Assembly: GCA_018063165.1 (NCBI GenBank)
Contig: JAGOQU010000003.1
Span: 19,268-83,267 of the forward strand
Reading direction: 5' to 3'
Source: Minisyncoccota bacterium
GTDB lineage: Bacteria; Patescibacteriota; Minisyncoccia; Phycocordibacterales; UBA5272
DNA length: 64,000 nt
Under the pieces are notes generated by a model. That model saw nothing but the letters and a program-made list of their open reading frames with translations. It searched no databases and had not been told where the DNA came from. A program made the position numbers and the translations under genes. Each line of letters opens with the position of its first letter. Position 1 is the first letter of the stretch. Below are positions 1 through 64,000 of this stretch, piece by piece.

Positions 1-11
1 AAACTTCAGTA

Positions 12-1043
12 GTGTATTCTCCTGCTGTATCTTCTAAGGAAATAAAAGATTTAACAGATGGGGTCTGGTATTTTAATGCACAATTAGCAAATGATGCAGG
101 ATGGAGCGAAACAGCACATTATTCTGTTCATGTTGATACAAAAAAACCAGAGTATTGTACTGTTTCAAAAGTTGATGTAATAGATGATGCTGCTGGAACA
201 AAAGTTAACTTAAAAATAGAAGCAAAAGATGATGTTTCTGGTATAGATTATTATGAAATTAGTATTGATAATAATAAAGCTATTATTTGGAACGGTTCAG
301 ATAATGCTATATATACTACACCATTACTTAGTACAGGCAGTCATACTGTATTTGTTAAAGCAATTGATAAGGCGGGTAATGCTTGTGATAGTAAGACTGA
401 GTTTGCTATAGAGTCAAAAATTGTGCCACCTGTTATTGAAAAATATCAAGATAAAGTAATGTCTGGAGATACAGTAACAATAGAAGGAAAAACATATCCT
501 AATTCAAAAGTGGAAATGATAATTGAAAAAGAAGATGGTACAACAAGAACCGATTTAGTTACAAGTAATAACGAAGGAATGTTCTCGTACGTAACTAATG
601 CTACTTTAGAGAAGGGTACATACAAAATGTTTACTCGTGTGATAGATGATAAGGGGGTAAGAAGTATGTTGTCTGATGTTATGCGTATTGAAGTAATACC
701 TGAACCATCTACGTCAGATCATGATAGCACTACTATTATTGTAATCGTACTTAGTCTAGCTCTTACTATATCTATAATAGTTATATGTATAACCGTGTAC
801 AAGCTTTATAAAATTAAAGCAATAATAAGAAAAGAGACACTGCTTGCAGAAGGAAAATTCCACAGAGCATTTACTGTTCTTCGTGATGAGATAGTAAATC
901 AATTGCGTGTATTTGAAAAAGTGAAAAGTAAGAGAGATCTTACAAAAGAAGAAATAAAAATTATTAAAACATTAAGACTTGAATTAACAAAAGCAGAAGA
1001 ACTTTTGAACGAAGAGATAGAAAAGATAAATGATAAAGTATAG
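12..1043 (+). CDS. Ig-like (bacterial Ig/Big-type) repeat surface protein with C-terminal TM anchor and cytoplasmic coiled-coil tail. It begins at a GTG right after an in-frame TAG at 9-11, so the N-terminus is probably disrupted or encoded upstream.
   Basis: ORF translation shows repeated beta-rich motifs (KAIDKAGN / RVIDDKGV). A hydrophobic stretch IIVIVLSLALTISIIVICITVY is followed by a K/E-rich coiled coil. There is no signal peptide at the predicted start. Confidence 0.55.
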   Translation: MYSPAVSSKEIKDLTDGVWYFNAQLANDAGWSETAHYSVHVDTKKPEYCTVSKVDVIDDAAGTKVNLKIEAKDDVSGIDYYEISIDNNKAIIWNGSDNAIYTTPLLSTGSHTVFVKAIDKAGNACDSKTEFAIESKIVPPVIEKYQDKVMSGDTVTIEGKTYPNSKVEMIIEKEDGTTRTDLVTSNNEGMFSYVTNATLEKGTYKMFTRVIDDKGVRSMLSDVMRIEVIPEPSTSDHDSTTIIVIVLSLALTISIIVICITVYKLYKIKAIIRKETLLAEGKFHRAFTVLRDEIVNQLRVFEKVKSKRDLTKEEIKIIKTLRLELTKAEELLNEEIEKINDKV

Positions 1044-1049
1044 TGGTTT

Positions 1050-1769
1050 TTATGAAAAAAGGATCATTAGTTCGTAAAGAATGATAAGAGGTAACGACAT
1101 GATGATAAGAGAGAGACCGTCAGTAGGAGGTAGTAATGCTACGACAATAATAATCGTTGAATAAGCAATTTTTCTTCTGTGTACAAGCATTTTTCTGGTA
1201 ACGATACCAAGTTTTGAAAGTAAGAAGATAAATAAAGGAAATTGAAATAATCCACCTAAAATAACAGCAGTTGTTGATAGTTGTGCTATAAATGTTCCAA
1301 CATCCCAAAGATTTTGAAGTCCAAAAGAAACATTCACTTGTGCGATTATTTGTAATCCATAATAGAGTGATGTAAAGCCATATAGTGTTCCAAAAATAAA
1401 TAATATAAATGATATAGGTATAGCAAAGAAAAAAGATCGTAATTCACTTTTTGAAATAGCTGGACGTAAAAACATATATATTCTTATTATTGTAAAAGGA
1501 ATAGAAATAAAAAGTGCTATAAAAAGACTAATGTCAGTAGCTAGATCAAGAAATTGAAATGGTGATGTAACGACAACGGAGACACTCTTTATATCAAAGA
1601 GTGTTAGGAAAAGTTGTATTATTTTTCCTGAAAAAATAAAACCAACAATAAAAGTAATAATGAATAGTATTGTACTTTGATAGAGGAGTACACGCATATC
1701 TTCAAGGTATACATAGTATTCTTGTAATATGCTTGGTTTGTGTATTTCTTCTATTGTTTCTTCTTGCAT
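1050..1769 (-). CDS. tatC: Sec-independent protein translocase TatC
   Basis: ~240 aa polytopic membrane protein. The C-terminal LLPPTDGLSL resembles the conserved TatC TPPD..SQ motif, and size and TM count fit TatC. Confidence 0.55.
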   Translation of the reverse strand: MQEETIEEIHKPSILQEYYVYLEDMRVLLYQSTILFIITFIVGFIFSGKIIQLFLTLFDIKSVSVVVTSPFQFLDLATDISLFIALFISIPFTIIRIYMFLRPAISKSELRSFFFAIPISFILFIFGTLYGFTSLYYGLQIIAQVNVSFGLQNLWDVGTFIAQLSTTAVILGGLFQFPLFIFLLSKLGIVTRKMLVHRRKIAYSTIIIVVALLPPTDGLSLIIMSLPLIILYELMILFS

Positions 1770-1899
1770 GGTTTAATTTTAGCATTTAAAACAAATAATT
1801 GTTGTATTGTCATGTTACGTTTAAAAATATGATGAAATATGTTTCGTATTTATCTATCCACTAGTAACAACTAAAGAGTGGCTATATACTACGATCTAT

Positions 1900-2958
1900 A
1901 TGGATAAAAAAATACGAGTTGGAATAAATGGTTTTGGTCGTATCGGTCGTGCATTTTTTAAGATTGCTCTTGATCGAGATGATATAGAAGTTGTTGCTAT
2001 TAATGATCTTGGAGATATACATAATCTTGTGTACCTCCTTCAATACGATACAGTATATCGTGTCTCGCATTTTGATGTACACGCAGAGATTCATGAAGAG
2101 AGTAAGGATCAATATCTTGTTATAGAAGGTGACAAAGATATGAAAGTAAAAGTATTTCAAGAAAAAGACCCAGCTCTAATCGGATGGAATACTCTTGATG
2201 TTGATGTGGTTGTAGAATCGACAGGTCTTTTTGTAACATATGACAAAGCGTCAGCGCATTTACAGGGTGGCGCAAAAGCTGTTGTTATTTCTGCTCCCGC
2301 AAAGCAAGCTGAAGGTGACACGGTAGAAGGGGAAACTATTTTACTTGGTATTAATGAAGAAAAGTTTGGTACAACAAAAATAACATCAAATGCTTCATGT
2401 ACCACAAATGCATCAGCACCGATTCTTGCCATCTTAGATGCTTCTGTTGGTGTTGAAAAAGCAATACTAAATACAGTACATTCATACACTGCATCTCAAG
2501 GCATCGTAGATGGCCCTAATAAGAAAGATTTTCGCGAAGGGCGTGCCGCTGGACAGAACATCGTACCTTCCTCAACTGGTGCTGCTATCGCTGTTACAAA
2601 GGCATTTACTGCTCTAGAAGGCCTGTTTGACGGTGTTGCTATACGCGTTCCTACGCCAGCAGGATCGATTGCAGACATCACTTTTATTTCAAAGCGTCCT
2701 ACCACGGTAGAAGAAATTAATACTGCTCTTATTGAAGCATCAAGAACTGATCACTGGAAAGATCTTTTTGCTGTTACAGAAGAAGAACTTGTGTCAACCG
2801 ATATAGTAGGTCTTCCGTTTGCTTCTATAGCAGATCTTTCTATGACACGAGTAGTTGGAGGAAATCTAGTAAAAGTTCTTGCTTGGTACGACAACGAAAT
2901 GGGGTACACAAACACACTCGTAGAACATGTGTCTCGAGTAGGTAAAACTTTATACTAA
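1900..2958 (+). CDS. gap: glyceraldehyde-3-phosphate dehydrogenase
   Basis: N-terminal Rossmann motif VGINGFGRIGR. Active-site region SNASCTTNASAP matches ASCTTNCLAP of GAPDH. 352 aa. Confidence 0.92.
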   Translation: MDKKIRVGINGFGRIGRAFFKIALDRDDIEVVAINDLGDIHNLVYLLQYDTVYRVSHFDVHAEIHEESKDQYLVIEGDKDMKVKVFQEKDPALIGWNTLDVDVVVESTGLFVTYDKASAHLQGGAKAVVISAPAKQAEGDTVEGETILLGINEEKFGTTKITSNASCTTNASAPILAILDASVGVEKAILNTVHSYTASQGIVDGPNKKDFREGRAAGQNIVPSSTGAAIAVTKAFTALEGLFDGVAIRVPTPAGSIADITFISKRPTTVEEINTALIEASRTDHWKDLFAVTEEELVSTDIVGLPFASIADLSMTRVVGGNLVKVLAWYDNEMGYTNTLVEHVSRVGKTLY

Positions 2959-3020
2959 AACAATAAAAAAGATTTTTTAAATAACTATCGTATGATGGTT
3001 ATTTTTAGTTATATAAGAAA

Positions 3021-3920
3021 GTGATATACTTATTGTATATGAATTTTTTAAATGCATTTTGGAACCCTTCTTTTTATAAAAATAATACAGGTACGTTTTC
3101 TTTTTGGAAAGCGTTTTTACGTCTTCTTATTGTTAGTTTTTTTATAGGGATAGTTTACGCTACTTTATTTTATGTAAAAATTGGTAAAGATATACCTACT
3201 TTTTTGTATTCTTTTGATGCAAAAGTTTCTGATGGATATCCTAATGATTTAGTTATTTCAATTAAAGATGAGAAATTATCTAAAAATATTCCAGGAGAAA
3301 TAAAATTGTATCCAGTGTCTATGTTTGGAAAAGATATTGAGGATCTAGTAGAAAAGAATATATCTCATTTTATTGTTATAGACGATACAAAAGAAGCAAC
3401 AGTAACATCATTTGAGCAATCTGGTGGATTAATGTTTTTTGCAAAAGATGGTTTTCTTGCAAAAGATAGCAATAATAAAATAAGTATAAGTTCTTATGAA
3501 GGTATGGATGAATTTTCAAAAGATATTACTTTTTCTAAAGAAGTCTTAACAAAGTTTTTAACTGAAGCAAATGAATATATACCTAGTATTCCTAAGATAA
3601 TTACCATAACTATCGTTATTGTTTATACGCTTTTTGTGTCTATATGGAATGCGTTTTATTTGTTATTTGTAGCTTTACTTGTTATGGTACTTAGTATTCA
3701 TATTATTAAACGTAAAGTTACATTTGGAGAAGCGTATATACTTTCTATGTATGCACTACCGTCACTTATTCTTCTTGAAGCTGTATTGTCGTATATCCCA
3801 TATGTAACTAGTGTTATTTCTTTTATACCATTTTTTACAACAATAGGTATATGTTTGTTCTTGCTTTATATGTTTAAAGAAAATAATGATACAAAAAAGC
3901 ATGGAGTTGCTTCTCTGTAG
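3021..3920 (+). CDS. hypothetical polytopic membrane protein
   Basis: Long ORF with several hydrophobic helices flanking a soluble central region. No recognisable catalytic motif. Confidence 0.45.
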   Translation: MIYLLYMNFLNAFWNPSFYKNNTGTFSFWKAFLRLLIVSFFIGIVYATLFYVKIGKDIPTFLYSFDAKVSDGYPNDLVISIKDEKLSKNIPGEIKLYPVSMFGKDIEDLVEKNISHFIVIDDTKEATVTSFEQSGGLMFFAKDGFLAKDSNNKISISSYEGMDEFSKDITFSKEVLTKFLTEANEYIPSIPKIITITIVIVYTLFVSIWNAFYLLFVALLVMVLSIHIIKRKVTFGEAYILSMYALPSLILLEAVLSYIPYVTSVISFIPFFTTIGICLFLLYMFKENNDTKKHGVASL

Positions 3921-3958
3921 TTTCAAAATTACTATAAGAAAGGTATACTGCACAGTAT

Positions 3959-4426
3959 ATGAAAATTTATCTAGCAACAGATCACGCAGGTTTTCCGTTA
4001 AAAGAATCTATTAAAAAATATTTAGAAGAAAAAGATTACGAGGTTTATGATTGTGGTGCTCTTACGCTCGAGCCAGGTGATGGATATCCAGAGTATATGG
4101 CTTGTGCTGCAGAAAGTGTACAAAAAGATGCAATGCATGCACCTTCTATGGCTGTTATATTCGGTGGATCAGGTCAAGGTGAGGCAATTGTAGCTAATAG
4201 ATATCGTCATGTCAGAGCTATTGTATATGCAGGTGGTAATCTTGAGCTTGTTAAATTAGGTCGAGAACATAATGATGCTAACGTTATTTCTATTGGTGCT
4301 CGTTTTGTCACAGAATCTGAAGCTAAGCAAGCGATTGATTTATTTTTAGCTACACCATTTTCACATGATGAACGTCATGCAGAAAGAATTATTCAAATAG
4401 ATGAGATTACAAAAAACACTCATTAA
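3959..4426 (+). CDS. rpiB: ribose-5-phosphate isomerase B (RpiB/LacAB family)
   Basis: MKIYLATDHAGFPLKE...DCGA N-terminus is typical of RpiB. ~155 aa. Confidence 0.85.
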   Translation: MKIYLATDHAGFPLKESIKKYLEEKDYEVYDCGALTLEPGDGYPEYMACAAESVQKDAMHAPSMAVIFGGSGQGEAIVANRYRHVRAIVYAGGNLELVKLGREHNDANVISIGARFVTESEAKQAIDLFLATPFSHDERHAERIIQIDEITKNTH

Positions 4427-4478
4427 AAAGTATTGATACAGTATTTATTAACTTTTAAAGAACTAATATTAATTTTGC

Positions 4479-5129
4479 ATGCAAGTTACCCCAGCTATAC
4501 TTCCGATAACATTTAATGAGATTACAGATAAGCTAGCAAAGCTTGAATATGCTTCATCTCTTGTGCAAATAGATCTTTGTGATGGTGAGTTTGGTATGCT
4601 TACAACATGGTTACCTGTCGGAGATGAGCATTTACCTAATGATTATGAATATGAATTTGATATCATGATGAATGATTGGAAAACGTACACTAAACGAGCT
4701 ATTGATTTAGGTTCTGCGCGTATAGTTGCGCACGTGGATCATTTTTCTGAGGCAGATGCGAATGATCTTATTGATATTCTGGAACACACAGGTATAGCGC
4801 TCGGTGTTTCTGTTTCCAATACTGTACCAGTAGAAGATCATATAAATTTTATTAAATTTTTTGAAGAAAGATATCAAAATGTATTTGTTCAAGTGATGGG
4901 TATACGAAATATAGGAGCGCAAGGGCAACCATTTGACGAAACTGTACTTGCAAGAATAGAAGAGATAAAAAGTTGGTGTCCTAATCTACATATACAAGTA
5001 GATGGTGCTATGAATAACATTACCGCAGAAAAAGTAAAAGATGCTGGTGCTGATACGGTTATTTCTGGATCATATATTTTCGGTGCAGAAAATAGTGCAA
5101 AAGCTTTAGCTACACTTGAAGAAATATAA
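4479..5129 (+). CDS. rpe: ribulose-phosphate 3-epimerase family protein
   Basis: TIM-barrel epimerase pattern: IDLCDGEF (cf. HVDVMDGHF), VAHVDHF, C-terminal IQVDGAMN...AGADTVISGSYIF. Sits between rpiB and tkt. Confidence 0.65.
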   Translation: MQVTPAILPITFNEITDKLAKLEYASSLVQIDLCDGEFGMLTTWLPVGDEHLPNDYEYEFDIMMNDWKTYTKRAIDLGSARIVAHVDHFSEADANDLIDILEHTGIALGVSVSNTVPVEDHINFIKFFEERYQNVFVQVMGIRNIGAQGQPFDETVLARIEEIKSWCPNLHIQVDGAMNNITAEKVKDAGADTVISGSYIFGAENSAKALATLEEI

Positions 5130-5214
5130 TCATTAGCTGGTGGTTGATAATAATTCTTTCAACTAACTGCTATTCACTATCGTCTATTGGTTATAAGTTA
5201 TATACTACGTTTGT

Positions 5215-6081
5215 ATGCATTCACTTACTGACGTTGAAGTTCGTGCACTTACTCTTCGTGCTGAAGATATACGAGAAAGTATCATAAAGATGCTTGTAGA
5301 GGCGGGTAGTGGTCACACTGCAGGGTCTCTTGGTATGGCAGATGTTTTTACTGCTCTTTATTTTCGTATTATTAATCATAATCCACGACATCCTGAATGG
5401 ATACAGCGTGACAGAGTGATTCTTTCTAATGGTCATATAGCGCCAGTATTGTATGCAACCATGGCTCATGCTGGATATTTTTCTATATCAGAATTAAAGA
5501 CACTTCGAAGATTCGGTTCACGATTACAGGGTCATCCACACAAAGAAATGTTGCCTGGTATTGAGTCTTCGTCTGGTCCTTTAGGATCAGGACTTTCACA
5601 AGCTATTGGAATGGCACTTATGGATAAATTAGAAAATCATAAACCTGATAGATATTTTTATTGTTTAATGGGTGATGGTGAAATAAATGAAGGTCAGGTA
5701 TGGGAATCTCTGTTGCTTTTACATAAATATAAACTCAACAAGGTTATTTCTATTATTGATCGAAACACAATACAGATTGATGGGTATACCGAAGATGTGC
5801 TCCCACTTGAATCTTTAAAAGATAAACTCGAAGCTTTTAATTTTCATGTGATAGAAATTGATGGACATGATTTTAAAGATATTGTTCGTGCTGTTGGTAT
5901 GGCAAAGAGTACATTAGATAGAGCTACTGTTATTATTGCGCACACTATACCTGGTAAGGGGGTTACCGCATTTGAGGGTGATTATAGATGGCATGGTAAG
6001 GCTCCAAGTATAGAAGAAGGAAAAGTAGCCCTCAAAGAACTTCGTTCATTACGAGGAAAGGTTTCTTACGGAGAAATATAA
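5215..6081 (+). CDS. tkt: transketolase, N-terminal (TPP-binding) subunit
   Basis: GHTAGSLGMADVF and GDGEINEGQVWE motifs of the transketolase N-terminal section. 288 aa, i.e. a split tkt. Confidence 0.85.
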   Translation: MHSLTDVEVRALTLRAEDIRESIIKMLVEAGSGHTAGSLGMADVFTALYFRIINHNPRHPEWIQRDRVILSNGHIAPVLYATMAHAGYFSISELKTLRRFGSRLQGHPHKEMLPGIESSSGPLGSGLSQAIGMALMDKLENHKPDRYFYCLMGDGEINEGQVWESLLLLHKYKLNKVISIIDRNTIQIDGYTEDVLPLESLKDKLEAFNFHVIEIDGHDFKDIVRAVGMAKSTLDRATVIIAHTIPGKGVTAFEGDYRWHGKAPSIEEGKVALKELRSLRGKVSYGEI

Positions 6082-6089
6082 TATATAGT

Positions 6090-7076
6090 ATGATACGAGA
6101 AACATTATTTACAGCAAAAGAAGAAGAAAAAACAACACGAGAAGGCTTTGGTGAAGGTCTTCTTCATGCAGGAGAAAATGATACTCATGTTGTTGCGCTA
6201 TGTGCTGATCTCACAGATAGTGTACGCATGGATCTTTTCCGTGCTAAATTCCCAGCTCGTTTTTTTGAAATGGGGATAACTGAACAAGCTATGTCTGGTC
6301 TTGCGAGTGGAATGGCAGCATTTGGATACATTCCTTTTATGGCAAGTTATGCTGCTTTTTCTCCTGGAAGAAATTGGGAGCAGATACGTACTACAATTGC
6401 ATATAACGATGTGCCAGTAAAAATTATTGGAGCACATACCGGACTATCAGCTGGACCAGATGGTGCTACACATCAAGCGATAGAAGACATAGCACTTATG
6501 CGTATGATCCCTAATATGCAAGTATTTGTACCATGTGATGCAACAGAAGCAAGGGTGATCACAGAACACGTAGCTACTACGAAATACCCTTCGTATATTC
6601 GTTTAACACGTGAAAAAACTCCTCTTATGTTGCCAGATACATATGTATGGAATCATGGTAAGCCGTATGTTATGTTTATTCCAAAACAAAAAAATGGTGG
6701 TAGTTTTATGTACAATATAGGCGTTATTGGATGTGGCCCAATTATTTATCAAGCACTCAAGGCTGCTAAAGAATTAGAAAAAGAGGGTATAGGTGTAACT
6801 GTTGTTAATATGCCACAAATAAAACCACTTGATACTACATTTCTTCTTCGTTTTGTAAAAGATATGAGAGCTCTTGTAACCATAGAAGAGCATCAATCTG
6901 CAGGAGGTATGGGTAGTGCTGTGGCAGAATTTTTGAGTGAACATCATCCAATAAAAATTGCACGTATTGGTATAGATGATAGATTTGGGCAAAGTGGCAA
7001 GCTTCAAGAACTTTATGAAGAATACGGTCTTACATCGTCGCATATACAAGAAGTTATAAAACGAGTAATGATATAA
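6090..7076 (+). CDS. tkt: transketolase, C-terminal (pyrimidine-binding + C-terminal domain) subunit
   Basis: FEMGITEQAMSGLASGMA and downstream domains of the transketolase C-half. Immediately follows the N-terminal subunit. Confidence 0.85.
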   Translation: MIRETLFTAKEEEKTTREGFGEGLLHAGENDTHVVALCADLTDSVRMDLFRAKFPARFFEMGITEQAMSGLASGMAAFGYIPFMASYAAFSPGRNWEQIRTTIAYNDVPVKIIGAHTGLSAGPDGATHQAIEDIALMRMIPNMQVFVPCDATEARVITEHVATTKYPSYIRLTREKTPLMLPDTYVWNHGKPYVMFIPKQKNGGSFMYNIGVIGCGPIIYQALKAAKELEKEGIGVTVVNMPQIKPLDTTFLLRFVKDMRALVTIEEHQSAGGMGSAVAEFLSEHHPIKIARIGIDDRFGQSGKLQELYEEYGLTSSHIQEVIKRVMI

Positions 7077-7082
7077 AGAAAA

Positions 7083-7110
7083 AAAGCACCGACAAGCGGT
7101 GCTTTTACTT
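7083..7110. terminator. bidirectional rho-independent terminator between the convergent tkt and the 7112..7657 gene
   Basis: GC hairpin gcaccg-acaa-cggtgc flanked by an A-run and a T-run. Confidence 0.6.
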
Positions 7111-7111
7111 T

Positions 7112-7657
7112 TTAAAGTATATGTATTTCTTTTTTGATTGTTCCTTCTGGAACATAGAAATGATATTTAGAATCTCCTATTGTTGAAAATAAAGTAAAGT
7201 TTCTGTACTCTTTTTTTATAAAAGTTTCAGATGTTTTTAAAACACTTTTTTCATCTTTTGTTTCAGAAATTAAAACCGTATTCGTTTCAACATTAATACG
7301 ATCAAATTTGTATCCTTCTGCACTTTTTTCAAAGTACTCATAATAGGGGGTAGTTTTTACATCCCCTATAAAAAGTAACATACTTCCTTTAGATACATCT
7401 TTTTTTGCTAGTGAGACAATTTCAACAGTAGAAACTATTTTTTCTTCTGTTGGTAGTGTAAAACTATTGAAAAAAGCTAGTGTTAAACCCACAAGAGTAC
7501 CATGAAAAAGTTCATGTAGTATTTTTTTAGGTGTTAATTTTTCCTCTTGTCTTTTTTTGACAAAAAATAAAAATAAGGACATTGCTAAAAAAGTGAACCA
7601 ACCGAGAGCGATCATGTACATATATATTCCTTTATAAAATGATATTCCAACGAACAA
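7112..7657 (-). CDS. hypothetical N-terminally membrane-anchored protein
   Basis: N-terminal TM helix then a soluble domain. No known motif recognised. Confidence 0.4.
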   Translation of the reverse strand: MFVGISFYKGIYMYMIALGWFTFLAMSLFLFFVKKRQEEKLTPKKILHELFHGTLVGLTLAFFNSFTLPTEEKIVSTVEIVSLAKKDVSKGSMLLFIGDVKTTPYYEYFEKSAEGYKFDRINVETNTVLISETKDEKSVLKTSETFIKKEYRNFTLFSTIGDSKYHFYVPEGTIKKEIHIL

Positions 7658-7761
7658 AAAGCCTTTATTGTATGATTAAGATAGTAATCGTATTCTAAAG
7701 GACCATTTTTACACTACTATAAAAATATAGCATTGTCAAAAAAATATAACAAAAATGTTTG

Positions 7762-8772
7762 TTATATAACGTTTATTGTTGGTTCGAGTATTGTTAGTTT
7801 GTAACTTTCTGGAGCATTTTTTAAATAGTCTTCTATTTTGTCTTCTGTGAGCAAGCCTTCTTGTGCTCCAATATGTTGTACCACATTCATACTATTGATA
7901 GGTGCACGTTTGATAGCCTCTGTTGCATCATATCCTTTTGCCATATATGCAATAAATGTAGAAAAGAATGCATCTCCCGCACCTGTTCTTTCATATGGTG
8001 GTGCTATATCTGGATATACAGGCATATTAAAATAACTATTGTTGTACTTCATGTATGCTCCAAGTGGACCATCTGTAATTATTACTGTTTTTGGACCAAA
8101 AGTTTCCAAGCCGTCAAGTAACGCTATCATACTGCTTCCTTCCATATCAAGAAGACCTTCTGCTTCTTCTTTATTCATACATACTACTTCAGTTTTTTTG
8201 TATAGATCTACAATTTCATGACCATATGCCAGCTGAAATGTTCCTGGTTGGAATGCAAGTTTTATATCAGGGTGTGTATCTAAATACGTTATAATATCAA
8301 AGTGAAAAGGTAAAGTGTGTTTACCTAACGATGAAAGATAGAGCCATTTTGGACTTCCTATATCTGGAATGATTGGCGTGAAGAGTTCATGTTTAATAAG
8401 TATTGTTCTGTCATTTCCTTGCCATAACACGTAATGGTAATTTGTTTTTTTACCTTCTTCTTGTCTAATAAAATCAATAGCTACATTTTCTTTTTTAAAT
8501 TGTGTAAAACAATCTTGTGCATAAGTGTCATTACCAAGTGCTGTAATAATAGCAGATTTTAAAGAGAGTCTTGATGCTGACACTGCTGCATTAGCACTAT
8601 TTCCTACGGCAGGTAGAATATAAGCATCATCAAAAGGTATTTTTGCTCCATAAGGGATGCAAAGCTCACTGCCATGAGCCGTTTCTTGTATATGTCCAAC
8701 GGATAATTTTATAAATGCATCGATAACAGTATCTCCAATAGAGATGAAATCAAATTCGGTTGTATGTTCCAT
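7762..8772 (-). CDS. pfkB-family carbohydrate kinase (ribokinase/sugar kinase-like)
   Basis: C-terminal TGAGDAF motif (pfkB signature 2) and an N-terminal GG dipeptide region. 336 aa. Confidence 0.75.
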   Translation of the reverse strand: MEHTTEFDFISIGDTVIDAFIKLSVGHIQETAHGSELCIPYGAKIPFDDAYILPAVGNSANAAVSASRLSLKSAIITALGNDTYAQDCFTQFKKENVAIDFIRQEEGKKTNYHYVLWQGNDRTILIKHELFTPIIPDIGSPKWLYLSSLGKHTLPFHFDIITYLDTHPDIKLAFQPGTFQLAYGHEIVDLYKKTEVVCMNKEEAEGLLDMEGSSMIALLDGLETFGPKTVIITDGPLGAYMKYNNSYFNMPVYPDIAPPYERTGAGDAFFSTFIAYMAKGYDATEAIKRAPINSMNVVQHIGAQEGLLTEDKIEDYLKNAPESYKLTILEPTINVI

Positions 8773-8814
8773 ATGATTTAGTATACCAAGGACTTCCTGA
8801 TATACTATGTTGAT

Positions 8815-9705
8815 ATGAAATCATTAATACAACAAGGAGATATATATCTTGAAACAATTACTCAATATAAAAAAGCAGGACACGCAATTGCTCATTTTAA
8901 TATTTCAAATCTTGACCAAGTACGAGCTATAGTAGATGTTGCTGAAGAGCTTAAACAGCCTGTGATTATTGGAGTGAGTGAGGGTGAACGTGAATATATA
9001 GGTGTAGACATGGTAAGAAAAATAATTGATGAGCTTAACCAAGAGTATAGTGTTCCTATTTTTTTAAATGCAGATCACACATATTCTTTAGATAAAGTTA
9101 AGGAAGTTGTTGAAGCTGGATACGATAGTGTTATTGTAGATGGTGCAAAATTGCCGTATGAAGAAAATGTTGCTCTTGTGAAAGAGTGTGTTGATTATGT
9201 AAGAGGGTATGAGATAAAAAATAAAAAGCGTGTACTTGTTGAAGCAGAGCTTGGATATATTGGGCAATCGTCATCTTTAAATGCTTCTCTTCCTGAAGGT
9301 GTTAGTGAAGAAAATCTTACCACACCTGAACAGGCAAAAGATTTTGTGTTACGTACCGGTATTGATATGTTTGCTCCAGCTATTGGAAATGTACACGGAA
9401 TGCTTGTTGATGCCGTAGAGCCAGCTCTTCATATAGATAGATTAAAAGATATCTCTCTTGCTGTTGATGTGCCATTAGTGCTTCATGGTGCTTCTGGTAA
9501 CACAGACGAGGATTTGATTGGATCAATTGATAATGGGATAGCTATTATTCATATTAATACAGAAATACGTAAAGCGTTTCGTGATGGTGAAAAAGCTTAT
9601 ATAGATGAACATCCGAATGAGGTAGCTCCATATAAATTTGGACATGAAGGACAAGAAGAAATGAAAAAGGTTGTACGAGCAAAAATGATGCTGTACATGA
9701 AATAA
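8815..9705 (+). CDS. fba: class II fructose-bisphosphate aldolase
   Basis: HFNISNLDQV..., LNADHT, LHGASG motifs of class II FBA/tagatose-bisP aldolase. 296 aa. Confidence 0.85.
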   Translation: MKSLIQQGDIYLETITQYKKAGHAIAHFNISNLDQVRAIVDVAEELKQPVIIGVSEGEREYIGVDMVRKIIDELNQEYSVPIFLNADHTYSLDKVKEVVEAGYDSVIVDGAKLPYEENVALVKECVDYVRGYEIKNKKRVLVEAELGYIGQSSSLNASLPEGVSEENLTTPEQAKDFVLRTGIDMFAPAIGNVHGMLVDAVEPALHIDRLKDISLAVDVPLVLHGASGNTDEDLIGSIDNGIAIIHINTEIRKAFRDGEKAYIDEHPNEVAPYKFGHEGQEEMKKVVRAKMMLYMK

Positions 9706-9730
9706 TTGTTTTTTAAAAGAAGATTAAAAC

Positions 9731-9759
9731 AAAAACCCTTAGTGAATAAGGGTTTTTGT
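9731..9759. terminator. bidirectional hairpin terminator (fba / VIT convergent pair)
   Basis: aaaaaccctt-agtgaat-aagggttttt perfect stem with flanking A and T runs. Confidence 0.6.
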
Positions 9760-9771
9760 ATACATTGTTAT

Positions 9772-10263
9772 TTATACAATAGACGCTATCATTTGGCCAA
9801 CAAAATAAGCAACACTGGCACACAAACTTCCTATTACAACTGATTCTGAGATTGTTAGTAATTTGTTTTTATTAAGTACGTATCCACGTATATAACCAAT
9901 AAGAATAAAAGCTATTACTGTAAGAAATATTGAAAGAATAAAACTGTTTATAGGTAGAGTAAAAAATAAAGCTAGGAAAAATGGAATAAGTGGTATTGTT
10001 CCAACAATCACAAAAGATGTGAAAGTGATAAGTGCCTCAGTGAAAGATTTTTTTTCTGAAGCATGTTCTTTGGATTCTTCAGAAAGAAAATCAGCTGACG
10101 CCATAGAAAAACCGTCTGACGCTAAATTAGCACAACCCAGAATGAGAACTATCCTTGGATCTAACCCAGCACCAGCTGCACCCGCCATGACAGAAAAAGT
10201 AGTAACAGCACCATCTGAGCCACCGTAAACAATGGCAGGAAGTATTTTTCTTATCTGTTTCAT
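9772..10263 (-). CDS. VIT1/CCC1-family (iron/manganese transporter-like) membrane protein, short form
   Basis: N-terminal GGSDGAVTTFSVMAGAAGAGL and ASDGFSMASADFLSEES match the VIT family signature. Confidence 0.5.
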   Translation of the reverse strand: MKQIRKILPAIVYGGSDGAVTTFSVMAGAAGAGLDPRIVLILGCANLASDGFSMASADFLSEESKEHASEKKSFTEALITFTSFVIVGTIPLIPFFLALFFTLPINSFILSIFLTVIAFILIGYIRGYVLNKNKLLTISESVVIGSLCASVAYFVGQMIASIV

Positions 10264-10361
10264 TATAGGTAGTATATCTCTATATCTATTTTTGTATATA
10301 GTAAAAGTACTATATGGTGTATATAAAAATAATATAATAATGTTGTATACTGCTATATGTT

Positions 10362-10796
10362 ATGAAAATGATACATGTAATTTATTATTTGTTTGATAAG
10401 ATGGAAGACCATATTAGAGCAAAACTTTCTAGACATCCCTTTTTATATACATTTATAGGAGGGGCAGGAGTTGTGCTTTTTTGGAGGGGTGTTTGGCATG
10501 TTGCGGATGATCTTCAGAAAATAGGAGGTGTGTATGGAATTATTTTTTCTTCAACTGGCTCAATAATTCTTGGTGTTACGATACTTCTTTCTACAGGTCT
10601 TTTTGTTTCTGTTTTTGTTGGAGATTCTATTATTATGTCAGGTATTAAACATGATAAAAAGATTATTGAAAAAACTATAGAAGATGTAGAACTTGAAAAA
10701 AGTGATATAGAAAAATTGTTAGAAGTCGTTACTGATATGAAAAAAGAAATTGAGATATTGGAGAAAAAAGTTAGAAATAAATGTGAAATCGTTTAA
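10362..10796 (+). CDS. hypothetical membrane protein with C-terminal coiled coil
   Basis: Two hydrophobic helices then a charged helical tail. Confidence 0.4.
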   Translation: MKMIHVIYYLFDKMEDHIRAKLSRHPFLYTFIGGAGVVLFWRGVWHVADDLQKIGGVYGIIFSSTGSIILGVTILLSTGLFVSVFVGDSIIMSGIKHDKKIIEKTIEDVELEKSDIEKLLEVVTDMKKEIEILEKKVRNKCEIV

Positions 10797-10820
10797 TTAC
10801 TTATTATATTATTTTTTTAT

Positions 10821-11963
10821 ATGAATCATGATTACAATAAAGAGTCTTTAGAGCTTCATGGGAAATATCATGGCAAAATAGGTTTAATAACAAAGGTACC
10901 TATGAATGATCGTGACGATTTGTCTAGAGCATATACTCCTGGTGTGGCAGAGGTGTGTAAAGAAATTTCAAGAGATCCAACTCTTGCAAGAGACTATACA
11001 CTTAAAAGAAATACGGTAGCTATAATATCTGATGGTTCTGCTATTTTAGGGTTGGGTAATCTTGGTCCTCTTGCTGCTATTCCTGTAATGGAAGGGAAGG
11101 CTGCGATATTAAAATCATTTGCAAATGTTGATGCATTTCCTATATGTCTTGATACTCAAGATACAGAAGAAATTATTAAAGCCGTAAAGCAGCTTGCTCC
11201 AGTATTTGGTGCTGTTAATTTGGAAGATATATCAGCTCCAAGGTGTTTTGAAATTGAAGAACGACTACGAAGAGAACTTTCTATTCCTGTTATGCATGAT
11301 GATCAGTGGGGGACTGCGACAGTAGTTTTAGGTGGCCTCATTAATGCACTTAAAGTAACTAATCGTAATGAAGGAAAAGATATAAAGATAGTAGTAAATG
11401 GTGTAGGTTCAGCTGGTGTTGCTATTTCACGTCTCCTTCTTTCTTACGGATTTCACAATATGCTTTTCTGCGATAGTCAGGGTATTATTCATGATAAGAG
11501 GGGTGGTCTTAATAAGGAAAAAATTGAACTCATTTCTAAGAGTTCACTACAAGGAATGATAGGAACATTAGAAGATGCTATACAAGGAGCAGATGTTTTC
11601 GTGGGTGTTTCAAAAGCAGGAGCTCTTACAAAAGAAATGGCACAATCGATGAATAAGGATGCGATTGTATTTGCTCTTGCCAATCCTATTCCAGAAATTA
11701 TGCCAGAGATAGCGAAAGAGGCTGGTGTTGCAGTGATTGCAACTGGACGTAGCGATTTTCCTAATCAGCTTAACAACTCACTTATTTTCCCTGGACTATT
11801 TAAAGGAATGTTGGATGCACATTGTAAGCAGTTTGAGATTGCTATGTTTACAAAGGCTGCACTTGCACTTGCTGGACACGTAAAAAATCCAACCCAAGAT
11901 GCGATATTGCCAAACATGTTTGATAAAGAATTGGTAAATGTTATAGCAAGTACTGTTTCTTAA
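10821..11963 (+). CDS. NAD(P)-dependent malic enzyme (short form)
   Basis: N-terminal LELHGKYHGKIGL..., Rossmann VVNGVGSAGVAI. Typical short bacterial/archaeal malic enzyme, 380 aa. Confidence 0.85.
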   Translation: MNHDYNKESLELHGKYHGKIGLITKVPMNDRDDLSRAYTPGVAEVCKEISRDPTLARDYTLKRNTVAIISDGSAILGLGNLGPLAAIPVMEGKAAILKSFANVDAFPICLDTQDTEEIIKAVKQLAPVFGAVNLEDISAPRCFEIEERLRRELSIPVMHDDQWGTATVVLGGLINALKVTNRNEGKDIKIVVNGVGSAGVAISRLLLSYGFHNMLFCDSQGIIHDKRGGLNKEKIELISKSSLQGMIGTLEDAIQGADVFVGVSKAGALTKEMAQSMNKDAIVFALANPIPEIMPEIAKEAGVAVIATGRSDFPNQLNNSLIFPGLFKGMLDAHCKQFEIAMFTKAALALAGHVKNPTQDAILPNMFDKELVNVIASTVS

Positions 11964-11970
11964 TAAAAAG

Positions 11971-12003
11971 AAAACCTAATCATATACATGATTAGGTTTT
12001 TTT
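11971..12003. terminator. bidirectional hairpin terminator
   Basis: aaacctaatcat-atac-atgattaggttttttt. Confidence 0.6.
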
Positions 12004-12006
12004 GAT

Positions 12007-12609
12007 TTAAGATACTTCATATACTTTACAAAGTTTATCTAGTTCTTTGCGTGCATAAGTAATTGATTTTCTTATATTTTTTGGTACTTTTGTTTCCGCT
12101 ATATCACATAACTGAAAATAAAAAGCACGTGTTTCTTCTACTTGTCTTATTTGTTTTGATTGTTCACATTTATGTAGTGATCGTAAATTATGGATACGAT
12201 CCGCAAGTTTTACAACCATTGGTCTCCATTTATTACAAGAAAAAAGTCTAGAAAAGAAAACATCTTTACTCTCTTTATCATTTTTACTAACGAATTTTAC
12301 ACCTTGTGTTACTTCATTTTTGAAATTGATCCAAATTCTTCTTTCTGTAAGAAGGAATTGATCTTCTACTATGTCATGAAGAAGTGCGATAACTAGTACT
12401 CTCCAATCAAATTTTATATCAAAATCATTAAATATGATAAGAGAAACTTCTTTTGGATGATCAAAATATCTACCACCATCATCACGAAATTGATTTCTGT
12501 GTCCGTACTTTGAAAATGCATACGCTGTTTGTATTTCCTCTAGGTCTCTTTCCGTAAAATACGGAGAAAGCTTCTTGAGATACTGTATGCTTCCTCGTTG
12601 ATTTTCCAT
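12007..12609 (-). CDS. small alarmone hydrolase (RelA/SpoT-type HD-domain (p)ppGpp hydrolase, hydrolase domain only)
   Basis: LLHDIVED HD motif and VKLADRIHNLRSL (cf. the KLADRLHNMRT signature of RelA/SpoT hydrolase domains). Start placed at MENQ...; the ORF could extend to 12684. Confidence 0.6.
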   Translation of the reverse strand: MENQRGSIQYLKKLSPYFTERDLEEIQTAYAFSKYGHRNQFRDDGGRYFDHPKEVSLIIFNDFDIKFDWRVLVIALLHDIVEDQFLLTERRIWINFKNEVTQGVKFVSKNDKESKDVFFSRLFSCNKWRPMVVKLADRIHNLRSLHKCEQSKQIRQVEETRAFYFQLCDIAETKVPKNIRKSITYARKELDKLCKVYEVS

Positions 12610-12732
12610 GGTTAGATTCCTCGTGTGAACTTTGTAAAGAACGTCATTGTTTACACTATAATAAAAAGTCAGACTAGTCAACAATAGAATATGTCAGTAT
12701 TAAAAAACCGTTATCATGCTATGATAACGGTT

Positions 12733-13467
12733 TTATGTATGAATATGCATTTCGTGCGTTAGTTTTTTTTGTACACCAAACACTATCTCATCGATACGTT
12801 TTTTATTTTTTAATGTTCCTCTTTGGTGGAGACGTGAAAGAGTGCATTTAAGTTCTGTGTGTAATTTTGGAAACTCAAGCAATGTTTCATCCACATGTCT
12901 TTTTTTATTTTCTTCTGGTACTGAAGAAGATGTCATAAAATAATGTATTCTGTCTGCATATTTAAGAACAATAGTTCTCCATTTGCAATTAAGATCAGTT
13001 TCTCTTTTGATTCTTATCCAATAGACTTCTTTATTTGTTTCTTTTTTTTGTTTTGTCATAAGATCAACAATGTTTCTTACGCCAGAACCAAAAAGTTTGG
13101 ATATATCTTTAAGTGAAGTATCTGTATCTTCTACAACATCATGAAGTATTGACGCTATAATAATTTTAAAATCTAAAATATTAAGATCAAGAATTATTAA
13201 AACTACTTCAAGAGGGTGTAAAAAATAAGGTGTTATTTTATCTTTTCTATATATTCCTTGATGTTTTTTTGCGGAATATTTAAGAGCTTCTATTAATTTT
13301 TCTTGTTGAGTATTTGAAAAAGTTTCCTTTGTTACTCGTAGTATTTTTTCTATAAGAAATAATAAACGTCTATGTACTTTTCTTTGCTCAGTTTTTCCTT
13401 TTTCAAGAATACAAGGAGTGTATATATCGAGCTCTTTTGTAAGAGCGGTAGCAAATGACATAATCAT
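12733..13467 (-). CDS. second small alarmone hydrolase paralog (RelA/SpoT-type HD domain only)
   Basis: HPLEVVLI...ILHDVVEDTD and LKYADRIHYF motifs. Tandem with the previous gene. Confidence 0.55.
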   Translation of the reverse strand: MIMSFATALTKELDIYTPCILEKGKTEQRKVHRRLLFLIEKILRVTKETFSNTQQEKLIEALKYSAKKHQGIYRKDKITPYFLHPLEVVLIILDLNILDFKIIIASILHDVVEDTDTSLKDISKLFGSGVRNIVDLMTKQKKETNKEVYWIRIKRETDLNCKWRTIVLKYADRIHYFMTSSSVPEENKKRHVDETLLEFPKLHTELKCTLSRLHQRGTLKNKKRIDEIVFGVQKKLTHEMHIHT

Positions 13468-13569
13468 AAGAAACTCCTTACAAAATTATAAATGATCAAC
13501 TGAATGCATACTAACTTTTTTATAATACTTTGTCGATATCTCTATAGTTTGCTAGTATGGAAGTACGAT

Positions 13570-14814
13570 ATGTCATTTTCTTTTGAAATAATTAAAAAAT
13601 CAGACGAGGCAAAACTTGCTCGTGTTGGTATTATTCATACTCCTCATGGAGATGTAGAAACTCCTGCTTTTATTACTGTTGGTACAAAAGCAACAGTAAA
13701 AGCACTTACGCCTGAGCAAGTAAAAGATGTTGTAGGTGCTCAGTGTGTTTTAGCTAACACATATCATCTGTATCTTCAGCCAGGAGATGAACTTGTTGCA
13801 AGGCATGGTGGTTTTGCAAAGATGATGGGGTGGCACGGTCCAACATTTACTGATTCAGGAGGGTTTCAGGTGTTTTCTCTAGGTCAAGCTCTTGGTCATG
13901 GAGTGAGTAAAATTGCCACCAGTAAAGAAATTTCTGAGGTTGAGGCAAAGAGTAAGAGTCAGGAAAAACGTGATGCAAAAGAAGAAAATGGTATACATGA
14001 AAAACTTGCAAAAATAGATGACGATGGTGTTACTTTTAAATCTATTCATGACGGCAGTGAACATAGATTCACTCCAGAGAGAAGTATGCAAATACAACAT
14101 AATCTTGGAGCTGATATGTTTTTTGCTTTTGATGAATGTACATCACCACTTGCACCAATAGAATATCAACGTGAAGCAATAGAAAGAACTCACGCGTGGG
14201 CTAGAAGAAGTCTGGATGAACATAAACGTCTCGGAGTGTCTTCTGCTACTGGTTGTAAACAAGCACTTTTTGGTGTTGTGCAAGGTGGTGCGTATGAAGA
14301 TCTTCGTAAGGAATCAGCAAGAGTTTTGGGTGCTATGGATTTTGATGGATATGGAATAGGGGGTAGTTTTACAAAAGAAGACATGGGTACCGCTGTTAAG
14401 TGGGTGAACGAAATTTTACCAGAAGGGAAGCCTCGTCATTTGCTTGGTATTGGAGAGCCTCTTGATATGTTACTTGGTATAGAAAATGGTATAGATACAT
14501 TTGATTGTGTTTCACCTACTCGTGTTGCGCGTAATGGCGCTATCTATACTCTTGATGGTCGTATTAATTTACGTAGCGCACAGTACAAAGAGGATATGTC
14601 ACCGCTATCTGATGATTGTAATTGGTATACACATAGATATACAAAGGCGTATATGTCACATCTTTTTAGATCAGATGAAATGCTTGCCGCAACACTTGCT
14701 TCTATGCATAATTTGAAGTTTTTAACTGTGCTTTGCGAAAACGCTAGAAAACATTTGTTATCTGGAACGTTTAAAGAATTTAAAGATGCGTTTATAGAGA
14801 GATATTATAAATAA
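13570..14814 (+). CDS. tgt: queuine tRNA-ribosyltransferase (Tgt family) with internal insertion
   Basis: ARVGIIHTPHGDVETPAFITVGT, QCVLANTYHLYLQPG, FDCVSPTRVARNG motifs. The canonical CxCxxC zinc motif appears degenerate (DCNWYTHRY). The ORF could start at 13504, but M13570 (MSFSFEI...) is more plausible. Confidence 0.8.
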   Translation: MSFSFEIIKKSDEAKLARVGIIHTPHGDVETPAFITVGTKATVKALTPEQVKDVVGAQCVLANTYHLYLQPGDELVARHGGFAKMMGWHGPTFTDSGGFQVFSLGQALGHGVSKIATSKEISEVEAKSKSQEKRDAKEENGIHEKLAKIDDDGVTFKSIHDGSEHRFTPERSMQIQHNLGADMFFAFDECTSPLAPIEYQREAIERTHAWARRSLDEHKRLGVSSATGCKQALFGVVQGGAYEDLRKESARVLGAMDFDGYGIGGSFTKEDMGTAVKWVNEILPEGKPRHLLGIGEPLDMLLGIENGIDTFDCVSPTRVARNGAIYTLDGRINLRSAQYKEDMSPLSDDCNWYTHRYTKAYMSHLFRSDEMLAATLASMHNLKFLTVLCENARKHLLSGTFKEFKDAFIERYYK

Positions 14815-14815
14815 A

Positions 14816-14848
14816 AATCGTTACAATATATATGTAACGATTTTTTTA
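14816..14848. terminator. bidirectional hairpin terminator
   Basis: aaatcgttaca-atatatat-gtaacgattttttt. Confidence 0.6.
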
Positions 14849-14855
14849 GGTACTT

Positions 14856-15209
14856 TTATTCATGTTTATGTAATGATGACATAAAACGTATGATAGGAAA
14901 TAAAAGAGTTGCTAATATAGGTGTATAAAAGAACCCTGTTATTGTAATTATAATAATAAAAAGTAACCAAACATCTTTCTCTTTTTTTATTGTATGGTAA
15001 TGAAGTGTAAGTATAAAAGAAAATATTCCAAGAGCAACAGGTAAAGCTATAGTATTGCTACTATGCTTAATCCACATATAATACCCAATTAAGAAACATA
15101 TACACGTGATAATAAAAAGAGTGGATCTTTTAATAGTGTCGCGTGTTGATATTTTTTTTGGAATAGTTTCTTCATCAATGTCATGCCAAATATTAATTTT
15201 GCTATTCAT
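14856..15209 (-). CDS. small hypothetical membrane protein
   Basis: 117 aa with 3 hydrophobic helices. Confidence 0.35.
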   Translation of the reverse strand: MNSKINIWHDIDEETIPKKISTRDTIKRSTLFIITCICFLIGYYMWIKHSSNTIALPVALGIFSFILTLHYHTIKKEKDVWLLFIIIITITGFFYTPILATLLFPIIRFMSSLHKHE

Positions 15210-15278
15210 CTATAAAACCTTTCTGCATGCTTACGTTAGGAACTTAGTCAGATTATATGTTATAATTAAAACTCTTAT

Positions 15279-17324
15279 ATGTCAAGTAATCAGAAACAAA
15301 ATTTACAAGGAGTTTTTAAACTTAAAGGGTTTATACCAGCAGGTGATCAACCAAAAGCTATAGAAGGGCTTGTGTCTGGTTTACAAAAAGGAATGAAACG
15401 TCAAACATTGTTAGGTGCAACAGGTACAGGTAAAACATTTACTATTGCAAATGTTATAGAGCAGATTCAAAAACCTACACTTGTTATCGCTCACAATAAA
15501 ACACTTGCAGCGCAGCTTGCTCAAGAATTTCGTACATTTTTTCCAGATGCGGCAGTTCATTATTTTGTATCGTATTACGATTACTATCAACCGGAAGCGT
15601 ATATGCCAGTTACAGATACGTATATAGAAAAAGATGCACAGATTAATGAAGAAATTGATCGTCTTCGCCATGCTTCAACACAAGCATTGCTTACCCGAAG
15701 AGATACTATTATTGTTGCTTCTGTTTCGTGTATTTATGGACTTGGTTCGCCAGAAGATTATGAGCGAGAAAATATACTTTTATCAGTAGGTGACACTGTT
15801 ACTAAAGTAGGTCTTATGCAAAAGTTTGTTGGTGTACAATATGAGCGCACAAATGCAGATCTTTCTCCTGGTACATTTCGTGCTCTAGGTAATCGTATTG
15901 ATATTATGCCTATATCAGAAACAGTCATGCTTCAGATTGAAATAGCAGGAGGAAAAATTTCACACATGCAGATCGTAGATCCTGTATCAATGAAACTTAT
16001 TAATGTTGTTAAAGAATATTTTATTTTTCCTGCAAAACATTTTATTTCAGATGTTCCAACGAGAGAGCGTGCAGTAAAAACGATTGAAGCAGAATTAATA
16101 TCTCGTCTTAAAGAATTTGATGAACAGGGAAAAATTCTTGAAGCTGAACGTATTAAACGTCGAACAAGATATGATGTGGCTATGATAAAAGAAGTTGGTT
16201 TTTGTCAGGGTATAGAAAATTATTCTAGACATTTATCAGGAAAAGATGAAGGTGTTGCGCCTGACACATTGCTTGAATATTTTCCTCATACAAAAAAAGG
16301 GAATCCAGATTTTTTGACTATTATCGATGAATCACATGTAACGCTTCCTCAGCTTCATGCTATGTATGCAGGAGATCAGTCACGTAAAGGAACTCTTGTT
16401 GAGTATGGCTTTCGTCTTCCTTCTGCAAAAGATAATCGTCCACTTAAATATGAAGAATTTGAAACACGTGTAAATGAAGTAATTTATGTAAGTGCTACAC
16501 CAGGAGAATTTGAAAGAGGTAATTCAGATCAGATAGTGGAGCAGATAATTCGACCGACAGGTCTTCTTGATCCTGTTCTTGAGATTAGAAAAGTGGAATC
16601 TGTAGGTGCGTATAAAGGTCAGGTTCATGATTTTATTGAAGAGGTTGTGAAAGATGTTAAAAAAGGTGGAAGAGTTCTTGTAACTACATTAACAAAAAAA
16701 ATGGCAGAAAGTCTTTCTGAATATTTGAAAGAGCAAGGTGTAAAAGCAGAATATGTACATAGCGATGTGAAGACTATGGATAGAATACAAATACTTACTA
16801 GTTTTAGAAAAGGTACCTTTGATTGTCTTGTAGGTGTTAACCTTCTTCGAGAAGGTCTTGATCTTCCTGAAGTGACATTAATTGGAATCATGGACGCAGA
16901 TAAAGAAGGTTTTCTTCGTTCTGAAACATCACTTATTCAGACTATTGGTCGAGCTGCACGTAATTCAAATGGTAGGGTTATTTTGTATGCAGATATTCTA
17001 ACAGGATCAATGGATAGAGCTATTAAGGAAACAAATCGCCGTAGGGGGATACAAGAGGAATATAATAAAGTTCACGGTATTACTCCAACAACAATACAAA
17101 AAAACATTAAAGATATTACAGAAGAAATGCAAAGCGATCATGCTAAAGCAGTGAACGCTGAACTTGCTCTTGATAAGAAATTATTCGCTAAGAATCCTGA
17201 TAAATTAATTAAGCTTAAAGAAAAAGCTATGAAAGAAGCTGTTAAAATTCTTGATTTTGAAACAGCTGCAATACTTCGCGATGAGCTTGAAGTACTAAGG
17301 AATAAAGTAAGCGGGAAGGAGTAG
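15279..17324 (+). CDS. uvrB: excinuclease ABC subunit B
   Basis: Walker A LLGATGTGKTFTIANVI, helicase motifs, and C-terminal UVR domain (ILRDELEVLR). 681 aa. Confidence 0.95.
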   Translation: MSSNQKQNLQGVFKLKGFIPAGDQPKAIEGLVSGLQKGMKRQTLLGATGTGKTFTIANVIEQIQKPTLVIAHNKTLAAQLAQEFRTFFPDAAVHYFVSYYDYYQPEAYMPVTDTYIEKDAQINEEIDRLRHASTQALLTRRDTIIVASVSCIYGLGSPEDYERENILLSVGDTVTKVGLMQKFVGVQYERTNADLSPGTFRALGNRIDIMPISETVMLQIEIAGGKISHMQIVDPVSMKLINVVKEYFIFPAKHFISDVPTRERAVKTIEAELISRLKEFDEQGKILEAERIKRRTRYDVAMIKEVGFCQGIENYSRHLSGKDEGVAPDTLLEYFPHTKKGNPDFLTIIDESHVTLPQLHAMYAGDQSRKGTLVEYGFRLPSAKDNRPLKYEEFETRVNEVIYVSATPGEFERGNSDQIVEQIIRPTGLLDPVLEIRKVESVGAYKGQVHDFIEEVVKDVKKGGRVLVTTLTKKMAESLSEYLKEQGVKAEYVHSDVKTMDRIQILTSFRKGTFDCLVGVNLLREGLDLPEVTLIGIMDADKEGFLRSETSLIQTIGRAARNSNGRVILYADILTGSMDRAIKETNRRRGIQEEYNKVHGITPTTIQKNIKDITEEMQSDHAKAVNAELALDKKLFAKNPDKLIKLKEKAMKEAVKILDFETAAILRDELEVLRNKVSGKE

Positions 17325-17377
17325 GTTAAGAAAAAGAATTGTTTGAGTTATCTATATTTTAAGTTATAATAATTTTT

Positions 17378-17740
17378 ATGGAAAATACTACAACATTAGA
17401 CAATAAATTAGTTTTAAAAAGATATCCATTTTCAATAAAAATTATTTTTTTACTCTATATAATTTTTCTTTTAATTTCATCGATTTTAACGTATATTTTT
17501 AGTTCTGATACTTCAGGGCTTACCCTCGTCTTTTCTTTTCTTCCTGTTGCAATTCCAGTTTTTAGTCTGATAAGTATTATTTTTGGTTTTATTGGGGTTA
17601 GATTACTTAATCGTTATAGTCATGAAATATCATCTTCACAAAGAAATCTTAGTTTATTTCTTTTCTCTCTTATGCTTACGGTTGTATTTCCTATGATTTT
17701 AGTTTTTTTCTTTTCAGAAAAACTTACCTTATTAAATTAA
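17378..17740 (+). CDS. hypothetical membrane protein
   Basis: 120 aa, 3-4 TM helices. Confidence 0.4.
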   Translation: MENTTTLDNKLVLKRYPFSIKIIFLLYIIFLLISSILTYIFSSDTSGLTLVFSFLPVAIPVFSLISIIFGFIGVRLLNRYSHEISSSQRNLSLFLFSLMLTVVFPMILVFFFSEKLTLLN

Positions 17741-17817
17741 AACAATATTCACTATGTTTACATTCTAAAAATATGTGTTTTTGCACGTTTTAAAAAGTGG
17801 CGTATACTTAGAAACAT

Positions 17818-18357
17818 ATGAAAAAAAATGTAACCATTCTGATCGGCTTAGTAGTTGTTTTTGTAGTGCTGTACGCAGGTAATTCTTTTATGGGTAATGA
17901 TGATACACCTAAGACACTTAGTGTTAAGGATGTTGAAGAGGTTGTTGGTATGAAGTCTTTTAATGGTGAGGTGGTTCGTGTGTTTGAAGGAGAAAACATT
18001 CTTGAATATGGTTTTGATATTCCTGAAACAGCTACCACAACAGTTGAGATGGATGGTGCACTTATTAAAGTTGAAGATGCGGGTAATCCTTTAATAACTG
18101 TTTATATGAGTTATGAAGGTGGACGTGGTTATACAGCTATAGACTATATAAGTAATATTATTGCTAATCATGTTCCTGTTATTGATGTTGAAGAAACAAA
18201 AACAATTGGATTACTTGAGTGGCAGACAGCAACATCAGAAGGAAGTGAATGGTATATTACTTCTGTTCTTGATGGTAAATGGCTTATTGTGGTTGAAAAT
18301 AAAAAGACAGTACACGATACTGCAGAAAAAATATTAGAAAGTGTTTTTGCTAGATAA
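17818..18357 (+). CDS. hypothetical secreted/anchored protein
   Basis: N-terminal signal/anchor MKKNVTILIGLVVVFVVL then a soluble domain. Confidence 0.45.
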   Translation: MKKNVTILIGLVVVFVVLYAGNSFMGNDDTPKTLSVKDVEEVVGMKSFNGEVVRVFEGENILEYGFDIPETATTTVEMDGALIKVEDAGNPLITVYMSYEGGRGYTAIDYISNIIANHVPVIDVEETKTIGLLEWQTATSEGSEWYITSVLDGKWLIVVENKKTVHDTAEKILESVFAR

Positions 18358-18379
18358 AATTTCTTTAGATAGTATTATA

Positions 18380-18412
18380 AAACACCACATGCGTACAGTG
18401 TGGTGTTTTTTA
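18380..18412. terminator. bidirectional hairpin terminator
   Basis: acaccaca-tgcgtacag-tgtggtgtttttt. Confidence 0.6.
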
Positions 18413-18415
18413 TTT

Positions 18416-18604
18416 CTATAAAAGCAATGAATATGAATCTAAGCCAAGACTATCAGGGTCATCAGGATTGTAGTCTTCTTCTTCGTAGTTGTTTGTATTT
18501 TTTCTCTTTTCTGTAAAAAATTCTAACCCTTGAGGTATTAGAATAGGTAAAGAATCCCCAAATGGTAAAGGTAGTTGTGCTGCTTCAGATGTAAACATGA
18601 TCAC
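18416..18604 (-). CDS. small acidic hypothetical protein (62 aa)
   Basis: Strong SD (aaggagag) 5-6 nt upstream of the ATG on the minus strand. Ends at a bidirectional terminator. Confidence 0.4.
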   Translation of the reverse strand: MIMFTSEAAQLPLPFGDSLPILIPQGLEFFTEKRKNTNNYEEEDYNPDDPDSLGLDSYSLLL

Positions 18605-18689
18605 TCTCCTTTTCTATAAAGAAACTTTCCAAAGCAAGTATAATACATATATCTATGCGTATGCAATATAAATATGTTAGAGTTACTGT

Positions 18690-19727
18690 ATGAAGAAAAA
18701 AGTTTTTGTAGGTATGTCAGGAGGTGTTGACTCGTCGGTATCCGCAGCATTATTGAAGGAAAAAGGGTATGATGTAACTGGGGTATTTATTAAGGTTTGG
18801 CAACCTGATTTTGTTGAATGTACATGGAAAGAAGACAGATTAGATGCTATGCGTGTCGCTTCAATATTAGATATTCCATTTATTACTCTTGATCTTGAGA
18901 AAGACTATAAACAAGAAGTGATAGATTATATGATAGAAGAATATAGAAAAGGAAGAACACCTAATCCTGACGTTATGTGTAATAGGGAGGTAAAATTCGG
19001 TGCTTTTTATAGATGGGTAAAAGAACAAGACAAGAACGCATATATCGCTACAGGTCATTATGCAAAACATAATGGAGTTTCTTTACTAACTAGTGCTGAT
19101 GAGAATAAAGATCAAACATATTTCCTGTGGACTCTTTCTAAAGACATACTTCCGTGGGTTATGTTTCCTGTTGGTGATATAGAAAAAAGTGATGTACGGT
19201 TATTGGCAAAGAAGTTTAATTTACCTGTTGCTACAAAAAAAGATAGCCAAGGGTTATGTTTTGTTGGAACTATAGATATAAAGACACTTCTTAAACAATA
19301 TATAGAAGAAAAAAATGGCAACGTTTTAGATGAGAAAGGTGAAGTGATAGGTGTTCATACGGGGGTTATGTTTTATACACTTGGAGAACGCCATGGTTTT
19401 ACTATAACAAAAAAGAAAACAGATGATAGTCCGTATTTTGTTATCGCAAAAGATTTTAAAAATAATACTATTACTGTTTCTCATAATTCTGTTCGAGAAT
19501 CTTCTGGTGATACTGTTTTTCTTTCGTCATGTAATTGGACGATGAAATTAGAAAAAAATAAAATATACGATGCTCGTGCTCGTTATCGTGCACCTCGAGT
19601 AAAAGTGGTTTGTGATTCTGATAATTCTTTTAGGATTATAGAAAATGATTGTATTGCAACACCAGGTCAATCGCTTGTTATATATGATGGGGATATATGT
19701 ATTGGTGGTGGTATTATAGATCGTTAA
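18690..19727 (+). CDS. mnmA: tRNA-specific 2-thiouridylase MnmA
   Basis: PP-loop VFVGMSGGVDSSVSA, and catalytic Cys region consistent with MnmA. 345 aa. Confidence 0.9.
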   Translation: MKKKVFVGMSGGVDSSVSAALLKEKGYDVTGVFIKVWQPDFVECTWKEDRLDAMRVASILDIPFITLDLEKDYKQEVIDYMIEEYRKGRTPNPDVMCNREVKFGAFYRWVKEQDKNAYIATGHYAKHNGVSLLTSADENKDQTYFLWTLSKDILPWVMFPVGDIEKSDVRLLAKKFNLPVATKKDSQGLCFVGTIDIKTLLKQYIEEKNGNVLDEKGEVIGVHTGVMFYTLGERHGFTITKKKTDDSPYFVIAKDFKNNTITVSHNSVRESSGDTVFLSSCNWTMKLEKNKIYDARARYRAPRVKVVCDSDNSFRIIENDCIATPGQSLVIYDGDICIGGGIIDR

Positions 19728-19769
19728 GTAAGAGTTGTTGCGAAGTATATTTTTTTATTTGTGTTTATT

Positions 19770-20441
19770 TTAATGATCGTGATCAGTGTGTTTGTGTTTA
19801 ATATGAAAATGTATTTCGAGGTATATTATCCATATAACAATAGATGCAAGTGAAGAGATGCTAGCAATTTCAAGTGCTTGAAATTGATCATGATCTATTT
19901 TTTTACCAAGTATATATACAAACATTGCAGCAACAGGAGACCCTATTTGTGCGGTAATACCATAGATAATTGTTTTGTTAATAGAAAGCCCAAGACTTCT
20001 AAAAAGAGTAATTGTTCCTAGTATCTTTGGTAACTCATGCATAATAATACCAACAGTAGCAGCATAACCAAGAATTGGGTTCATGAGATACGTTGCTCCA
20101 ATTACTGCACCGTCAATAAGTGAATGAAAAGCTTCACTAATAACAATACCTTTCGCTCCATCTATTTTAGAATTATGTGTATGCGTGTGAGAGAAATGTG
20201 AAAGAATAAAAAATGTTACACCGGCTGTACATAAGCTAATAAAAAGATCAATAAGGGTAAGTTCACTGCCATGTTCTTTAAAGGTGCTATATATCGAAAA
20301 AGAAAGTAAAAGTATACCAATACTTAAAAATATGCTTTTCCATATTCCTTTAAATAAATTACGTCGCAATAGTAGTGCGATAACAGCTAGAATAGGTAGT
20401 GCGCTAGCACTTAGTATCATAAGAATAAAAGTTGAGTTCAT
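19770..20441 (-). CDS. ZIP-family divalent metal (zinc) transporter, ZupT-like
   Basis: HELPKILGTITLF (cf. the HELPQELGDF ZIP signature), HSLIDGAVIGA, and a His-rich C-terminal tail HFHIKHKHTDHDH. Confidence 0.65.
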   Translation of the reverse strand: MNSTFILMILSASALPILAVIALLLRRNLFKGIWKSIFLSIGILLLSFSIYSTFKEHGSELTLIDLFISLCTAGVTFFILSHFSHTHTHNSKIDGAKGIVISEAFHSLIDGAVIGATYLMNPILGYAATVGIIMHELPKILGTITLFRSLGLSINKTIIYGITAQIGSPVAAMFVYILGKKIDHDQFQALEIASISSLASIVIWIIYLEIHFHIKHKHTDHDH

Positions 20442-20479
20442 AGATATATACCGTATACTATACTCCTTGGTATGTGTCT

Positions 20480-20496
20480 ATGCAAGTTATTTGCAT
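20480..20496. promoter_or_regulatory. perfect dyad ATGCAA-gttat-TTGCAT in the divergent ZIP / Fur-family intergenic region (candidate metalloregulator operator)
   Basis: Seen directly. 6-5-6 inverted repeat within the 97-bp divergent promoter region. A near-identical dyad recurs at 53290..53306. Confidence 0.5.
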
Positions 20497-20538
20497 TATG
20501 TATAGACGTTTTTTTGATGATATGATACTATAAAATAT

Positions 20539-20967
20539 ATGGCAACATACTCAAAAGAAGATTTAATTCTTATGCTACATGAGGCGGAACTTAGAGTTAC
20601 AGACCATAGGCTATCGGTGCTTATGTATCTTTCAAAAGTAAAACAACCAGTAACTGTTTTTGAAATCATAGACGCACTTCGTAAAAAAGATAATATAGAT
20701 CAAGCTACTGTATATCGAAACCTACTTTCTTTACATGAATCAGGTCTCATACGTAGACTTGATTTTAATCATGGTCATGCTCATTACGAGCTCGAAACAG
20801 GTAGAGTTTCATATACTCTTGTTTGTAGCAAATGTGAAACAATAGAAAAAATAGAAGGGGTGTCTGTTGAGGATACTCTTAAAAAGATTTTAAAGAGAAG
20901 TAAAAAATTTAAAAATACCATCGTGCAATCTTTTGAAATATATGGAGCGTGTAAATCGTGTTCATAA
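20539..20967 (+). CDS. Fur-family transcriptional regulator (Zur/Fur-like)
   Basis: wHTH region VTDHRLSVLMYL...ATVYRNL, HxH plus two CxxC pairs (CSKC...CKSC). Divergent from the ZIP transporter. Confidence 0.8.
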   Translation: MATYSKEDLILMLHEAELRVTDHRLSVLMYLSKVKQPVTVFEIIDALRKKDNIDQATVYRNLLSLHESGLIRRLDFNHGHAHYELETGRVSYTLVCSKCETIEKIEGVSVEDTLKKILKRSKKFKNTIVQSFEIYGACKSCS

Positions 20968-20987
20968 TTTTTTATACATAGATATAT

Positions 20988-21446
20988 ATGATACGTATTA
21001 ATATGAAAGCACCAGAATTTTCATTGCCTGATCAGGAGGGTGTTGTTAGATCTCTTTCTGAGTATCGTGGTAAAAAAATAGTACTATATTTTTACCCTAA
21101 AGATAATACACCGGGATGTACTACAGAAGCGTGCTCTTTTAGAGATGTGTATGAAACTTTGCAAAAAGCTGGAGTAATTATTTTAGGTATAAGCAAGGAT
21201 TCTGTTAAGAGTCATGCAAAATTTGCACAAGCGTATACCTTACCATTTCCTATTCTCTCTGATGTGGATACATCTGTGTGTCAAAAATATGGAGTATGGA
21301 GACTTAAAAAATTTATGGGAAAAGAATATATGGGAATTGCAAGAATAAGTTTTTTAATTGATGAAGAGGGGAAGATTATTAAAATATACGAAACTGTAAA
21401 GCCAGACACTCACACTCAAGATGTTTTAAAAGATGTTGTGAAATAA
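20988..21446 (+). CDS. bcp: peroxiredoxin Bcp (PrxQ-type thiol peroxidase)
   Basis: FYPKDNTPGCTTEACSFRD peroxidatic/resolving Cys motif. 152 aa. Confidence 0.9.
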   Translation: MIRINMKAPEFSLPDQEGVVRSLSEYRGKKIVLYFYPKDNTPGCTTEACSFRDVYETLQKAGVIILGISKDSVKSHAKFAQAYTLPFPILSDVDTSVCQKYGVWRLKKFMGKEYMGIARISFLIDEEGKIIKIYETVKPDTHTQDVLKDVVK

Positions 21447-21508
21447 AAAAGTAGCCATGTAAACATGACTACTTCTGATAAAAGTGATAATTAGATATCT
21501 TTACAGGA

Positions 21509-21895
21509 TTACTGAATGTTTCTGAAAGGAAGAATTTTTTCGAGTTCTGGGTATATGTTGGCACTGAGTAAATTTTCTTCCGGAATAAGAATAAAACTTG
21601 CTCGTTCAAGATGAGGACTTTTCATAGCACTCTCAATAGTAGGTAGAGCAATAATTCTTAGCTTATTTATTTCTATTTCTTTTTTGTACAACTTTTGACA
21701 CTCCTCCGCTAATGTAAAAATACTATCAATACCATCGAAAGGATCTTTTGAAATAACAATAATAGTTACAATGTCTTGTGATTTGCGATGTATACCAAGC
21801 CTTTGAAATAATTGCTCTTGTATTTCTATACTTAATTTTTGTATAGTTACTAGTGCTGTAAGATATTTTTCATTAGAAAAAATATAATGTGCCAC
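21509..21895 (-). CDS. hypothetical protein
   Basis: 128 aa ORF between two terminator hairpins. No motif recognised. Confidence 0.4.
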   Translation of the reverse strand: MAHYIFSNEKYLTALVTIQKLSIEIQEQLFQRLGIHRKSQDIVTIIVISKDPFDGIDSIFTLAEECQKLYKKEIEINKLRIIALPTIESAMKSPHLERASFILIPEENLLSANIYPELEKILPFRNIQ

Positions 21896-21992
21896 AGTAT
21901 CTCCTTGTAGAAAGTCTTATATTATTATACAACTTTTTATAAAAAAGTAAAGGCGAAAGCTTAATGCTTTCGCCTTGAACACTAAAAAATAG

Positions 21993-22406
21993 CTAAAGTG
22001 TTTTAATTCCGTTTGTTTTTATAAACATAACATCAGGTGGTCCAAAAAGTCCTTCATATTCTTTCTTCTGACTAAAAGGAGCTGGTGCTTTAGATGTGAA
22101 CCATTGTTCAAATTTTTTACGGTCAGTTATTGTTTCTGTACGGTAGGTGACCCCTTTAACAGTAAAAGCTATCCAGGCTGTATTGATATATACGCTTTCA
22201 ACTTCTCCGTTAAGTATTCTATGAGGATCGCTCTTTGTTGCAAGAAGAATAGTAACACCATCAGGTTTTTCTAGTGCTTGTTTTAAAAAAAACTTAAGTA
22301 TTTCACTCATGTTGGTTGATGTGGGAGTTGTGCTGAGTGATAACGTACACGCTTCCATGATTACCTCTTTCATGTTGTAAAATCTAACAAATATGAATCT
22401 GTGCAA
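21993..22406 (-). CDS. hypothetical protein (start uncertain; may begin at an internal Met near 22373)
   Basis: 137 aa ORF flanked by hairpin terminators. Confidence 0.4.
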   Translation of the reverse strand: MHRFIFVRFYNMKEVIMEACTLSLSTTPTSTNMSEILKFFLKQALEKPDGVTILLATKSDPHRILNGEVESVYINTAWIAFTVKGVTYRTETITDRKKFEQWFTSKAPAPFSQKKEYEGLFGPPDVMFIKTNGIKTL

Positions 22407-22483
22407 TGTATAAGGAAACTTTTATTATAAAGAGCTTACAGAAATATACTACACTGATTTTTGATATATGTAAAGGGTATAGA

Positions 22484-22516
22484 AAAAGGGCGACACCTTA
22501 CGGTGTCGCCCTTTAG
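22484..22516. terminator. bidirectional hairpin terminator
   Basis: aaaaagggcgacacc-ttac-ggtgtcgcccttt. Confidence 0.65.
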
Positions 22517-22534
22517 TATTGTAAAACGATGTAT

Positions 22535-23416
22535 TTATTTTGCACCTAACGCTTCATCGATAACTGCTTTAAAGAATTCTTCTGGTCGTGCGCCGTCAAC
22601 CATGGACACCACATCATACCCTTTTTTTGTTTTAAGAAGAACAAATGTAGCAGGTGTTCCTTGTACACCAGCTCTAACTCCTTCATCAATAGAATTAGTA
22701 ACCTCTTGCTCTGTTTGCTTTTCTTTCATGCATGTAGCAAAAGCTGTCTGGTCTAGACCTATGGTACGAGCGAAGTCTTCTTTACCTGTTGAAGGAAGTG
22801 TAGCTGATTGCTTACTCATTTTGTAATCATAGAGAGCATTTATGTATTCATAGTATTTAGAAGATCCACCGATTTTTCCAGCACAAGCAATTGCTCGTGA
22901 TTCATCAAAAGCATTTTTGTGTATTTGTGTGAGTGGAAAATGTCTATACACAAAACCGACTTTATCACCGTAGTCTGCTTGTAATTTTTTAAGTGTTGGT
23001 GATAATTGAATACAATAAGGACATTCTGGGTCAGAATATTCAACAACCATCACCTTACTATTTTGTTTTCCTGTTATATAGTCAGAACTATCAATTGTTT
23101 TACCAGCGAAAGCTTTACGTACAACAGCTGGCTGTGCGTTGCTTGTAATAAAACCGTATCCCATGAGACCTCCAGCGATAATCATAGAAGCAATGATTAT
23201 TGCAAGTGGCGTACTTAATGTAAAACCTTTACTGCGATGAGATGGGTACGCATGAGCTTCATGTCTAGAAGCATCAATTGATTCATGGGTGATAGCACCT
23301 TCCTCTTGATAATGTTCCGTAACAGTGTGATTACTGTGACCATGTGGTGTAATATGTTCTTTCATAAAAATTGTTATTATAATGTTTTTTTTGTATATTG
23401 GTTTATACTGTACCAA
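22535..23416 (-). CDS. DsbA-family thiol:disulfide oxidoreductase, membrane-anchored, with His-rich N-terminal region
   Basis: SDPECPYC thioredoxin-fold CxxC motif, an N-terminal TM helix, and multiple His in the first 60 aa. Confidence 0.8.
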   Translation of the reverse strand: MVQYKPIYKKNIIITIFMKEHITPHGHSNHTVTEHYQEEGAITHESIDASRHEAHAYPSHRSKGFTLSTPLAIIIASMIIAGGLMGYGFITSNAQPAVVRKAFAGKTIDSSDYITGKQNSKVMVVEYSDPECPYCIQLSPTLKKLQADYGDKVGFVYRHFPLTQIHKNAFDESRAIACAGKIGGSSKYYEYINALYDYKMSKQSATLPSTGKEDFARTIGLDQTAFATCMKEKQTEQEVTNSIDEGVRAGVQGTPATFVLLKTKKGYDVVSMVDGARPEEFFKAVIDEALGAK

Positions 23417-23427
23417 ACAAGTATATC

Positions 23428-23994
23428 ATGAAAATTTTTCACGCAATGACGCCAAGAGTACTTAAGAAAATAGCGCTTGCTGGAATTTTTGAGTTTGGTC
23501 CTGTGCTAATCTTTCTTATAGCTTTTGAACTGTTTCATATATATAAAGCTACCATTGTGCTTATGATAGCAACAATAATATCAACTATTGTTACCTATCG
23601 AATGCAAAAACGTTTACCATACGTAGCTTTGTATATTGCACTTCTTACAGGTATCTTTGGATATATTACTGTAACAAAACATGAGCCAAAATTTATTCAA
23701 ATGAGAGACACACTTTATGATGCTACTCTTGCATTAACTCTTATAGTTGGTTTATTGTTTAATATACAATTTCTTAAAATAGCTTTTCATTCAATCATTC
23801 CTATGACAGATAGGGCATGGAAACGTCTTACATATTTTTGGATATCTTTTTTCTTTTTAATTGCCACGGCTAATGAATATGTAAGAAGGTTCATGTCACT
23901 TAGAGATTGGTTTGATTTTAAAAGTACAATGATTCTTGTGACACTTATTTCTGGTTGTATAGCATTGTATTATGTGTACGAAAAAGAAGACTAA
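23428..23994 (+). CDS. YciB/IspZ-like (intracellular septation protein A family) small inner-membrane protein
   Basis: ~190 aa with 5 TM helices. AWKRLTYFWISFFFLIATANEYV resembles the YciB conserved core. The ORF could start at 23398. Confidence 0.45.
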   Translation: MKIFHAMTPRVLKKIALAGIFEFGPVLIFLIAFELFHIYKATIVLMIATIISTIVTYRMQKRLPYVALYIALLTGIFGYITVTKHEPKFIQMRDTLYDATLALTLIVGLLFNIQFLKIAFHSIIPMTDRAWKRLTYFWISFFFLIATANEYVRRFMSLRDWFDFKSTMILVTLISGCIALYYVYEKED

Positions 23995-24045
23995 TTCTAT
24001 ACAGGTATTCTTATTTTAGATGTCTGTGATATACTGTCTTTTATT

Positions 24046-24879
24046 ATGCATGAAGAAACAAGCGTAGCACATGAAGGGTCAATACTTCATGTATACGAAG
24101 AAATCCCTACCATACAATCACCAATTATTGGTGATATTGGTCTTTTTACTATAGCAACATCAACAATTACTGTGATGTTTATAACTTTACTTTTTGTTTT
24201 TTTAGCTATTAAAGTTTCTAAATCAAAACGTATTCCTGGAAAGTTTCAACATCTTATGGAAATGTTTTATGAGGTGGTAACTTCTTTTATTACCTCAATT
24301 GTTGGTACCAAAGAAAAAGCAAAAGTCATTGTTCCGTATGTTGGAGCTATTCTTACGTATCTTCTTGTTGCAAATCTTTTGCCTATGTTTCCTGGAGTAA
24401 GTGGTTTATATGTTGTGATAAATGGGGAACATGTACCGCTTCTTCGTGGTGCTACTACAGATTTTAATACAACGTTTGGTCTAGCTCTTGCTGTTGTTGT
24501 AACTATGCAAATTGTTGGCATGAAAGAACAAGGTGTTTTTGGTTATCTTTCACATTTTATTCAAATTAAACAAGTTATTAAAGGGTTCAAAAAAAGTTTA
24601 GGCGAGGGAGCTGTTTCAATTGTTGGTTTTCTTGTTGGCCTTATTGAAATTATTGGTGAATTAGCTAAGATACTTTCCCTCTCACTTCGTCTTTTTGGAA
24701 ATATGTTTGCTCATGAAGTTCTTACAGTTATTTTGCTTGGTGCGTTTTCTATAGCCGTTCCAGCTATATGGATGGGGATGGGTTTTCTCGTTGGTGTTGT
24801 TCAGTCAGTTGTTTTTGTTGCTCTTACAACGGTGTACTATTCTTTGGTACTCAAAAAAGAAGGTAAAGACGCACACTAA
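24046..24879 (+). CDS. atpB: F0F1 ATP synthase subunit a
   Basis: LSLRLFGNMFAHE motif with the essential Arg. Polytopic, 277 aa. Confidence 0.9.
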   Translation: MHEETSVAHEGSILHVYEEIPTIQSPIIGDIGLFTIATSTITVMFITLLFVFLAIKVSKSKRIPGKFQHLMEMFYEVVTSFITSIVGTKEKAKVIVPYVGAILTYLLVANLLPMFPGVSGLYVVINGEHVPLLRGATTDFNTTFGLALAVVVTMQIVGMKEQGVFGYLSHFIQIKQVIKGFKKSLGEGAVSIVGFLVGLIEIIGELAKILSLSLRLFGNMFAHEVLTVILLGAFSIAVPAIWMGMGFLVGVVQSVVFVALTTVYYSLVLKKEGKDAH

Positions 24880-24916
24880 AATTTGTTACAAGGCTGTGGG
24901 GAAATGGTGATAAATA

Positions 24917-24951
24917 TTGACTTTTGCTCAATTATATTGTATACTATATTA
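24917..24951 (+). promoter_or_regulatory. sigma70-like promoter (TTGACT-17-TATACT) upstream of the small ORF
   Basis: Seen directly: ttgact tttgctcaattatattg tatact. Confidence 0.45.
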
Positions 24952-24981
24952 AGTATAGTTATTGTTTGAAAGGTGTTTATT

Positions 24982-25098
24982 ATGAGAAAGAATTATATCG
25001 TTGAAGGTGGAATGTTGATATATTTCGTTGTAATTTCTCCATTATTTTTAGTTCTTGCATTGTGTGGATGCTGTGCGTATCTCCACTCATACTCTTAA
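24982..25098 (+). CDS. 38-aa hydrophobic Cys-rich peptide (MRKNYIVEGGMLIYFVVISPLFLVLALCGCCAYLHSYS) inside the atp locus
   Basis: Own promoter, and an SD-like aaaggtg 7 nt upstream. A single TM helix followed by CGCC. Too short for the ORF track. Confidence 0.3.
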   Translation: MRKNYIVEGGMLIYFVVISPLFLVLALCGCCAYLHSYS

Positions 25099-25177
25099 AA
25101 CATCTCTATCACGCATACTCTTTTAGAGATTATGTGCATAGTTTTAGTTTTAGAACTAAATAATCTTTTTTTGTTTA

Positions 25178-25204
25178 AAAACAGCTCAAAAGAGCTGTTT
25201 TTGT
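25178..25204. terminator. bidirectional hairpin terminator
   Basis: aaacagctc-aaaa-gagctgtttttgtttt. Confidence 0.6.
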
Positions 25205-25205
25205 T

Positions 25206-25748
25206 TTAGTTTTTGACGGTGATTGATGCTAGTAGGAATAGAAGCATTATTGCTATTTGTAAGAGTAATCCATGTGTATGATGTATTTGTATGCTTCGTG
25301 CGTGTATCCATTTGTGGAATTTTTGTAAAGGTAGTAGAAAACGTGACCTTGTTTTCCAATAGACAAATTGAAGTGGGTCAGGAAGTATTCCTCCTAGAAT
25401 TGTTGCACATACAAGAGGAATCGAATGAATGTCTAATATATAGAATGCTAATGTAAAAGAAATAATAGCACCTATGAGTGCATCTATTCCAATACGAGTA
25501 AGATCAAAAAGAAATTTTTTACCAATGACCATGTCATGATTTAATTTTCCTTCAGGGTCTTTTTTAAACGATAGAAGACTATAGTCCCAGTGAGGAATTG
25601 AGTCAAGCATAAAATGGCTTCCAAAAGCTATTGTAAAAGCTATATAAGGGTTTGATGTAAGAGTTGTTGCGACTATTGTGCCAACAACTGCGTGTGTAGC
25701 AAGTATCATATGTACATAGTAACACATATAAAGTAGATTTTTATACAC
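25206..25748 (-). CDS. YdjM-like membrane-bound metal-dependent hydrolase family protein (DUF457-like), antisense to the atp operon
   Basis: N-terminal ATHAVVG (HxxxG), multiple TM helices, LPDPLQ, several conserved His. Confidence 0.35.
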   Translation of the reverse strand: MYKNLLYMCYYVHMILATHAVVGTIVATTLTSNPYIAFTIAFGSHFMLDSIPHWDYSLLSFKKDPEGKLNHDMVIGKKFLFDLTRIGIDALIGAIISFTLAFYILDIHSIPLVCATILGGILPDPLQFVYWKTRSRFLLPLQKFHKWIHARSIQIHHTHGLLLQIAIMLLFLLASITVKN

Positions 25749-25831
25749 TGTAATTATGTAGATATTTGTGTTATACTGTGTACAAAGCCGTTGAGGCGAA
25801 TTTTTATTGAATAATATCTAAAAACTATTTT

Positions 25832-26050
25832 ATGACTCCAGAAGCAGCAATTTATATCGCAAAAGGTATGTGTATCCTAGCCATGGTTGGAACAGCTATT
25901 GGCCAAGGGTATCTTATTGGTAAAACAATGGAAGCGATTGGACGTAATCCTGATATCGAAGGTTCTATTTTTTCAAAAATGATTATCGCTGTTGCGATGA
26001 CAGAAACAACAGCTATTTTTGCTCTTGTTGCATTCTTCCTTATAAAATAG
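25832..26050 (+). CDS. atpE: F0F1 ATP synthase subunit c
   Basis: 72-aa hairpin proteolipid with GRNP loop and a carboxylate (E) in helix 2 (AMTETTAIFALV). Confidence 0.9.
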   Translation: MTPEAAIYIAKGMCILAMVGTAIGQGYLIGKTMEAIGRNPDIEGSIFSKMIIAVAMTETTAIFALVAFFLIK

Positions 26051-26134
26051 CTTATAGACGTTGGTTTATAGTTGTTTAGCTTTTGTATTTTGCTGATAGC
26101 TATACACTGACATCTATTAGCTTGCTTATTATTT

Positions 26135-26632
26135 ATGCAAGAAATTTTAAACATTCTCGGTTCTGTAGGTTTTAATTGGCATGTAGCGCTTGCTAACTTT
26201 GTCAATTTTCTTATTATCTTATTTTTATTAAATAAGTTCTTTTTTGGAAAAATTGGAAAAGCTATCGAAGACCGACAAGCGGTAATTGAGCGTGGCCTTT
26301 CTCAAGCATCTGAAGCAGAAAGAGCTCTTTCTCACGCAGAACAAGAAAAAGAAAATATAATTAATAAAGCTCATAAAGATGGTCATGATATTATCGTCAA
26401 AGCTGAAGCTCATGCAATAGAACGAGCAGAAGGTATTTTTAGGGATGCAGAGGAAGAGGCACAGATACGTCTTGGTAAACTTGCTGAAAAAGAAAGAAAG
26501 GTTGAAGCAAAAATGGCTAAAGATTGGGAAGAGCGTGCGCCAGCACTAGTCGCAAAGCTTTATGCTAAGACACTTTCAAAAGAAATGAATGAAGCAGATA
26601 ATAATGCAATGATCGCTCGTATGAGTGTATAG
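26135..26632 (+). CDS. atpF: F0F1 ATP synthase subunit b
   Basis: Single N-terminal TM then a long charged A/E/K/R helix. Operon position. Confidence 0.75.
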   Translation: MQEILNILGSVGFNWHVALANFVNFLIILFLLNKFFFGKIGKAIEDRQAVIERGLSQASEAERALSHAEQEKENIINKAHKDGHDIIVKAEAHAIERAEGIFRDAEEEAQIRLGKLAEKERKVEAKMAKDWEERAPALVAKLYAKTLSKEMNEADNNAMIARMSV

Positions 26633-26655
26633 ATATTATTTTAAGATTATTTATC

Positions 26656-27003
26656 ATGACACTTTCACGTAAAATCGCAACACTACTTTTAGAGAAAAAT
26701 GTTTCTGTGGATGATGTTGTAAAAACTCTCACCACGTACAACCTTTTAGGGCTTATTCCTGCAATTAAAGAAAGTGTTATAGAAATGTCAGCGCATACAA
26801 AATCTGAAAATACTCTTGCTATTGAATCACCATTTCCGTTGTCTGATGAAATAATTGCTCACATAAAAAAGATAACAAAAAGTAATGATGTAACGCATGA
26901 GATTACAATTAATAAACATATTTTGGCTGGGTTTAAAGCAAGATATAAAGGTATATTATATGACGGAAGTGCAGAAAGAATTATTAGACAACTTATTAAA
27001 TAA
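26656..27003 (+). CDS. atpH: F0F1 ATP synthase subunit delta (OSCP), truncated to the C-terminal domain (115 aa)
   Basis: C-terminal AGFKARYKGILYDGSAERIIRQL matches the OSCP C-terminus. Operon position between atpF and atpA. Confidence 0.6.
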   Translation: MTLSRKIATLLLEKNVSVDDVVKTLTTYNLLGLIPAIKESVIEMSAHTKSENTLAIESPFPLSDEIIAHIKKITKSNDVTHEITINKHILAGFKARYKGILYDGSAERIIRQLIK

Positions 27004-27019
27004 CTAACAACAAAACACC

Positions 27020-28519
27020 ATGGCAGTAGAAAAAATCATCAAAGAATTAGAACAGAAGATACAAGATATTTCAACACAGGTTGAAATAAGTGAAATCGGT
27101 AATGTTATCTCTGTAAGTGATGGTATTGCTCGTGTGAGTGGTCTACTTTCTTGTGCTTCGATGGAGGAAGTTACTTTTGCTTCAGGTGCAAAAGGTATAG
27201 CACTTAACCTTGAATCTGACTTAGTTGGTATAGTTATTGTAAGTGGTGCTGACCTTGTTCGCGAAGGAGAGGAGGTGTCTCGCACAGGAAGAGTACTTTC
27301 TATTCCTGTAGGGGAATCGTTGCTAGGTCGTGTTGTTGATCCGCTTATGAATCCTCTTGATGGTGAAAAAATAAGTGGACTTACAGATACAGAACTCGTG
27401 GAAAAGATTGCTCCAGGTGTTATGGATCGTGAACCTGTAAATCAGCCAATGCAAACAGGTGTTAAGTCTATTGATGCCATGATTCCTGTTGGACGTGGAC
27501 AGCGTGAGCTTATTATCGGTGACCGACAAACAGGCAAAACAACAATCGCAATTGATACTATTATTAATCAAAAAGATTCTGGAGTTATTTGTGTATATGT
27601 TGCGATTGGTCAAAAAGAATCAAAAATTGCGCAAATTGTAAATAAATTACGTGATTCAGGTGCCATGGAGTATACCGTAGTTGTGCTTGCTGGAGCATCA
27701 CATTCTGCAGCGCTTTCATATTTAGCACCATATGCAGGTACTGCTGTTGCTGAGTATTTTATGAATAAAAGAAAAGATGTTCTTGTTGTATATGATGATC
27801 TTTCAAAACATGCTGTGGCATATCGTGAAATGTCACTTCTTCTTAAGCGTCCACCTGGACGTGAAGCGTATCCTGGAGATGTGTTTTACTTACACTCCCG
27901 TCTTCTTGAAAGATCATGTCGTCGTAATGTAAAAGCGGGAGGGGGGTCTATTACAGCGCTTCCAATTATCGAAACACAAGCAGGTGACGTATCTGCATAT
28001 ATTCCTACAAACGTTATTTCTATTACCGATGGTCAGATTTTTCTTGATGCCAATCTGTTTTATAAAGGTATGAGACCTGCTATTGATGTTGGGCTTTCTG
28101 TGTCACGTGTAGGTTCTTCTGCTCAAATAAAATCAATGAAGAAAAATGCCGGAAAAATGAAACTAGCTATGGCTCAATATCGTGAACTTGAATCATTTGC
28201 TCAATTTGATTCTGATCTTGATGTTGATACTAAAAGAACTATAGAAAGAGGAAAGCGTACAGCTGAAATGTTAAAACAGATAAACGGTAACCCGCTTCGT
28301 ACAGGACTTCAAGTTTCTTCTGTGTATGCTGTAAATAATGGTTTCCTTGATCATACTCCTGTGATGGATGTATTTGCTTGGGAAAAAGCAATGCATACTT
28401 ATATGGAATCAAGAGAAAAAGAGTTGCTTATTTCTATTGAAAAAGATTGGTCAGATGATATAGAAAAAAATCTTAAAGAAGCTCTTACTACATTTAGTAA
28501 ACTTCACAAAGAAGCTTAG
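27020..28519 (+). CDS. atpA: F0F1 ATP synthase subunit alpha
   Basis: Walker A GDRQTGKTTIAIDTI, and full-length alpha conservation. 499 aa. Confidence 0.95.
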   Translation: MAVEKIIKELEQKIQDISTQVEISEIGNVISVSDGIARVSGLLSCASMEEVTFASGAKGIALNLESDLVGIVIVSGADLVREGEEVSRTGRVLSIPVGESLLGRVVDPLMNPLDGEKISGLTDTELVEKIAPGVMDREPVNQPMQTGVKSIDAMIPVGRGQRELIIGDRQTGKTTIAIDTIINQKDSGVICVYVAIGQKESKIAQIVNKLRDSGAMEYTVVVLAGASHSAALSYLAPYAGTAVAEYFMNKRKDVLVVYDDLSKHAVAYREMSLLLKRPPGREAYPGDVFYLHSRLLERSCRRNVKAGGGSITALPIIETQAGDVSAYIPTNVISITDGQIFLDANLFYKGMRPAIDVGLSVSRVGSSAQIKSMKKNAGKMKLAMAQYRELESFAQFDSDLDVDTKRTIERGKRTAEMLKQINGNPLRTGLQVSSVYAVNNGFLDHTPVMDVFAWEKAMHTYMESREKELLISIEKDWSDDIEKNLKEALTTFSKLHKEA

Positions 28520-28553
28520 TCTATACTATACATAGTGTGTAATCTGCAAAAAA

Positions 28554-29402
28554 ATGCAAACAAAAGTAATCAAAGAAAAAATAAAAAGTGTTGGTAGTAT
28601 CAAGAAAATCACTAAAACTATGGAGATGGTTTCTGCTGCTAAAATGAAAAAAGCTATTGATAACGCTCATACACTTAGACCTTTTCACGAAGAAGCAAAA
28701 CATGTTCTAGAAGATATTTCTGTTGATTCAAAATGCCGCCACGAACTTCTTGTGCATAATAATGTAGATGGAGAAGTTGTTATTATTATTGCTTCTAATA
28801 AAGGGCTTTGTGGTAGTTATAATATTAATGTTTATAGAAAATTAATAGAAGCATATACAGAAGAAGAAAGAAAAAATCTTAAAATTATAGCTTTTGGAAA
28901 ATATGCAGAAAAAGTAGCAAAGAAATTACGTGTAGAAACACTAGCTTCTTTTACACATCCTGTGCTTTCATCTGACGATGCACACGCTACTGCCACTATG
29001 GTTATTGATTGGTATAAAGAAAAGAAAATAGGAACGGTTCGTATACTGTATACACATTTTACTTCAGCTACAACATTTACTCCTACTCTTCTTCAACTTA
29101 TTCCGTATGCAAATGACACTAGTACGAATAGTAAAGAAGAATCTCGTTATATTTATGAACCAGATCAGGAGTCTGTGCTTTCAAGTATTGTTCCTATGAT
29201 GCTTCATAATATTATTTATGGTGCGATTCTTGAAAGTTATGCGTCAGAACATTCAGCTCGTATGTTTGCAATGAAGTCAGCAACAGACAATGCAAGTGAG
29301 TTTCAGGACGAACTCAAACTTTTTTATAACAGAGCTCGCCAGGAAAGAGTTACTCAAGAGATTGCAGAAATTACTTCTGGTGCTATGGCTCAGTCAACGT
29401 AA
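28554..29402 (+). CDS. atpG: F0F1 ATP synthase subunit gamma
   Basis: N-terminal IKEKIKSVGSIKKITKTMEMVSAAKM, and C-terminal helix ITQEIAEITSGA. Confidence 0.9.
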   Translation: MQTKVIKEKIKSVGSIKKITKTMEMVSAAKMKKAIDNAHTLRPFHEEAKHVLEDISVDSKCRHELLVHNNVDGEVVIIIASNKGLCGSYNINVYRKLIEAYTEEERKNLKIIAFGKYAEKVAKKLRVETLASFTHPVLSSDDAHATATMVIDWYKEKKIGTVRILYTHFTSATTFTPTLLQLIPYANDTSTNSKEESRYIYEPDQESVLSSIVPMMLHNIIYGAILESYASEHSARMFAMKSATDNASEFQDELKLFYNRARQERVTQEIAEITSGAMAQST

Positions 29403-29457
29403 ATCCAGCAAATATTTAATTATCAACAACTACCAACTACCAACTATCAGCCATTAA

Positions 29458-30867
<1,410 letters not shown>

Positions 30868-30916
30868 TTGAATCTGATTTGTATCAACTAATCTCTAACA
30901 CTCATAACCTACCTCT

Positions 30917-31336
30917 ATGCTAAAACTAAAAGTAGTAACACCAGATAAAGTACTTGTTGATGAAATCGTTGACAATGTAAGTATTCCTACAACAACAGGT
31001 ATGGTTACTGTGCTTAATAAACATATTCCACTTGTGTCCACTATTAAAGCAGGGGAAATGACTATACGTAAAGGTGGTTCTGATATCGGTTACGCTGTGT
31101 ATAAAGGACTTGTTAATGTGCGTCTTCATACGAAAGGTTTAACAGAAGTGGTTGTACTTCTTGAAAAAGGTGAGTCAGTAGAAGAACTTGATCATGATAG
31201 AGCACAAGAGGCACTAGCTCGAGCAAAAGCTATGGCTGAAGAAAAAGAAGATGATGTAGATTTTGGAATATTTGAAGGTCTTGTGGAAAAGGAAGTTAAT
31301 CGTGTGAGAGTTGCAATGAAATATAGAAAGCATTAA
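30917..31336 (+). CDS. atpC: F0F1 ATP synthase subunit epsilon
   Basis: 139 aa beta-sandwich plus C-terminal helices. Operon end. Confidence 0.85.
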   Translation: MLKLKVVTPDKVLVDEIVDNVSIPTTTGMVTVLNKHIPLVSTIKAGEMTIRKGGSDIGYAVYKGLVNVRLHTKGLTEVVVLLEKGESVEELDHDRAQEALARAKAMAEEKEDDVDFGIFEGLVEKEVNRVRVAMKYRKH

Positions 31337-31369
31337 AATAAATTCTTTTTAATAGAAAAAACAAAAACA

Positions 31370-31400
31370 AAAGCGAAACCTTCGGTTTCGCTTTTGTTTT
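31370..31400 (+). terminator. rho-independent terminator of the atp operon
   Basis: agcgaaacc-ttcg-ggtttcgcttttgtttt. Confidence 0.7.
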
Positions 31401-31514
31401 ATTCAAGAAGATGTTGACGTACTGGTATTTTTTGTGCTGTTGTGATATACTTTGAACACTTTATTAAGCGTCTATTTTTATTAAAAAACGGCGCACATTT
31501 ATTTTTATTCGTAT

Positions 31515-33299
31515 ATGCAACAAGAAATTCGTAATATCGCTATTATCGCTCACGTGGACCATGGAAAGACTACACTTACAGACGCGCTTATGAAGCAGTG
31601 TGGTGTAGGTGTTGAAGGGCAAACTATGGACTCAAATCCAATGGAAAAAGAGCGTGGTATTACGATTACAGCGAAGAATACGTCTGTTCCATACAAGGGT
31701 GTAAAAATAAATATTCTCGATACTCCAGGTCACGCTGACTTCGGTTCAGAAGTTGAGCGTGTTCTTCGTTCTATTGACTGTGTGCTTCTTGTTGTCGATG
31801 CTCAGGAAGGTCCTATGCCTCAAACAAGATTTGTACTCAAGAAATCACTTGAGCTAGGTATTAAACCAATTGTTGTTATTAATAAAATCGATAAACCTGC
31901 TGCTGATCCTGACAAGGTACATGATGAGGTGTTTGAGCTTTTCATGGAGCTTGGTGCAAATGAAGAGCAACTCGACTTCACCACTGTCTACGCTATTGGA
32001 CGTCAAGGTGTTGCTATGAAAGCTATTGATGATGAGAAAAAAGATCTTACACCACTTCTTGATATTATTCTTGAAAAAGTTCCAAAAGCAACAGGAGATA
32101 TAAATAATCCTTTTAAGGCACAAGTATTTAATCTTGCGTATGACAATTTCCTTGGTCGTATGGCTATTTGTCGTGTGTATGATGGAATCGCAAAAGTTGG
32201 CGAAGAAATTACAGTAAAGAAAGCTACAGGAGAAACACGTAAAGGTAAAATTACAAAAATTTATACATTTAATGGTATAGAGCGTGTTGATGTGCAAACT
32301 GCTGAAGCAGGAGATATTGCAATGATTGCTGGATTCTCTGATATTTTCATTGGTGAGACTTTCGTTAAAAATGCTGATCAAGAACCAATGGAAGCAATAC
32401 ATATTGATGAGCCTACTATTGCTCTTAACTTCCTTGTTAATGATTCACCATTTGCAGGTAAAGAAGGAAAGTTTGTGACAGGTCGTCAAATTCGTGATCG
32501 TCTAGAAAAAGAACTCGAAATTAACGTTGGACTTCGTGTTGATTTTGATACAGAAAAGTATCTTGTATATGGTCGTGGAGAACTTCACATTGGTGTACTT
32601 CTTGAAACTATGCGTCGCGAAGGGTATGAACTTCAAGTGTCGCAACCACAAGTTATTTTCCATGAAAAAGATGGTGTTAAAGAAGAACCGTATGAAGATC
32701 TTGTTATTGATGTTCCTGTGGAATCTGCGGGTGTTGTTATGGAAAAGCTTGGACGTAGAAAAGCTATGATTACTGATATGTCTGAAAAGCACGGAGTTAA
32801 TCGTATTAAGGCAGAAATTCCTACTCGTGGTCTTCTTGGATATCGAGGAGAGTTTGTTATTGATACAAAAGGTCTCGGCATACTTTCTGCACGTTTTAGT
32901 AAATTTGGTCCATACGCAGGTGAAATCACTCGTCGTTTAGTTGGTTCTATGACATCAATGGCAACAGGTAAGTCTCTTGCGTTTTCACTTTGGAATCTTC
33001 AAGATCGTGGTGTTATTTATATTCTTCCTACAACAGAAGTATATGAAGGTATGGTTATTGGTAACACTTCAAAAGGCGAAGAAATGATGGTTAATCCTAC
33101 AAAAGGAAAACAGCTTTCTAACATGCGTTCATCTGGTGCTGACGAAGCTATTGTTCTTGTTCCTGCTTGGGAAATTAGTATTGAACGTGGTCTTGAAATT
33201 ATGAACGCAGATGAATATCTTGAAGTAACTCCAAAATCAGTAAGACTTCGTAAGCAGTTACTTACAGAGTCAGAACGTTCACGTGCAGGCAGAAAGTAA
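31515..33299 (+). CDS. typA: translational GTPase TypA/BipA
   Basis: IRNIAIIAHVDHGKTTL, DTPGHADF, NKIDK G-motifs, and TypA-specific C-terminal domains. 594 aa. Confidence 0.9.
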   Translation: MQQEIRNIAIIAHVDHGKTTLTDALMKQCGVGVEGQTMDSNPMEKERGITITAKNTSVPYKGVKINILDTPGHADFGSEVERVLRSIDCVLLVVDAQEGPMPQTRFVLKKSLELGIKPIVVINKIDKPAADPDKVHDEVFELFMELGANEEQLDFTTVYAIGRQGVAMKAIDDEKKDLTPLLDIILEKVPKATGDINNPFKAQVFNLAYDNFLGRMAICRVYDGIAKVGEEITVKKATGETRKGKITKIYTFNGIERVDVQTAEAGDIAMIAGFSDIFIGETFVKNADQEPMEAIHIDEPTIALNFLVNDSPFAGKEGKFVTGRQIRDRLEKELEINVGLRVDFDTEKYLVYGRGELHIGVLLETMRREGYELQVSQPQVIFHEKDGVKEEPYEDLVIDVPVESAGVVMEKLGRRKAMITDMSEKHGVNRIKAEIPTRGLLGYRGEFVIDTKGLGILSARFSKFGPYAGEITRRLVGSMTSMATGKSLAFSLWNLQDRGVIYILPTTEVYEGMVIGNTSKGEEMMVNPTKGKQLSNMRSSGADEAIVLVPAWEISIERGLEIMNADEYLEVTPKSVRLRKQLLTESERSRAGRK

Positions 33300-33350
33300 T
33301 ATTTTTTTGTTTATTTTCTTGTTTCGTTTATTCTGTGGAAATAGATAGCT

Positions 33351-33884
33351 ATGAAAAAAAATACAGATCATAAAAAACTACAACACCCTGTAGTTAAGAA
33401 AGCAAAAAGTAATATAGTGCTTTCGGGAATTATATTAGTGATATTCTTTTTTGTTGGTATGTATGGATATAGATGTCTTTCTGAAAAAGTCTGTGAAGTC
33501 GAAATGTTTAATAGATTTGTTCGTCAAGATGTAACAGTAATAACACCGAAAGGAGCAATTACTGCAGAGGTTGCTGACACAAAGAGTTCTCGAGAGCTTG
33601 GTCTTTCTGGTAGATCGCAAATGAATATAAACGAAGGTCTTTTGTTTGTGTTTGATGTGCCTGGAAAATATGGTTTTTGGATGAAAGACATGTTATACGC
33701 TCTAGATATTATATGGATAAATCAAAATGGTGTTGTTGTGGAAATAGAACGTAACGTAACACCTGAATCATATCCAAAAACTTTTATGAATAAATCTCCA
33801 GCTAGTTATGTTCTTGAGCTTAATGGAGGTGTTGCAGAAAAACAGGGGCTATATATTGGTTCAAAAATAAAGATAGTTGAGTAA
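33351..33884 (+). CDS. DUF192 (COG1430) family protein, N-terminally anchored
   Basis: ELGLSGRS...EGLLFVFD...GFWMKDM..LDIIWI pattern typical of DUF192. Confidence 0.65.
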   Translation: MKKNTDHKKLQHPVVKKAKSNIVLSGIILVIFFFVGMYGYRCLSEKVCEVEMFNRFVRQDVTVITPKGAITAEVADTKSSRELGLSGRSQMNINEGLLFVFDVPGKYGFWMKDMLYALDIIWINQNGVVVEIERNVTPESYPKTFMNKSPASYVLELNGGVAEKQGLYIGSKIKIVE

Positions 33885-34065
33885 AAGTTATAAATTGCAA
33901 ACCTGACTTGTTGTTAAGTTTTTCTTTTTAAGTTTCGGACTTGCTTATACGTACAGTTTAGTTGCGTATCCACTTTTTTAAACTATTCGAACCTTCATTA
34001 ATTTCTGACATTTATCATACAGTTGGTTATTTTTCAATTGATGTACGAATTTAGTTAGAAAGCAC

Positions 34066-34094
34066 TTGACAAATAAAAATGTGTGTGATATTAT
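34066..34094 (+). promoter_or_regulatory. strong sigma70-like promoter with extended -10 (TTGACA-17-TGaTATTAT)
   Basis: Seen directly: ttgaca aataaaaatgtgtgtga tattat. Precedes the RBS aggag (34112) and the small ORF, ~350 nt upstream of rnpB. Confidence 0.5.
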
Positions 34095-34124
34095 GTATTA
34101 GTAATTTTTTTAGGAGTTTCTTTT

Positions 34125-34367
34125 ATGTTTGCATTACGGATATCTGGTTACTGTTTTCTTTCAGCTCTTTTTTCAGGCTTCATTATGTGTTTTCTACTTC
34201 TTGTTGGATCCCTTTTCAATATTTTAGATCTACTGATTACACCAGCTACTTTCTGCAGGGGTGCCATGTTGTACCTTACTGGATTTGGTATTTTAATCAT
34301 TATGTTAGTAGCTTTATCTCAGTTAATAAAGACTACTATCACTGCGTCAAAGCATTTTTTTTGCTGA
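34125..34367 (+). CDS. small hydrophobic membrane protein (80 aa), hypothetical
   Basis: Canonical AGGAG SD 8 nt upstream of the ATG and a strong promoter upstream. Two TM helices. Could alternatively be a leader of the rnpB transcript. Confidence 0.3.
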   Translation: MFALRISGYCFLSALFSGFIMCFLLLVGSLFNILDLLITPATFCRGAMLYLTGFGILIIMLVALSQLIKTTITASKHFFC

Positions 34368-34439
34368 TCAAAAATTTGTTCGTTAAAGCCATTCAACTCG
34401 ATGTTGAGTGGCTTTTCTTGCATTTTTTACAATTTCATT

Positions 34440-34802
34440 GTATTGTTACAAAGTTCTATTGGGTAATCGCCCTTACGGCTTTAAATGTAGCTTATGAGGG
34501 AGGAAAGTCCGAACACATATCTATTACAATGTGATGGAGAGCGTAGCGGGTAACGCCCGTCGTGAGTAATCATAGAGGTGCGAGCAGTGACGCCAATGCC
34601 GAAAGGCTAGGATTCCTTCGGGAATATGCTTACCGAAAGGTAAGATTGAAACGGCTAAATCCTTACGTGTGTGCAAGACCGTGCTCGTAGCAATATGAGA
34701 GTGTCGCTAGAGCGTGATGGTAACATTACGCCCAGATACATGATTACACAGTGTCAGTAATGACACGGACAGAATTCGGCTTATAGGTAGAACAAAGATA
34801 AA
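34440..34802 (+). ncRNA. rnpB: RNase P RNA (bacterial type A-like)
   Basis: Conserved P4 strands GGAGGAAAGTCCGAAC (34497..) and ACAGAATTCGGCTTATAGG (34769..), and AGCGGGTAACGCCCGTCGTGAG (P10/11 region). A locally GC-rich non-coding block. Ends are approximate. Confidence 0.75.
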
Positions 34803-34858
34803 AGAGCGACCCTAAACTACCAGATTTACTTCTTGGAAGAAGGGTCGCTCTTTTCTTT
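34803..34858 (+). terminator. hairpin terminator after rnpB
   Basis: agagcgaccc ... gggtcgctct 10-bp stem with an internal sub-hairpin, followed by tttcttttg. Confidence 0.55.
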
Positions 34859-34878
34859 TGTTCACAACATATTTGCGT

Positions 34879-34887
34879 GGGGGGGGG
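34879..34887 (+). repeat. G9 homopolymeric tract in the promoter/5' region of surface-protein paralog 1 (candidate slipped-strand phase-variation switch)
   Basis: Seen directly: gcgt-ggggggggg-cgac, 12 nt upstream of a TATACT -10-like hexamer and 27 nt upstream of the ATG. It is the only such run in the window, and the genome is AT-rich. Confidence 0.6.
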
Positions 34888-34913
34888 CGACTAAATGCTA
34901 TACTATACTCATT

Positions 34914-37334
34914 ATGAAAAAATATTATCTATCAGCTCTTTTACTAAGTTTTGGTATTTCTTTAACAACAGTATCTGCTCAAGTAGTAGATACAGATACA
35001 TCAGATACTATATCTACATGTACAACAATAACTACTAATATTAGTTACAAGAATAGAAAGAACAATAACAAAGCTGACGTAATGAATCTTCAAGACTTTT
35101 TAAATAGTACTGGATATTTAAACTCTGACTCTATAACAGGATTCTTTGGAAGAGTTACAGAAAGTGCTGTAGCTAAGTTCCAGAAAGACAATGGACTAGT
35201 CGCTAATCCAGCTGGGTTTGTGGGGGCAGGGACACGAGCGAAGATAAAGATGATTTCGTGTAGTGGAAATACAGGTGTGAATACTGATAGTTCTAATGTA
35301 AATGTAAACACAAATACAACAGGTATTTCTCAGCTTACAAAAAATCAGGTATTGAATGGTTTTGATCAGTGTGGTACTCAATTCAAGAATGGTACAATTT
35401 CTATTGGTTATACCAAGTATACAGAATTAGAAAGAACATGTGAATCAGCAGCTGCAGACGTATCACTATTTTTAGATAGTATAATTTTTGCAGATTTAGA
35501 TAATGATAATGTTAATGAGGCACTTGTCACAATGAGATTAGTTCGGGCATCTAGTGGAGGAGGATTATATATTTTTAAGAATGTTAATGGTGTTGCTCGT
35601 GTTATTGACGGTGTAATTTTTGGTAAAGGAAATGGTAATATTGTTTCCGTTAATAAAAATATAATAGTTGTGGAAGTGGAGGATTTCATTAGGGGTGAAA
35701 ATGTTCCATATAAAGAAACTTACAAGTTTATTAATAATAAACTGGAAAAAGTATCTGGTGTTGCTATTGCAGAAGAATCTTCACTTAATAACTCTAATCT
35801 TCCAGAAGGGTGTAAAACAACATCAGGGTTTAGTCCTGTTACTGGGGTGAAGTGTTCAAGCGGACTACCTTTTGTTGTTTCTCAATCGGTGCCTGATGTT
35901 GTTTCTTCTGAGAATCAAATTAATAGTATTGAGACAAATAATTGGCAAAAGTTTTCAAAATATGGTTTTGAAATAAAGCGTCCAACGGAGCATATTATTG
36001 TTGCTGATCGAGAGACGGCTATGGGTTATAATTTTACATTTTCTGCTAATAGTCAAGCTAATAGATTGATAGTCGATGTACAAAATAAATCATGGGATAA
36101 AGGTATTGTAAAATCAGGTGCAAATTGTAATGAGTTTCTTGCTGGGGACAATGTTTCAGAGGTTAAAATTAATGGAATTAGTTTTGTTAAATCTGATGTA
36201 AGCAAAGATTTTAACACATCTAAAACTTCATATATGGCTACAGGATATTGTTATGTTAATAATGGTTTAGCGTATAAACTCAACAAAATAATTACTAAAA
36301 ATGATGTTGATTCAGAAGTATATAATAAGGTTTTTAATGCTATGATTTCATCTTTTGTTGTTTCTCAATCGGTATCTGACGATGTTTTTTCTGAAAATCA
36401 ATTAATGGAAAAATTAAAAAATAGTACATATACATTTTCTCCTATAGGAAAAGGTGAGGAAGGTTCTAATGATATTAAAGTAAATATGGTTGCAGGACAA
36501 TCAAAAGGAAGTGATGGTTGGTTTCGTAATGTGGTAAGTGTTGCCGTTGATAAAAAAACTAATAGAGCTATAGTTGCATTAGATATAACAGGAGGTGCTT
36601 CTTCGCGTTTGCCAGCGATTGTTTCATTTACAAATATTAATGATATCCCTGAACAAAAAGATTTTGTGTATCTTAATTATTATCGTGGAACTATTAAAAC
36701 AGTATCGTTTAATGATGCAGGAGAAGTGTTGGTTAAATTTTTAGAAAAAGATTTCACGTATCATTTAGATTCATTAGGTAAACTAATTCCAGTTAATGAA
36801 ACAAAAAATGATTCTAATATTGATTCTGTAATTAATACATGGAAGAATAGTGATGGTTTTGTGAAAGGGGAAAAGTACGATGGTGAACACCATGCAAGAT
36901 CTTTGGTAAATAAGTCAACATTTGGTAGTACTTATTTTGGAAAAACTGTTCCCTATGCAATCATGAATGAAAGTAGTCATGGTAATGTGGCGGGAGGTGT
37001 ATGGAAAGTAATAATACAACCTCAGCAAACTAATAATACAAGTGATTTTGTATATGAATTTAATAGAGTTCAAGGTTATAACCCTTGGAATATAGGTTCA
37101 GATATAACAATGAATGTTGCTCAAATTTCTCATGAGTTAGTAGCAGATGGTCAACTGCTTGTTACTTTTAGAGTGTCGAGTGATATCAATTTTTCTAATT
37201 CTTCTAATGCATGTATTAAATATGGAGATTATAAAGCTACTTTTACCTTAGATAAGGTAAAACATATGTATACACCTACAAGTAAAAAGGATGTACTTAT
37301 TGAAGCAGCTTGTCTTGCTCAAAATCGTGGTTAG
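34914..37334 (+). CDS. large secreted surface protein, paralog 1: signal peptide + N-terminal peptidoglycan-binding (PG_binding_1-like) domain + divergent middle + conserved C-terminal module
   Basis: MKKYYLSALLL signal. MNLQDFLNSTGYL...DGFFGRVTESAVAKFQKDNGL PG-binding pattern. Shares 100%-identical DNA blocks with paralog 2. The ORF track start 34833 lies inside the rnpB terminator, so M34914 is preferred. Confidence 0.8.
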   Translation: MKKYYLSALLLSFGISLTTVSAQVVDTDTSDTISTCTTITTNISYKNRKNNNKADVMNLQDFLNSTGYLNSDSITGFFGRVTESAVAKFQKDNGLVANPAGFVGAGTRAKIKMISCSGNTGVNTDSSNVNVNTNTTGISQLTKNQVLNGFDQCGTQFKNGTISIGYTKYTELERTCESAAADVSLFLDSIIFADLDNDNVNEALVTMRLVRASSGGGLYIFKNVNGVARVIDGVIFGKGNGNIVSVNKNIIVVEVEDFIRGENVPYKETYKFINNKLEKVSGVAIAEESSLNNSNLPEGCKTTSGFSPVTGVKCSSGLPFVVSQSVPDVVSSENQINSIETNNWQKFSKYGFEIKRPTEHIIVADRETAMGYNFTFSANSQANRLIVDVQNKSWDKGIVKSGANCNEFLAGDNVSEVKINGISFVKSDVSKDFNTSKTSYMATGYCYVNNGLAYKLNKIITKNDVDSEVYNKVFNAMISSFVVSQSVSDDVFSENQLMEKLKNSTYTFSPIGKGEEGSNDIKVNMVAGQSKGSDGWFRNVVSVAVDKKTNRAIVALDITGGASSRLPAIVSFTNINDIPEQKDFVYLNYYRGTIKTVSFNDAGEVLVKFLEKDFTYHLDSLGKLIPVNETKNDSNIDSVINTWKNSDGFVKGEKYDGEHHARSLVNKSTFGSTYFGKTVPYAIMNESSHGNVAGGVWKVIIQPQQTNNTSDFVYEFNRVQGYNPWNIGSDITMNVAQISHELVADGQLLVTFRVSSDINFSNSSNACIKYGDYKATFTLDKVKHMYTPTSKKDVLIEAACLAQNRG
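34971..35316 (+). repeat. 346-bp block 100% identical to 37642..37987 (PG-binding domain coding region of both paralogs)
   Basis: Direct alignment by eye over the whole block, with no mismatches found. The flanking signal-peptide and downstream regions diverge. Confidence 0.85.
35794..35909 (+). repeat. ~116-bp block ~98% identical to 38852..38967 (NLPEGCKTTSGFSP..FVVSQSVPDVVSS module)
   Basis: Direct comparison shows 2 mismatches. Confidence 0.75.
36805..36962 (+). repeat. ~158-bp block ~90% identical to 39509..39666 (start of the conserved C-terminal module NDSNIDSVINTW.NSDGFVKGEKYDGE)
   Basis: Direct comparison. Protein-level similarity continues to the C-terminus. Confidence 0.7.
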
Positions 37335-37361
37335 GTTTTATAGTTTTTAATTTCGAAGTAG

Positions 37362-37394
37362 AAAAACGATTCCGTATGGAATCGTTTTTGTTTT
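37362..37394 (+). terminator. rho-independent terminator after paralog 1
   Basis: gaaaaacgattccgta-t-ggaatcgtttttgtttt. An identical sequence (one loop nt different) follows paralog 2. Confidence 0.7.
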
Positions 37395-37590
37395 AGTCTT
37401 ACATCCATCTACTCTACTTCTTTTATTACTCCATGCAATATTTAGTTTATTATAGGGGTAGCTGCTGCAGAATTTTAATATATTTTGTATTTGTAATATA
37501 AAATATTTTGTAGCAAATTAATAAAAGTTTATTTTTTTGTAGGTATCTTCTTTGCAACGAGAAGTTACTAAATGTTACACTATTCTCATT

Positions 37591-40038
37591 ATGAAAAAAT
37601 ATTATCTATCAGCTCTTTTACTCACTCTTTCATTATCATATGTATCTGCTCAAGTAGTAGATACAGATACATCAGATACTATATCTACATGTACAACAAT
37701 AACTACTAATATTAGTTACAAGAATAGAAAGAACAATAACAAAGCTGACGTAATGAATCTTCAAGACTTTTTAAATAGTACTGGATATTTAAACTCTGAC
37801 TCTATAACAGGATTCTTTGGAAGAGTTACAGAAAGTGCTGTAGCTAAGTTCCAGAAAGACAATGGACTAGTCGCTAATCCAGCTGGGTTTGTGGGGGCAG
37901 GGACACGAGCGAAGATAAAGATGATTTCGTGTAGTGGAAATACAGGTGTGAATACTGATAGTTCTAATGTAAATGTAAACACAAATATTTTAAAAGCAGA
38001 AAGTTGGAAGACATATACGAACAAAGAAAAAGGATATCAAATTAAATATCCATTTAATGCGAAGCTTACTGTAAGTAATTTATCTTGTCTTCAGATTGAT
38101 ACAGTAGAATTTGGTTCTGTGTATATTAACAGTGAGTCAGGTGATCCTTGTGGTACTCCAACAGGTGTTAGTAATTCTAGTAGTAATGTCACTTCTACTT
38201 TGTTTATTGATAGTAAAGAATATAATTTTTCTGGACGTCAAAATTATAACAATGCTTATAGTTTTTTTGCTGGTAATATAAGCGATAAACTTTCGTTGGT
38301 CTATGGTGTTGAACATAGAAATTCATCTAGTCTTAACCCTGAAGAACTAGGTTCTTTAACAGAAACTGAATATCAAAAAGCTTTAGATTCTGCAAAAAAA
38401 GTTCTTTCGACTTTTAAGATTTTACCAAATATATATATAAATGATACAGTTTGGAAAAAATATAAGAACGAAAATCGTAACTTTGTGATTTCGTACCCGA
38501 GTGATGTAGAGGTACAAGAAGTTTATAGACAGGATACGATTGCTTGTTTTAATAAAAAAAGTGAATCATGTTTTGTTTATATAGCTGATGATACTTCTGC
38601 TGTAAACAGAGTAAATAATGTGTCTGTTTTTAATGAATTAAATATTGCTACATTAGAAAATAAATTACATACAAAAATTATCGCAGAAGTTAATAACGAA
38701 GGACGTTATTCTGTGTCAATGAATAAAATTGTTATTTCTAGTAAAGACAAACTTATTTTAAGTAGAATGCTTTCTTCCATTGAATTTACTGGTATTAATG
38801 AAGGGATAAGTAAAGGCTCATCATCTTCAATAGTTGATATATTTAATAATCCTAATCTTCCAGAAGGGTGTAAAACAACATCAGGGTTTAGTCCTATTAC
38901 TGGGGTGAAGTGTTCAAGCGGACTACCTTTTGTTGTTTCTCAATCGGTGCCCGATGTTGTTTCTTCTAAAAATCAATTAATTGATAAAATTAAAAATGCT
39001 ACGTACTACTTTAATCTTCCTAATGGAAAAGATGAAGGTTCTAAAAGTATAACACCACTTAAAATGATTAATGGGGAAGCTAAGTTTTCTCTTTCTAATG
39101 GTTATAGTGCTATTTGTTATTTTTTAAATGGTGGCCCTCATTTTGCTGTAAATAAAAATGGAGATAAAGTTGCTGTAGCTGTTTCTTGTAGCCATGGTGG
39201 ATCTACTATAGATAATTTTTTAATTGCATTTAAAAATATAAATAACACATTAATCCAGACCGATATTGCTAATTTATTAGAATATCCATCTACAAAAATT
39301 AAAAATTCACTTAGAATTAGTGTAGAAAATATTGATTTAAGTAATGATAACATCGTTTCTGTTGCTACATTAGTAGTCCCAGAATCATCGTATAGTCTTC
39401 CTCAGTATAAACAAGATGCCACAGAATCATTTGTTGTGAAATATCAATTAAATAGCTCTGGTAAGCTTTTGATTTTGCCAACTTTGTCTACAGCACTGTC
39501 TTCATTACAAAATGATTCTAATATTGATTCTGTAATTAATACATGGATGAATAGTGATGGTTTTGTGAAAGGGGAAAAGTACGACGGTGAACGTCACACA
39601 AGATCTTTGATAAATAAGTCAACATTTAAAAGTACATATTTTGGAAAAATTGTTCCTTATGCAATTGTGGGTGAAGAAAGTATTGGTGAGGCCATGGGGG
39701 GATATTCTGAATTCATTGTTCATCCTCAAATAAATAGCAAAATAAGTAATTTTGTTTATGAATTCAATCGTGTAGAAGGTTTTAATCCTTGGGGGGTAGG
39801 TTCTGAAACTGGCAATTCTCCAGAAAAAGTTTCTTATGAATTAGTTGCAGATGATCAACTTCTTGTTATTTATAGGGTATCGCGTGATTTTATGCATCCT
39901 GATTCTTCTAAACAGTGTGTAAAACGAGGAGATTACAAAGCTACATATCTTTTAAATAAAACAGAACATATGTATGTTTCCTCAAGCAAGAAAGATTTTC
40001 TTTACTCAAGTGATTGTGAACACCCTAGTAACGGTTAG
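37591..40038 (+). CDS. large secreted surface protein, paralog 2 (same N-terminal PG-binding domain and C-terminal module as paralog 1, different central region)
   Basis: Same signal peptide and PG-binding domain. Shared NLPEGCKTTSGFSPITGVKCSSGLPFVVSQSVPDVVSS and C-terminal KGEKYDGERHTRS...NFVYEFNRVEGFNPW...GDYKATY modules. Confidence 0.8.
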   Translation: MKKYYLSALLLTLSLSYVSAQVVDTDTSDTISTCTTITTNISYKNRKNNNKADVMNLQDFLNSTGYLNSDSITGFFGRVTESAVAKFQKDNGLVANPAGFVGAGTRAKIKMISCSGNTGVNTDSSNVNVNTNILKAESWKTYTNKEKGYQIKYPFNAKLTVSNLSCLQIDTVEFGSVYINSESGDPCGTPTGVSNSSSNVTSTLFIDSKEYNFSGRQNYNNAYSFFAGNISDKLSLVYGVEHRNSSSLNPEELGSLTETEYQKALDSAKKVLSTFKILPNIYINDTVWKKYKNENRNFVISYPSDVEVQEVYRQDTIACFNKKSESCFVYIADDTSAVNRVNNVSVFNELNIATLENKLHTKIIAEVNNEGRYSVSMNKIVISSKDKLILSRMLSSIEFTGINEGISKGSSSSIVDIFNNPNLPEGCKTTSGFSPITGVKCSSGLPFVVSQSVPDVVSSKNQLIDKIKNATYYFNLPNGKDEGSKSITPLKMINGEAKFSLSNGYSAICYFLNGGPHFAVNKNGDKVAVAVSCSHGGSTIDNFLIAFKNINNTLIQTDIANLLEYPSTKIKNSLRISVENIDLSNDNIVSVATLVVPESSYSLPQYKQDATESFVVKYQLNSSGKLLILPTLSTALSSLQNDSNIDSVINTWMNSDGFVKGEKYDGERHTRSLINKSTFKSTYFGKIVPYAIVGEESIGEAMGGYSEFIVHPQINSKISNFVYEFNRVEGFNPWGVGSETGNSPEKVSYELVADDQLLVIYRVSRDFMHPDSSKQCVKRGDYKATYLLNKTEHMYVSSSKKDFLYSSDCEHPSNG

Positions 40039-40064
40039 TTTTTCTAGATTTTAATATGTGTGTA

Positions 40065-40099
40065 GAAAAACGATTCCGTAAGGAATCGTTTTTTGTTTT
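40065..40099 (+). terminator. rho-independent terminator after paralog 2
   Basis: gaaaaacgattccgta-a-ggaatcgttttttgtttt. Confidence 0.7.
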
Positions 40100-40153
40100 A
40101 ATATTACATTGTCTATTCTCCTTCTTTCACTTTCCTGATATTATAAGGAGACT

Positions 40154-41428
40154 ATGATTCTTAAAAATTCGGCACTCCTTGCGATATTTAGCATGCTTTC
40201 AGTGCTTCTTGGTATTGTGCGTGACAGATTACTCGCGACACATGTAGGTGTTGGTCCAATTCTTGATATATACAATGCTTCATTTCGTCTTCCTGACTTT
40301 TTGTATGCAATGTCACTTGCCTTTGTAACAGCAGGAACCGTTGTGCCATTTCTAACTATTGAAAATAAGTCAGGAAATATTATTGACTCTCGTCATAAAT
40401 TTTCCTCGATTTCACTTTTCTTTGCAGGATTCGCTTCGCTTACTGGTCTTATTATCGCTATTACTATACCGCTCTATGCACGCTTTATTGTGCCTGGTTT
40501 TACTGAAGACCAACTCACTGTATTTATTAGTGTGACACGTCTTCTTATGCTTCAGCCGATACTTCTTGGTATCACGTCTCTTATTTCTTGTTTTGCACAA
40601 ATGAAAAATCATTTTGTGCTCTATGGTATTGCACCACTTGGATACTCTCTAGGTATTATAGGTGGTATTGTATTTTTATATCCACCTTATGGTGTTCATG
40701 GACTTATCTATGGAGTACTTATCGGTGCTTTTGTATCTTTTTTGATTCAACTCTATTCTCTTCGTGGAACAAGAATGATAGATGTTTTTCCTTATTTTTC
40801 GTTTAAGCATATTAAAGAATTATTTTCTCTTGCATATCCACGTACTGGGGTTAATATTCTGACACAACTTCGTACTATTTTCTTTACAGCATTTGCAACA
40901 ACACTTGGTCCTGGAATATTGTCGGCATATCTTTTTGCACAGAGAATTACAGATGCGGTAACACAAGTTATACAACAAAGTGTAACCACAGCGAGTCTGC
41001 CTGTACTTTCAAAAGAATTTGTTGAACATAAAATAGATACATATAAACATGTCGTTAAAAAATATGTACTTACTCTCGGTGCAATTGGTTTTTTTGCATC
41101 GTCCGCTATTTATTTTTTGAAAGATGTTGTTATTACTGTTTTGTACGGAAACACAAGTGCACATTCTTTGATATCATTTTTCTTAGTTGGTTTTCTTATT
41201 GTGCTTCCATTTCATATGATGACGGGATTCTTTTCTATTAGTCTTTATTCTGCAAAAGATACCAAAAGTGTTTTTTATTCTAATTTTGTTTCTACTGTAG
41301 TTGCTGTACTTGCTTGTTATGTAACACAACATATGGGAAATATTAGTCTTTTGTATGGTGTTATTGCTATGTCTCTTTCAAATTTTGTTGTTATTTCATT
41401 TTTATATAGTAGAAAAAAGTTATTGTAA
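40154..41428 (+). CDS. murJ: MurJ/MviN-family lipid II flippase-like membrane protein (short form)
   Basis: N-terminal LAIFSMLSVLLGIVRDRLLATHVGVGPILDIYNASFRLPDFLY parallels the MurJ N-terminus (SRVLGFARD...FG.G...DAF..AF.LPNLL). 12+ TM helices. Confidence 0.6.
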   Translation: MILKNSALLAIFSMLSVLLGIVRDRLLATHVGVGPILDIYNASFRLPDFLYAMSLAFVTAGTVVPFLTIENKSGNIIDSRHKFSSISLFFAGFASLTGLIIAITIPLYARFIVPGFTEDQLTVFISVTRLLMLQPILLGITSLISCFAQMKNHFVLYGIAPLGYSLGIIGGIVFLYPPYGVHGLIYGVLIGAFVSFLIQLYSLRGTRMIDVFPYFSFKHIKELFSLAYPRTGVNILTQLRTIFFTAFATTLGPGILSAYLFAQRITDAVTQVIQQSVTTASLPVLSKEFVEHKIDTYKHVVKKYVLTLGAIGFFASSAIYFLKDVVITVLYGNTSAHSLISFFLVGFLIVLPFHMMTGFFSISLYSAKDTKSVFYSNFVSTVVAVLACYVTQHMGNISLLYGVIAMSLSNFVVISFLYSRKKLL

Positions 41429-41552
41429 AAGAATTTTTTGAATTTAAGTAGAAATTTAGATTTTCTTCTTTTGAAAACTTTTAAGAGTAAGTAATTAGAA
41501 AACCATGATTCCCTTTATATTTTAGTCATTTTCGTGTAGTATAGAAGGATAT

Positions 41553-43355
41553 ATGGAAATTAGAAATTTCTCAATTATTGCTCATATTGATCACGGAAAG
41601 TCGACTCTAGCAGACCGTCTTCTTGAAGTTACTTCAACGGTAGACAAGCGTCACATGAAAGAACAGGTTCTTGACTCAATGGAACTTGAACGTGAACGAG
41701 GTATTACTATAAAAATGACTCCTGTTCGTATGAACTGGAAAAGTAAGGATGGAAAAGAATATGTTCTTAATCTAATTGATACGCCGGGGCATATAGATTT
41801 TTCTTATGAAGTGTCTCGCGCACTTCAGGCTGTAGAAGGTACACTTCTTCTTGTTGACTCAACACAGGGTGTGCAAGCACAAACACTTACAACTCTTGAA
41901 ATGGCAAAGAATTCTCATCTTACTATCATTCCAGTAATGACAAAGATTGATAGTCCTATTGCGAGACCAGATGATGTACGAGAAGAAATAGTTGAACTTC
42001 TTGGTTGTGATTTTGAAGATATTTTATCTGTTTCAGGAAAGACAGGTGAGGGTGTAGAAAATCTCCTTGAAGAAATTGTTAAAAAAGTTCCAAAGCCAAC
42101 AAGTGAATTTGGTGATAATACGTTCAATCAATCTCGTTCTCTTATTTTTGATTTTGAATATAGTAATCACATGGGGGTTATTCTGTATGTAAGAGTTCTA
42201 GACGGACATGTAAAGGCAGGGGATACACTACTCTTTACTCAATCGAATCATAAATTTATTATTCGTGAAGTTGGAACATTTACTCCTGGGAAAAAAGAAT
42301 GTAAAGGTATTGGTGCTGGAGAGATTGGATACATTGTGACTGGTATCAAAGAGCCAGGTATTGCTCGTGTTGGAGATACAGTAACAACACACAATAAGCC
42401 ACTTCCTGCATTTCCTGGATATGCTGAACCCGTGCCAATTGTTTTTGCATCGGTGTATCCTGAATCACAAGACGAATTCGACGATCTTCGTTCTTCGCTT
42501 TTTAAACTTAAACTATCGGACTCGTCTCTTACCTTTGAAGAAGAATCGTCCGGCGCTCTTGGACGCGGATTCCGTTGTGGGTTTCTTGGTATGCTCCACA
42601 TGGAAATCATTACAGAGAGATTAAGAAGAGAGTTCGATCAAGAATTAGTTGTTACAACACCATCTATTACGTATGAAGTAACTTTAAAAAATGGAGATGT
42701 GGAAATGGTATATACACCTATACATTTTCCTGATCATGGACAATATACGTCAGTGCGTGAGCCGTGGATATTATTGACCATCATAACGCCTCATGACTAT
42801 GTGAGCCCACTTATGCAACTTTTTCCTCCACATGAGGCTACAGTGGCAGATTTGGCCGACTGGGGGCATGATAGAGTCAGGATCAAGCTAGCTATGCCAC
42901 TTAGAGAGCTTATGCGTAACTTTTTCAATGAAGTTAAGTCTGCGTCATCTGGATACGCTTCTATTGTCTATGAACCTCTTGAAATGCGTCCGGCAGATGT
43001 AACAAGACTTGATGTATATGTTGCAGAAGAGCGTGTTACTGCTTTTTCTCGTGTAATACCAGAATATCGCGACCGAGAAGAATCAGAAGAAGTTGTGGAA
43101 AAGCTCGAAAAGATATTACCAACAGAAATGTTTCGTGTGAAGATACAAGCATATGTGCGTGGACGTATTATTGCTTCTCGTTCTATCGCTCCTATGAAAA
43201 AAGATGTGACAGGGTATATGTATGGAGGAGATATCACTCGTAAAATGAAGCTTCGCGAAAAGCAAAAGCGTGGAAAAGATAGAATGGAAAGAGAAGGAAA
43301 GGTGCATATATCACATGATACATTCTTAAAGATGATGAAACCTAATGAGAAGTAG
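41553..43355 (+). CDS. lepA: elongation factor 4 (LepA)
   Basis: IRNFSIIAHIDHGKSTLADRLL, DTPGHIDF, TKID G-motifs, and LepA C-terminal domain. 600 aa. Confidence 0.9.
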   Translation: MEIRNFSIIAHIDHGKSTLADRLLEVTSTVDKRHMKEQVLDSMELERERGITIKMTPVRMNWKSKDGKEYVLNLIDTPGHIDFSYEVSRALQAVEGTLLLVDSTQGVQAQTLTTLEMAKNSHLTIIPVMTKIDSPIARPDDVREEIVELLGCDFEDILSVSGKTGEGVENLLEEIVKKVPKPTSEFGDNTFNQSRSLIFDFEYSNHMGVILYVRVLDGHVKAGDTLLFTQSNHKFIIREVGTFTPGKKECKGIGAGEIGYIVTGIKEPGIARVGDTVTTHNKPLPAFPGYAEPVPIVFASVYPESQDEFDDLRSSLFKLKLSDSSLTFEEESSGALGRGFRCGFLGMLHMEIITERLRREFDQELVVTTPSITYEVTLKNGDVEMVYTPIHFPDHGQYTSVREPWILLTIITPHDYVSPLMQLFPPHEATVADLADWGHDRVRIKLAMPLRELMRNFFNEVKSASSGYASIVYEPLEMRPADVTRLDVYVAEERVTAFSRVIPEYRDREESEEVVEKLEKILPTEMFRVKIQAYVRGRIIASRSIAPMKKDVTGYMYGGDITRKMKLREKQKRGKDRMEREGKVHISHDTFLKMMKPNEK

Positions 43356-43392
43356 TTTTTGTTTCTCTTGTATAGATTGATATACTTAGAGT

Positions 43393-43956
43393 ATGAAACA
43401 AGAAAAATATATATTATGGGGGTCTATAGCTATCTTGATTATAAGTAGTGTTCTTTTTGTTGTTGTAGATGGTCCAAAAAAGACAAAAGAAGAAACTTCT
43501 CATACCTCAGTAAAAAAAGAAATATCGTTAGATACAGAAAATACTAAGAATGCAACTTCTAGTACAGGAGGATTAGGAACGACAACACCACAAGAACCTG
43601 ATGCAAGGTTCAATACAAAACTTTGGTCTGCGACATATACAAATAATACATATGGTTTTACGCTAGTTTTTCCAGATTCTTGGTCTAGTTATACAGCAAA
43701 AGAAATTGATAACGGTGTACAATTTGGTGTAGAAGGTCAAGAAGATGTTTTCACTATCGTTGCTTATACGAACAAAGAATGGGAAGAAAAAATACAGGAA
43801 AATAAAAGAGCTGGAACAGGAGAATTGCCTGGTGTCTTAAAAAAGAATGATGCGTATGTGTTTACTGTAAAAAGAGCAAGTACTTTTTCGGAAAAAGTGC
43901 TCACTGTTATTAATGTTTACCCTTCAATTCTTACAACATTTACGTTTAGAAAATAA
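43393..43956 (+). CDS. hypothetical N-terminally anchored secreted protein
   Basis: TM anchor, then a Ser/Thr-rich linker and a soluble domain. Confidence 0.45.
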   Translation: MKQEKYILWGSIAILIISSVLFVVVDGPKKTKEETSHTSVKKEISLDTENTKNATSSTGGLGTTTPQEPDARFNTKLWSATYTNNTYGFTLVFPDSWSSYTAKEIDNGVQFGVEGQEDVFTIVAYTNKEWEEKIQENKRAGTGELPGVLKKNDAYVFTVKRASTFSEKVLTVINVYPSILTTFTFRK

Positions 43957-43974
43957 GTAAGTTTTGTATAAAGA

Positions 43975-44008
43975 AAAAGCGATGACGTGTACTCATGTCA
44001 TCGCTTTA
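43975..44008 (+). terminator. hairpin terminator
   Basis: aaaagcgatgac-gtgtactcat-gtcatcgcttt. Confidence 0.5.
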
Positions 44009-44191
44009 GTTCTTTCTGAAATTACCCAATAAAAGCTACCAGTGAAAAACCGAGCATTCCAATGATAGAAACAACTGCGATCACTTTCCAGATAGTAAGT
44101 ATTATTTTTCTGTTTTTTGCTGCAAAAATCATATGTTTATTTAAATACTCTTAGATGAGTATGTTATTATAGATACAATAGTAGCAATTTT

Positions 44192-44584
44192 ATGCGAGAA
44201 TATCAACAAAAACATTTACTAAGAACTCTCTTTTATTCAAGGGTAACTATTGTTATTTTATTTTTACTTATTATTGTTCTTCTTAGATCTATTATGGAGC
44301 TTAATGATAAGCGTATAGAAGTTTCAAAACTAGCAGAAGAAGCAAATATTGAGAAACAAAAAATGGTTGCAAAAGTAGAAAAGGCTCAGATACAAAGTGA
44401 TGAAATAGCAACACAAAGAGGGTTTGAGTCATATGTAAGAACAACGTATCCTGTTGTTAAGAATGGGGAAGGTGTTATAGTTGTGTATGATGAAAATACG
44501 AGTTCGGTAAGTCAGGTGAGAGCTGATATGAATATCTGGGAGAAATTTGTTGTTATTTGGAGAAATATAACAAAAAAAGAATAA
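44192..44584 (+). CDS. FtsB/DivIC-like septum formation initiator family protein (putative)
   Basis: N-terminal TM, coiled coil, and C-terminal ...RGFESYVRTTYPVVKNGEGVIVV resembling the DivIC/FtsB C-terminal motif. Confidence 0.4.
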   Translation: MREYQQKHLLRTLFYSRVTIVILFLLIIVLLRSIMELNDKRIEVSKLAEEANIEKQKMVAKVEKAQIQSDEIATQRGFESYVRTTYPVVKNGEGVIVVYDENTSSVSQVRADMNIWEKFVVIWRNITKKE

Positions 44585-44623
44585 GTTTTTTGTTTTACTA
44601 TTTCTTGATATACTGAGTGGTAT

Positions 44624-44869
44624 ATGGAAACAAAAAAAGTAGAAATTTTTAGTACTGATACATGTCATTTTTGTCATATGGCAAAAGAATGGCTTGAATC
44701 AAAAGGTGTACCTTTTATTGAATATAATGTTGGAACAGATACAGAGAAAAGAAAAGAGATGATGGAAATGACAGGACAACTTGGTGTTCCTGTGGTTAGA
44801 ATTGGTGATAATGTCATGATTGGTTTTAATCCAGACCAAATGGCGAAAATACTTGAAATCGCTGATTAA
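44624..44869 (+). CDS. glutaredoxin-like protein (NrdH/YruB-like)
   Basis: 81 aa with CHFC active-site CxxC near the N-terminus and thioredoxin-fold pattern (GVPVV...G). Confidence 0.75.
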   Translation: METKKVEIFSTDTCHFCHMAKEWLESKGVPFIEYNVGTDTEKRKEMMEMTGQLGVPVVRIGDNVMIGFNPDQMAKILEIAD

Positions 44870-44919
44870 AAACTGTTCCTAGGTATTGCGCATGGCTATA
44901 TTTGCTGTGCAGATACTAT

Positions 44920-44992
44920 CCTCCGATAGTTCAAATGGATAGAACAGAAGCGTCCTAAGCTTTTAATGTGGGTTCAATTCCTGCTCGGGGGA
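44920..44992 (+). tRNA. tRNA-Arg (anticodon CCT), probable
   Basis: Cloverleaf folded by hand: acceptor cctccga/tcggggg, D-arm gttc-aaatggata-gaac, anticodon stem gaagc/gcttt with loop gtCCTaa, T-arm gtggg-ttcaatt-cctgc. It has a 4-nt variable loop and several G-U pairs, and no encoded CCA. Confidence 0.5.
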
Positions 44993-45032
44993 CAAATTAA
45001 GTATGTGTGATATTATTATAGTATTTATTACT

Positions 45033-45395
45033 ATGTCACAAGAAACATTTACTGTAAAACTTGATATTCATGACAACCTTTTAAAATCTTTATCGGTGAA
45101 TGAAGATGGTATTGTTACTTTTACAGAAGGAGATAAAAAAGAATGTGAACAAGTATCGTGTGATGCGATTGAAGACTTGAAGAGATATATACTGGAAAAA
45201 GATTTTTTTTCTTTAGAAGAAAAATATCTTGGAACAGAATGTTGTGATTTTGTTGCTCATACAGTTACTGTTTCTATTGGTGAAAAAACTCATACAGTAT
45301 ATTGTTATAATACATGTCCTATATATTTTGATGAGATAGTTAAGAAGATAAAAAATCTTTGGCCACGCACGATTGAATATACTGGTTTTTCTTAA
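45033..45395 (+). CDS. hypothetical Cys-containing protein
   Basis: ORF immediately downstream of the tRNA. Internal Met chosen as start because the 45003 ATG abuts the tRNA. Confidence 0.4.
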   Translation: MSQETFTVKLDIHDNLLKSLSVNEDGIVTFTEGDKKECEQVSCDAIEDLKRYILEKDFFSLEEKYLGTECCDFVAHTVTVSIGEKTHTVYCYNTCPIYFDEIVKKIKNLWPRTIEYTGFS

Positions 45396-45447
45396 TTTTT
45401 TATATTGTAAGATATACATTCTTTTTTGAAAAAGAATGTATAGTAAT

Positions 45448-46971
45448 TTATTTGTAATAATTCCTTAAAAAGGTGATGGCGTTTGTTATATCACTACTGG
45501 TATCTTGTGTACCAAAAGACATCATAAAAATAGGTCTAGTTGTGCCGTGTACAGGAAGTTCAAAAACTGAAAAATTATATCCTAGAGTGTTAGTTGTTTT
45601 TCCACTAATACCTCCAAAAAAGAATTCTTTTGCACTTAGTTCATTTGATTCTCCTAGAGCATCAAAAATACTTTTGCCGTACGTTGTTGTTTTTACTTTA
45701 CCCGATGTGATATTAAATAAAAAGCTACGATTATTATAAATATATTTTGCTAACATGAACATATCTTCTGGGGTTGATATATTCTTATCACTAAGACCAC
45801 TTGGATCTACGAATGTTGTGTGTGTCATGCCGATAGCTTTTGCTTTTGCATTCATACGAGCAATAAAAGCATCTCTACCATATAATCTTGCTATGGTTTC
45901 AGCTGCTTCGTTTGAAGATTCTCTAAGAAGCGGAAAAAGAAGTTGATATACATTTATTTGCATACCTTCGTACAATCTTGGTTTTTCTGTTTGTATGAGT
46001 GAAGTTTTTTGAACTGTTGCTGTTTTTTCTATATTAATATATTCCGTAGCAACTAACGCTGTCATTAACTTTGTAATTGATTCTGATGTTATTGTCGTGT
46101 TCTTATTTTTTTCTAAAAATATATGATTATTTAAAATATCTGACATCATACATGAAGAACAAGAGAGCTCCGGCTTAGGTTCTTTATATAAAAAAGTATC
46201 AGGAATAAAATCTTTTTCATACACAAGTATAGGTGTGCCTACAGTAACTGCATCAAATATTTTTTTAGAATTTTCATCGCTAAGTCTTACACATCCTCCA
46301 GAGAATGTTGAAGAAACAGGAGATCCATCGTCATAATAAGGCCATCCATGAATGAAAAAATTACCTTGAAATTGCATACTCCATGGTTGTGTTACATGAC
46401 CCATACTAGAATAATGTGTTTTTTCTTTAGTTTCTATTTTGTAGAGTCCAGCTGGTGTTTCCCACCAAGAACCTTCTTTTCCTTTAGTTTTAACTGGAAC
46501 TTCAACAAAAAGAACTCCTTCTTTATATACACGAGCAATCATTTGTGAAAGATCTACTTCTACAAAGGTTGCCTTACTTTCAATGAATTGATTTTTTACT
46601 TTAGTAAAAAAGTTTGGATTAGAGAGTGCTGATTGAACACCGTATGTGAAGTTGATTGTATCTTGATTAGGCATTTCTGGTGTTTGTAGTGTGTATGTTA
46701 CAGATTCTGTTCTGAAATATATAAATATACAAGCAAAAATAACGGTAAGTGATAATACAACACCGATAAATGTTGATTCTTTTACTGGAGACACAAGAAA
46801 TCTTCGTAAAGAAAAGTGTTTAATTTCTTCTGGGTGAAGAATGTAATAAAAAGCTTGATCTATATCCTCAGCACTCCATTCTTCTTTAATAAGTTCTTCT
46901 CGTATGATGTCGTCTGTAATATTAACAGATCTTCGTATCTCTATTTGTTTGATGAGTTGCTTGAGGTGCAT
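45448..46971 (-). CDS. membrane-anchored bifunctional peptidoglycan enzyme: L,D-transpeptidase (YkuD) domain fused to S11-family D-alanyl-D-alanine carboxypeptidase (PBP5/DacA-like) domain
   Basis: YkuD motif HGWPYYDDGSPVSSTFSGGCVRL. S11 motifs SITK (SxxK), SSNEAA (SxN), GKTT (KTG-like variant), and FIARMNAKAKAIGMTHTTFVDPSGL (cf. DacA [25 protein letters not shown]). N-terminal cytoplasmic segment plus TM. Confidence 0.7.
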   Translation of the reverse strand: MHLKQLIKQIEIRRSVNITDDIIREELIKEEWSAEDIDQAFYYILHPEEIKHFSLRRFLVSPVKESTFIGVVLSLTVIFACIFIYFRTESVTYTLQTPEMPNQDTINFTYGVQSALSNPNFFTKVKNQFIESKATFVEVDLSQMIARVYKEGVLFVEVPVKTKGKEGSWWETPAGLYKIETKEKTHYSSMGHVTQPWSMQFQGNFFIHGWPYYDDGSPVSSTFSGGCVRLSDENSKKIFDAVTVGTPILVYEKDFIPDTFLYKEPKPELSCSSCMMSDILNNHIFLEKNKNTTITSESITKLMTALVATEYINIEKTATVQKTSLIQTEKPRLYEGMQINVYQLLFPLLRESSNEAAETIARLYGRDAFIARMNAKAKAIGMTHTTFVDPSGLSDKNISTPEDMFMLAKYIYNNRSFLFNITSGKVKTTTYGKSIFDALGESNELSAKEFFFGGISGKTTNTLGYNFSVFELPVHGTTRPIFMMSFGTQDTSSDITNAITFLRNYYK

Positions 46972-47096
46972 GATAAGTATAAGCTAGTGTATTTTGAGTA
47001 TACTTTATTTTTAAAAGACGTATATATAAAAACTGTGTATTGTGATATGTTTAAAAGTCTGTGTAACTAGTAGGAAACTAGTGTTATACTTACCAT

Positions 47097-47474
47097 ATGT
47101 CAGTAAAAGATTTAAATAATGAAGAAAAGTTAGACGTTATCTACGAGATGACTATAGAGAATAATAAAATGCTTAGATCTCTTCGAAGGCAGCATTATTT
47201 TTCAAGTATTATGACTATTCTCTATTGGCTTATGGTAATAGGTGCTATTGGAAGTGCGTATTATTTTGTAAGGCCAGTGGTTACTCTTCTTTCTAATAAT
47301 TCTGGTAAAATAGAAGAGACGGTAGGGCAGTTTAATCAGATTCGTAATCAATTACCAGAGGCAAAGCTCATTAATCAACTTTTAAATAGTTTAACAGGAA
47401 AAAAAGAAATAAATAATGATGTTGCAATGCCAGATGATGGTGTTATTGATGTTAAAAGTGCAACAACTCCTTAA
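47097..47474 (+). CDS. hypothetical membrane-anchored protein
   Basis: 125 aa with one TM helix. Confidence 0.4.
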   Translation: MSVKDLNNEEKLDVIYEMTIENNKMLRSLRRQHYFSSIMTILYWLMVIGAIGSAYYFVRPVVTLLSNNSGKIEETVGQFNQIRNQLPEAKLINQLLNSLTGKKEINNDVAMPDDGVIDVKSATTP

Positions 47475-47542
47475 TTTTTAGATCTTCCAGATTTTTGTTT
47501 TTTATGATAGAATTCAACTATTGATTTTTAAAGAATCAATAT

Positions 47543-47615
47543 GCTGGGATAGCTCAGTTGGTAGAGCATTTGCCTGAAGAGCAAAGGGTCCCCAGTTCGA
47601 GCCTGGGTCCCAGCA
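47543..47615 (+). tRNA. tRNA-Phe (anticodon GAA)
   Basis: gctggga acceptor, tagctcagttggtagagc D-arm, anticodon loop cTGAAga, T-arm cccag-ttcgagc-ctggg, acceptor tcccagc + a. No encoded CCA. Confidence 0.9.
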
Positions 47616-47661
47616 CAGAACACAAAAAGCAACATTTTACGATGTTGCTTTTTGTGTTCTG
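47616..47661 (+). terminator. perfect 20-bp-stem hairpin immediately 3' of tRNA-Phe (terminator/processing structure)
   Basis: cagaacacaaaaagcaacat-tttacg-atgttgctttttgtgttctg with exact complementarity. Confidence 0.55.
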
Positions 47662-47891
47662 TGTTGGGACAGAAAGCTAACTGTCTGGCTTTCATATAGA
47701 TCCGAATAGGCGATTAGTAAATCGTACTGTGATGAAGTCGAGAAGTCTTTTATTTTTTGTAATCAAAAATTGACTTCGTGACCGAGTCTAATCTAGCAAC
47801 TGTGTGTTATATGATGGGTGAAATTAGATGAAAAAGTACAAAACTTTTTATTATCATGTGGATATGTTTTACATCCTCGTATGCTATTTAA

Positions 47892-48734
47892 TTGTATACT
47901 TGTATGGTTATTAATAAAAATAAAATGATGATGAATAAAAAATATTTAGGATTATTGGTTATAGGTTCTATTAATTTTGCTTTCGGGTTGACAACAGCAT
48001 CAATTCTTCCTACCGGTGCCGGTTCTTACTCTGCATGGACACCTTCAACAGGAACAACACATTATACACTTGTTGATGAATCTGCTTGTAATGGACTTAC
48101 TGATTATGTTTCGACGAATGTTGCAAATAATCGTGATTCATATGCTGTTTCTCTCGCAAATGTTCCAGACGGGTCAACAATTACTGGTGTTTCTATTACT
48201 CCTTGTGCATCAAAGTCAACAAGTAATAAAGTTGCTAATATGAAGGTCTTTTATAAATTAAATGGAGTAAATAGTACAGATAGTTCTGTATATTATTTAT
48301 CAGGCACAACTCCTGTTAATCTTACTCCATCAAATTATTATGGACTTTCAGTTGTAAAAGTACCTTCTACAACTCTTGAAGTAGGAGCTGTTCTTGTAAC
48401 AGGTGCAACAACTGGTGCTAGATTAAGTAGGATGGCTACAATGATTAATTATACTGCTCCTTCTGTTCCACCTATAGCACCAAGTAATCTAAATACAACT
48501 GTATCAAGCTCAACCAATGTATTTCTTTCATGGTTAGATAATTCATCAAATGAAACTGGTTTTTGGTTGGAAAGAGGTACCGATGGTATTAATTTTAATC
48601 TATTAGCAACTACAACATCATCTAATTATTTTAATGTAGGATTAAGCACAGGAACGTATTATTATCGTGTTCGTGCGTATAATTCATATGGTAGTTCTGC
48701 TTTCTCTAGTACAACAATAGCTGTTATCCAATAA
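47892..48734 (+). CDS. secreted protein with C-terminal fibronectin type III domain
   Basis: N-terminal signal (MMMNKKYLGLLVIGSINFAFG). C-terminal PSAPSNLN...VFLSWLDNSSNETGFWLERG...YYYRVRAYNSYGSS FN3 pattern. Start may be 47925. Confidence 0.55.
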   Translation: MYTCMVINKNKMMMNKKYLGLLVIGSINFAFGLTTASILPTGAGSYSAWTPSTGTTHYTLVDESACNGLTDYVSTNVANNRDSYAVSLANVPDGSTITGVSITPCASKSTSNKVANMKVFYKLNGVNSTDSSVYYLSGTTPVNLTPSNYYGLSVVKVPSTTLEVGAVLVTGATTGARLSRMATMINYTAPSVPPIAPSNLNTTVSSSTNVFLSWLDNSSNETGFWLERGTDGINFNLLATTTSSNYFNVGLSTGTYYYRVRAYNSYGSSAFSSTTIAVIQ

Positions 48735-49052
48735 TTTTAAAATTTAAATTAATTTTTGTAATAAGCACCGTAAGGTGCTTTTTACTTAACTTGAGCTCGG
48801 TGTTATGTATTTGACATTATTATTAAAAATGTTAGTGTATAGTTCTGTTCATTGTTTTTAGAAAGTTACAGTATGAATACTTTTATTTTGTATCTTCGTG
48901 ATGGTCGTGTTATGGCTTCACAGGGTCATAATATGATTGACGCCTGCTTCAGATCTTCTAGTTGCGTCAATTACAAAGAAGTCCAAAGTTACAGAGAAGG
49001 TAACAGTGAAAGACGTATTACTTTTGCTCAATAAAAAAGTAACAATAATGTA

Positions 49053-49083
49053 TAAAAAAACCTCCACAGTGGAGGTTTTTTTC
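49053..49083. terminator. bidirectional hairpin terminator (FN3 gene / hsp20)
   Basis: aaaaaaacctccac-agt-ggaggtttttttc. Confidence 0.65.
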
Positions 49084-49084
49084 T

Positions 49085-49657
49085 TTAAATACTTTTAACT
49101 TTAAGTTTTGTTTGTCTTGCTTTGTCTACTTTAGGAAGTCTGATGATGAGAAGTCCGTGTTTTTCTACAGCTTCCGCTTCTTCTATTTCTACTTCATGAG
49201 GAAGGAGTATGGTACGGGTAAATGTCCCCCAATAAAGTTCTTTATAGAAATAATCATCGTGAGTTACTGAGGTATTTCCATCACGTCGTCCTTTTACTGT
49301 TACCATGTCACGTGTAATAGAAAGATGTAGATCTTCTGGTTTAACACCTGCAACCATAGCTTCTATGATGATTTCATTTGCTGTTTGATATACATCAACA
49401 GAGAGTTCTCCTTCTTCCATGTCAGGATCAACTTCTTCCATGTCTTCATCAAGAGTTAGATGTCTTGGTTTTGCACGAGCGGGTGAAGCAGACTGAACTG
49501 GTTGTTCTTGTTGTCTTTTCGCTGGATGCTTAATCTGCACCTCTTCTACCTCCTCTTCAATTTCTTGTTCTGGAGTAAAGTCAACTTGTTCATCTTCATC
49601 ATCGACACTTATCGATCCGGCAAGGCGTTCGAAAAATGATTTTTTTTCTTTAAGCAT
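49085..49657 (-). CDS. Hsp20/alpha-crystallin family small heat-shock protein with acidic N-terminal extension
   Basis: Alpha-crystallin domain pattern ...DVYQT.NEIIIEA.VAGVKPEDL.L....D.V.VKG... Confidence 0.8.
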   Translation of the reverse strand: MLKEKKSFFERLAGSISVDDEDEQVDFTPEQEIEEEVEEVQIKHPAKRQQEQPVQSASPARAKPRHLTLDEDMEEVDPDMEEGELSVDVYQTANEIIIEAMVAGVKPEDLHLSITRDMVTVKGRRDGNTSVTHDDYFYKELYWGTFTRTILLPHEVEIEEAEAVEKHGLLIIRLPKVDKARQTKLKVKSI

Positions 49658-49863
49658 AATAATAGACAGTTATATGTGTATAAGCATAGTATACAACCAA
49701 GTTTGTCAATTTTGTGGAATAGTTATACACAGTCATAAAAAGAATGTTGTAAATGTATTATTTTTTTATAAAAATATATACAATCTTAGTATGAAAATGC
49801 GAGCGACCCCGAAGGGGTCGCTCGCATTATGTATCATTAACACTAAAATTTAATTTTTAATCT

Positions 49864-51996
49864 TTACCATTTTGTTATCATTAAGATATTGTCTGTATCT
49901 TTTTTGATATAGCTCCATACTTCTTCTGTAATAAATGGCATAAAAGGGTGTAGAACAATCATTTGCTCTCGTAAGAGTGTAAGAAGTAATGTCTCTGCAC
50001 TTTCTTTTTCGTTATTTTCTAGTATTCTTGTTTTTCTTGTCTCTATGATTTCATCACAAAATACTTTCCAGAAATAATCGTATATTTTTTGTGATGCTAT
50101 ATGAAGACGAAAGTTTTCAAGATCATCTGTAATATCTTTTTGTATCTCTCTCCAAGCTTCATACACAGCTTGGTCTTCATTGTTTAGCTGTACATCTTTT
50201 TCAAGGTCTGCTGTTTTTTCTAATACAAAACGAGTTGCATTCCATATCTTATTGGCAAATTTTTTATATGCTTCAACTTTTTTTGGATCAAGGTTCATGT
50301 CTACTCCTGGAGCATTATTTACTACAAGTCCCATACGAAGTGCATCTGTTCCATATTGTGTTGAAATTTCTAGAGGAGAAATAACATTACCTTTACTTTT
50401 ACTCATTTTTTTACCTTTAGCATCTCTAACTAATCCATGAAGATAAATATGACTAAACGGAGTTTTTCCTGTAACGTATATACCTAACATCATCATACGA
50501 ACTACCCAGAAAAATAAAATATCAAAACCTGTTTCCATTACTTGTGTTGGATAGTATTTTTCAAAATCACCTTTTTTTGTATTCATGAGCGTTGCAAATG
50601 GCCATTGACCAGATGAAAACCAAGTATCAAATGAATCTGTTTCTTGAATCAGATTACCTCCACATTGTTTGCACGTGGTGAGTGTGTTGTCTATATCTAC
50701 ATAACCAGCTTCGCAGGCGTTACAAAGTTTTGCAGGAATAGGAATACCCCACACGATTTGTCTTGAAATGTTCCAGTCCTGAATATTCTCCATCCAATGA
50801 TAAAACATTTTTTCATGTTGTTCTGTAATAATCTTTGTCTCATTATTTTTCACAGCAAGGATAGCTTTTTCTGCTAACGGTTTCATTTTTATAAACCATT
50901 GTGGTTTTATTTGTGGTTCAAGTTCTCTTTCACATTTGTAACAGACAGATACTTCATGGACATATTCATTATCTATTTTTACAAGCAAACCTTTGGCGTC
51001 TAGTTTTTCAACTATTTTTTCTCTTGCATCTTTAATGCTCATACCTGCAAATTCTCCTGCTATGGGTAGAAGTTTTCCTTTCTCGTCAATGATTTGCTCA
51101 TAGTCTAGTTTATATTTTTGAGCAATATCAAAATCTATAGCCGAATGCCATGGTGTAATTGTCATGACTCCTGAACCAAATTCTGGATCACTTGCTTCAT
51201 CTTTAATAATAGTTGCTTCGATCGGGCCATTAATCCACTCAACGGTTATTTTTTGGCCATGTGTATATTCTTTATATCTTTCATCATCTGGATGCATAAC
51301 AACGTACTTATCTCCAAATTTTGTTTCTGGACGAACCGTACCTATCACAAATGGTCCATATTTAAAATAATAAAATGGATCTTTTCTCGAAATGTGTTCT
51401 GTTTCTAAATTAGAAAGTGATGTTTGATGCTTAGTGCACCAATTAACAATTCTTTTTCCTCTATATAACAATTTATCGTCTTCTAGTTTTTTGAATGTTT
51501 GATTAACTGTTTTGATAATATGTTCATCAAGTGTAAACATCTCACGTGACCAGTCACAACTAGCACCTAATTGACGAATTTGACCTTCCATAAAAGATTT
51601 ATTGAAAAGTGTAAAATCTAATATTTCTTTATAAAGATCATCACGATTCATGCCAAAACGAGATCTGCCTTCTTTATCAAGTTTTTTTTCATATACGGTT
51701 TGTGTTTCAAAGCCTGCATGATCAGCTCCTGGAAGCCATAAAGCACTTTTACCATTCATTCGATTAAATCGTATAAGAATATCTTGAATAGTAACAAAAA
51801 GAGCATGTCCTGCATGAAGTGATCCATTAGCATTTGGTGGTGGCATGATTATTGTATACGATTCTTTTCTGTCTCCTGGAAGATTATCAGGATTAAAATA
51901 GCCACTTTTCTCCCACATGTTATAGAGCGAAGCTTCAACAGCTTCAGCATTAAAGGGTTTTGTTAATTGTTCTGGTACTTGTTTCATAATATACAT
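49864..51996 (-). CDS. valS: valyl-tRNA synthetase (short form lacking C-terminal coiled coil)
   Basis: HIGH region PPPNANGSLHAGHAL (cf. ValRS PPPNVTGSLHMGHA), KMSKSKGN, WCTKH editing-domain region. 710 aa. Confidence 0.85.
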   Translation of the reverse strand: MYIMKQVPEQLTKPFNAEAVEASLYNMWEKSGYFNPDNLPGDRKESYTIIMPPPNANGSLHAGHALFVTIQDILIRFNRMNGKSALWLPGADHAGFETQTVYEKKLDKEGRSRFGMNRDDLYKEILDFTLFNKSFMEGQIRQLGASCDWSREMFTLDEHIIKTVNQTFKKLEDDKLLYRGKRIVNWCTKHQTSLSNLETEHISRKDPFYYFKYGPFVIGTVRPETKFGDKYVVMHPDDERYKEYTHGQKITVEWINGPIEATIIKDEASDPEFGSGVMTITPWHSAIDFDIAQKYKLDYEQIIDEKGKLLPIAGEFAGMSIKDAREKIVEKLDAKGLLVKIDNEYVHEVSVCYKCERELEPQIKPQWFIKMKPLAEKAILAVKNNETKIITEQHEKMFYHWMENIQDWNISRQIVWGIPIPAKLCNACEAGYVDIDNTLTTCKQCGGNLIQETDSFDTWFSSGQWPFATLMNTKKGDFEKYYPTQVMETGFDILFFWVVRMMMLGIYVTGKTPFSHIYLHGLVRDAKGKKMSKSKGNVISPLEISTQYGTDALRMGLVVNNAPGVDMNLDPKKVEAYKKFANKIWNATRFVLEKTADLEKDVQLNNEDQAVYEAWREIQKDITDDLENFRLHIASQKIYDYFWKVFCDEIIETRKTRILENNEKESAETLLLTLLREQMIVLHPFMPFITEEVWSYIKKDTDNILMITKW

Positions 51997-52087
51997 ATTC
52001 TATCACTTTTTTTTAGATTTGACTTTTTTTTGCTAAAGCTATAGTATTTTTTTAGATGTTAGTTTTTATGAGTAGAAGGAGACACTT

Positions 52088-52348
52088 ATGGATTCTAAGC
52101 AAGCAATAAAAGGTAAAAAAGTTCGCTGTATCAATGCTACATTTAAAGATGATTCTCATTTTCCTTTTACAATGAAACAGCTCGTTCTTCCTAAAAGGGG
52201 ATCGGTATATACAATACGTGATGTAGAAAAGGGTAGTGATAACGAGCGGGGGATTCGTCTTGAAGAAATAGTCAATGAAAAATTTCCTTTTACAGCAGTT
52301 GGCATGAAAGAACCAATGTTCTTACTTCAAAGATTTACAGCACTATAA
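52088..52348 (+). CDS. hypothetical protein (86 aa)
   Basis: ORF followed by hairpin 52366..52390 (agagtaactac-tat-agttactct). Confidence 0.4.
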   Translation: MDSKQAIKGKKVRCINATFKDDSHFPFTMKQLVLPKRGSVYTIRDVEKGSDNERGIRLEEIVNEKFPFTAVGMKEPMFLLQRFTAL

Positions 52349-52432
52349 TTTTTTTAAAAAAGAGTAACTACTATAGTTACTCTTTTGTTGTATTGCTACA
52401 TGTTCTCTATATATAGTATGCTTATGTACATC

Positions 52433-52999
52433 ATGAAGAAAAATATTAAGAATAAGCAGTCAGAAATTTTACAAAAAGGTGGTTCCATAAAAACAGAAGC
52501 AGTAAAAAAAATAGTTAAAAAAACTATGAAGGTTGGTGGTGTTTTACATAAAGAAGCTCAAAAGTTACCTGATCACCATTTTAAAATAGTAAAAGTTAAA
52601 CGTGGTTTGGCGGGTCTTGGTCTTTTTGCTGGAGAATCTATTAAAAAAGGTGAGGTTATTATTGAGTACATTGGTAATATTTTAAATAAAGAGGAAGCAG
52701 ATAAGGTTGGGACAAATCAATATCTTTTTGAGGTGAATAGAAATAAAACAATAGATGGTTCTGTTAGATGGAATGTAGCTCGCTATTGTAATCATGCATG
52801 TGAAGAAGCTGCAAATGCTGAAAGTGAAATAAAAAAAGGAAGAGTGTTTGTTAAAGCAATAAAAGATATTAATAACGGTGAAGAAATTGTTTATGATTAT
52901 GGAGAAGAATTCGTTAATGAATATATTGCACCTAAAGGGTGTAGATGTATAGCAAAAGAACATAGTTATAACGCAAGAGTGATGCCAACGGTTGCATAG
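52433..52999 (+). CDS. SET-domain protein lysine methyltransferase (bacterial SET), Lys-rich N-terminus
   Basis: SET core: GLAGLGLFAGESIKKGEVIIEYIGNI, NHACEEAAN (cf. NHSCxPN), EIVYDYGEEF (ELxxDYG), post-SET Cys (CRCIAKEH). The ORF could begin at 52385/52400, but those overlap the upstream terminator hairpin. Confidence 0.7.
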   Translation: MKKNIKNKQSEILQKGGSIKTEAVKKIVKKTMKVGGVLHKEAQKLPDHHFKIVKVKRGLAGLGLFAGESIKKGEVIIEYIGNILNKEEADKVGTNQYLFEVNRNKTIDGSVRWNVARYCNHACEEAANAESEIKKGRVFVKAIKDINNGEEIVYDYGEEFVNEYIAPKGCRCIAKEHSYNARVMPTVA

Positions 53000-53042
53000 C
53001 TAATAGTGGATGGTCGGTAGCTGATAGTTTTAAATAATAAAT

Positions 53043-53087
53043 ACAAACACAGAGCGACCTTCGGTCGCTCTGTGTTTGTGTGTATAA
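53043..53087 (+). terminator. strong long-stem terminator after the SET gene
   Basis: acaaacacagagcgacc-ttcg-ggtcgctctgtgtttgt. Confidence 0.7.
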
Positions 53088-53282
53088 AATTACAGAAAAA
53101 TATTTTTATAACTTTATACAATGTATAAAATTTATTTTTATAAAATTTGTAAAAATAAATGTGTATAATTATTTTTTTAACAAAAAGTATATTTTTTATT
53201 TCTTTTTTATTTTTATATGATGTAAGTAGAGTGTGTTTAAAAAATATATTGATATATAAGGATAATATAATGATATATAAAG

Positions 53283-53316
53283 TGCATTTATGCAAGTGCT
53301 TTGCATTTGCATAAAT
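53283..53316. promoter_or_regulatory. nested dyad symmetry element containing ATGCAA-gtgct-TTGCAT (same 6-5-6 dyad as at 20480) within an AT-rich promoter region
   Basis: Seen directly: tgcatttATGCAAgtgctTTGCATttgcataaat. The outer arms atttatgcaa / ttgcataaat are also complementary. Confidence 0.45.
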
Positions 53317-53472
53317 AGAAAAAATAAAAATAAAAGTTATCCACAGAATTAACGTACAAAACTATTGTGTACTGATGTACGAATGTCATACTTAGTATAT
53401 CGAGAGTAATGGTCGCGGTCGTGATCATAAAAATTACAAACACTCTCTGATTTCTATAATAAATATATATTT

Positions 53473-53592
53473 ATGGCAGTAAAAAAAGTTGCTAAGAAAG
53501 CAGTAAAGAAAGTAGCCAAGAAAGCAGTCAAGAAAGTGGCTGTTAAGAAGGTTGCTAAGAAAGCTGTGAAGAAGGTTGCAAAGCGCGCATAG
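53473..53592 (+). CDS. 39-aa lysine/alanine-repeat basic peptide (MAVKKVAKKAVKKVAKKAVKKVAVKKVAKKAVKKVAKRA), histone H1-like/Hc1-like tail-type
   Basis: Clean ORF with TATAAT 16 nt upstream and a hairpin terminator (53613..53650) directly downstream. A (KKVAKKAV)n repeat. Too short for the ORF track. Confidence 0.45.
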   Translation: MAVKKVAKKAVKKVAKKAVKKVAVKKVAKKAVKKVAKRA

Positions 53593-53612
53593 TTAGCTTT
53601 GTTCCTCTTTAA

Positions 53613-53650
53613 AATAAATCACCCACTCCCATGGGTGATTTATTTTTTTA
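53613..53650 (+). terminator. hairpin terminator/attenuator between the K-rich peptide gene and the HMA-membrane gene
   Basis: aaatcacccac-tcccatg-ggtgatttattttttt. Confidence 0.6.
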
Positions 53651-53687
53651 TATCATCTACTCTTATTATCATGTATACTATTTGTAT

Positions 53688-54695
53688 ATGAATCGGTATA
53701 CTTTTTATATTTCAGGAACTCATTGTGAGTCATGTAAATTATTTGTAGAAGATGCTTTAGGTAAAAATGCTTCTGTTACTAATGTGTCAATGGATTTACG
53801 TAATGAAACAGTAACAATAGAAACACAAGAAGAAAAAAATAAAGAACTGTTTGCAGAAGAATTAACAAAACTTCTTCTAGATCGTCCATATACTATTACT
53901 GTACATAAGGTGTATGCAGAAAAATCTAACACGTATGAAACATGTATAGCGCTTCTTTTAGGTTTTAGTTTTACTCTACTCTTTTTTGTTTTTCAGAAAT
54001 ATAATACGATTTCTTTTGGAGATAATAGCGCTTCTATGTTTGTAACAAGTTTTTTTGTAGGTATTGTTGCGTCACTTTCAAGTTGTCTTGCTGTTGTCGG
54101 TGGACTTGTACTTTCTCTCTCTACAACATTAGTAGAAAGTGGTCTACGTACAAAAAAACCTTTTGTTCTTTTTCATATTGGAAGAATAGGAGGGTTTTTA
54201 TTTCTAGGTGGTCTGCTCGGATTTGTTGGGGGTACCCTTGGTGTTAACTATATTATTACTGGTCTTTTAGGTATCTTGGCGTCACTTGTTATGGTTGTGC
54301 TTGGTTTTAGTTTGCTTGGGGTTGGCAAAAGTGTAAGTCTTTCTCTACCTCGTTCTTTCTTTTCCTTTTTAAAAAGTAGTATGGCATCTACTAAGACTCC
54401 TTTTCTTGTTGGCGTTCTTACTTTTTTTCTTCCGTGTGGTTTTACACAATCAATGCAAATCTCTGCGTTATCTAGTGGCTCATTTATCTCTGGCGCACTT
54501 ATAATGTTTTTCTTTTCATTAGGAACTCTTCCAGTACTATCTCTTGTTTCTTTTGGGGCACTTTCTTTTTCAACATCAAGACATGCTACACTATTTTTTA
54601 AAACAGTTGGCGTTGTTGTGGTATCGCTCGGTCTTTTTTCTTTGTTTACTGGACTTGTAGGACTTGGTATTATTAATCCATTATTTAGTATTTAA
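53688..54695 (+). CDS. heavy-metal-associated (HMA) domain fused to DsbD_2/CcdA-like polytopic membrane domain
   Basis: N-terminal YISGTHCESCKLFVEDAL (GMxCxxC-type HMA). Then ~8 TM helices with a conserved FLPCGF Cys. The 53631 ATG overlaps the upstream terminator, so M53688 is preferred. Confidence 0.55.
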   Translation: MNRYTFYISGTHCESCKLFVEDALGKNASVTNVSMDLRNETVTIETQEEKNKELFAEELTKLLLDRPYTITVHKVYAEKSNTYETCIALLLGFSFTLLFFVFQKYNTISFGDNSASMFVTSFFVGIVASLSSCLAVVGGLVLSLSTTLVESGLRTKKPFVLFHIGRIGGFLFLGGLLGFVGGTLGVNYIITGLLGILASLVMVVLGFSLLGVGKSVSLSLPRSFFSFLKSSMASTKTPFLVGVLTFFLPCGFTQSMQISALSSGSFISGALIMFFFSLGTLPVLSLVSFGALSFSTSRHATLFFKTVGVVVVSLGLFSLFTGLVGLGIINPLFSI

Positions 54696-54703
54696 TTTTT
54701 TTT

Positions 54704-55132
54704 ATGAAAACCATTATTTCTCTCCTTGTTGCGCTTTGTATTATTATTGGTCTTGGTTATTTTTTTATAAATCCGTCTACTCAAAAAACACATGTAAACA
54801 TTTCAAGTGACGCTACTAAAACTAGTGAAACAGAAGTCGGTGTAACGAATAGTGTGATAGAAAATGGTGCTCAAATTGTAACTATTAAAGCAAAAGATGG
54901 ATATACTCCTCGAAAGTCTGTTGCGCAGGCAGGGGTTCCAACACTGTTTAGTTTAGAAACAGATAGAACATATGATTGTTCAGCGTCTATTGTTATTAAT
55001 TCTCTTAATGTTAGAAGAACACTTCCAAATACTGGAACAACACTTATAGATGCTGGTGTAAGATCTGTGGGTGATGTAATAGAAGGTGTTTGCTCTATGG
55101 GTATGTATAGTTTTAGTGTGGAGTTCAAATAG
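54704..55132 (+). CDS. secreted cupredoxin-like small beta-sandwich protein (putative metal-binding partner of the upstream membrane protein)
   Basis: Signal/anchor, then ~100-aa beta-rich domain with conserved Cys (DCSASIVI, GVCSMGMY). A 9-nt gap from the HMA-DsbD_2 gene suggests an operon. Confidence 0.4.
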   Translation: MKTIISLLVALCIIIGLGYFFINPSTQKTHVNISSDATKTSETEVGVTNSVIENGAQIVTIKAKDGYTPRKSVAQAGVPTLFSLETDRTYDCSASIVINSLNVRRTLPNTGTTLIDAGVRSVGDVIEGVCSMGMYSFSVEFK

Positions 55133-55218
55133 AAAATTGGGGTAGAATTGTGTAACATGTTTTATGTATTGTTTTGTATAAAAAGCTAATAAAATAAGGA
55201 GTTTTTAGATAGTATTTT

Positions 55219-55247
55219 TTGACATAAATACATTTATGATGTATACT
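55219..55247 (+). promoter_or_regulatory. canonical sigma70-type promoter (TTGACA-17-TATACT) driving the GC-rich gene
   Basis: Seen directly: ttgaca taaatacatttatgatg tatact. Confidence 0.55.
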
Positions 55248-55275
55248 ATATATAGTTCATTGATGCTATCTTAAA

Positions 55276-55340
55276 AAGTAGTCATAGCCAAAAGATTTTA
55301 TGTGTGTATTTTTTATGAGATTTTCTGGCTATGACTACTT
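55276..55340 (+). promoter_or_regulatory. 15-bp perfect inverted repeat (AAGTAGTCATAGCCA ... TGGCTATGACTACTT) with ~35-nt AT-rich loop in the 5' UTR of the GC-rich gene
   Basis: Seen directly. Lies between the promoter and the RBS, and no T-run follows it. Confidence 0.5.
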
Positions 55341-55379
55341 ACAGTTCTAGCTCCTTTACTCACGGACAGTGAGAAGAAA

Positions 55380-56000
55380 ATGAGCAAACAGCTCAAGGAG
55401 AAGATAATGAAATACGGCGAACTCACACTCGGACAAGTGGAAGCGATTGTAAACAAGCTCGGCGGTATGGAAGGTGTAAAGCGTTTCTTATCTGGTGAGC
55501 TACCTGTTTCTGCAAAGACAAAGGTCTGGAAGACGTGGAAAACCATTAAGCTCGGCACTGGTCTGAAGTCAGCTGATGACTTCCGCAAGGAGGTTGTGGA
55601 GGCAGGGATGAAGATTGGCGACTGGGCAAATGACATCCTCGGCAAGCCCGCCTTCACGGCGACAACCAGCGAAACGGAAGTTGAACTGGTCGTTGCCTCC
55701 GTGGCTGAACTCGGCTTCAAGGATGGTGCAACTCGCAAAGACATCTACGTTCGTGCCCAAGAGCTCGGACTGGACCTATGCCCACCCGAAGTCGGTCCGC
55801 AACTGCGTTTGCAGTACACGGACCAGCCCAAAGGTGAATGGCTTGTCATTGCGATGGAGCCCATCACTGACTCGGATGGCGACCTCAACCTGTTCCACGT
55901 TGGACACGGTGACGGTGTACGCTGGCTCGACGCTGACTACGGCGACCCTGGCTATTTCTGGCGCGGTGGCGGCCGTTTCGTCTTCCTCCGTCGGAAGTGA
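55380..56000 (+). CDS. unknown protein encoded in a compositionally foreign (about 50% GC) island; probable horizontally acquired cargo gene
   Basis: 206-aa ORF with strong G/C third-position bias (ctcggc, aagctc, gacatc). Other frames and the opposite strand give only low-complexity S/T/P/A ORFs typical of antisense GC-rich DNA. Own promoter, RBS-like gagaag, and terminator. Product not recognised. Confidence 0.6.
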   Translation: MSKQLKEKIMKYGELTLGQVEAIVNKLGGMEGVKRFLSGELPVSAKTKVWKTWKTIKLGTGLKSADDFRKEVVEAGMKIGDWANDILGKPAFTATTSETEVELVVASVAELGFKDGATRKDIYVRAQELGLDLCPPEVGPQLRLQYTDQPKGEWLVIAMEPITDSDGDLNLFHVGHGDGVRWLDADYGDPGYFWRGGGRFVFLRRK

Positions 56001-56022
56001 TGTTGGTAAAATGACTGTATCC

Positions 56023-56055
56023 AAAGGGTTCGCGTAAGCGAACCCTTTTTCTTTT
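56023..56055 (+). terminator. rho-independent terminator after the GC-rich gene
   Basis: aaagggttcgc-gtaa-gcgaaccctttttctttt. Confidence 0.7.
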
Positions 56056-56151
56056 GTAGTTATGATATTGTTTTTTTAGATCTGTTTAAATATGTTCAAT
56101 TTTTCTCTTTTTGTATATAAAAAGTCTATTTTATGCTATAATTACACAACT

Positions 56152-58692
56152 ATGTCTTTTATTTCCAAGCTTTTCCCCGACGAATCAAAAAAACTTATTA
56201 AAACCCTAGAACCTATAGCAGATAAGGTTTTTTCTCATGAAGATGTTTTAAAATTGCTTTCTGATGATGAACTTAAAGCAAAGGGTGTTGCTTTGAAAGA
56301 AAAGGTGATGAAGGAAATAGAAGGTCTTTCTGGTGAAGAATTAAAGAAAAAAGAAAAAGACGTTTTAGATGATGTGCTTCCAGAAGCATTTGCACTTGTT
56401 CGTGAAGCGTCACGCAGAACTCTTAAAATGATGCATTATCGTGTACAGGTTGTAGGAGGAATATTGCTTCATCGTGGTCATATAGCAGAAATGAGAACAG
56501 GAGAAGGAAAGACACTTGTGGCAACACTTCCTGCATATTTGAATGCACTTACTGGTCGTGGTGTACATATTGTTACTGTAAACGATTATCTTTCTAGACG
56601 TGACGCTGTATGGATGGGGCAGGTATATGACGCGCTTGGTCTTACTAGTTCTGTTATCAATAATCAATCTTCTTTTATGTATGACAGCACTCATTTGAGT
56701 GAAGAGGAAGAAAAAGATGATGATATTGCACGTGCTGAAATAGGGTCATACAAAGTGGTGTATGATTTTCTTAAACCATGTGGAAGACAAGAGGCGTATA
56801 GAGCAGATATTACGTACGGAACCAATAACGAATTTGGTTTTGATTATTTGCGTGACAATATTGGTTATAGTAAAGATGCTATTGTTCAACATACACATCA
56901 TTATGCAATAGTTGATGAAATAGATTCTATTTTAATAGATGAAGCACGTACACCACTTATTATTTCTGCGCCATCAGCAGAATCTAGTGATATGTATATG
57001 AAGTTTTCTCAAATAGCACAGGATCTTGTGGAAGGAGATGACTATACTGTTGATGAAAAACAGCGCGCTATTGCTCTTACTGAAGAAGGTATAACAAAAG
57101 CAGAGACATCACTTGGTATTTCTAATATATATTCTGTTGAAGGAATGAAATATGTGCACCATCTTGAAACCGCTGTAAAAGCAAAAGCACTATTTCTTCG
57201 TGAGCGTGAATACGTAGTAAAGGATGGAGAAGTAATTATTGTTGATGAATTCACTGGTCGTATGCAACCAGGACGTCGTTGGTCAGATGGAATACATCAG
57301 GCTGTAGAAGCAAAAGAAGGTGTAAAAATAGAACAAGAATCAAGAACACTTGCTTCTATTACATTCCAAAACTATTTCCGTTTTTATGAAAAGCTTGCAG
57401 GTATGACAGGAACAGCTGAGACATCTAAAGAAGAATTTTATAAAGTGTATGGTCTTGTAGTAACTCCCGTGCCTACACATAACCCTATACATAGAGTTGA
57501 TCATAGTGATTTTATTTTTCAATCAGAAAAAGGAAAATGGAAAGCTCTCGCAAAGAAAGTAAAAGAACTGCATGCTAAAGGACAACCTGTACTGATTGGT
57601 ACTATTTCTATTGAGAAAAATGAGGCAGTATCTGAATATTTAAGACATGCTGGTGTTCCTCATACTATACTTAATGCTAAGAATCATGAAAAAGAAGGAG
57701 AGATCGTAGCTGCCGCAGGAAGAAAAGGTGCTGTAACAATTGCAACAAACATGGCGGGTCGTGGTGTTGATATTAAGCTTGGCGGTCCACAAGCAACTGA
57801 TTCGGAACATGAAGATGTTGTAACTCTTGGAGGTCTCTTTGTTATTGGAACAGAACGTCATGAAGCTCGTAGAATCGATAATCAGCTTCGTGGTCGTTCA
57901 GGAAGACAAGGGGATGCAGGAGAGACACAGTTTTTTGTATCTCTTGAAGATGATCTTATGCGTGTGTTCGGTTCTAATAATATAAAGACAATGATGGGAC
58001 GTTTTGGTATACCAGAAGATGAGCCAGTGTCTAGTAAGATGGTGTCGCGAGCTCTTGAAGGAGCTCAAGAAAAGATAGAAGGGTTCCATTTTGATACACG
58101 TAAGCATACGCTTCAGTATGATGATGTTCTAAATCATCAGCGTACAAGTATTTATACCAAGCGTCGTAAGATTTTGTTTAATGATGAAGCGTTTACTGAT
58201 GAAGTAATAGCAGAGCTTATAGCAGAAAAGCCTGAGTTAGAAGAGATTTTTAAAGAAAAAGAGACAAGATATACCAAAGAAGCAGTGAGACATATACTTC
58301 GTATTATGATACTTCAGATTATAGATACATTATGGATGGAGCATCTTGATCAAATGGAACATCTTCGTAGTAGTGTGAATCTCCGTGCATATGGTCAGCG
58401 TGACCCACTTGTGGAGTACAAAAAAGAAGGTCTTAGAATGTTTAGAGGACTTGAAGCTTCACTTAGAGGAGAGCTTATAACATTTATCGAAAATATTGAT
58501 GGATTTTTTGCATCACAGCAAGCACAAGAACGTCAGCAAGAAAGTTTTGTACAAGTGATTCCTAGTGTTCCTTCAGGTGATTCTTTAATTGATTCACATA
58601 TAAAAGTAGGAAGAAATGACCCATGTCCTTGTGGCAGTGGAAAGAAAGTGAAGAAATGTGAATGTACAGAATACGAACATCTTAGAAAATAA
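56152..58692 (+). CDS. secA: preprotein translocase ATPase SecA
   Basis: DEAD-like motor motifs (MRTGEGKTLVATLPAYL, VTVNDYLSRRD), and C-terminal zinc-binding CPCGSGKKVKKC. The 56092 ATG gives a non-conserved extension, so M56152 is preferred. Confidence 0.95.
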   Translation: MSFISKLFPDESKKLIKTLEPIADKVFSHEDVLKLLSDDELKAKGVALKEKVMKEIEGLSGEELKKKEKDVLDDVLPEAFALVREASRRTLKMMHYRVQVVGGILLHRGHIAEMRTGEGKTLVATLPAYLNALTGRGVHIVTVNDYLSRRDAVWMGQVYDALGLTSSVINNQSSFMYDSTHLSEEEEKDDDIARAEIGSYKVVYDFLKPCGRQEAYRADITYGTNNEFGFDYLRDNIGYSKDAIVQHTHHYAIVDEIDSILIDEARTPLIISAPSAESSDMYMKFSQIAQDLVEGDDYTVDEKQRAIALTEEGITKAETSLGISNIYSVEGMKYVHHLETAVKAKALFLREREYVVKDGEVIIVDEFTGRMQPGRRWSDGIHQAVEAKEGVKIEQESRTLASITFQNYFRFYEKLAGMTGTAETSKEEFYKVYGLVVTPVPTHNPIHRVDHSDFIFQSEKGKWKALAKKVKELHAKGQPVLIGTISIEKNEAVSEYLRHAGVPHTILNAKNHEKEGEIVAAAGRKGAVTIATNMAGRGVDIKLGGPQATDSEHEDVVTLGGLFVIGTERHEARRIDNQLRGRSGRQGDAGETQFFVSLEDDLMRVFGSNNIKTMMGRFGIPEDEPVSSKMVSRALEGAQEKIEGFHFDTRKHTLQYDDVLNHQRTSIYTKRRKILFNDEAFTDEVIAELIAEKPELEEIFKEKETRYTKEAVRHILRIMILQIIDTLWMEHLDQMEHLRSSVNLRAYGQRDPLVEYKKEGLRMFRGLEASLRGELITFIENIDGFFASQQAQERQQESFVQVIPSVPSGDSLIDSHIKVGRNDPCPCGSGKKVKKCECTEYEHLRK

Positions 58693-58698
58693 CTTTAT

Positions 58699-59178
58699 AT
58701 GAGTGAAGAAAAAAAATCTTTACAAGTATCTGACTCAGGTATAAAAGTTGTCGCTGTTTCTGGTGGTTTTGATCCTGTTCACATTGGTCATGTGAGAATG
58801 TTTAAGGAAGCAAAAGCTCTCGGTGATAAGCTTGTTGTTATTATTAATAATGATAATTGGCTTAGAAAAAAGAAAGGTCAAGAATTTATGAAAGAGGAGG
58901 AAAGGAAAGAGATTATAGAATCTTTTGCTTGTGTTGATGAAGTATATATTACTACACATGAAATTAACCCAGAAGATATGAGTGTGTGTCGTGAATTACG
59001 AATAGTAAAACCAGATATTTTTGCTAATGGTGGCGATAGACACGCAGATAATGTTCCTGAGGTTCTTGTGTGTAAAGAAATAGGGTGTGAGCTTGTATAT
59101 GGAATTGGAAAAGGAGGAAAAGTGCAGTCGAGTTCGTGGCTTTTAGAGAGACATAATAAGAGAGAAGGTAAGAAATAG
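58699..59178 (+). CDS. cytidylyltransferase-like nucleotidyltransferase (RfaE domain II / RibL / TagD-like HxGH family)
   Basis: VAVSGGFDPVHIGHVRMFKEAKALGDKLVVIINND matches the (H/T)xGH nucleotidyltransferase signature and the RfaE-II/RibL pattern. 159 aa. Confidence 0.65.
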   Translation: MSEEKKSLQVSDSGIKVVAVSGGFDPVHIGHVRMFKEAKALGDKLVVIINNDNWLRKKKGQEFMKEEERKEIIESFACVDEVYITTHEINPEDMSVCRELRIVKPDIFANGGDRHADNVPEVLVCKEIGCELVYGIGKGGKVQSSSWLLERHNKREGKK

Positions 59179-59309
59179 GTTGTTTTTATAGAGAACAACG
59201 TCATGTATTTGGTTAGTTATTTCATGGTTAATGATATATACTTTTTGTATAAAAGAATGTGTAATTATTTTCTAATGTAATATGTGTTATTGGCTTTTTT
59301 TAAAATTGT

Positions 59310-60011
59310 ATGTTTAAAATAAAAAATATGTTGTATATAATTTTGGGTCTAGTACTGTTTTCTGGTATTGTAGCTGCTTCTGCTTTTTATGCTGGGCGAG
59401 TCTATGAAGCTTCATTATTATCTAACGACAGTGAACATGCTGATGAAAATCTTCCTAAGAAACCAATTATATATTTGTATCCTTCGAAAGAAACAGACGT
59501 ATCTGTTAAAGTGTTGTATAAAGGTGATTTGACACACACATATCCAGAATATGGTAACGGTTGGAAAGTTAGAGCGTACCCTGACGGTAAGATATTAAAT
59601 GCTGTTGATGGTAAAGAGTATTCTTATTTGTTTTGGGAAGGTGTAAGTAAAAAACCTGTTGTATATGATTGGTCAAAAGGTTTTGTGGTAGAAGGTAAGG
59701 ATGTGAGAGAGTTTTTGCAAAAGGTTCTTTCAGAAAAAGGTCTTACACCTAAAGAATATAATGAATTTATTGTATATTGGTATCCAAAACTTAAAGATAA
59801 TACATATAATCTCATACATTTTGCCTCACAGGAAGAATATGACGATAATGCACCTTTAGTGATAGAGCCACAACCTCAGTCTGTGCTTAGAATATTTATG
59901 GCATACAAATCTCTTCCTGAGCAAGTTTTTGTTACACCTCAAGAAATAGTACCATTTGAAAGAAAAGGTTTTACAGTTGTTGAGTGGGGTGGTGATGATG
60001 CTTCATATTAA
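59310..60011 (+). CDS. hypothetical secreted protein
   Basis: N-terminal signal/anchor, 233 aa. No motif recognised. Confidence 0.45.
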   Translation: MFKIKNMLYIILGLVLFSGIVAASAFYAGRVYEASLLSNDSEHADENLPKKPIIYLYPSKETDVSVKVLYKGDLTHTYPEYGNGWKVRAYPDGKILNAVDGKEYSYLFWEGVSKKPVVYDWSKGFVVEGKDVREFLQKVLSEKGLTPKEYNEFIVYWYPKLKDNTYNLIHFASQEEYDDNAPLVIEPQPQSVLRIFMAYKSLPEQVFVTPQEIVPFERKGFTVVEWGGDDASY

Positions 60012-60041
60012 AATTATTTAATATATATTAAACTTTAAAGT

Positions 60042-60653
60042 ATGCTGGAGACACTATTTTATAAAAAAAATGCAGTGTTCAGATTTATTTTTTTCTTTAT
60101 TTTTTTTAGTACCTTTTTTTGTATATTATTTTTTTTGGAAGTAAGGTTGTTATATTTAGTTTTTATTTTTGTATTAATGATGTTTCCTGAGTTTATTCGA
60201 TTTATAATAGATATTTTTACACGAATTTTTATAAATGATGAATATCTAGAAAAAAGAGTGTTATTTTTATCTTGGAAAATTTATCATAGAAACGTTAATT
60301 CAATTGAAATATGTGAAAATTCAGAATGGATTACCGGTAACTCTGGTGGTGATTTTTATGAAATTTATATAAAAGAAACATCTGGAAAAAAAGTTACGAT
60401 TAGGTTAGATAAACTCTTAGATGAAGATATAATAAAACTTTTTAAATTCCTTGTTAGTCATGTTGATTCTATAAAAAATGATAATGATTTTATTGAGATA
60501 TCTAAAGGTGATATTTCGTATGAGAGATTAGATAAAATATGTTCTCGCGGAGATCATGATCTTAGTCCTAGGGCTACAAAGATTTTTTTAATTTGTTCAG
60601 CTATTGTAACTATACTTTTACTTTTTATACTTTTTAAATATGGAACATTTTAA
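60042..60653 (+). CDS. hypothetical membrane protein (very AT-rich gene)
   Basis: Two N-terminal TM helices, a soluble middle, and a C-terminal TM. Composition is more AT-rich than its neighbours. Confidence 0.4.
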   Translation: MLETLFYKKNAVFRFIFFFIFFSTFFCILFFLEVRLLYLVFIFVLMMFPEFIRFIIDIFTRIFINDEYLEKRVLFLSWKIYHRNVNSIEICENSEWITGNSGGDFYEIYIKETSGKKVTIRLDKLLDEDIIKLFKFLVSHVDSIKNDNDFIEISKGDISYERLDKICSRGDHDLSPRATKIFLICSAIVTILLLFILFKYGTF

Positions 60654-60841
60654 TTGTGCTAAAATAATATTTTGTAAATGAAATATAAAACGTTGGTTAT
60701 AAAAATACATTATTTGAGTAGTTTAGAAGCGGATTTAGCAAAATAAAAATAATATCTCCAACACACGTCCTTTATGGTATAATTTTAGTATTCAAATTTG
60801 TGTGTTTATTTTCTAAAATCTAATCTCAAATATCTTCCATT

Positions 60842-62122
60842 ATGAAAGACTTTATTAAGTTCGTCGTGTTACGTATCATTACGTGGGAGGCAAAATTGGT
60901 ACTTGCAAAGCATAAACCATTTATTATAGGTGTAACTGGTAATCTCGGTAAAACAAGTACAAAGGATGCTATTTATGCAGTTATGAAGCAACAGTATTAT
61001 ACTCGCCGTAGTGAAAAGAGTATGAATAGTGAGTTTGGTGTACCTCTTACTATTTTGGGTCAAAAGTCTGGATGGAATAATCCAATAGAGTGGATGAAAA
61101 TTATAGTAGATGGTTTGTTTGTTGTTTTTCAAAAGAATTATCCAACACATATTATTCTTGAGATTGGTGCTGATAGGCCTGGTGATATTAAAACTATAGC
61201 AGAATGGATAAAACCAGATATTACTGTCGTTACTCAATTTGGACAAGTTCCTGTTCATATAGAATTTTTCCCTGATAGAGATGCTGTTGTTACAGAAAAA
61301 GGATATTTGGTTGAAGCAATTAAAGAGAAAGGTGTTTTTATTTTTAATGCAGATGATCATGATGCTCTAAAATTATTAGAAAAAACTCAGACAAAAAAAG
61401 TAAGTTTTGGTATCCATGAAAAAGCTGACATTAAAGCTTTGCATATAAAACAATATGGTCATCCAATACAAGGTACTGAAGCCGATATTGTTATCGATGG
61501 AAAAAATAATCATGTCGTTCTTCCTGAAGTAGCTGGAAAATCTCCGGTGTACTGTGCTTTGCCAGCGCTTGCTGTAGCAAGAGAACTCTCTATATCACTT
61601 GAAGTGGCGTGTGCTGCACTACGCGACGCTGATAAACCAAGGGGAAGAATGAGACTTCTTAGAGGTATGAATGGATCTGTTATTATTGATGACACATATA
61701 ATGCTTCACCAAAAGCAACCGAACACGGTTTAAAGACGTTGAATGAAATGCATACTGTTGGTCGTAAAATTGCTGTCATAGGAGATATGCTTGAACTTGG
61801 AACACATACACGCGATGAGCATTATAAGATAGGTTTAGAAGCATCAAAATGCTGTCATAAATTATATACCGTTGGAATACGAGCAAGAACCGTAGCTGAA
61901 GGTGCTCTTGACGGAAAGATGAATGATGAAGACATTATGCAGTGTGATACTGCTATAGATGCAGGTAAAGAGCTTGTACAGGTGCTTGGTCCACATGATA
62001 TTGTATACATGAAAGGATCTCAAGGTGTTCGTATGGAAAGAACAGTAAAAATGATACTCGCAGAAACACATGACCCAAAACAAGTACTTGTAAGACAGGA
62101 GAAGGAATGGCTTAATAGATAA
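60842..62122 (+). CDS. murF: UDP-N-acetylmuramoyl-tripeptide--D-alanyl-D-alanine ligase (Mur ligase family, MurF-like)
   Basis: P-loop IIGVTGNLGKTSTKD, and DDTYNASPKATEHGLKTL (cf. MurF DDSYNANP). Confidence 0.8.
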   Translation: MKDFIKFVVLRIITWEAKLVLAKHKPFIIGVTGNLGKTSTKDAIYAVMKQQYYTRRSEKSMNSEFGVPLTILGQKSGWNNPIEWMKIIVDGLFVVFQKNYPTHIILEIGADRPGDIKTIAEWIKPDITVVTQFGQVPVHIEFFPDRDAVVTEKGYLVEAIKEKGVFIFNADDHDALKLLEKTQTKKVSFGIHEKADIKALHIKQYGHPIQGTEADIVIDGKNNHVVLPEVAGKSPVYCALPALAVARELSISLEVACAALRDADKPRGRMRLLRGMNGSVIIDDTYNASPKATEHGLKTLNEMHTVGRKIAVIGDMLELGTHTRDEHYKIGLEASKCCHKLYTVGIRARTVAEGALDGKMNDEDIMQCDTAIDAGKELVQVLGPHDIVYMKGSQGVRMERTVKMILAETHDPKQVLVRQEKEWLNR

Positions 62123-62145
62123 TATATATTGAAAATGTTTTTATG

Positions 62146-62181
62146 AAAGAAGCGACCTTGTAAAGGTCGCTTCTTTTTTAT
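62146..62181. terminator. bidirectional hairpin terminator
   Basis: aagaagcgacc-ttgtaa-aggtcgcttctttttta. Confidence 0.65.
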
Positions 62182-62333
62182 TTCCTTTTCTTACTTGTTG
62201 TAGATTTTCTACATTTACTACTGCAGAATTTTACATGTTCCCAATCTTCTCTCTCCTTAAAACTTTTCACAGTGTTTAAGTCTATTTTACACACAACACA
62301 TTTTTTGTTTGCTTTACTTATTTCTTGTGACAT
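62178..62333 (-). CDS. 51-aa zinc-ribbon protein (DUF2256-like: CVVC ... CSSKC)
   Basis: Small ORF MSQEISKANKKCVVCKIDLNTVKSFKEREDWEHVKFCSSKCRKSTTSKKRK with two CxxC pairs. Too short for the ORF track. Confidence 0.3.
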   Translation of the reverse strand: MSQEISKANKKCVVCKIDLNTVKSFKEREDWEHVKFCSSKCRKSTTSKKRK

Positions 62334-62385
62334 AGAAGTGTAAGATTAGAGTATCATAATAAACGTGTAGTATCTAGACACTTTT

Positions 62386-64000
62386 TTACTTTGTTGATGG
62401 TGCTACTTTTTCTAGTAAACCATACGTAGATTTAATAAACATAAGTAGTTTTTCAAAAAGATTATTTGTTTTTATTTCTGTAACAGGAGTTGTTGTTGCT
62501 TTTTGAAGAACAAGCTCTTTGTAAGTAAACGTTTCCACCTTCTTATATATATTATTTTGTGGTACTTTTTCTATTTCACTATATATGACAGGTTGTATGT
62601 TTTGAAGTTTATTGAGAGTATTTCTTGTTTTTGGTCCGACTATACCCGTTAAAGGAGATATTAAATGATCTTTCTGGAATAGCATCACAGCATTTTGTGT
62701 TATTGGTCCAAAGTAACTAGTAATTGTTCCATATGTATAATAGCCATAATATGTTAGTAATTTTTGTAACGCATAAACATCTTTTCCTCGATATCCAATT
62801 GTCATAGTTCTTTCAAATAGATATTTTTCAGGTTTTTCTAAGGATATTTCTAGTGTAGGTTCTGTTGAGGTAGATACTTTTTGATTAGTTGATGTTGCTT
62901 TGATTACAGTTAACTGCGTGCTGGTTGAAGTTGTTGTACTCACGATAGGGGTTACAGGCTGTGTATACCAACCACTACCACTAAATGACGATCCTCCTCC
63001 TAACGGTTGTGCTATTACAGAAATTATAAATGTCTTTGTGGACGTATTTCCTGCTATGTCTGTAATAGTAAGAGATGTATTATATGTTCCTGTTGTGCTA
63101 TAGGTGTGAGATTGAACAATTGTGCCAATTGAAGTGGTTGTGCTTGTTAGTGTTGTTGAGTCACCAAAATTCCAAACGTATGTCCAAGTTTCAGGGAGAC
63201 TACTTGAAGCATTTGGGTCAGTACTTATATCTCTTAAAGTTGCAATTAAGTAATTGGTTGAAACTGTAACATTAGCTTTAGGTTTATAATTAATAATATC
63301 TACTAATGATACAGGTGTTGTTGTTGAAACAGTTGTTGTCGCACCTCCTGTAAAGATTTCACCACTTAATATTTGATCATTAACAACTACAGCATTAAAG
63401 AATATCGCATTTTCTATTGTTGAACTTGAAATAGTGGTTCCAGATAAGATCACATTAGTAAGTGTGCTATTTGTTGCGGTAGCATTATTTAATGAAGATC
63501 CTATGTCTATTGTACTGTTAGATAAATTTGAATTGATTACACTTGCACCTGTTGAAGTACTGTTATTTACTGTTGAACTTGCAATTGTAGAACCAGAAAT
63601 TATAGAAGATGTAACAACTGTACCATTTGTTATTGTTGAAGATGCTAAAGTGCTTAATGAAGATGAACTATTTGTAAGTAATGAATCATGTATTGTTGAT
63701 GTTGCAATATATGCATTTGTTGAAGTGGAATTTATAACATCAGAAACATATATTTCTGAAAAGAGAATAATCGATCCTGAAACGTCATTAAGAATTCCCA
63801 CTGGGTCAACTATAGAATCTGTTATTTGACAATCTGTTCCTCTGTAATTTTTGACGAACGAATTTACAACAGAACATTGTGTTAACTCAACATTTTCAAA
63901 ATGTGTACTCGTTGCTTCTACATTTATTAGAGAGCTACTTGCAATAATAACATTAAAGAAATTTGAATTTGTTATAGTTGTTTCTCCAAAAATATTATGT
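62386..64000 (-). CDS. large surface protein, N-terminus beyond the window: parallel beta-helix-like N(x)T/S-rich repeats + PKD domain + C-terminal peptidoglycan-binding (PG_binding_1-like) domain
   Basis: The listed ORF start at 63801 is a GTG (Val) inside a continuing reading frame that is open to the window edge. PKD pattern WNFGDSTTL...HTYSTTGTYNTSLTITDIAGN. C-terminal YRGKDVYALQKLLTYYGYY...FGPITQNAVMLFQKDHLISPLTGIVGPKT PG-binding pattern. Confidence 0.7.
   Translation of the reverse strand, partial: HNIFGETTITNSNFFNVIIASSSLINVEATSTHFENVELTQCSVVNSFVKNYRGTDCQITDSIVDPVGILNDVSGSIILFSEIYVSDVINSTSTNAYIATSTIHDSLLTNSSSSLSTLASSTITNGTVVTSSIISGSTIASSTVNNSTSTGASVINSNLSNSTIDIGSSLNNATATNSTLTNVILSGTTISSSTIENAIFFNAVVVNDQILSGEIFTGGATTTVSTTTPVSLVDIINYKPKANVTVSTNYLIATLRDISTDPNASSSLPETWTYVWNFGDSTTLTSTTTSIGTIVQSHTYSTTGTYNTSLTITDIAGNTSTKTFIISVIAQPLGGGSSFSGSGWYTQPVTPIVSTTTSTSTQLTVIKATSTNQKVSTSTEPTLEISLEKPEKYLFERTMTIGYRGKDVYALQKLLTYYGYYTYGTITSYFGPITQNAVMLFQKDHLISPLTGIVGPKTRNTLNKLQNIQPVIYSEIEKVPQNNIYKKVETFTYKELVLQKATTTPVTEIKTNNLFEKLLMFIKSTYGLLEKVAPSTK

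Follow-up and report, generated by a model that had tools for sequence, protein, structure and literature searches.

Diversity-generating retroelements (DGRs) are unusually common in Patescibacteria, where their targets are unannotated and of unknown role (PMC8144416). One DGR clade is restricted to these bacteria and acts on targets that lack recognisable domains ('DGR clade 2'; Roux et al. 2021, PMC8144416), and a set of CPR DGRs carries unclassified variable regions (VRs; Wu et al. 2018, PMC5758913). A GC excess confined to the target is mentioned in neither of these two studies, nor is a conserved leader RNA.

We analysed a stretch of 64,000 nucleotides from a Minisyncoccota bacterium, here called the window. 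It contains a gene for a hypervariable target protein of the DGR type typical of Patescibacteria, an identity that the initial annotation had missed. Together with its control elements (55219-56055), the gene very probably constitutes a complete expression module for a variable protein of this DGR type. New here are the leader RNA, the C3-rich recoding and the many stand-alone copies. The module consists of the following features.

55219-55247, plus strand: sigma-70-type promoter, TTGACA-17-TATACT, matching at 11/12 positions; it doubles as the left-hand border of the conserved module
55276-55340, plus strand: leader hairpin P1, with a conserved outer stem (GTAGTCATAGCCAAAAG / CTTTTCTGGCTATGACTAC) and a variable inner stem and loop
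55352-55366, plus strand: tentative pseudoknot, UCC (55352-55354) with GGA (55364-55366) in the P2 loop
55359-55373, plus strand: leader hairpin P2, CTCAC GGACA GTGAG
55381-55395, plus strand: leader hairpin P3, TGAGC AAACA GCTCA
55395-55400, plus strand: Shine-Dalgarno AAGGAG, 6 nt ahead of the start codon; a GGAG-type motif is aligned across leaders
55407-56000, plus strand: gene for the 197-aa DGR variable (target) protein, in which a C-type-lectin-like domain comes after a short helical N-terminal region
55866-55996, plus strand: VR, the last 131 nt of the reading frame, encoding the hypervariable C-terminal ~43 residues
55973-55996, plus strand: invariant VR 3' end (IMH-like segment), apart from a single non-adenine change (C>G) at 55993
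56023-56055, plus strand: intrinsic terminator-like hairpin, 11-bp stem with GTAA loop and then a T-run, -18 kcal/mol

The gene, its borders and its composition

The reading frame was initially taken to start at ATG 55380 (206 aa), with gagaag as its ribosome-binding site, but that ATG (55380-55382) and that motif both fall within the conserved leader hairpin P3. The most likely start codon is ATG 55407, which is preceded by AAGGAG at 55395-55400 and yields a protein of 197 aa (MKYGEL...); homologues are mostly 194-199 aa long, which supports this form. Upstream, the promoter proposed earlier stands, and it recurs in the relatives: of 58 distinct leaders, 50 have a match of 9/12 or better 28-45 nt ahead of P1, and in 29 the match is 11/12 or better. 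The near-consensus promoter would drive an mRNA of about 750-800 nt with a leader of ~150 nt, its predicted start being near 55254, ahead of P1. The GC-hairpin terminator was also correctly recognised: its stem (56023-56048) has 11 bp including 6 GC pairs and a 4-nt loop, begins 22 nt after the stop codon and is followed by the T-run TTCTTTTG, an assignment made by pattern match only. Beyond this plain terminator lies secA. The unit had been called self-contained, and it is so in a stronger sense than was meant, as nucleotide similarity to relatives in other genomes begins at 55219 and ends at 55998-56001; against L001, L002 and L011 it starts exactly at 55219. What lies between is a discrete and compositionally aberrant unit with its own promoter and terminator, encoding a protein of no described family.

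The composition of the gene is as extreme as first described. GC content of the reading frame (55407-56000) is 0.557 against 0.335 +/- 0.036 in same-size windows elsewhere (maximum 0.439, z = 6.1), with a higher value in the 3' half (0.59) than in the 5' half (0.52), while the preference for G/C-ending codons gives a GC3 of 0.619 against 0.190 +/- 0.021 (maximum 0.255) in 28 other long reading frames. So abrupt a change at both sides could in principle come from a high-GC fragment joined into an AT-rich contig during assembly. This has a negligible chance of being the case: a stretch of 10.9 kb that includes both junctions is 100% identical in a second assembly, GCA_017992935.1, and the AT-rich promoter and leader are conserved together with the GC-rich reading frame in dozens of genomes.

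GC islands of AT-rich genomes are often RNA genes (e.g. rRNA, tRNA), several long reading frames overlap this one in other frames and no protein family matches it, so that the stretch might be read as a structured non-coding RNA and the frame as an artefact of the scarcity of stop codons in GC-rich DNA. That too is highly improbable. The three codon positions differ as in coding DNA (GC1 0.64, GC2 0.41, GC3 0.62), the frame is intact in 1,471 clusters at 194-206 aa, amino acids are conserved though synonymous sites are near saturation, third-position A is almost absent from the VR codons, the AF2 model is confident with a recognisable fold, and Rfam returns no match.

The protein family comprises these 1,471 clusters, from 364 species genomes that are almost all patescibacterial. 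As first noted, the protein resembles no recognisable family: Pfam, PHROGs, NCBIfam and PADLOC gave no match to it, and the family profile had 0 matches among PDB sequences. The AF2 model predicts a CLec/FGE fold, and the variable residues map in this model onto the C-type lectin fold, as in known DGR targets. By inspection of the sequence, rather than by a predictor, the 197-aa product has neither signal peptide nor transmembrane segment; it would be soluble and would display ~20 hypervariable residues from the VR on its C-terminal C-type-lectin-like domain. A family so far called 'hypothetical' can therefore be labelled DGR variable proteins with a C-type-lectin-like fold, and its distant plasmid homologues in cultivable Lactococcus and Bradyrhizobium could permit experiments on the protein scaffold.

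The initial annotation read the GC contrast as the unameliorated signature of a donor, and the gene as foreign cargo recently acquired from a phage, a plasmid or a high-GC donor. In favour of this reading are the extreme contrast in GC and GC3 with its sharp borders, flanks that differ in every genome, an IS3 transposase adjoining one relative, and distant homologues on plasmids of Lactococcus, Bacillus and Bradyrhizobium. It is nevertheless very unlikely, as the relatives now known come from the 364 species genomes mentioned above, nearly all of them Patescibacteria. Across the family the reading frame has a GC content of ~0.57 in hosts spanning 0.31-0.60 GC and exceeds its flanks in 73/79 loci, and composition is the same in linked and orphan copies. 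Within the same cassette the reverse transcriptase (RT) and Avd genes are AT-rich like the host (GC 0.38), and the co-conserved leader of the same module is AT-rich as well (GC 0.33). Target and RT have diverged equally, with amino-acid identities of 0.63 and 0.62, and synonymous sites are near saturation. The plasmid homologues are only 29-46% identical, and phage collections are essentially devoid of close relatives, with 0 matches in 50,697 phage genomes and a single distant one among 2.9 million viral contigs. The atypical composition is found in every host, is confined to the reading frame and has no mobility gene or tRNA at its borders, unlike a horizontally acquired genomic island; the absence of a flanking integrase, transposase or tRNA had already been remarked in the initial annotation.

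The high GC is thus a family-wide property of the target reading frame only and no pointer to a foreign donor, because the GC of RT and Avd resembles that of the host and synonymous change is close to saturation. A recent spread of the family was likewise rejected: four-fold-site identity is 0.385 (0.30 is expected at random), and the divergence of RT runs in parallel. Relocation of the module within Patescibacteria is plausible, since genomic contexts differ between genomes. We also considered collateral adenine mutagenesis spreading 5' from the VR as the source of the GC-richness and rejected it; A-depletion at four-fold sites has no gradient (0.11-0.13 over residues 26-152) and is the same in DGR-linked (n = 39) and stand-alone (n = 29) copies. 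Third-position A across the family is only 2-3%. GC-rich, C3-rich and A3-poor coding is an intrinsic and maintained trait of these target genes; that it is maintained, and not a fading donor signal, follows from the equal divergence of target and RT together with the near saturation of synonymous sites. A content of ~0.55 GC with a C-rich third position, kept whatever the host GC and unlike that of RT and Avd, offers a simple handle for finding such genes, and it cautions against reading a compositional island as horizontal transfer.

The variable region and a template in other organisms

Variation in the protein alignment is concentrated at discrete positions of the part encoded by the VR. 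A template repeat (TR), Avd and a reverse transcriptase closely follow the gene in about half of the related loci; L001 and L002, for instance, carry the gene and then the TR, bAvd (NCBIfam DivGenRetAVD, 2e-16) and RVT_1. Among 79 genome loci, RT is present in 35 and Avd in 38, and the layout is always the same. With two exceptions, linked loci have a TR 385-537 nt past the start of the VR, and mismatches between the two repeats fall almost only at TR adenines (16/16 in L001, 10/12 in L002). The TR of the closest relatives is 131 nt long (ACTGACTCGGATGGCAACCTCAACC...CGTCGCAA), with A at ~36 positions. Among six populations it shows no change (131/131) or a change of a single base, while 16-22 substitutions, particular to each VR and essentially all at adenines, set the VRs apart from it. 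In these sister genomes RT and Avd would copy the invariant TR, ~490 nt downstream, with errors at adenines, and the copy would overwrite the VR.

The VR of the window shows 20 differences from the TR common to L001, L213, L214 and L220, of which 18 are at TR adenines, a TR that comes from other organisms. This substitution pattern indicates that the VR was made by copying of the same template as in the sister genomes. At the VR 3' end, every linked relative has one and the same segment in VR and TR (CGTCGCAA), and by analogy with described DGRs it may function as an IMH (PMC5758913); the window has it as CGTCGGAA, with C>G at 55993. Downstream of the stop codon the CTTGG-repeat hairpin region of DGR-linked relatives is absent, and the terminator hairpin of the window occupies its place.

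The machinery itself is absent from the window. No TR was found in the 64 kb by blastn-short, nothing better than E = 4 by tblastn with the L001 RT, and no match by tblastn with the L001 Avd, so that the 64-kb window holds neither RT nor Avd of a complete cassette, nor a cognate TR. Relatives have a spacer, TR, avd, RT and a Bro-N gene after the stop codon, and this whole segment is missing at the window locus. DGR membership of the window copy rests on homology and on the adenine pattern against a TR of other organisms, because TR, RT and Avd are absent from the window. Bro-N was rejected as a general cassette component or regulator; it is confined to the nearest subclade of the window and occurs in 1/30 full-RT loci.

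Stand-alone copies are frequent, accounting for ~40% of the family loci with enough flank, and in some genomes they occur together with linked ones. This raises the question of whether the window gene is still diversified in trans by a cognate DGR with an L001-like TR elsewhere in the same genome, which we regard as a serious possibility, a little short of an even chance. The VR of the window has 2 non-adenine differences from the L001-type TR, where most genuine cis pairs have 0-3 and most other orphans 9-56. Promoter, leader and reading frame are all intact; the GC hairpin, with its 4-nt loop 22 nt past the stop codon, is similar to the homing-assisting inverted repeat of other DGRs (PMC5758913, PMC3240598), and the co-occurrence of a linked and a stand-alone copy in some genomes would suit such a service as well. 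Other observations speak against it. When stand-alone VRs were compared with the resident TR in three same-genome pairs, 10-12 non-adenine mismatches were found in two and no alignable match in the third; the resident TR was accordingly rejected as their donor and does not serve those orphans at present. In the window, the CTTGG-repeat hairpin region of linked relatives is lacking, and the otherwise invariant VR 3' end carries a substitution. RT clusters at least 88% identical to the L001 RT were found on contigs of other samples only, a weak argument given that MAGs are incomplete, and truly remote targets are known only from another DGR lineage in Wu et al. (PMC5758913). A recent detachment of the window copy from its DGR appears somewhat likelier than not to be the better description; the binding specificity would then be frozen, as the copy would have no DGR to rewrite it. 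Surveys that demand a VR beside an RT undercount targets and miss copies with a possibly frozen specificity.

The leader RNA

The leader inverted repeat that was first reported is real in its perfect outer 15 bp, but it is not a single repeat, since three covarying helices are present. The arms of P1 (55276-55301 and 55315-55340) are 26 nt long and 85% complementary. In an alignment of 61 distinct leaders that was fitted to the covariance model, changes on both sides are seen in 11/22 pairs of P1 (96% of cells paired), 5/5 pairs of P2 and 5/5 pairs of P3 (93% of cells paired), or 21/32 pairs for the three helices together. P2 is part of the MFE fold, and P3 sits immediately 5' of the Shine-Dalgarno. 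The hairpin P1 is specific to the sense strand, because it contains conserved G.U (55/61) and U.G (51/61) pairs. Under the covariance model, R1, 94.7% of cells are paired compared with 81.1% in shuffles, and the covariation score of 0.401 exceeds both the 0.165 of shuffles (0/500 reach 0.401) and the 0.04-0.11 of slid controls. RNAalifold on an independent MAFFT alignment recovered P1 and P3 and missed P2, because subfamilies differ in register, which the covariance-model alignment resolves. The fold of the window leader itself has z = -6.4. Rfam contains no family that matches the leader (miRNA-precursor hairpin noise far below threshold was all that appeared), nor did it report anything over 54-57 kb, and over 11 related loci it found tRNAs only.

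P2 is probably pseudoknotted with the pyrimidine tract just upstream, although this assignment is tentative and relies on two or three independent compensatory events. All 19 type-A leaders have a complement of the loop triplet at a constant upstream spacing, in one of the three states CCC/GGG, TCC/GGA and CTC/GAG, and CCC lies upstream in 24/27 GGG loops compared with 2/14 other loops. In the window, CUCCU at 55351-55355, which overlaps the pseudoknot strand, can pair with the Shine-Dalgarno instead and does so in the MFE fold. Pseudoknot and anti-SD:SD helix would be mutually exclusive there and would act like a switch. A general anti-SD role of the pyrimidine tract was dropped, as a perfect CUCCU:AGGAG is found only in the subclade of the window and others have CCCC.

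Hairpins with conserved outer arms and a variable centre can also be recombination sites at the DNA level, and P1 could be imagined as an integron attC-like site or a transposon end, with the module as a mobile cassette. Besides the imperfect hairpin, this would account for the sharp module borders in variable contexts and for the recurrence of P1 before consecutive genes in L008, L056, L073, L110 and L117; Weinberg et al. caution that attC sites can mimic 5'-UTR RNA motifs (PMC5737381). We consider it improbable. The module border is at the promoter -35, ~57 nt upstream of P1 and not inside it, and P1 should be transcribed, since a near-consensus promoter lies at a fixed 28-45 nt upstream. 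P2, P3, Shine-Dalgarno and start codon always come after P1, the loci examined have no linked tyrosine recombinase, and the Rfam attC model gave no match. A pattern scan for P1 over viral contigs had 0 matches.

With its covarying structure in the 5' UTR, the leader has the form of a cis-regulatory element. It is a conserved structured RNA, previously undescribed and common to DGR targets of several protein families, being found also ahead of 46 or more genes from outside this family, of which ten or more have adenine-biased TRs ~410-495 nt downstream. We infer that it controls translation or mRNA fate of the variable proteins, and the common leader is the first hint of shared expression regulation for DGR variable proteins. 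We speculate further, and as a possibility less likely than not, that P1-P2(pseudoknot)-P3 represents a new DGR-dedicated class of cis-regulatory RNA that gates translation in response to a small molecule, a DGR factor or a host factor, that it defines target modules together with the GC recoding, and that stand-alone modules form a mobile reservoir of frozen specificity. If so, the leader and the selection-maintained C3-rich, A3-poor recoding would make an annotation-free signature that covers the many stand-alone copies invisible to current DGR finders, and the 'frozen' specificities of these copies would travel between genomes as promoter-leader-ORF units.

Comparison with known systems

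The relatives of the window fit the described DGRs of CPR and Patescibacteria (PMC8144416, PMC5758913), which are cellular, Patescibacteria-restricted and equipped with an Avd accessory gene. Both have small targets without transmembrane or known domains, a VR at the 3' end and adenine-specific TR/VR mismatches. The window differs from them in having the target module only; TR, Avd and RT are absent from its 64 kb. Remote DGR targets of Treponema, Legionella and others (Wu et al. 2018) similarly have the VR gene far from the RT with an adenine-substitution signature. In those known cases, however, a TR in the same genome matches the VR at every non-adenine position, whereas the cognate TR of the window is known from other organisms only and stand-alone VRs of its family have drifted from the resident TR in same-genome pairs.

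Mtd (Bordetella phage BPP-1, 1yu0) and TvpA (Treponema denticola, 2y3c) carry their VR residues, like the window protein in its model, in a C-terminal CLec/FGE-like domain, and their variable codons too avoid third-position A. There is no detectable sequence similarity to either of them, and the window protein is much smaller (197 aa) and by inspection has no signal peptide, lipobox or phage-tail context.

Among RNA elements, the preQ1-I and SAM-II leaders provide a functional analogy only. They share a compact H-type pseudoknot just upstream of the Shine-Dalgarno, which in the window would compete with an anti-SD:SD helix. The window-type leader differs in having no Rfam sequence or covariance-model match and an extra long, sequence-conserved hairpin, P1, and the genes under it give no metabolic hint; a protein-binding leader is as conceivable as a small-molecule riboswitch. 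Conserved RNA structures at DGR loci are also known as the RT-associated motifs RT-1 to RT-19 (Weinberg et al. 2017, PMC5737381). These adjoin RT genes and probably serve cDNA priming, with RT-10 located in the TR-RT spacer of BPP-1 (PMC5737381), and Rfam RT motifs had no match at the DGR loci examined. The window element, by contrast, precedes the coding part of the target gene, within its 5' UTR, and is kept in copies without a nearby RT.

The variable-protein gene and its retroelement

The GC-rich module consists of the following features:

55219-55247: promoter TTGACA-17-TATACT, 11/12 match
55276-55301 and 55315-55340: 26-nt arms of the leader inverted repeat
55407-56000: target ORF
56023-56055: terminator-type hairpin, 11-bp GC stem followed by a T-run

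Promoter, leader inverted repeat and terminator-type hairpin had been described in the initial annotation and are all present. The compositional island reported there is real as well and the sole one in the window: GC of the ORF is 0.557 versus 0.335 +/- 0.036 (maximum 0.439; z = 6.1) in same-size windows elsewhere, and GC3 is 0.619 versus 0.190 +/- 0.021 in 28 other long ORFs. An assembly chimera is ruled out by a second assembly (GCA_017992935.1), which agrees at 100% identity for 10.9 kb, both module junctions included. The neighbours there are the same: the module is preceded by an HMA/DsbD-like gene and a 142-aa ORF and followed by secA. The stretch 53000-53400, upstream of the HMA/DsbD-like gene, is extremely AT-rich (GC 0.14-0.22) and showed spurious ORFs only.

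The encoded protein had been said to match no recognised family; searches of Pfam, PHROGs, NCBIfam and PADLOC returned no match, and its annotation is hypothetical ('Candidatus Pacebacteria/Paceibacterota' MAG). A homology search retrieved 1,471 clusters at E <= 1e-3, the best 120 of which are 63-100% identical, devoid of Pfam domains and nearly all 194-206 aa long, with few named members, from Parcubacteria or Patescibacteria. When one genome per species was scanned, relatives were found in 364 genomes, nearly all Patescibacteria. In the two closest relatives on long contigs, L001 (87%) and L002 (80%), the gene lies directly upstream of an opposite-strand bAvd gene and an RVT_1 reverse transcriptase (RT), and the Avd of relatives matches NCBIfam DivGenRetAVD. 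The last 131 nt of the gene recur 492 nt downstream in relatives, and mismatches fall at adenines of the downstream copy (16/16 in L001, 10/12 in L002). This is the signature of a diversity-generating retroelement (DGR), which identifies the downstream copy as template repeat (TR) and the 3' end of the gene as variable region (VR).

Among 79 genome loci, RT is present in 35 and Avd in 38. The order in these is invariably target, spacer, TR, avd (minus strand) and RT. With the exception of L041 and L073, they have a TR at a distance of 385-537 nt from the VR start, and TR/VR mismatches are almost exclusively at adenines (e.g., 17/18, 13/13, 14/14, 20/20); none of the loci lacking both RT and Avd has a TR. 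In the protein alignment the body is strongly conserved, and the C-terminal ~45 residues vary at discrete positions. In its main identity, the window gene belongs to a system of a known type: it encodes the variable protein of a Patescibacteria DGR. By eye, no candidate hydrophobic segment for a signal peptide or membrane anchor was seen in the target sequence, and the account of the Patescibacteria-restricted 'clade 2' DGRs by Roux et al. agrees with targets free of both (PMC8144416).

In the subclade nearest the window, the RT is followed by a gene for a 282-aa protein with a Bro-N domain (L001 2865-3713, L002 10551-11399, L210 8581-9429, L214 5049-5897); none of the other 29 full-RT loci has it. 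Beside P0006, an 86% identical relative, the RT is broken into 170-aa and 134-aa ORFs (L210 7532-8549, L211 4549-5566) and is probably inactivated; the P0006 protein, VR included, is unchanged on five contigs that come from different samples, as would be consistent with a stalled DGR, and an IS3-family transposase lies directly upstream of its gene. For some family members (L041, L064, L069, and also L019, L037, L078), binning assigns the contig to Bryobacterales, Limisphaerales, Verrucomicrobiota or Gammaproteobacteria, and the flanks of three have ~0.60 GC; either mis-binning or real spread beyond Patescibacteria would account for them. L037 carries two paralogous target genes (216-824 and about 6001-6588) with no RT nearby, whose 3' ends are identical at 94/110 positions; only 3 of the 16 differences are at adenine positions.

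Base composition and the question of a foreign donor

The initial annotation had read the island as a recently acquired cargo gene, possibly from a high-GC donor, an interpretation that the family as a whole does not support. Family genes average 0.565 GC versus 0.425 in their flanks and are the richer in 73/79 loci. In the same loci RT (0.380) and Avd (0.384) do not share this excess over flanks (0.435), which confines it to the target ORF; the window leader itself has a GC content of 0.33. Four-fold sites of the target outside the VR are C-rich (A 0.13, C 0.43, G 0.20, T 0.24), while those of the RT are even. Over 406 pairs, amino-acid identity is equal for target (0.627) and RT (0.622), and synonymous sites of both are near saturation, which indicates that the family is old and its composition maintained. 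This GC island is therefore no evidence for a foreign donor. Leader-bearing genes outside the family show the same excess (0.509 versus 0.396 GC, higher in 19/23). Spill-over of adenine mutagenesis was rejected as the cause, since the gene shows no gradient over its length and linked copies do not differ from stand-alone ones.

A phage or plasmid source had also been suggested as possible. The target has no match in 50,697 phage genomes, and 2.9 million viral contigs yielded a single distant relative, at 44% identity. A pattern scan of viral contigs for P1, the first helix of the leader, gave no hit. The homologues on plasmids of Lactococcus, Bacillus and Bradyrhizobium are distant: they match over the core (residues 49-197) at only 29-46% identity. 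Those looked at are annotated hypothetical, and the Lactococcus plasmid carries no DGR. The scaffold thus occurs outside Patescibacteria, and the close family does not derive from the phages and plasmids searched. The plasmid homologues in cultivable bacteria are possible experimental handles for the scaffold; they include a hypothetical protein of Lactococcus lactis plasmid pUL021F (L223 2368-2886) and two paralogues beside an IS110 transposase on a Bradyrhizobium japonicum plasmid (L224 4722-5477 and 9031-9786), the latter with a hydrophobic N-terminus.

History of the window VR

Neither a copy of the TR nor an RT or Avd is present anywhere in the 64-kb window. L001, L213, L214, L215, L218, L219 and L220 share a TR without a single difference over 131 nt, and the TRs of L210 and L211 deviate from it at one base. 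The VRs of these relatives carry 16-22 substitutions of their own, essentially all at template adenines; an invariant TR with private adenine-site changes indicates active diversification in those populations. Compared with the same TR, the window VR has 20 differences, 18 of them at adenines. The remaining two are ordinary changes, one C>T (55915) and one C>G (55993), the second of which is inside the otherwise invariant VR 3' end. Genuine cis VR/TR pairs mostly have 0-3 non-adenine differences. Of the stand-alone copies, only two come this close to a known TR, namely the window and L011 with 2 each; the others have 9-56. The window VR was thus recently written from this template.

Nucleotide identity of the module with L001, L011 and L002 (88%, 86% and 83%) begins with the -35 hexamer at 55219 and stops with the stop codon at 55998-56001. 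In the flanks, the sole similarity to these loci is to 74 nt of L002. That stretch (window 44927-45000), 76% identical to L002 3321-3393, a tRNA by Rfam, is probably a tRNA gene. Downstream of the stop codon, linked relatives have CTTGG-type short repeats forming an extended hairpin, then the terminator and the TR; the window has a plain terminator 22 nt past the stop codon and no such repeats.

A recent separation of the window's target module from its DGR is, in our assessment, slightly more likely than not; the chief rival reading has its VR still being rewritten in trans. RTs most similar to that of L001 were found in other samples only. Among three pairs of a linked and a stand-alone copy from the same genome, two stand-alone VRs have drifted from the resident TR (10-12 non-adenine mismatches) and the third did not align with it.

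The repeat run itself (L001 906-975) consists of YTT(T)GG, present 8 times in the L001 spacer versus 0.95 expected, and folds as an extended imperfect hairpin starting 5-20 nt past the VR. Most DGR-linked loci (e.g., L013, L023, L027, L044, L060, L070) and some stand-alone ones (L030, L034, L072, L075, L083, L088) have it within the ~50 nt that follow the stop codon, and it may be this lineage's version of the inverted repeat aiding DGR homing.

A structured leader common to target genes

Alignment of upstream regions revealed more elements than the single inverted repeat, in this order:

promoter
conserved stretch at the start of the transcript
P1: long hairpin in which the outer arms are conserved and the inner stem covaries
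P2: hairpin of 5 bp
P3: hairpin of 5 bp, directly adjoining the Shine-Dalgarno
Shine-Dalgarno
MKY start codon

The start originally assigned to ATG 55380 falls inside P3; the real one is most likely ATG 55407, which AAGGAG precedes by six nt. When applied to a MAFFT alignment, RNAalifold recovered P1 and P3, 14/26 pairs being compensated, and a covariance model found the leader upstream of most family members. In 61 distinct leaders, aligned by fitting to this model, which favours structure, 94.7% of cells pair versus 81.1% in shuffles, and the covariation score is 0.401 versus 0.165 in shuffles (reached by 0/500) and 0.04-0.11 for slid partners, with both-side changes in every pair of P2 and P3. 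Two conserved wobble pairs make the P1 hairpin sense-strand-specific, which argues for RNA. Co-variation of the P2 loop with an upstream pyrimidine triplet in three states (CCC/GGG, TCC/GGA, CTC/GAG), in few independent events, suggests a pseudoknot. For the window leader, the folding energy is -52.4 kcal/mol (z = -6.4); its CUCCU (55351-55355), in a detail peculiar to the subclade of the window, has alternative predicted pairings with the P2 loop or the Shine-Dalgarno, a possible switch-like arrangement. In the MFE fold, UUCAU (55256-55260) pairs with AUGAA (55407-55411) of the start-codon region; the 5' stretch, AGTTCWTTGA, is conserved among leaders.

In a scan of metagenome contigs, the P1 core occurs at at least 120 sites. 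Among the matches listed, 111 ORFs lie downstream of it, 65 within the target family and 46 outside; 34 of these 46 form one BLAST-linked group, most are ~140-240 aa, many C-termini are W/Y/G/D-rich, and at least 10 have a TR 414-494 nt downstream, with mismatches in the best-aligned pairs mostly at template adenines (e.g., 12/13, 12/14, 6/7, 17/20). A near-consensus promoter precedes P1 by 28-45 nt in 50/58 distinct leaders. Target genes in this DGR lineage thus have the leader as a hallmark, irrespective of protein family and with or without a neighbouring DGR. What looks to be a small array of genes bearing the leader lies at L008 8775-10682, on the contig that also holds L016: the target gene is immediately followed by two more, each with its own P1-type leader. 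Their products, of 288 aa and 213 aa, share 34% identity, show no relationship to the target family and have W/R/G-rich C-termini.

The feature is real and striking, and its main identity is that of an already known system. Three aspects are not described in the literature searched: stand-alone copies whose VRs are freshly written, a leader RNA of conserved structure common to targets of several families, and a maintained, target-specific C3-rich coding composition. No Rfam family matches the leader, and it differs in place from the RT-associated motifs of Weinberg et al., which lie elsewhere in DGR loci (PMC5737381).
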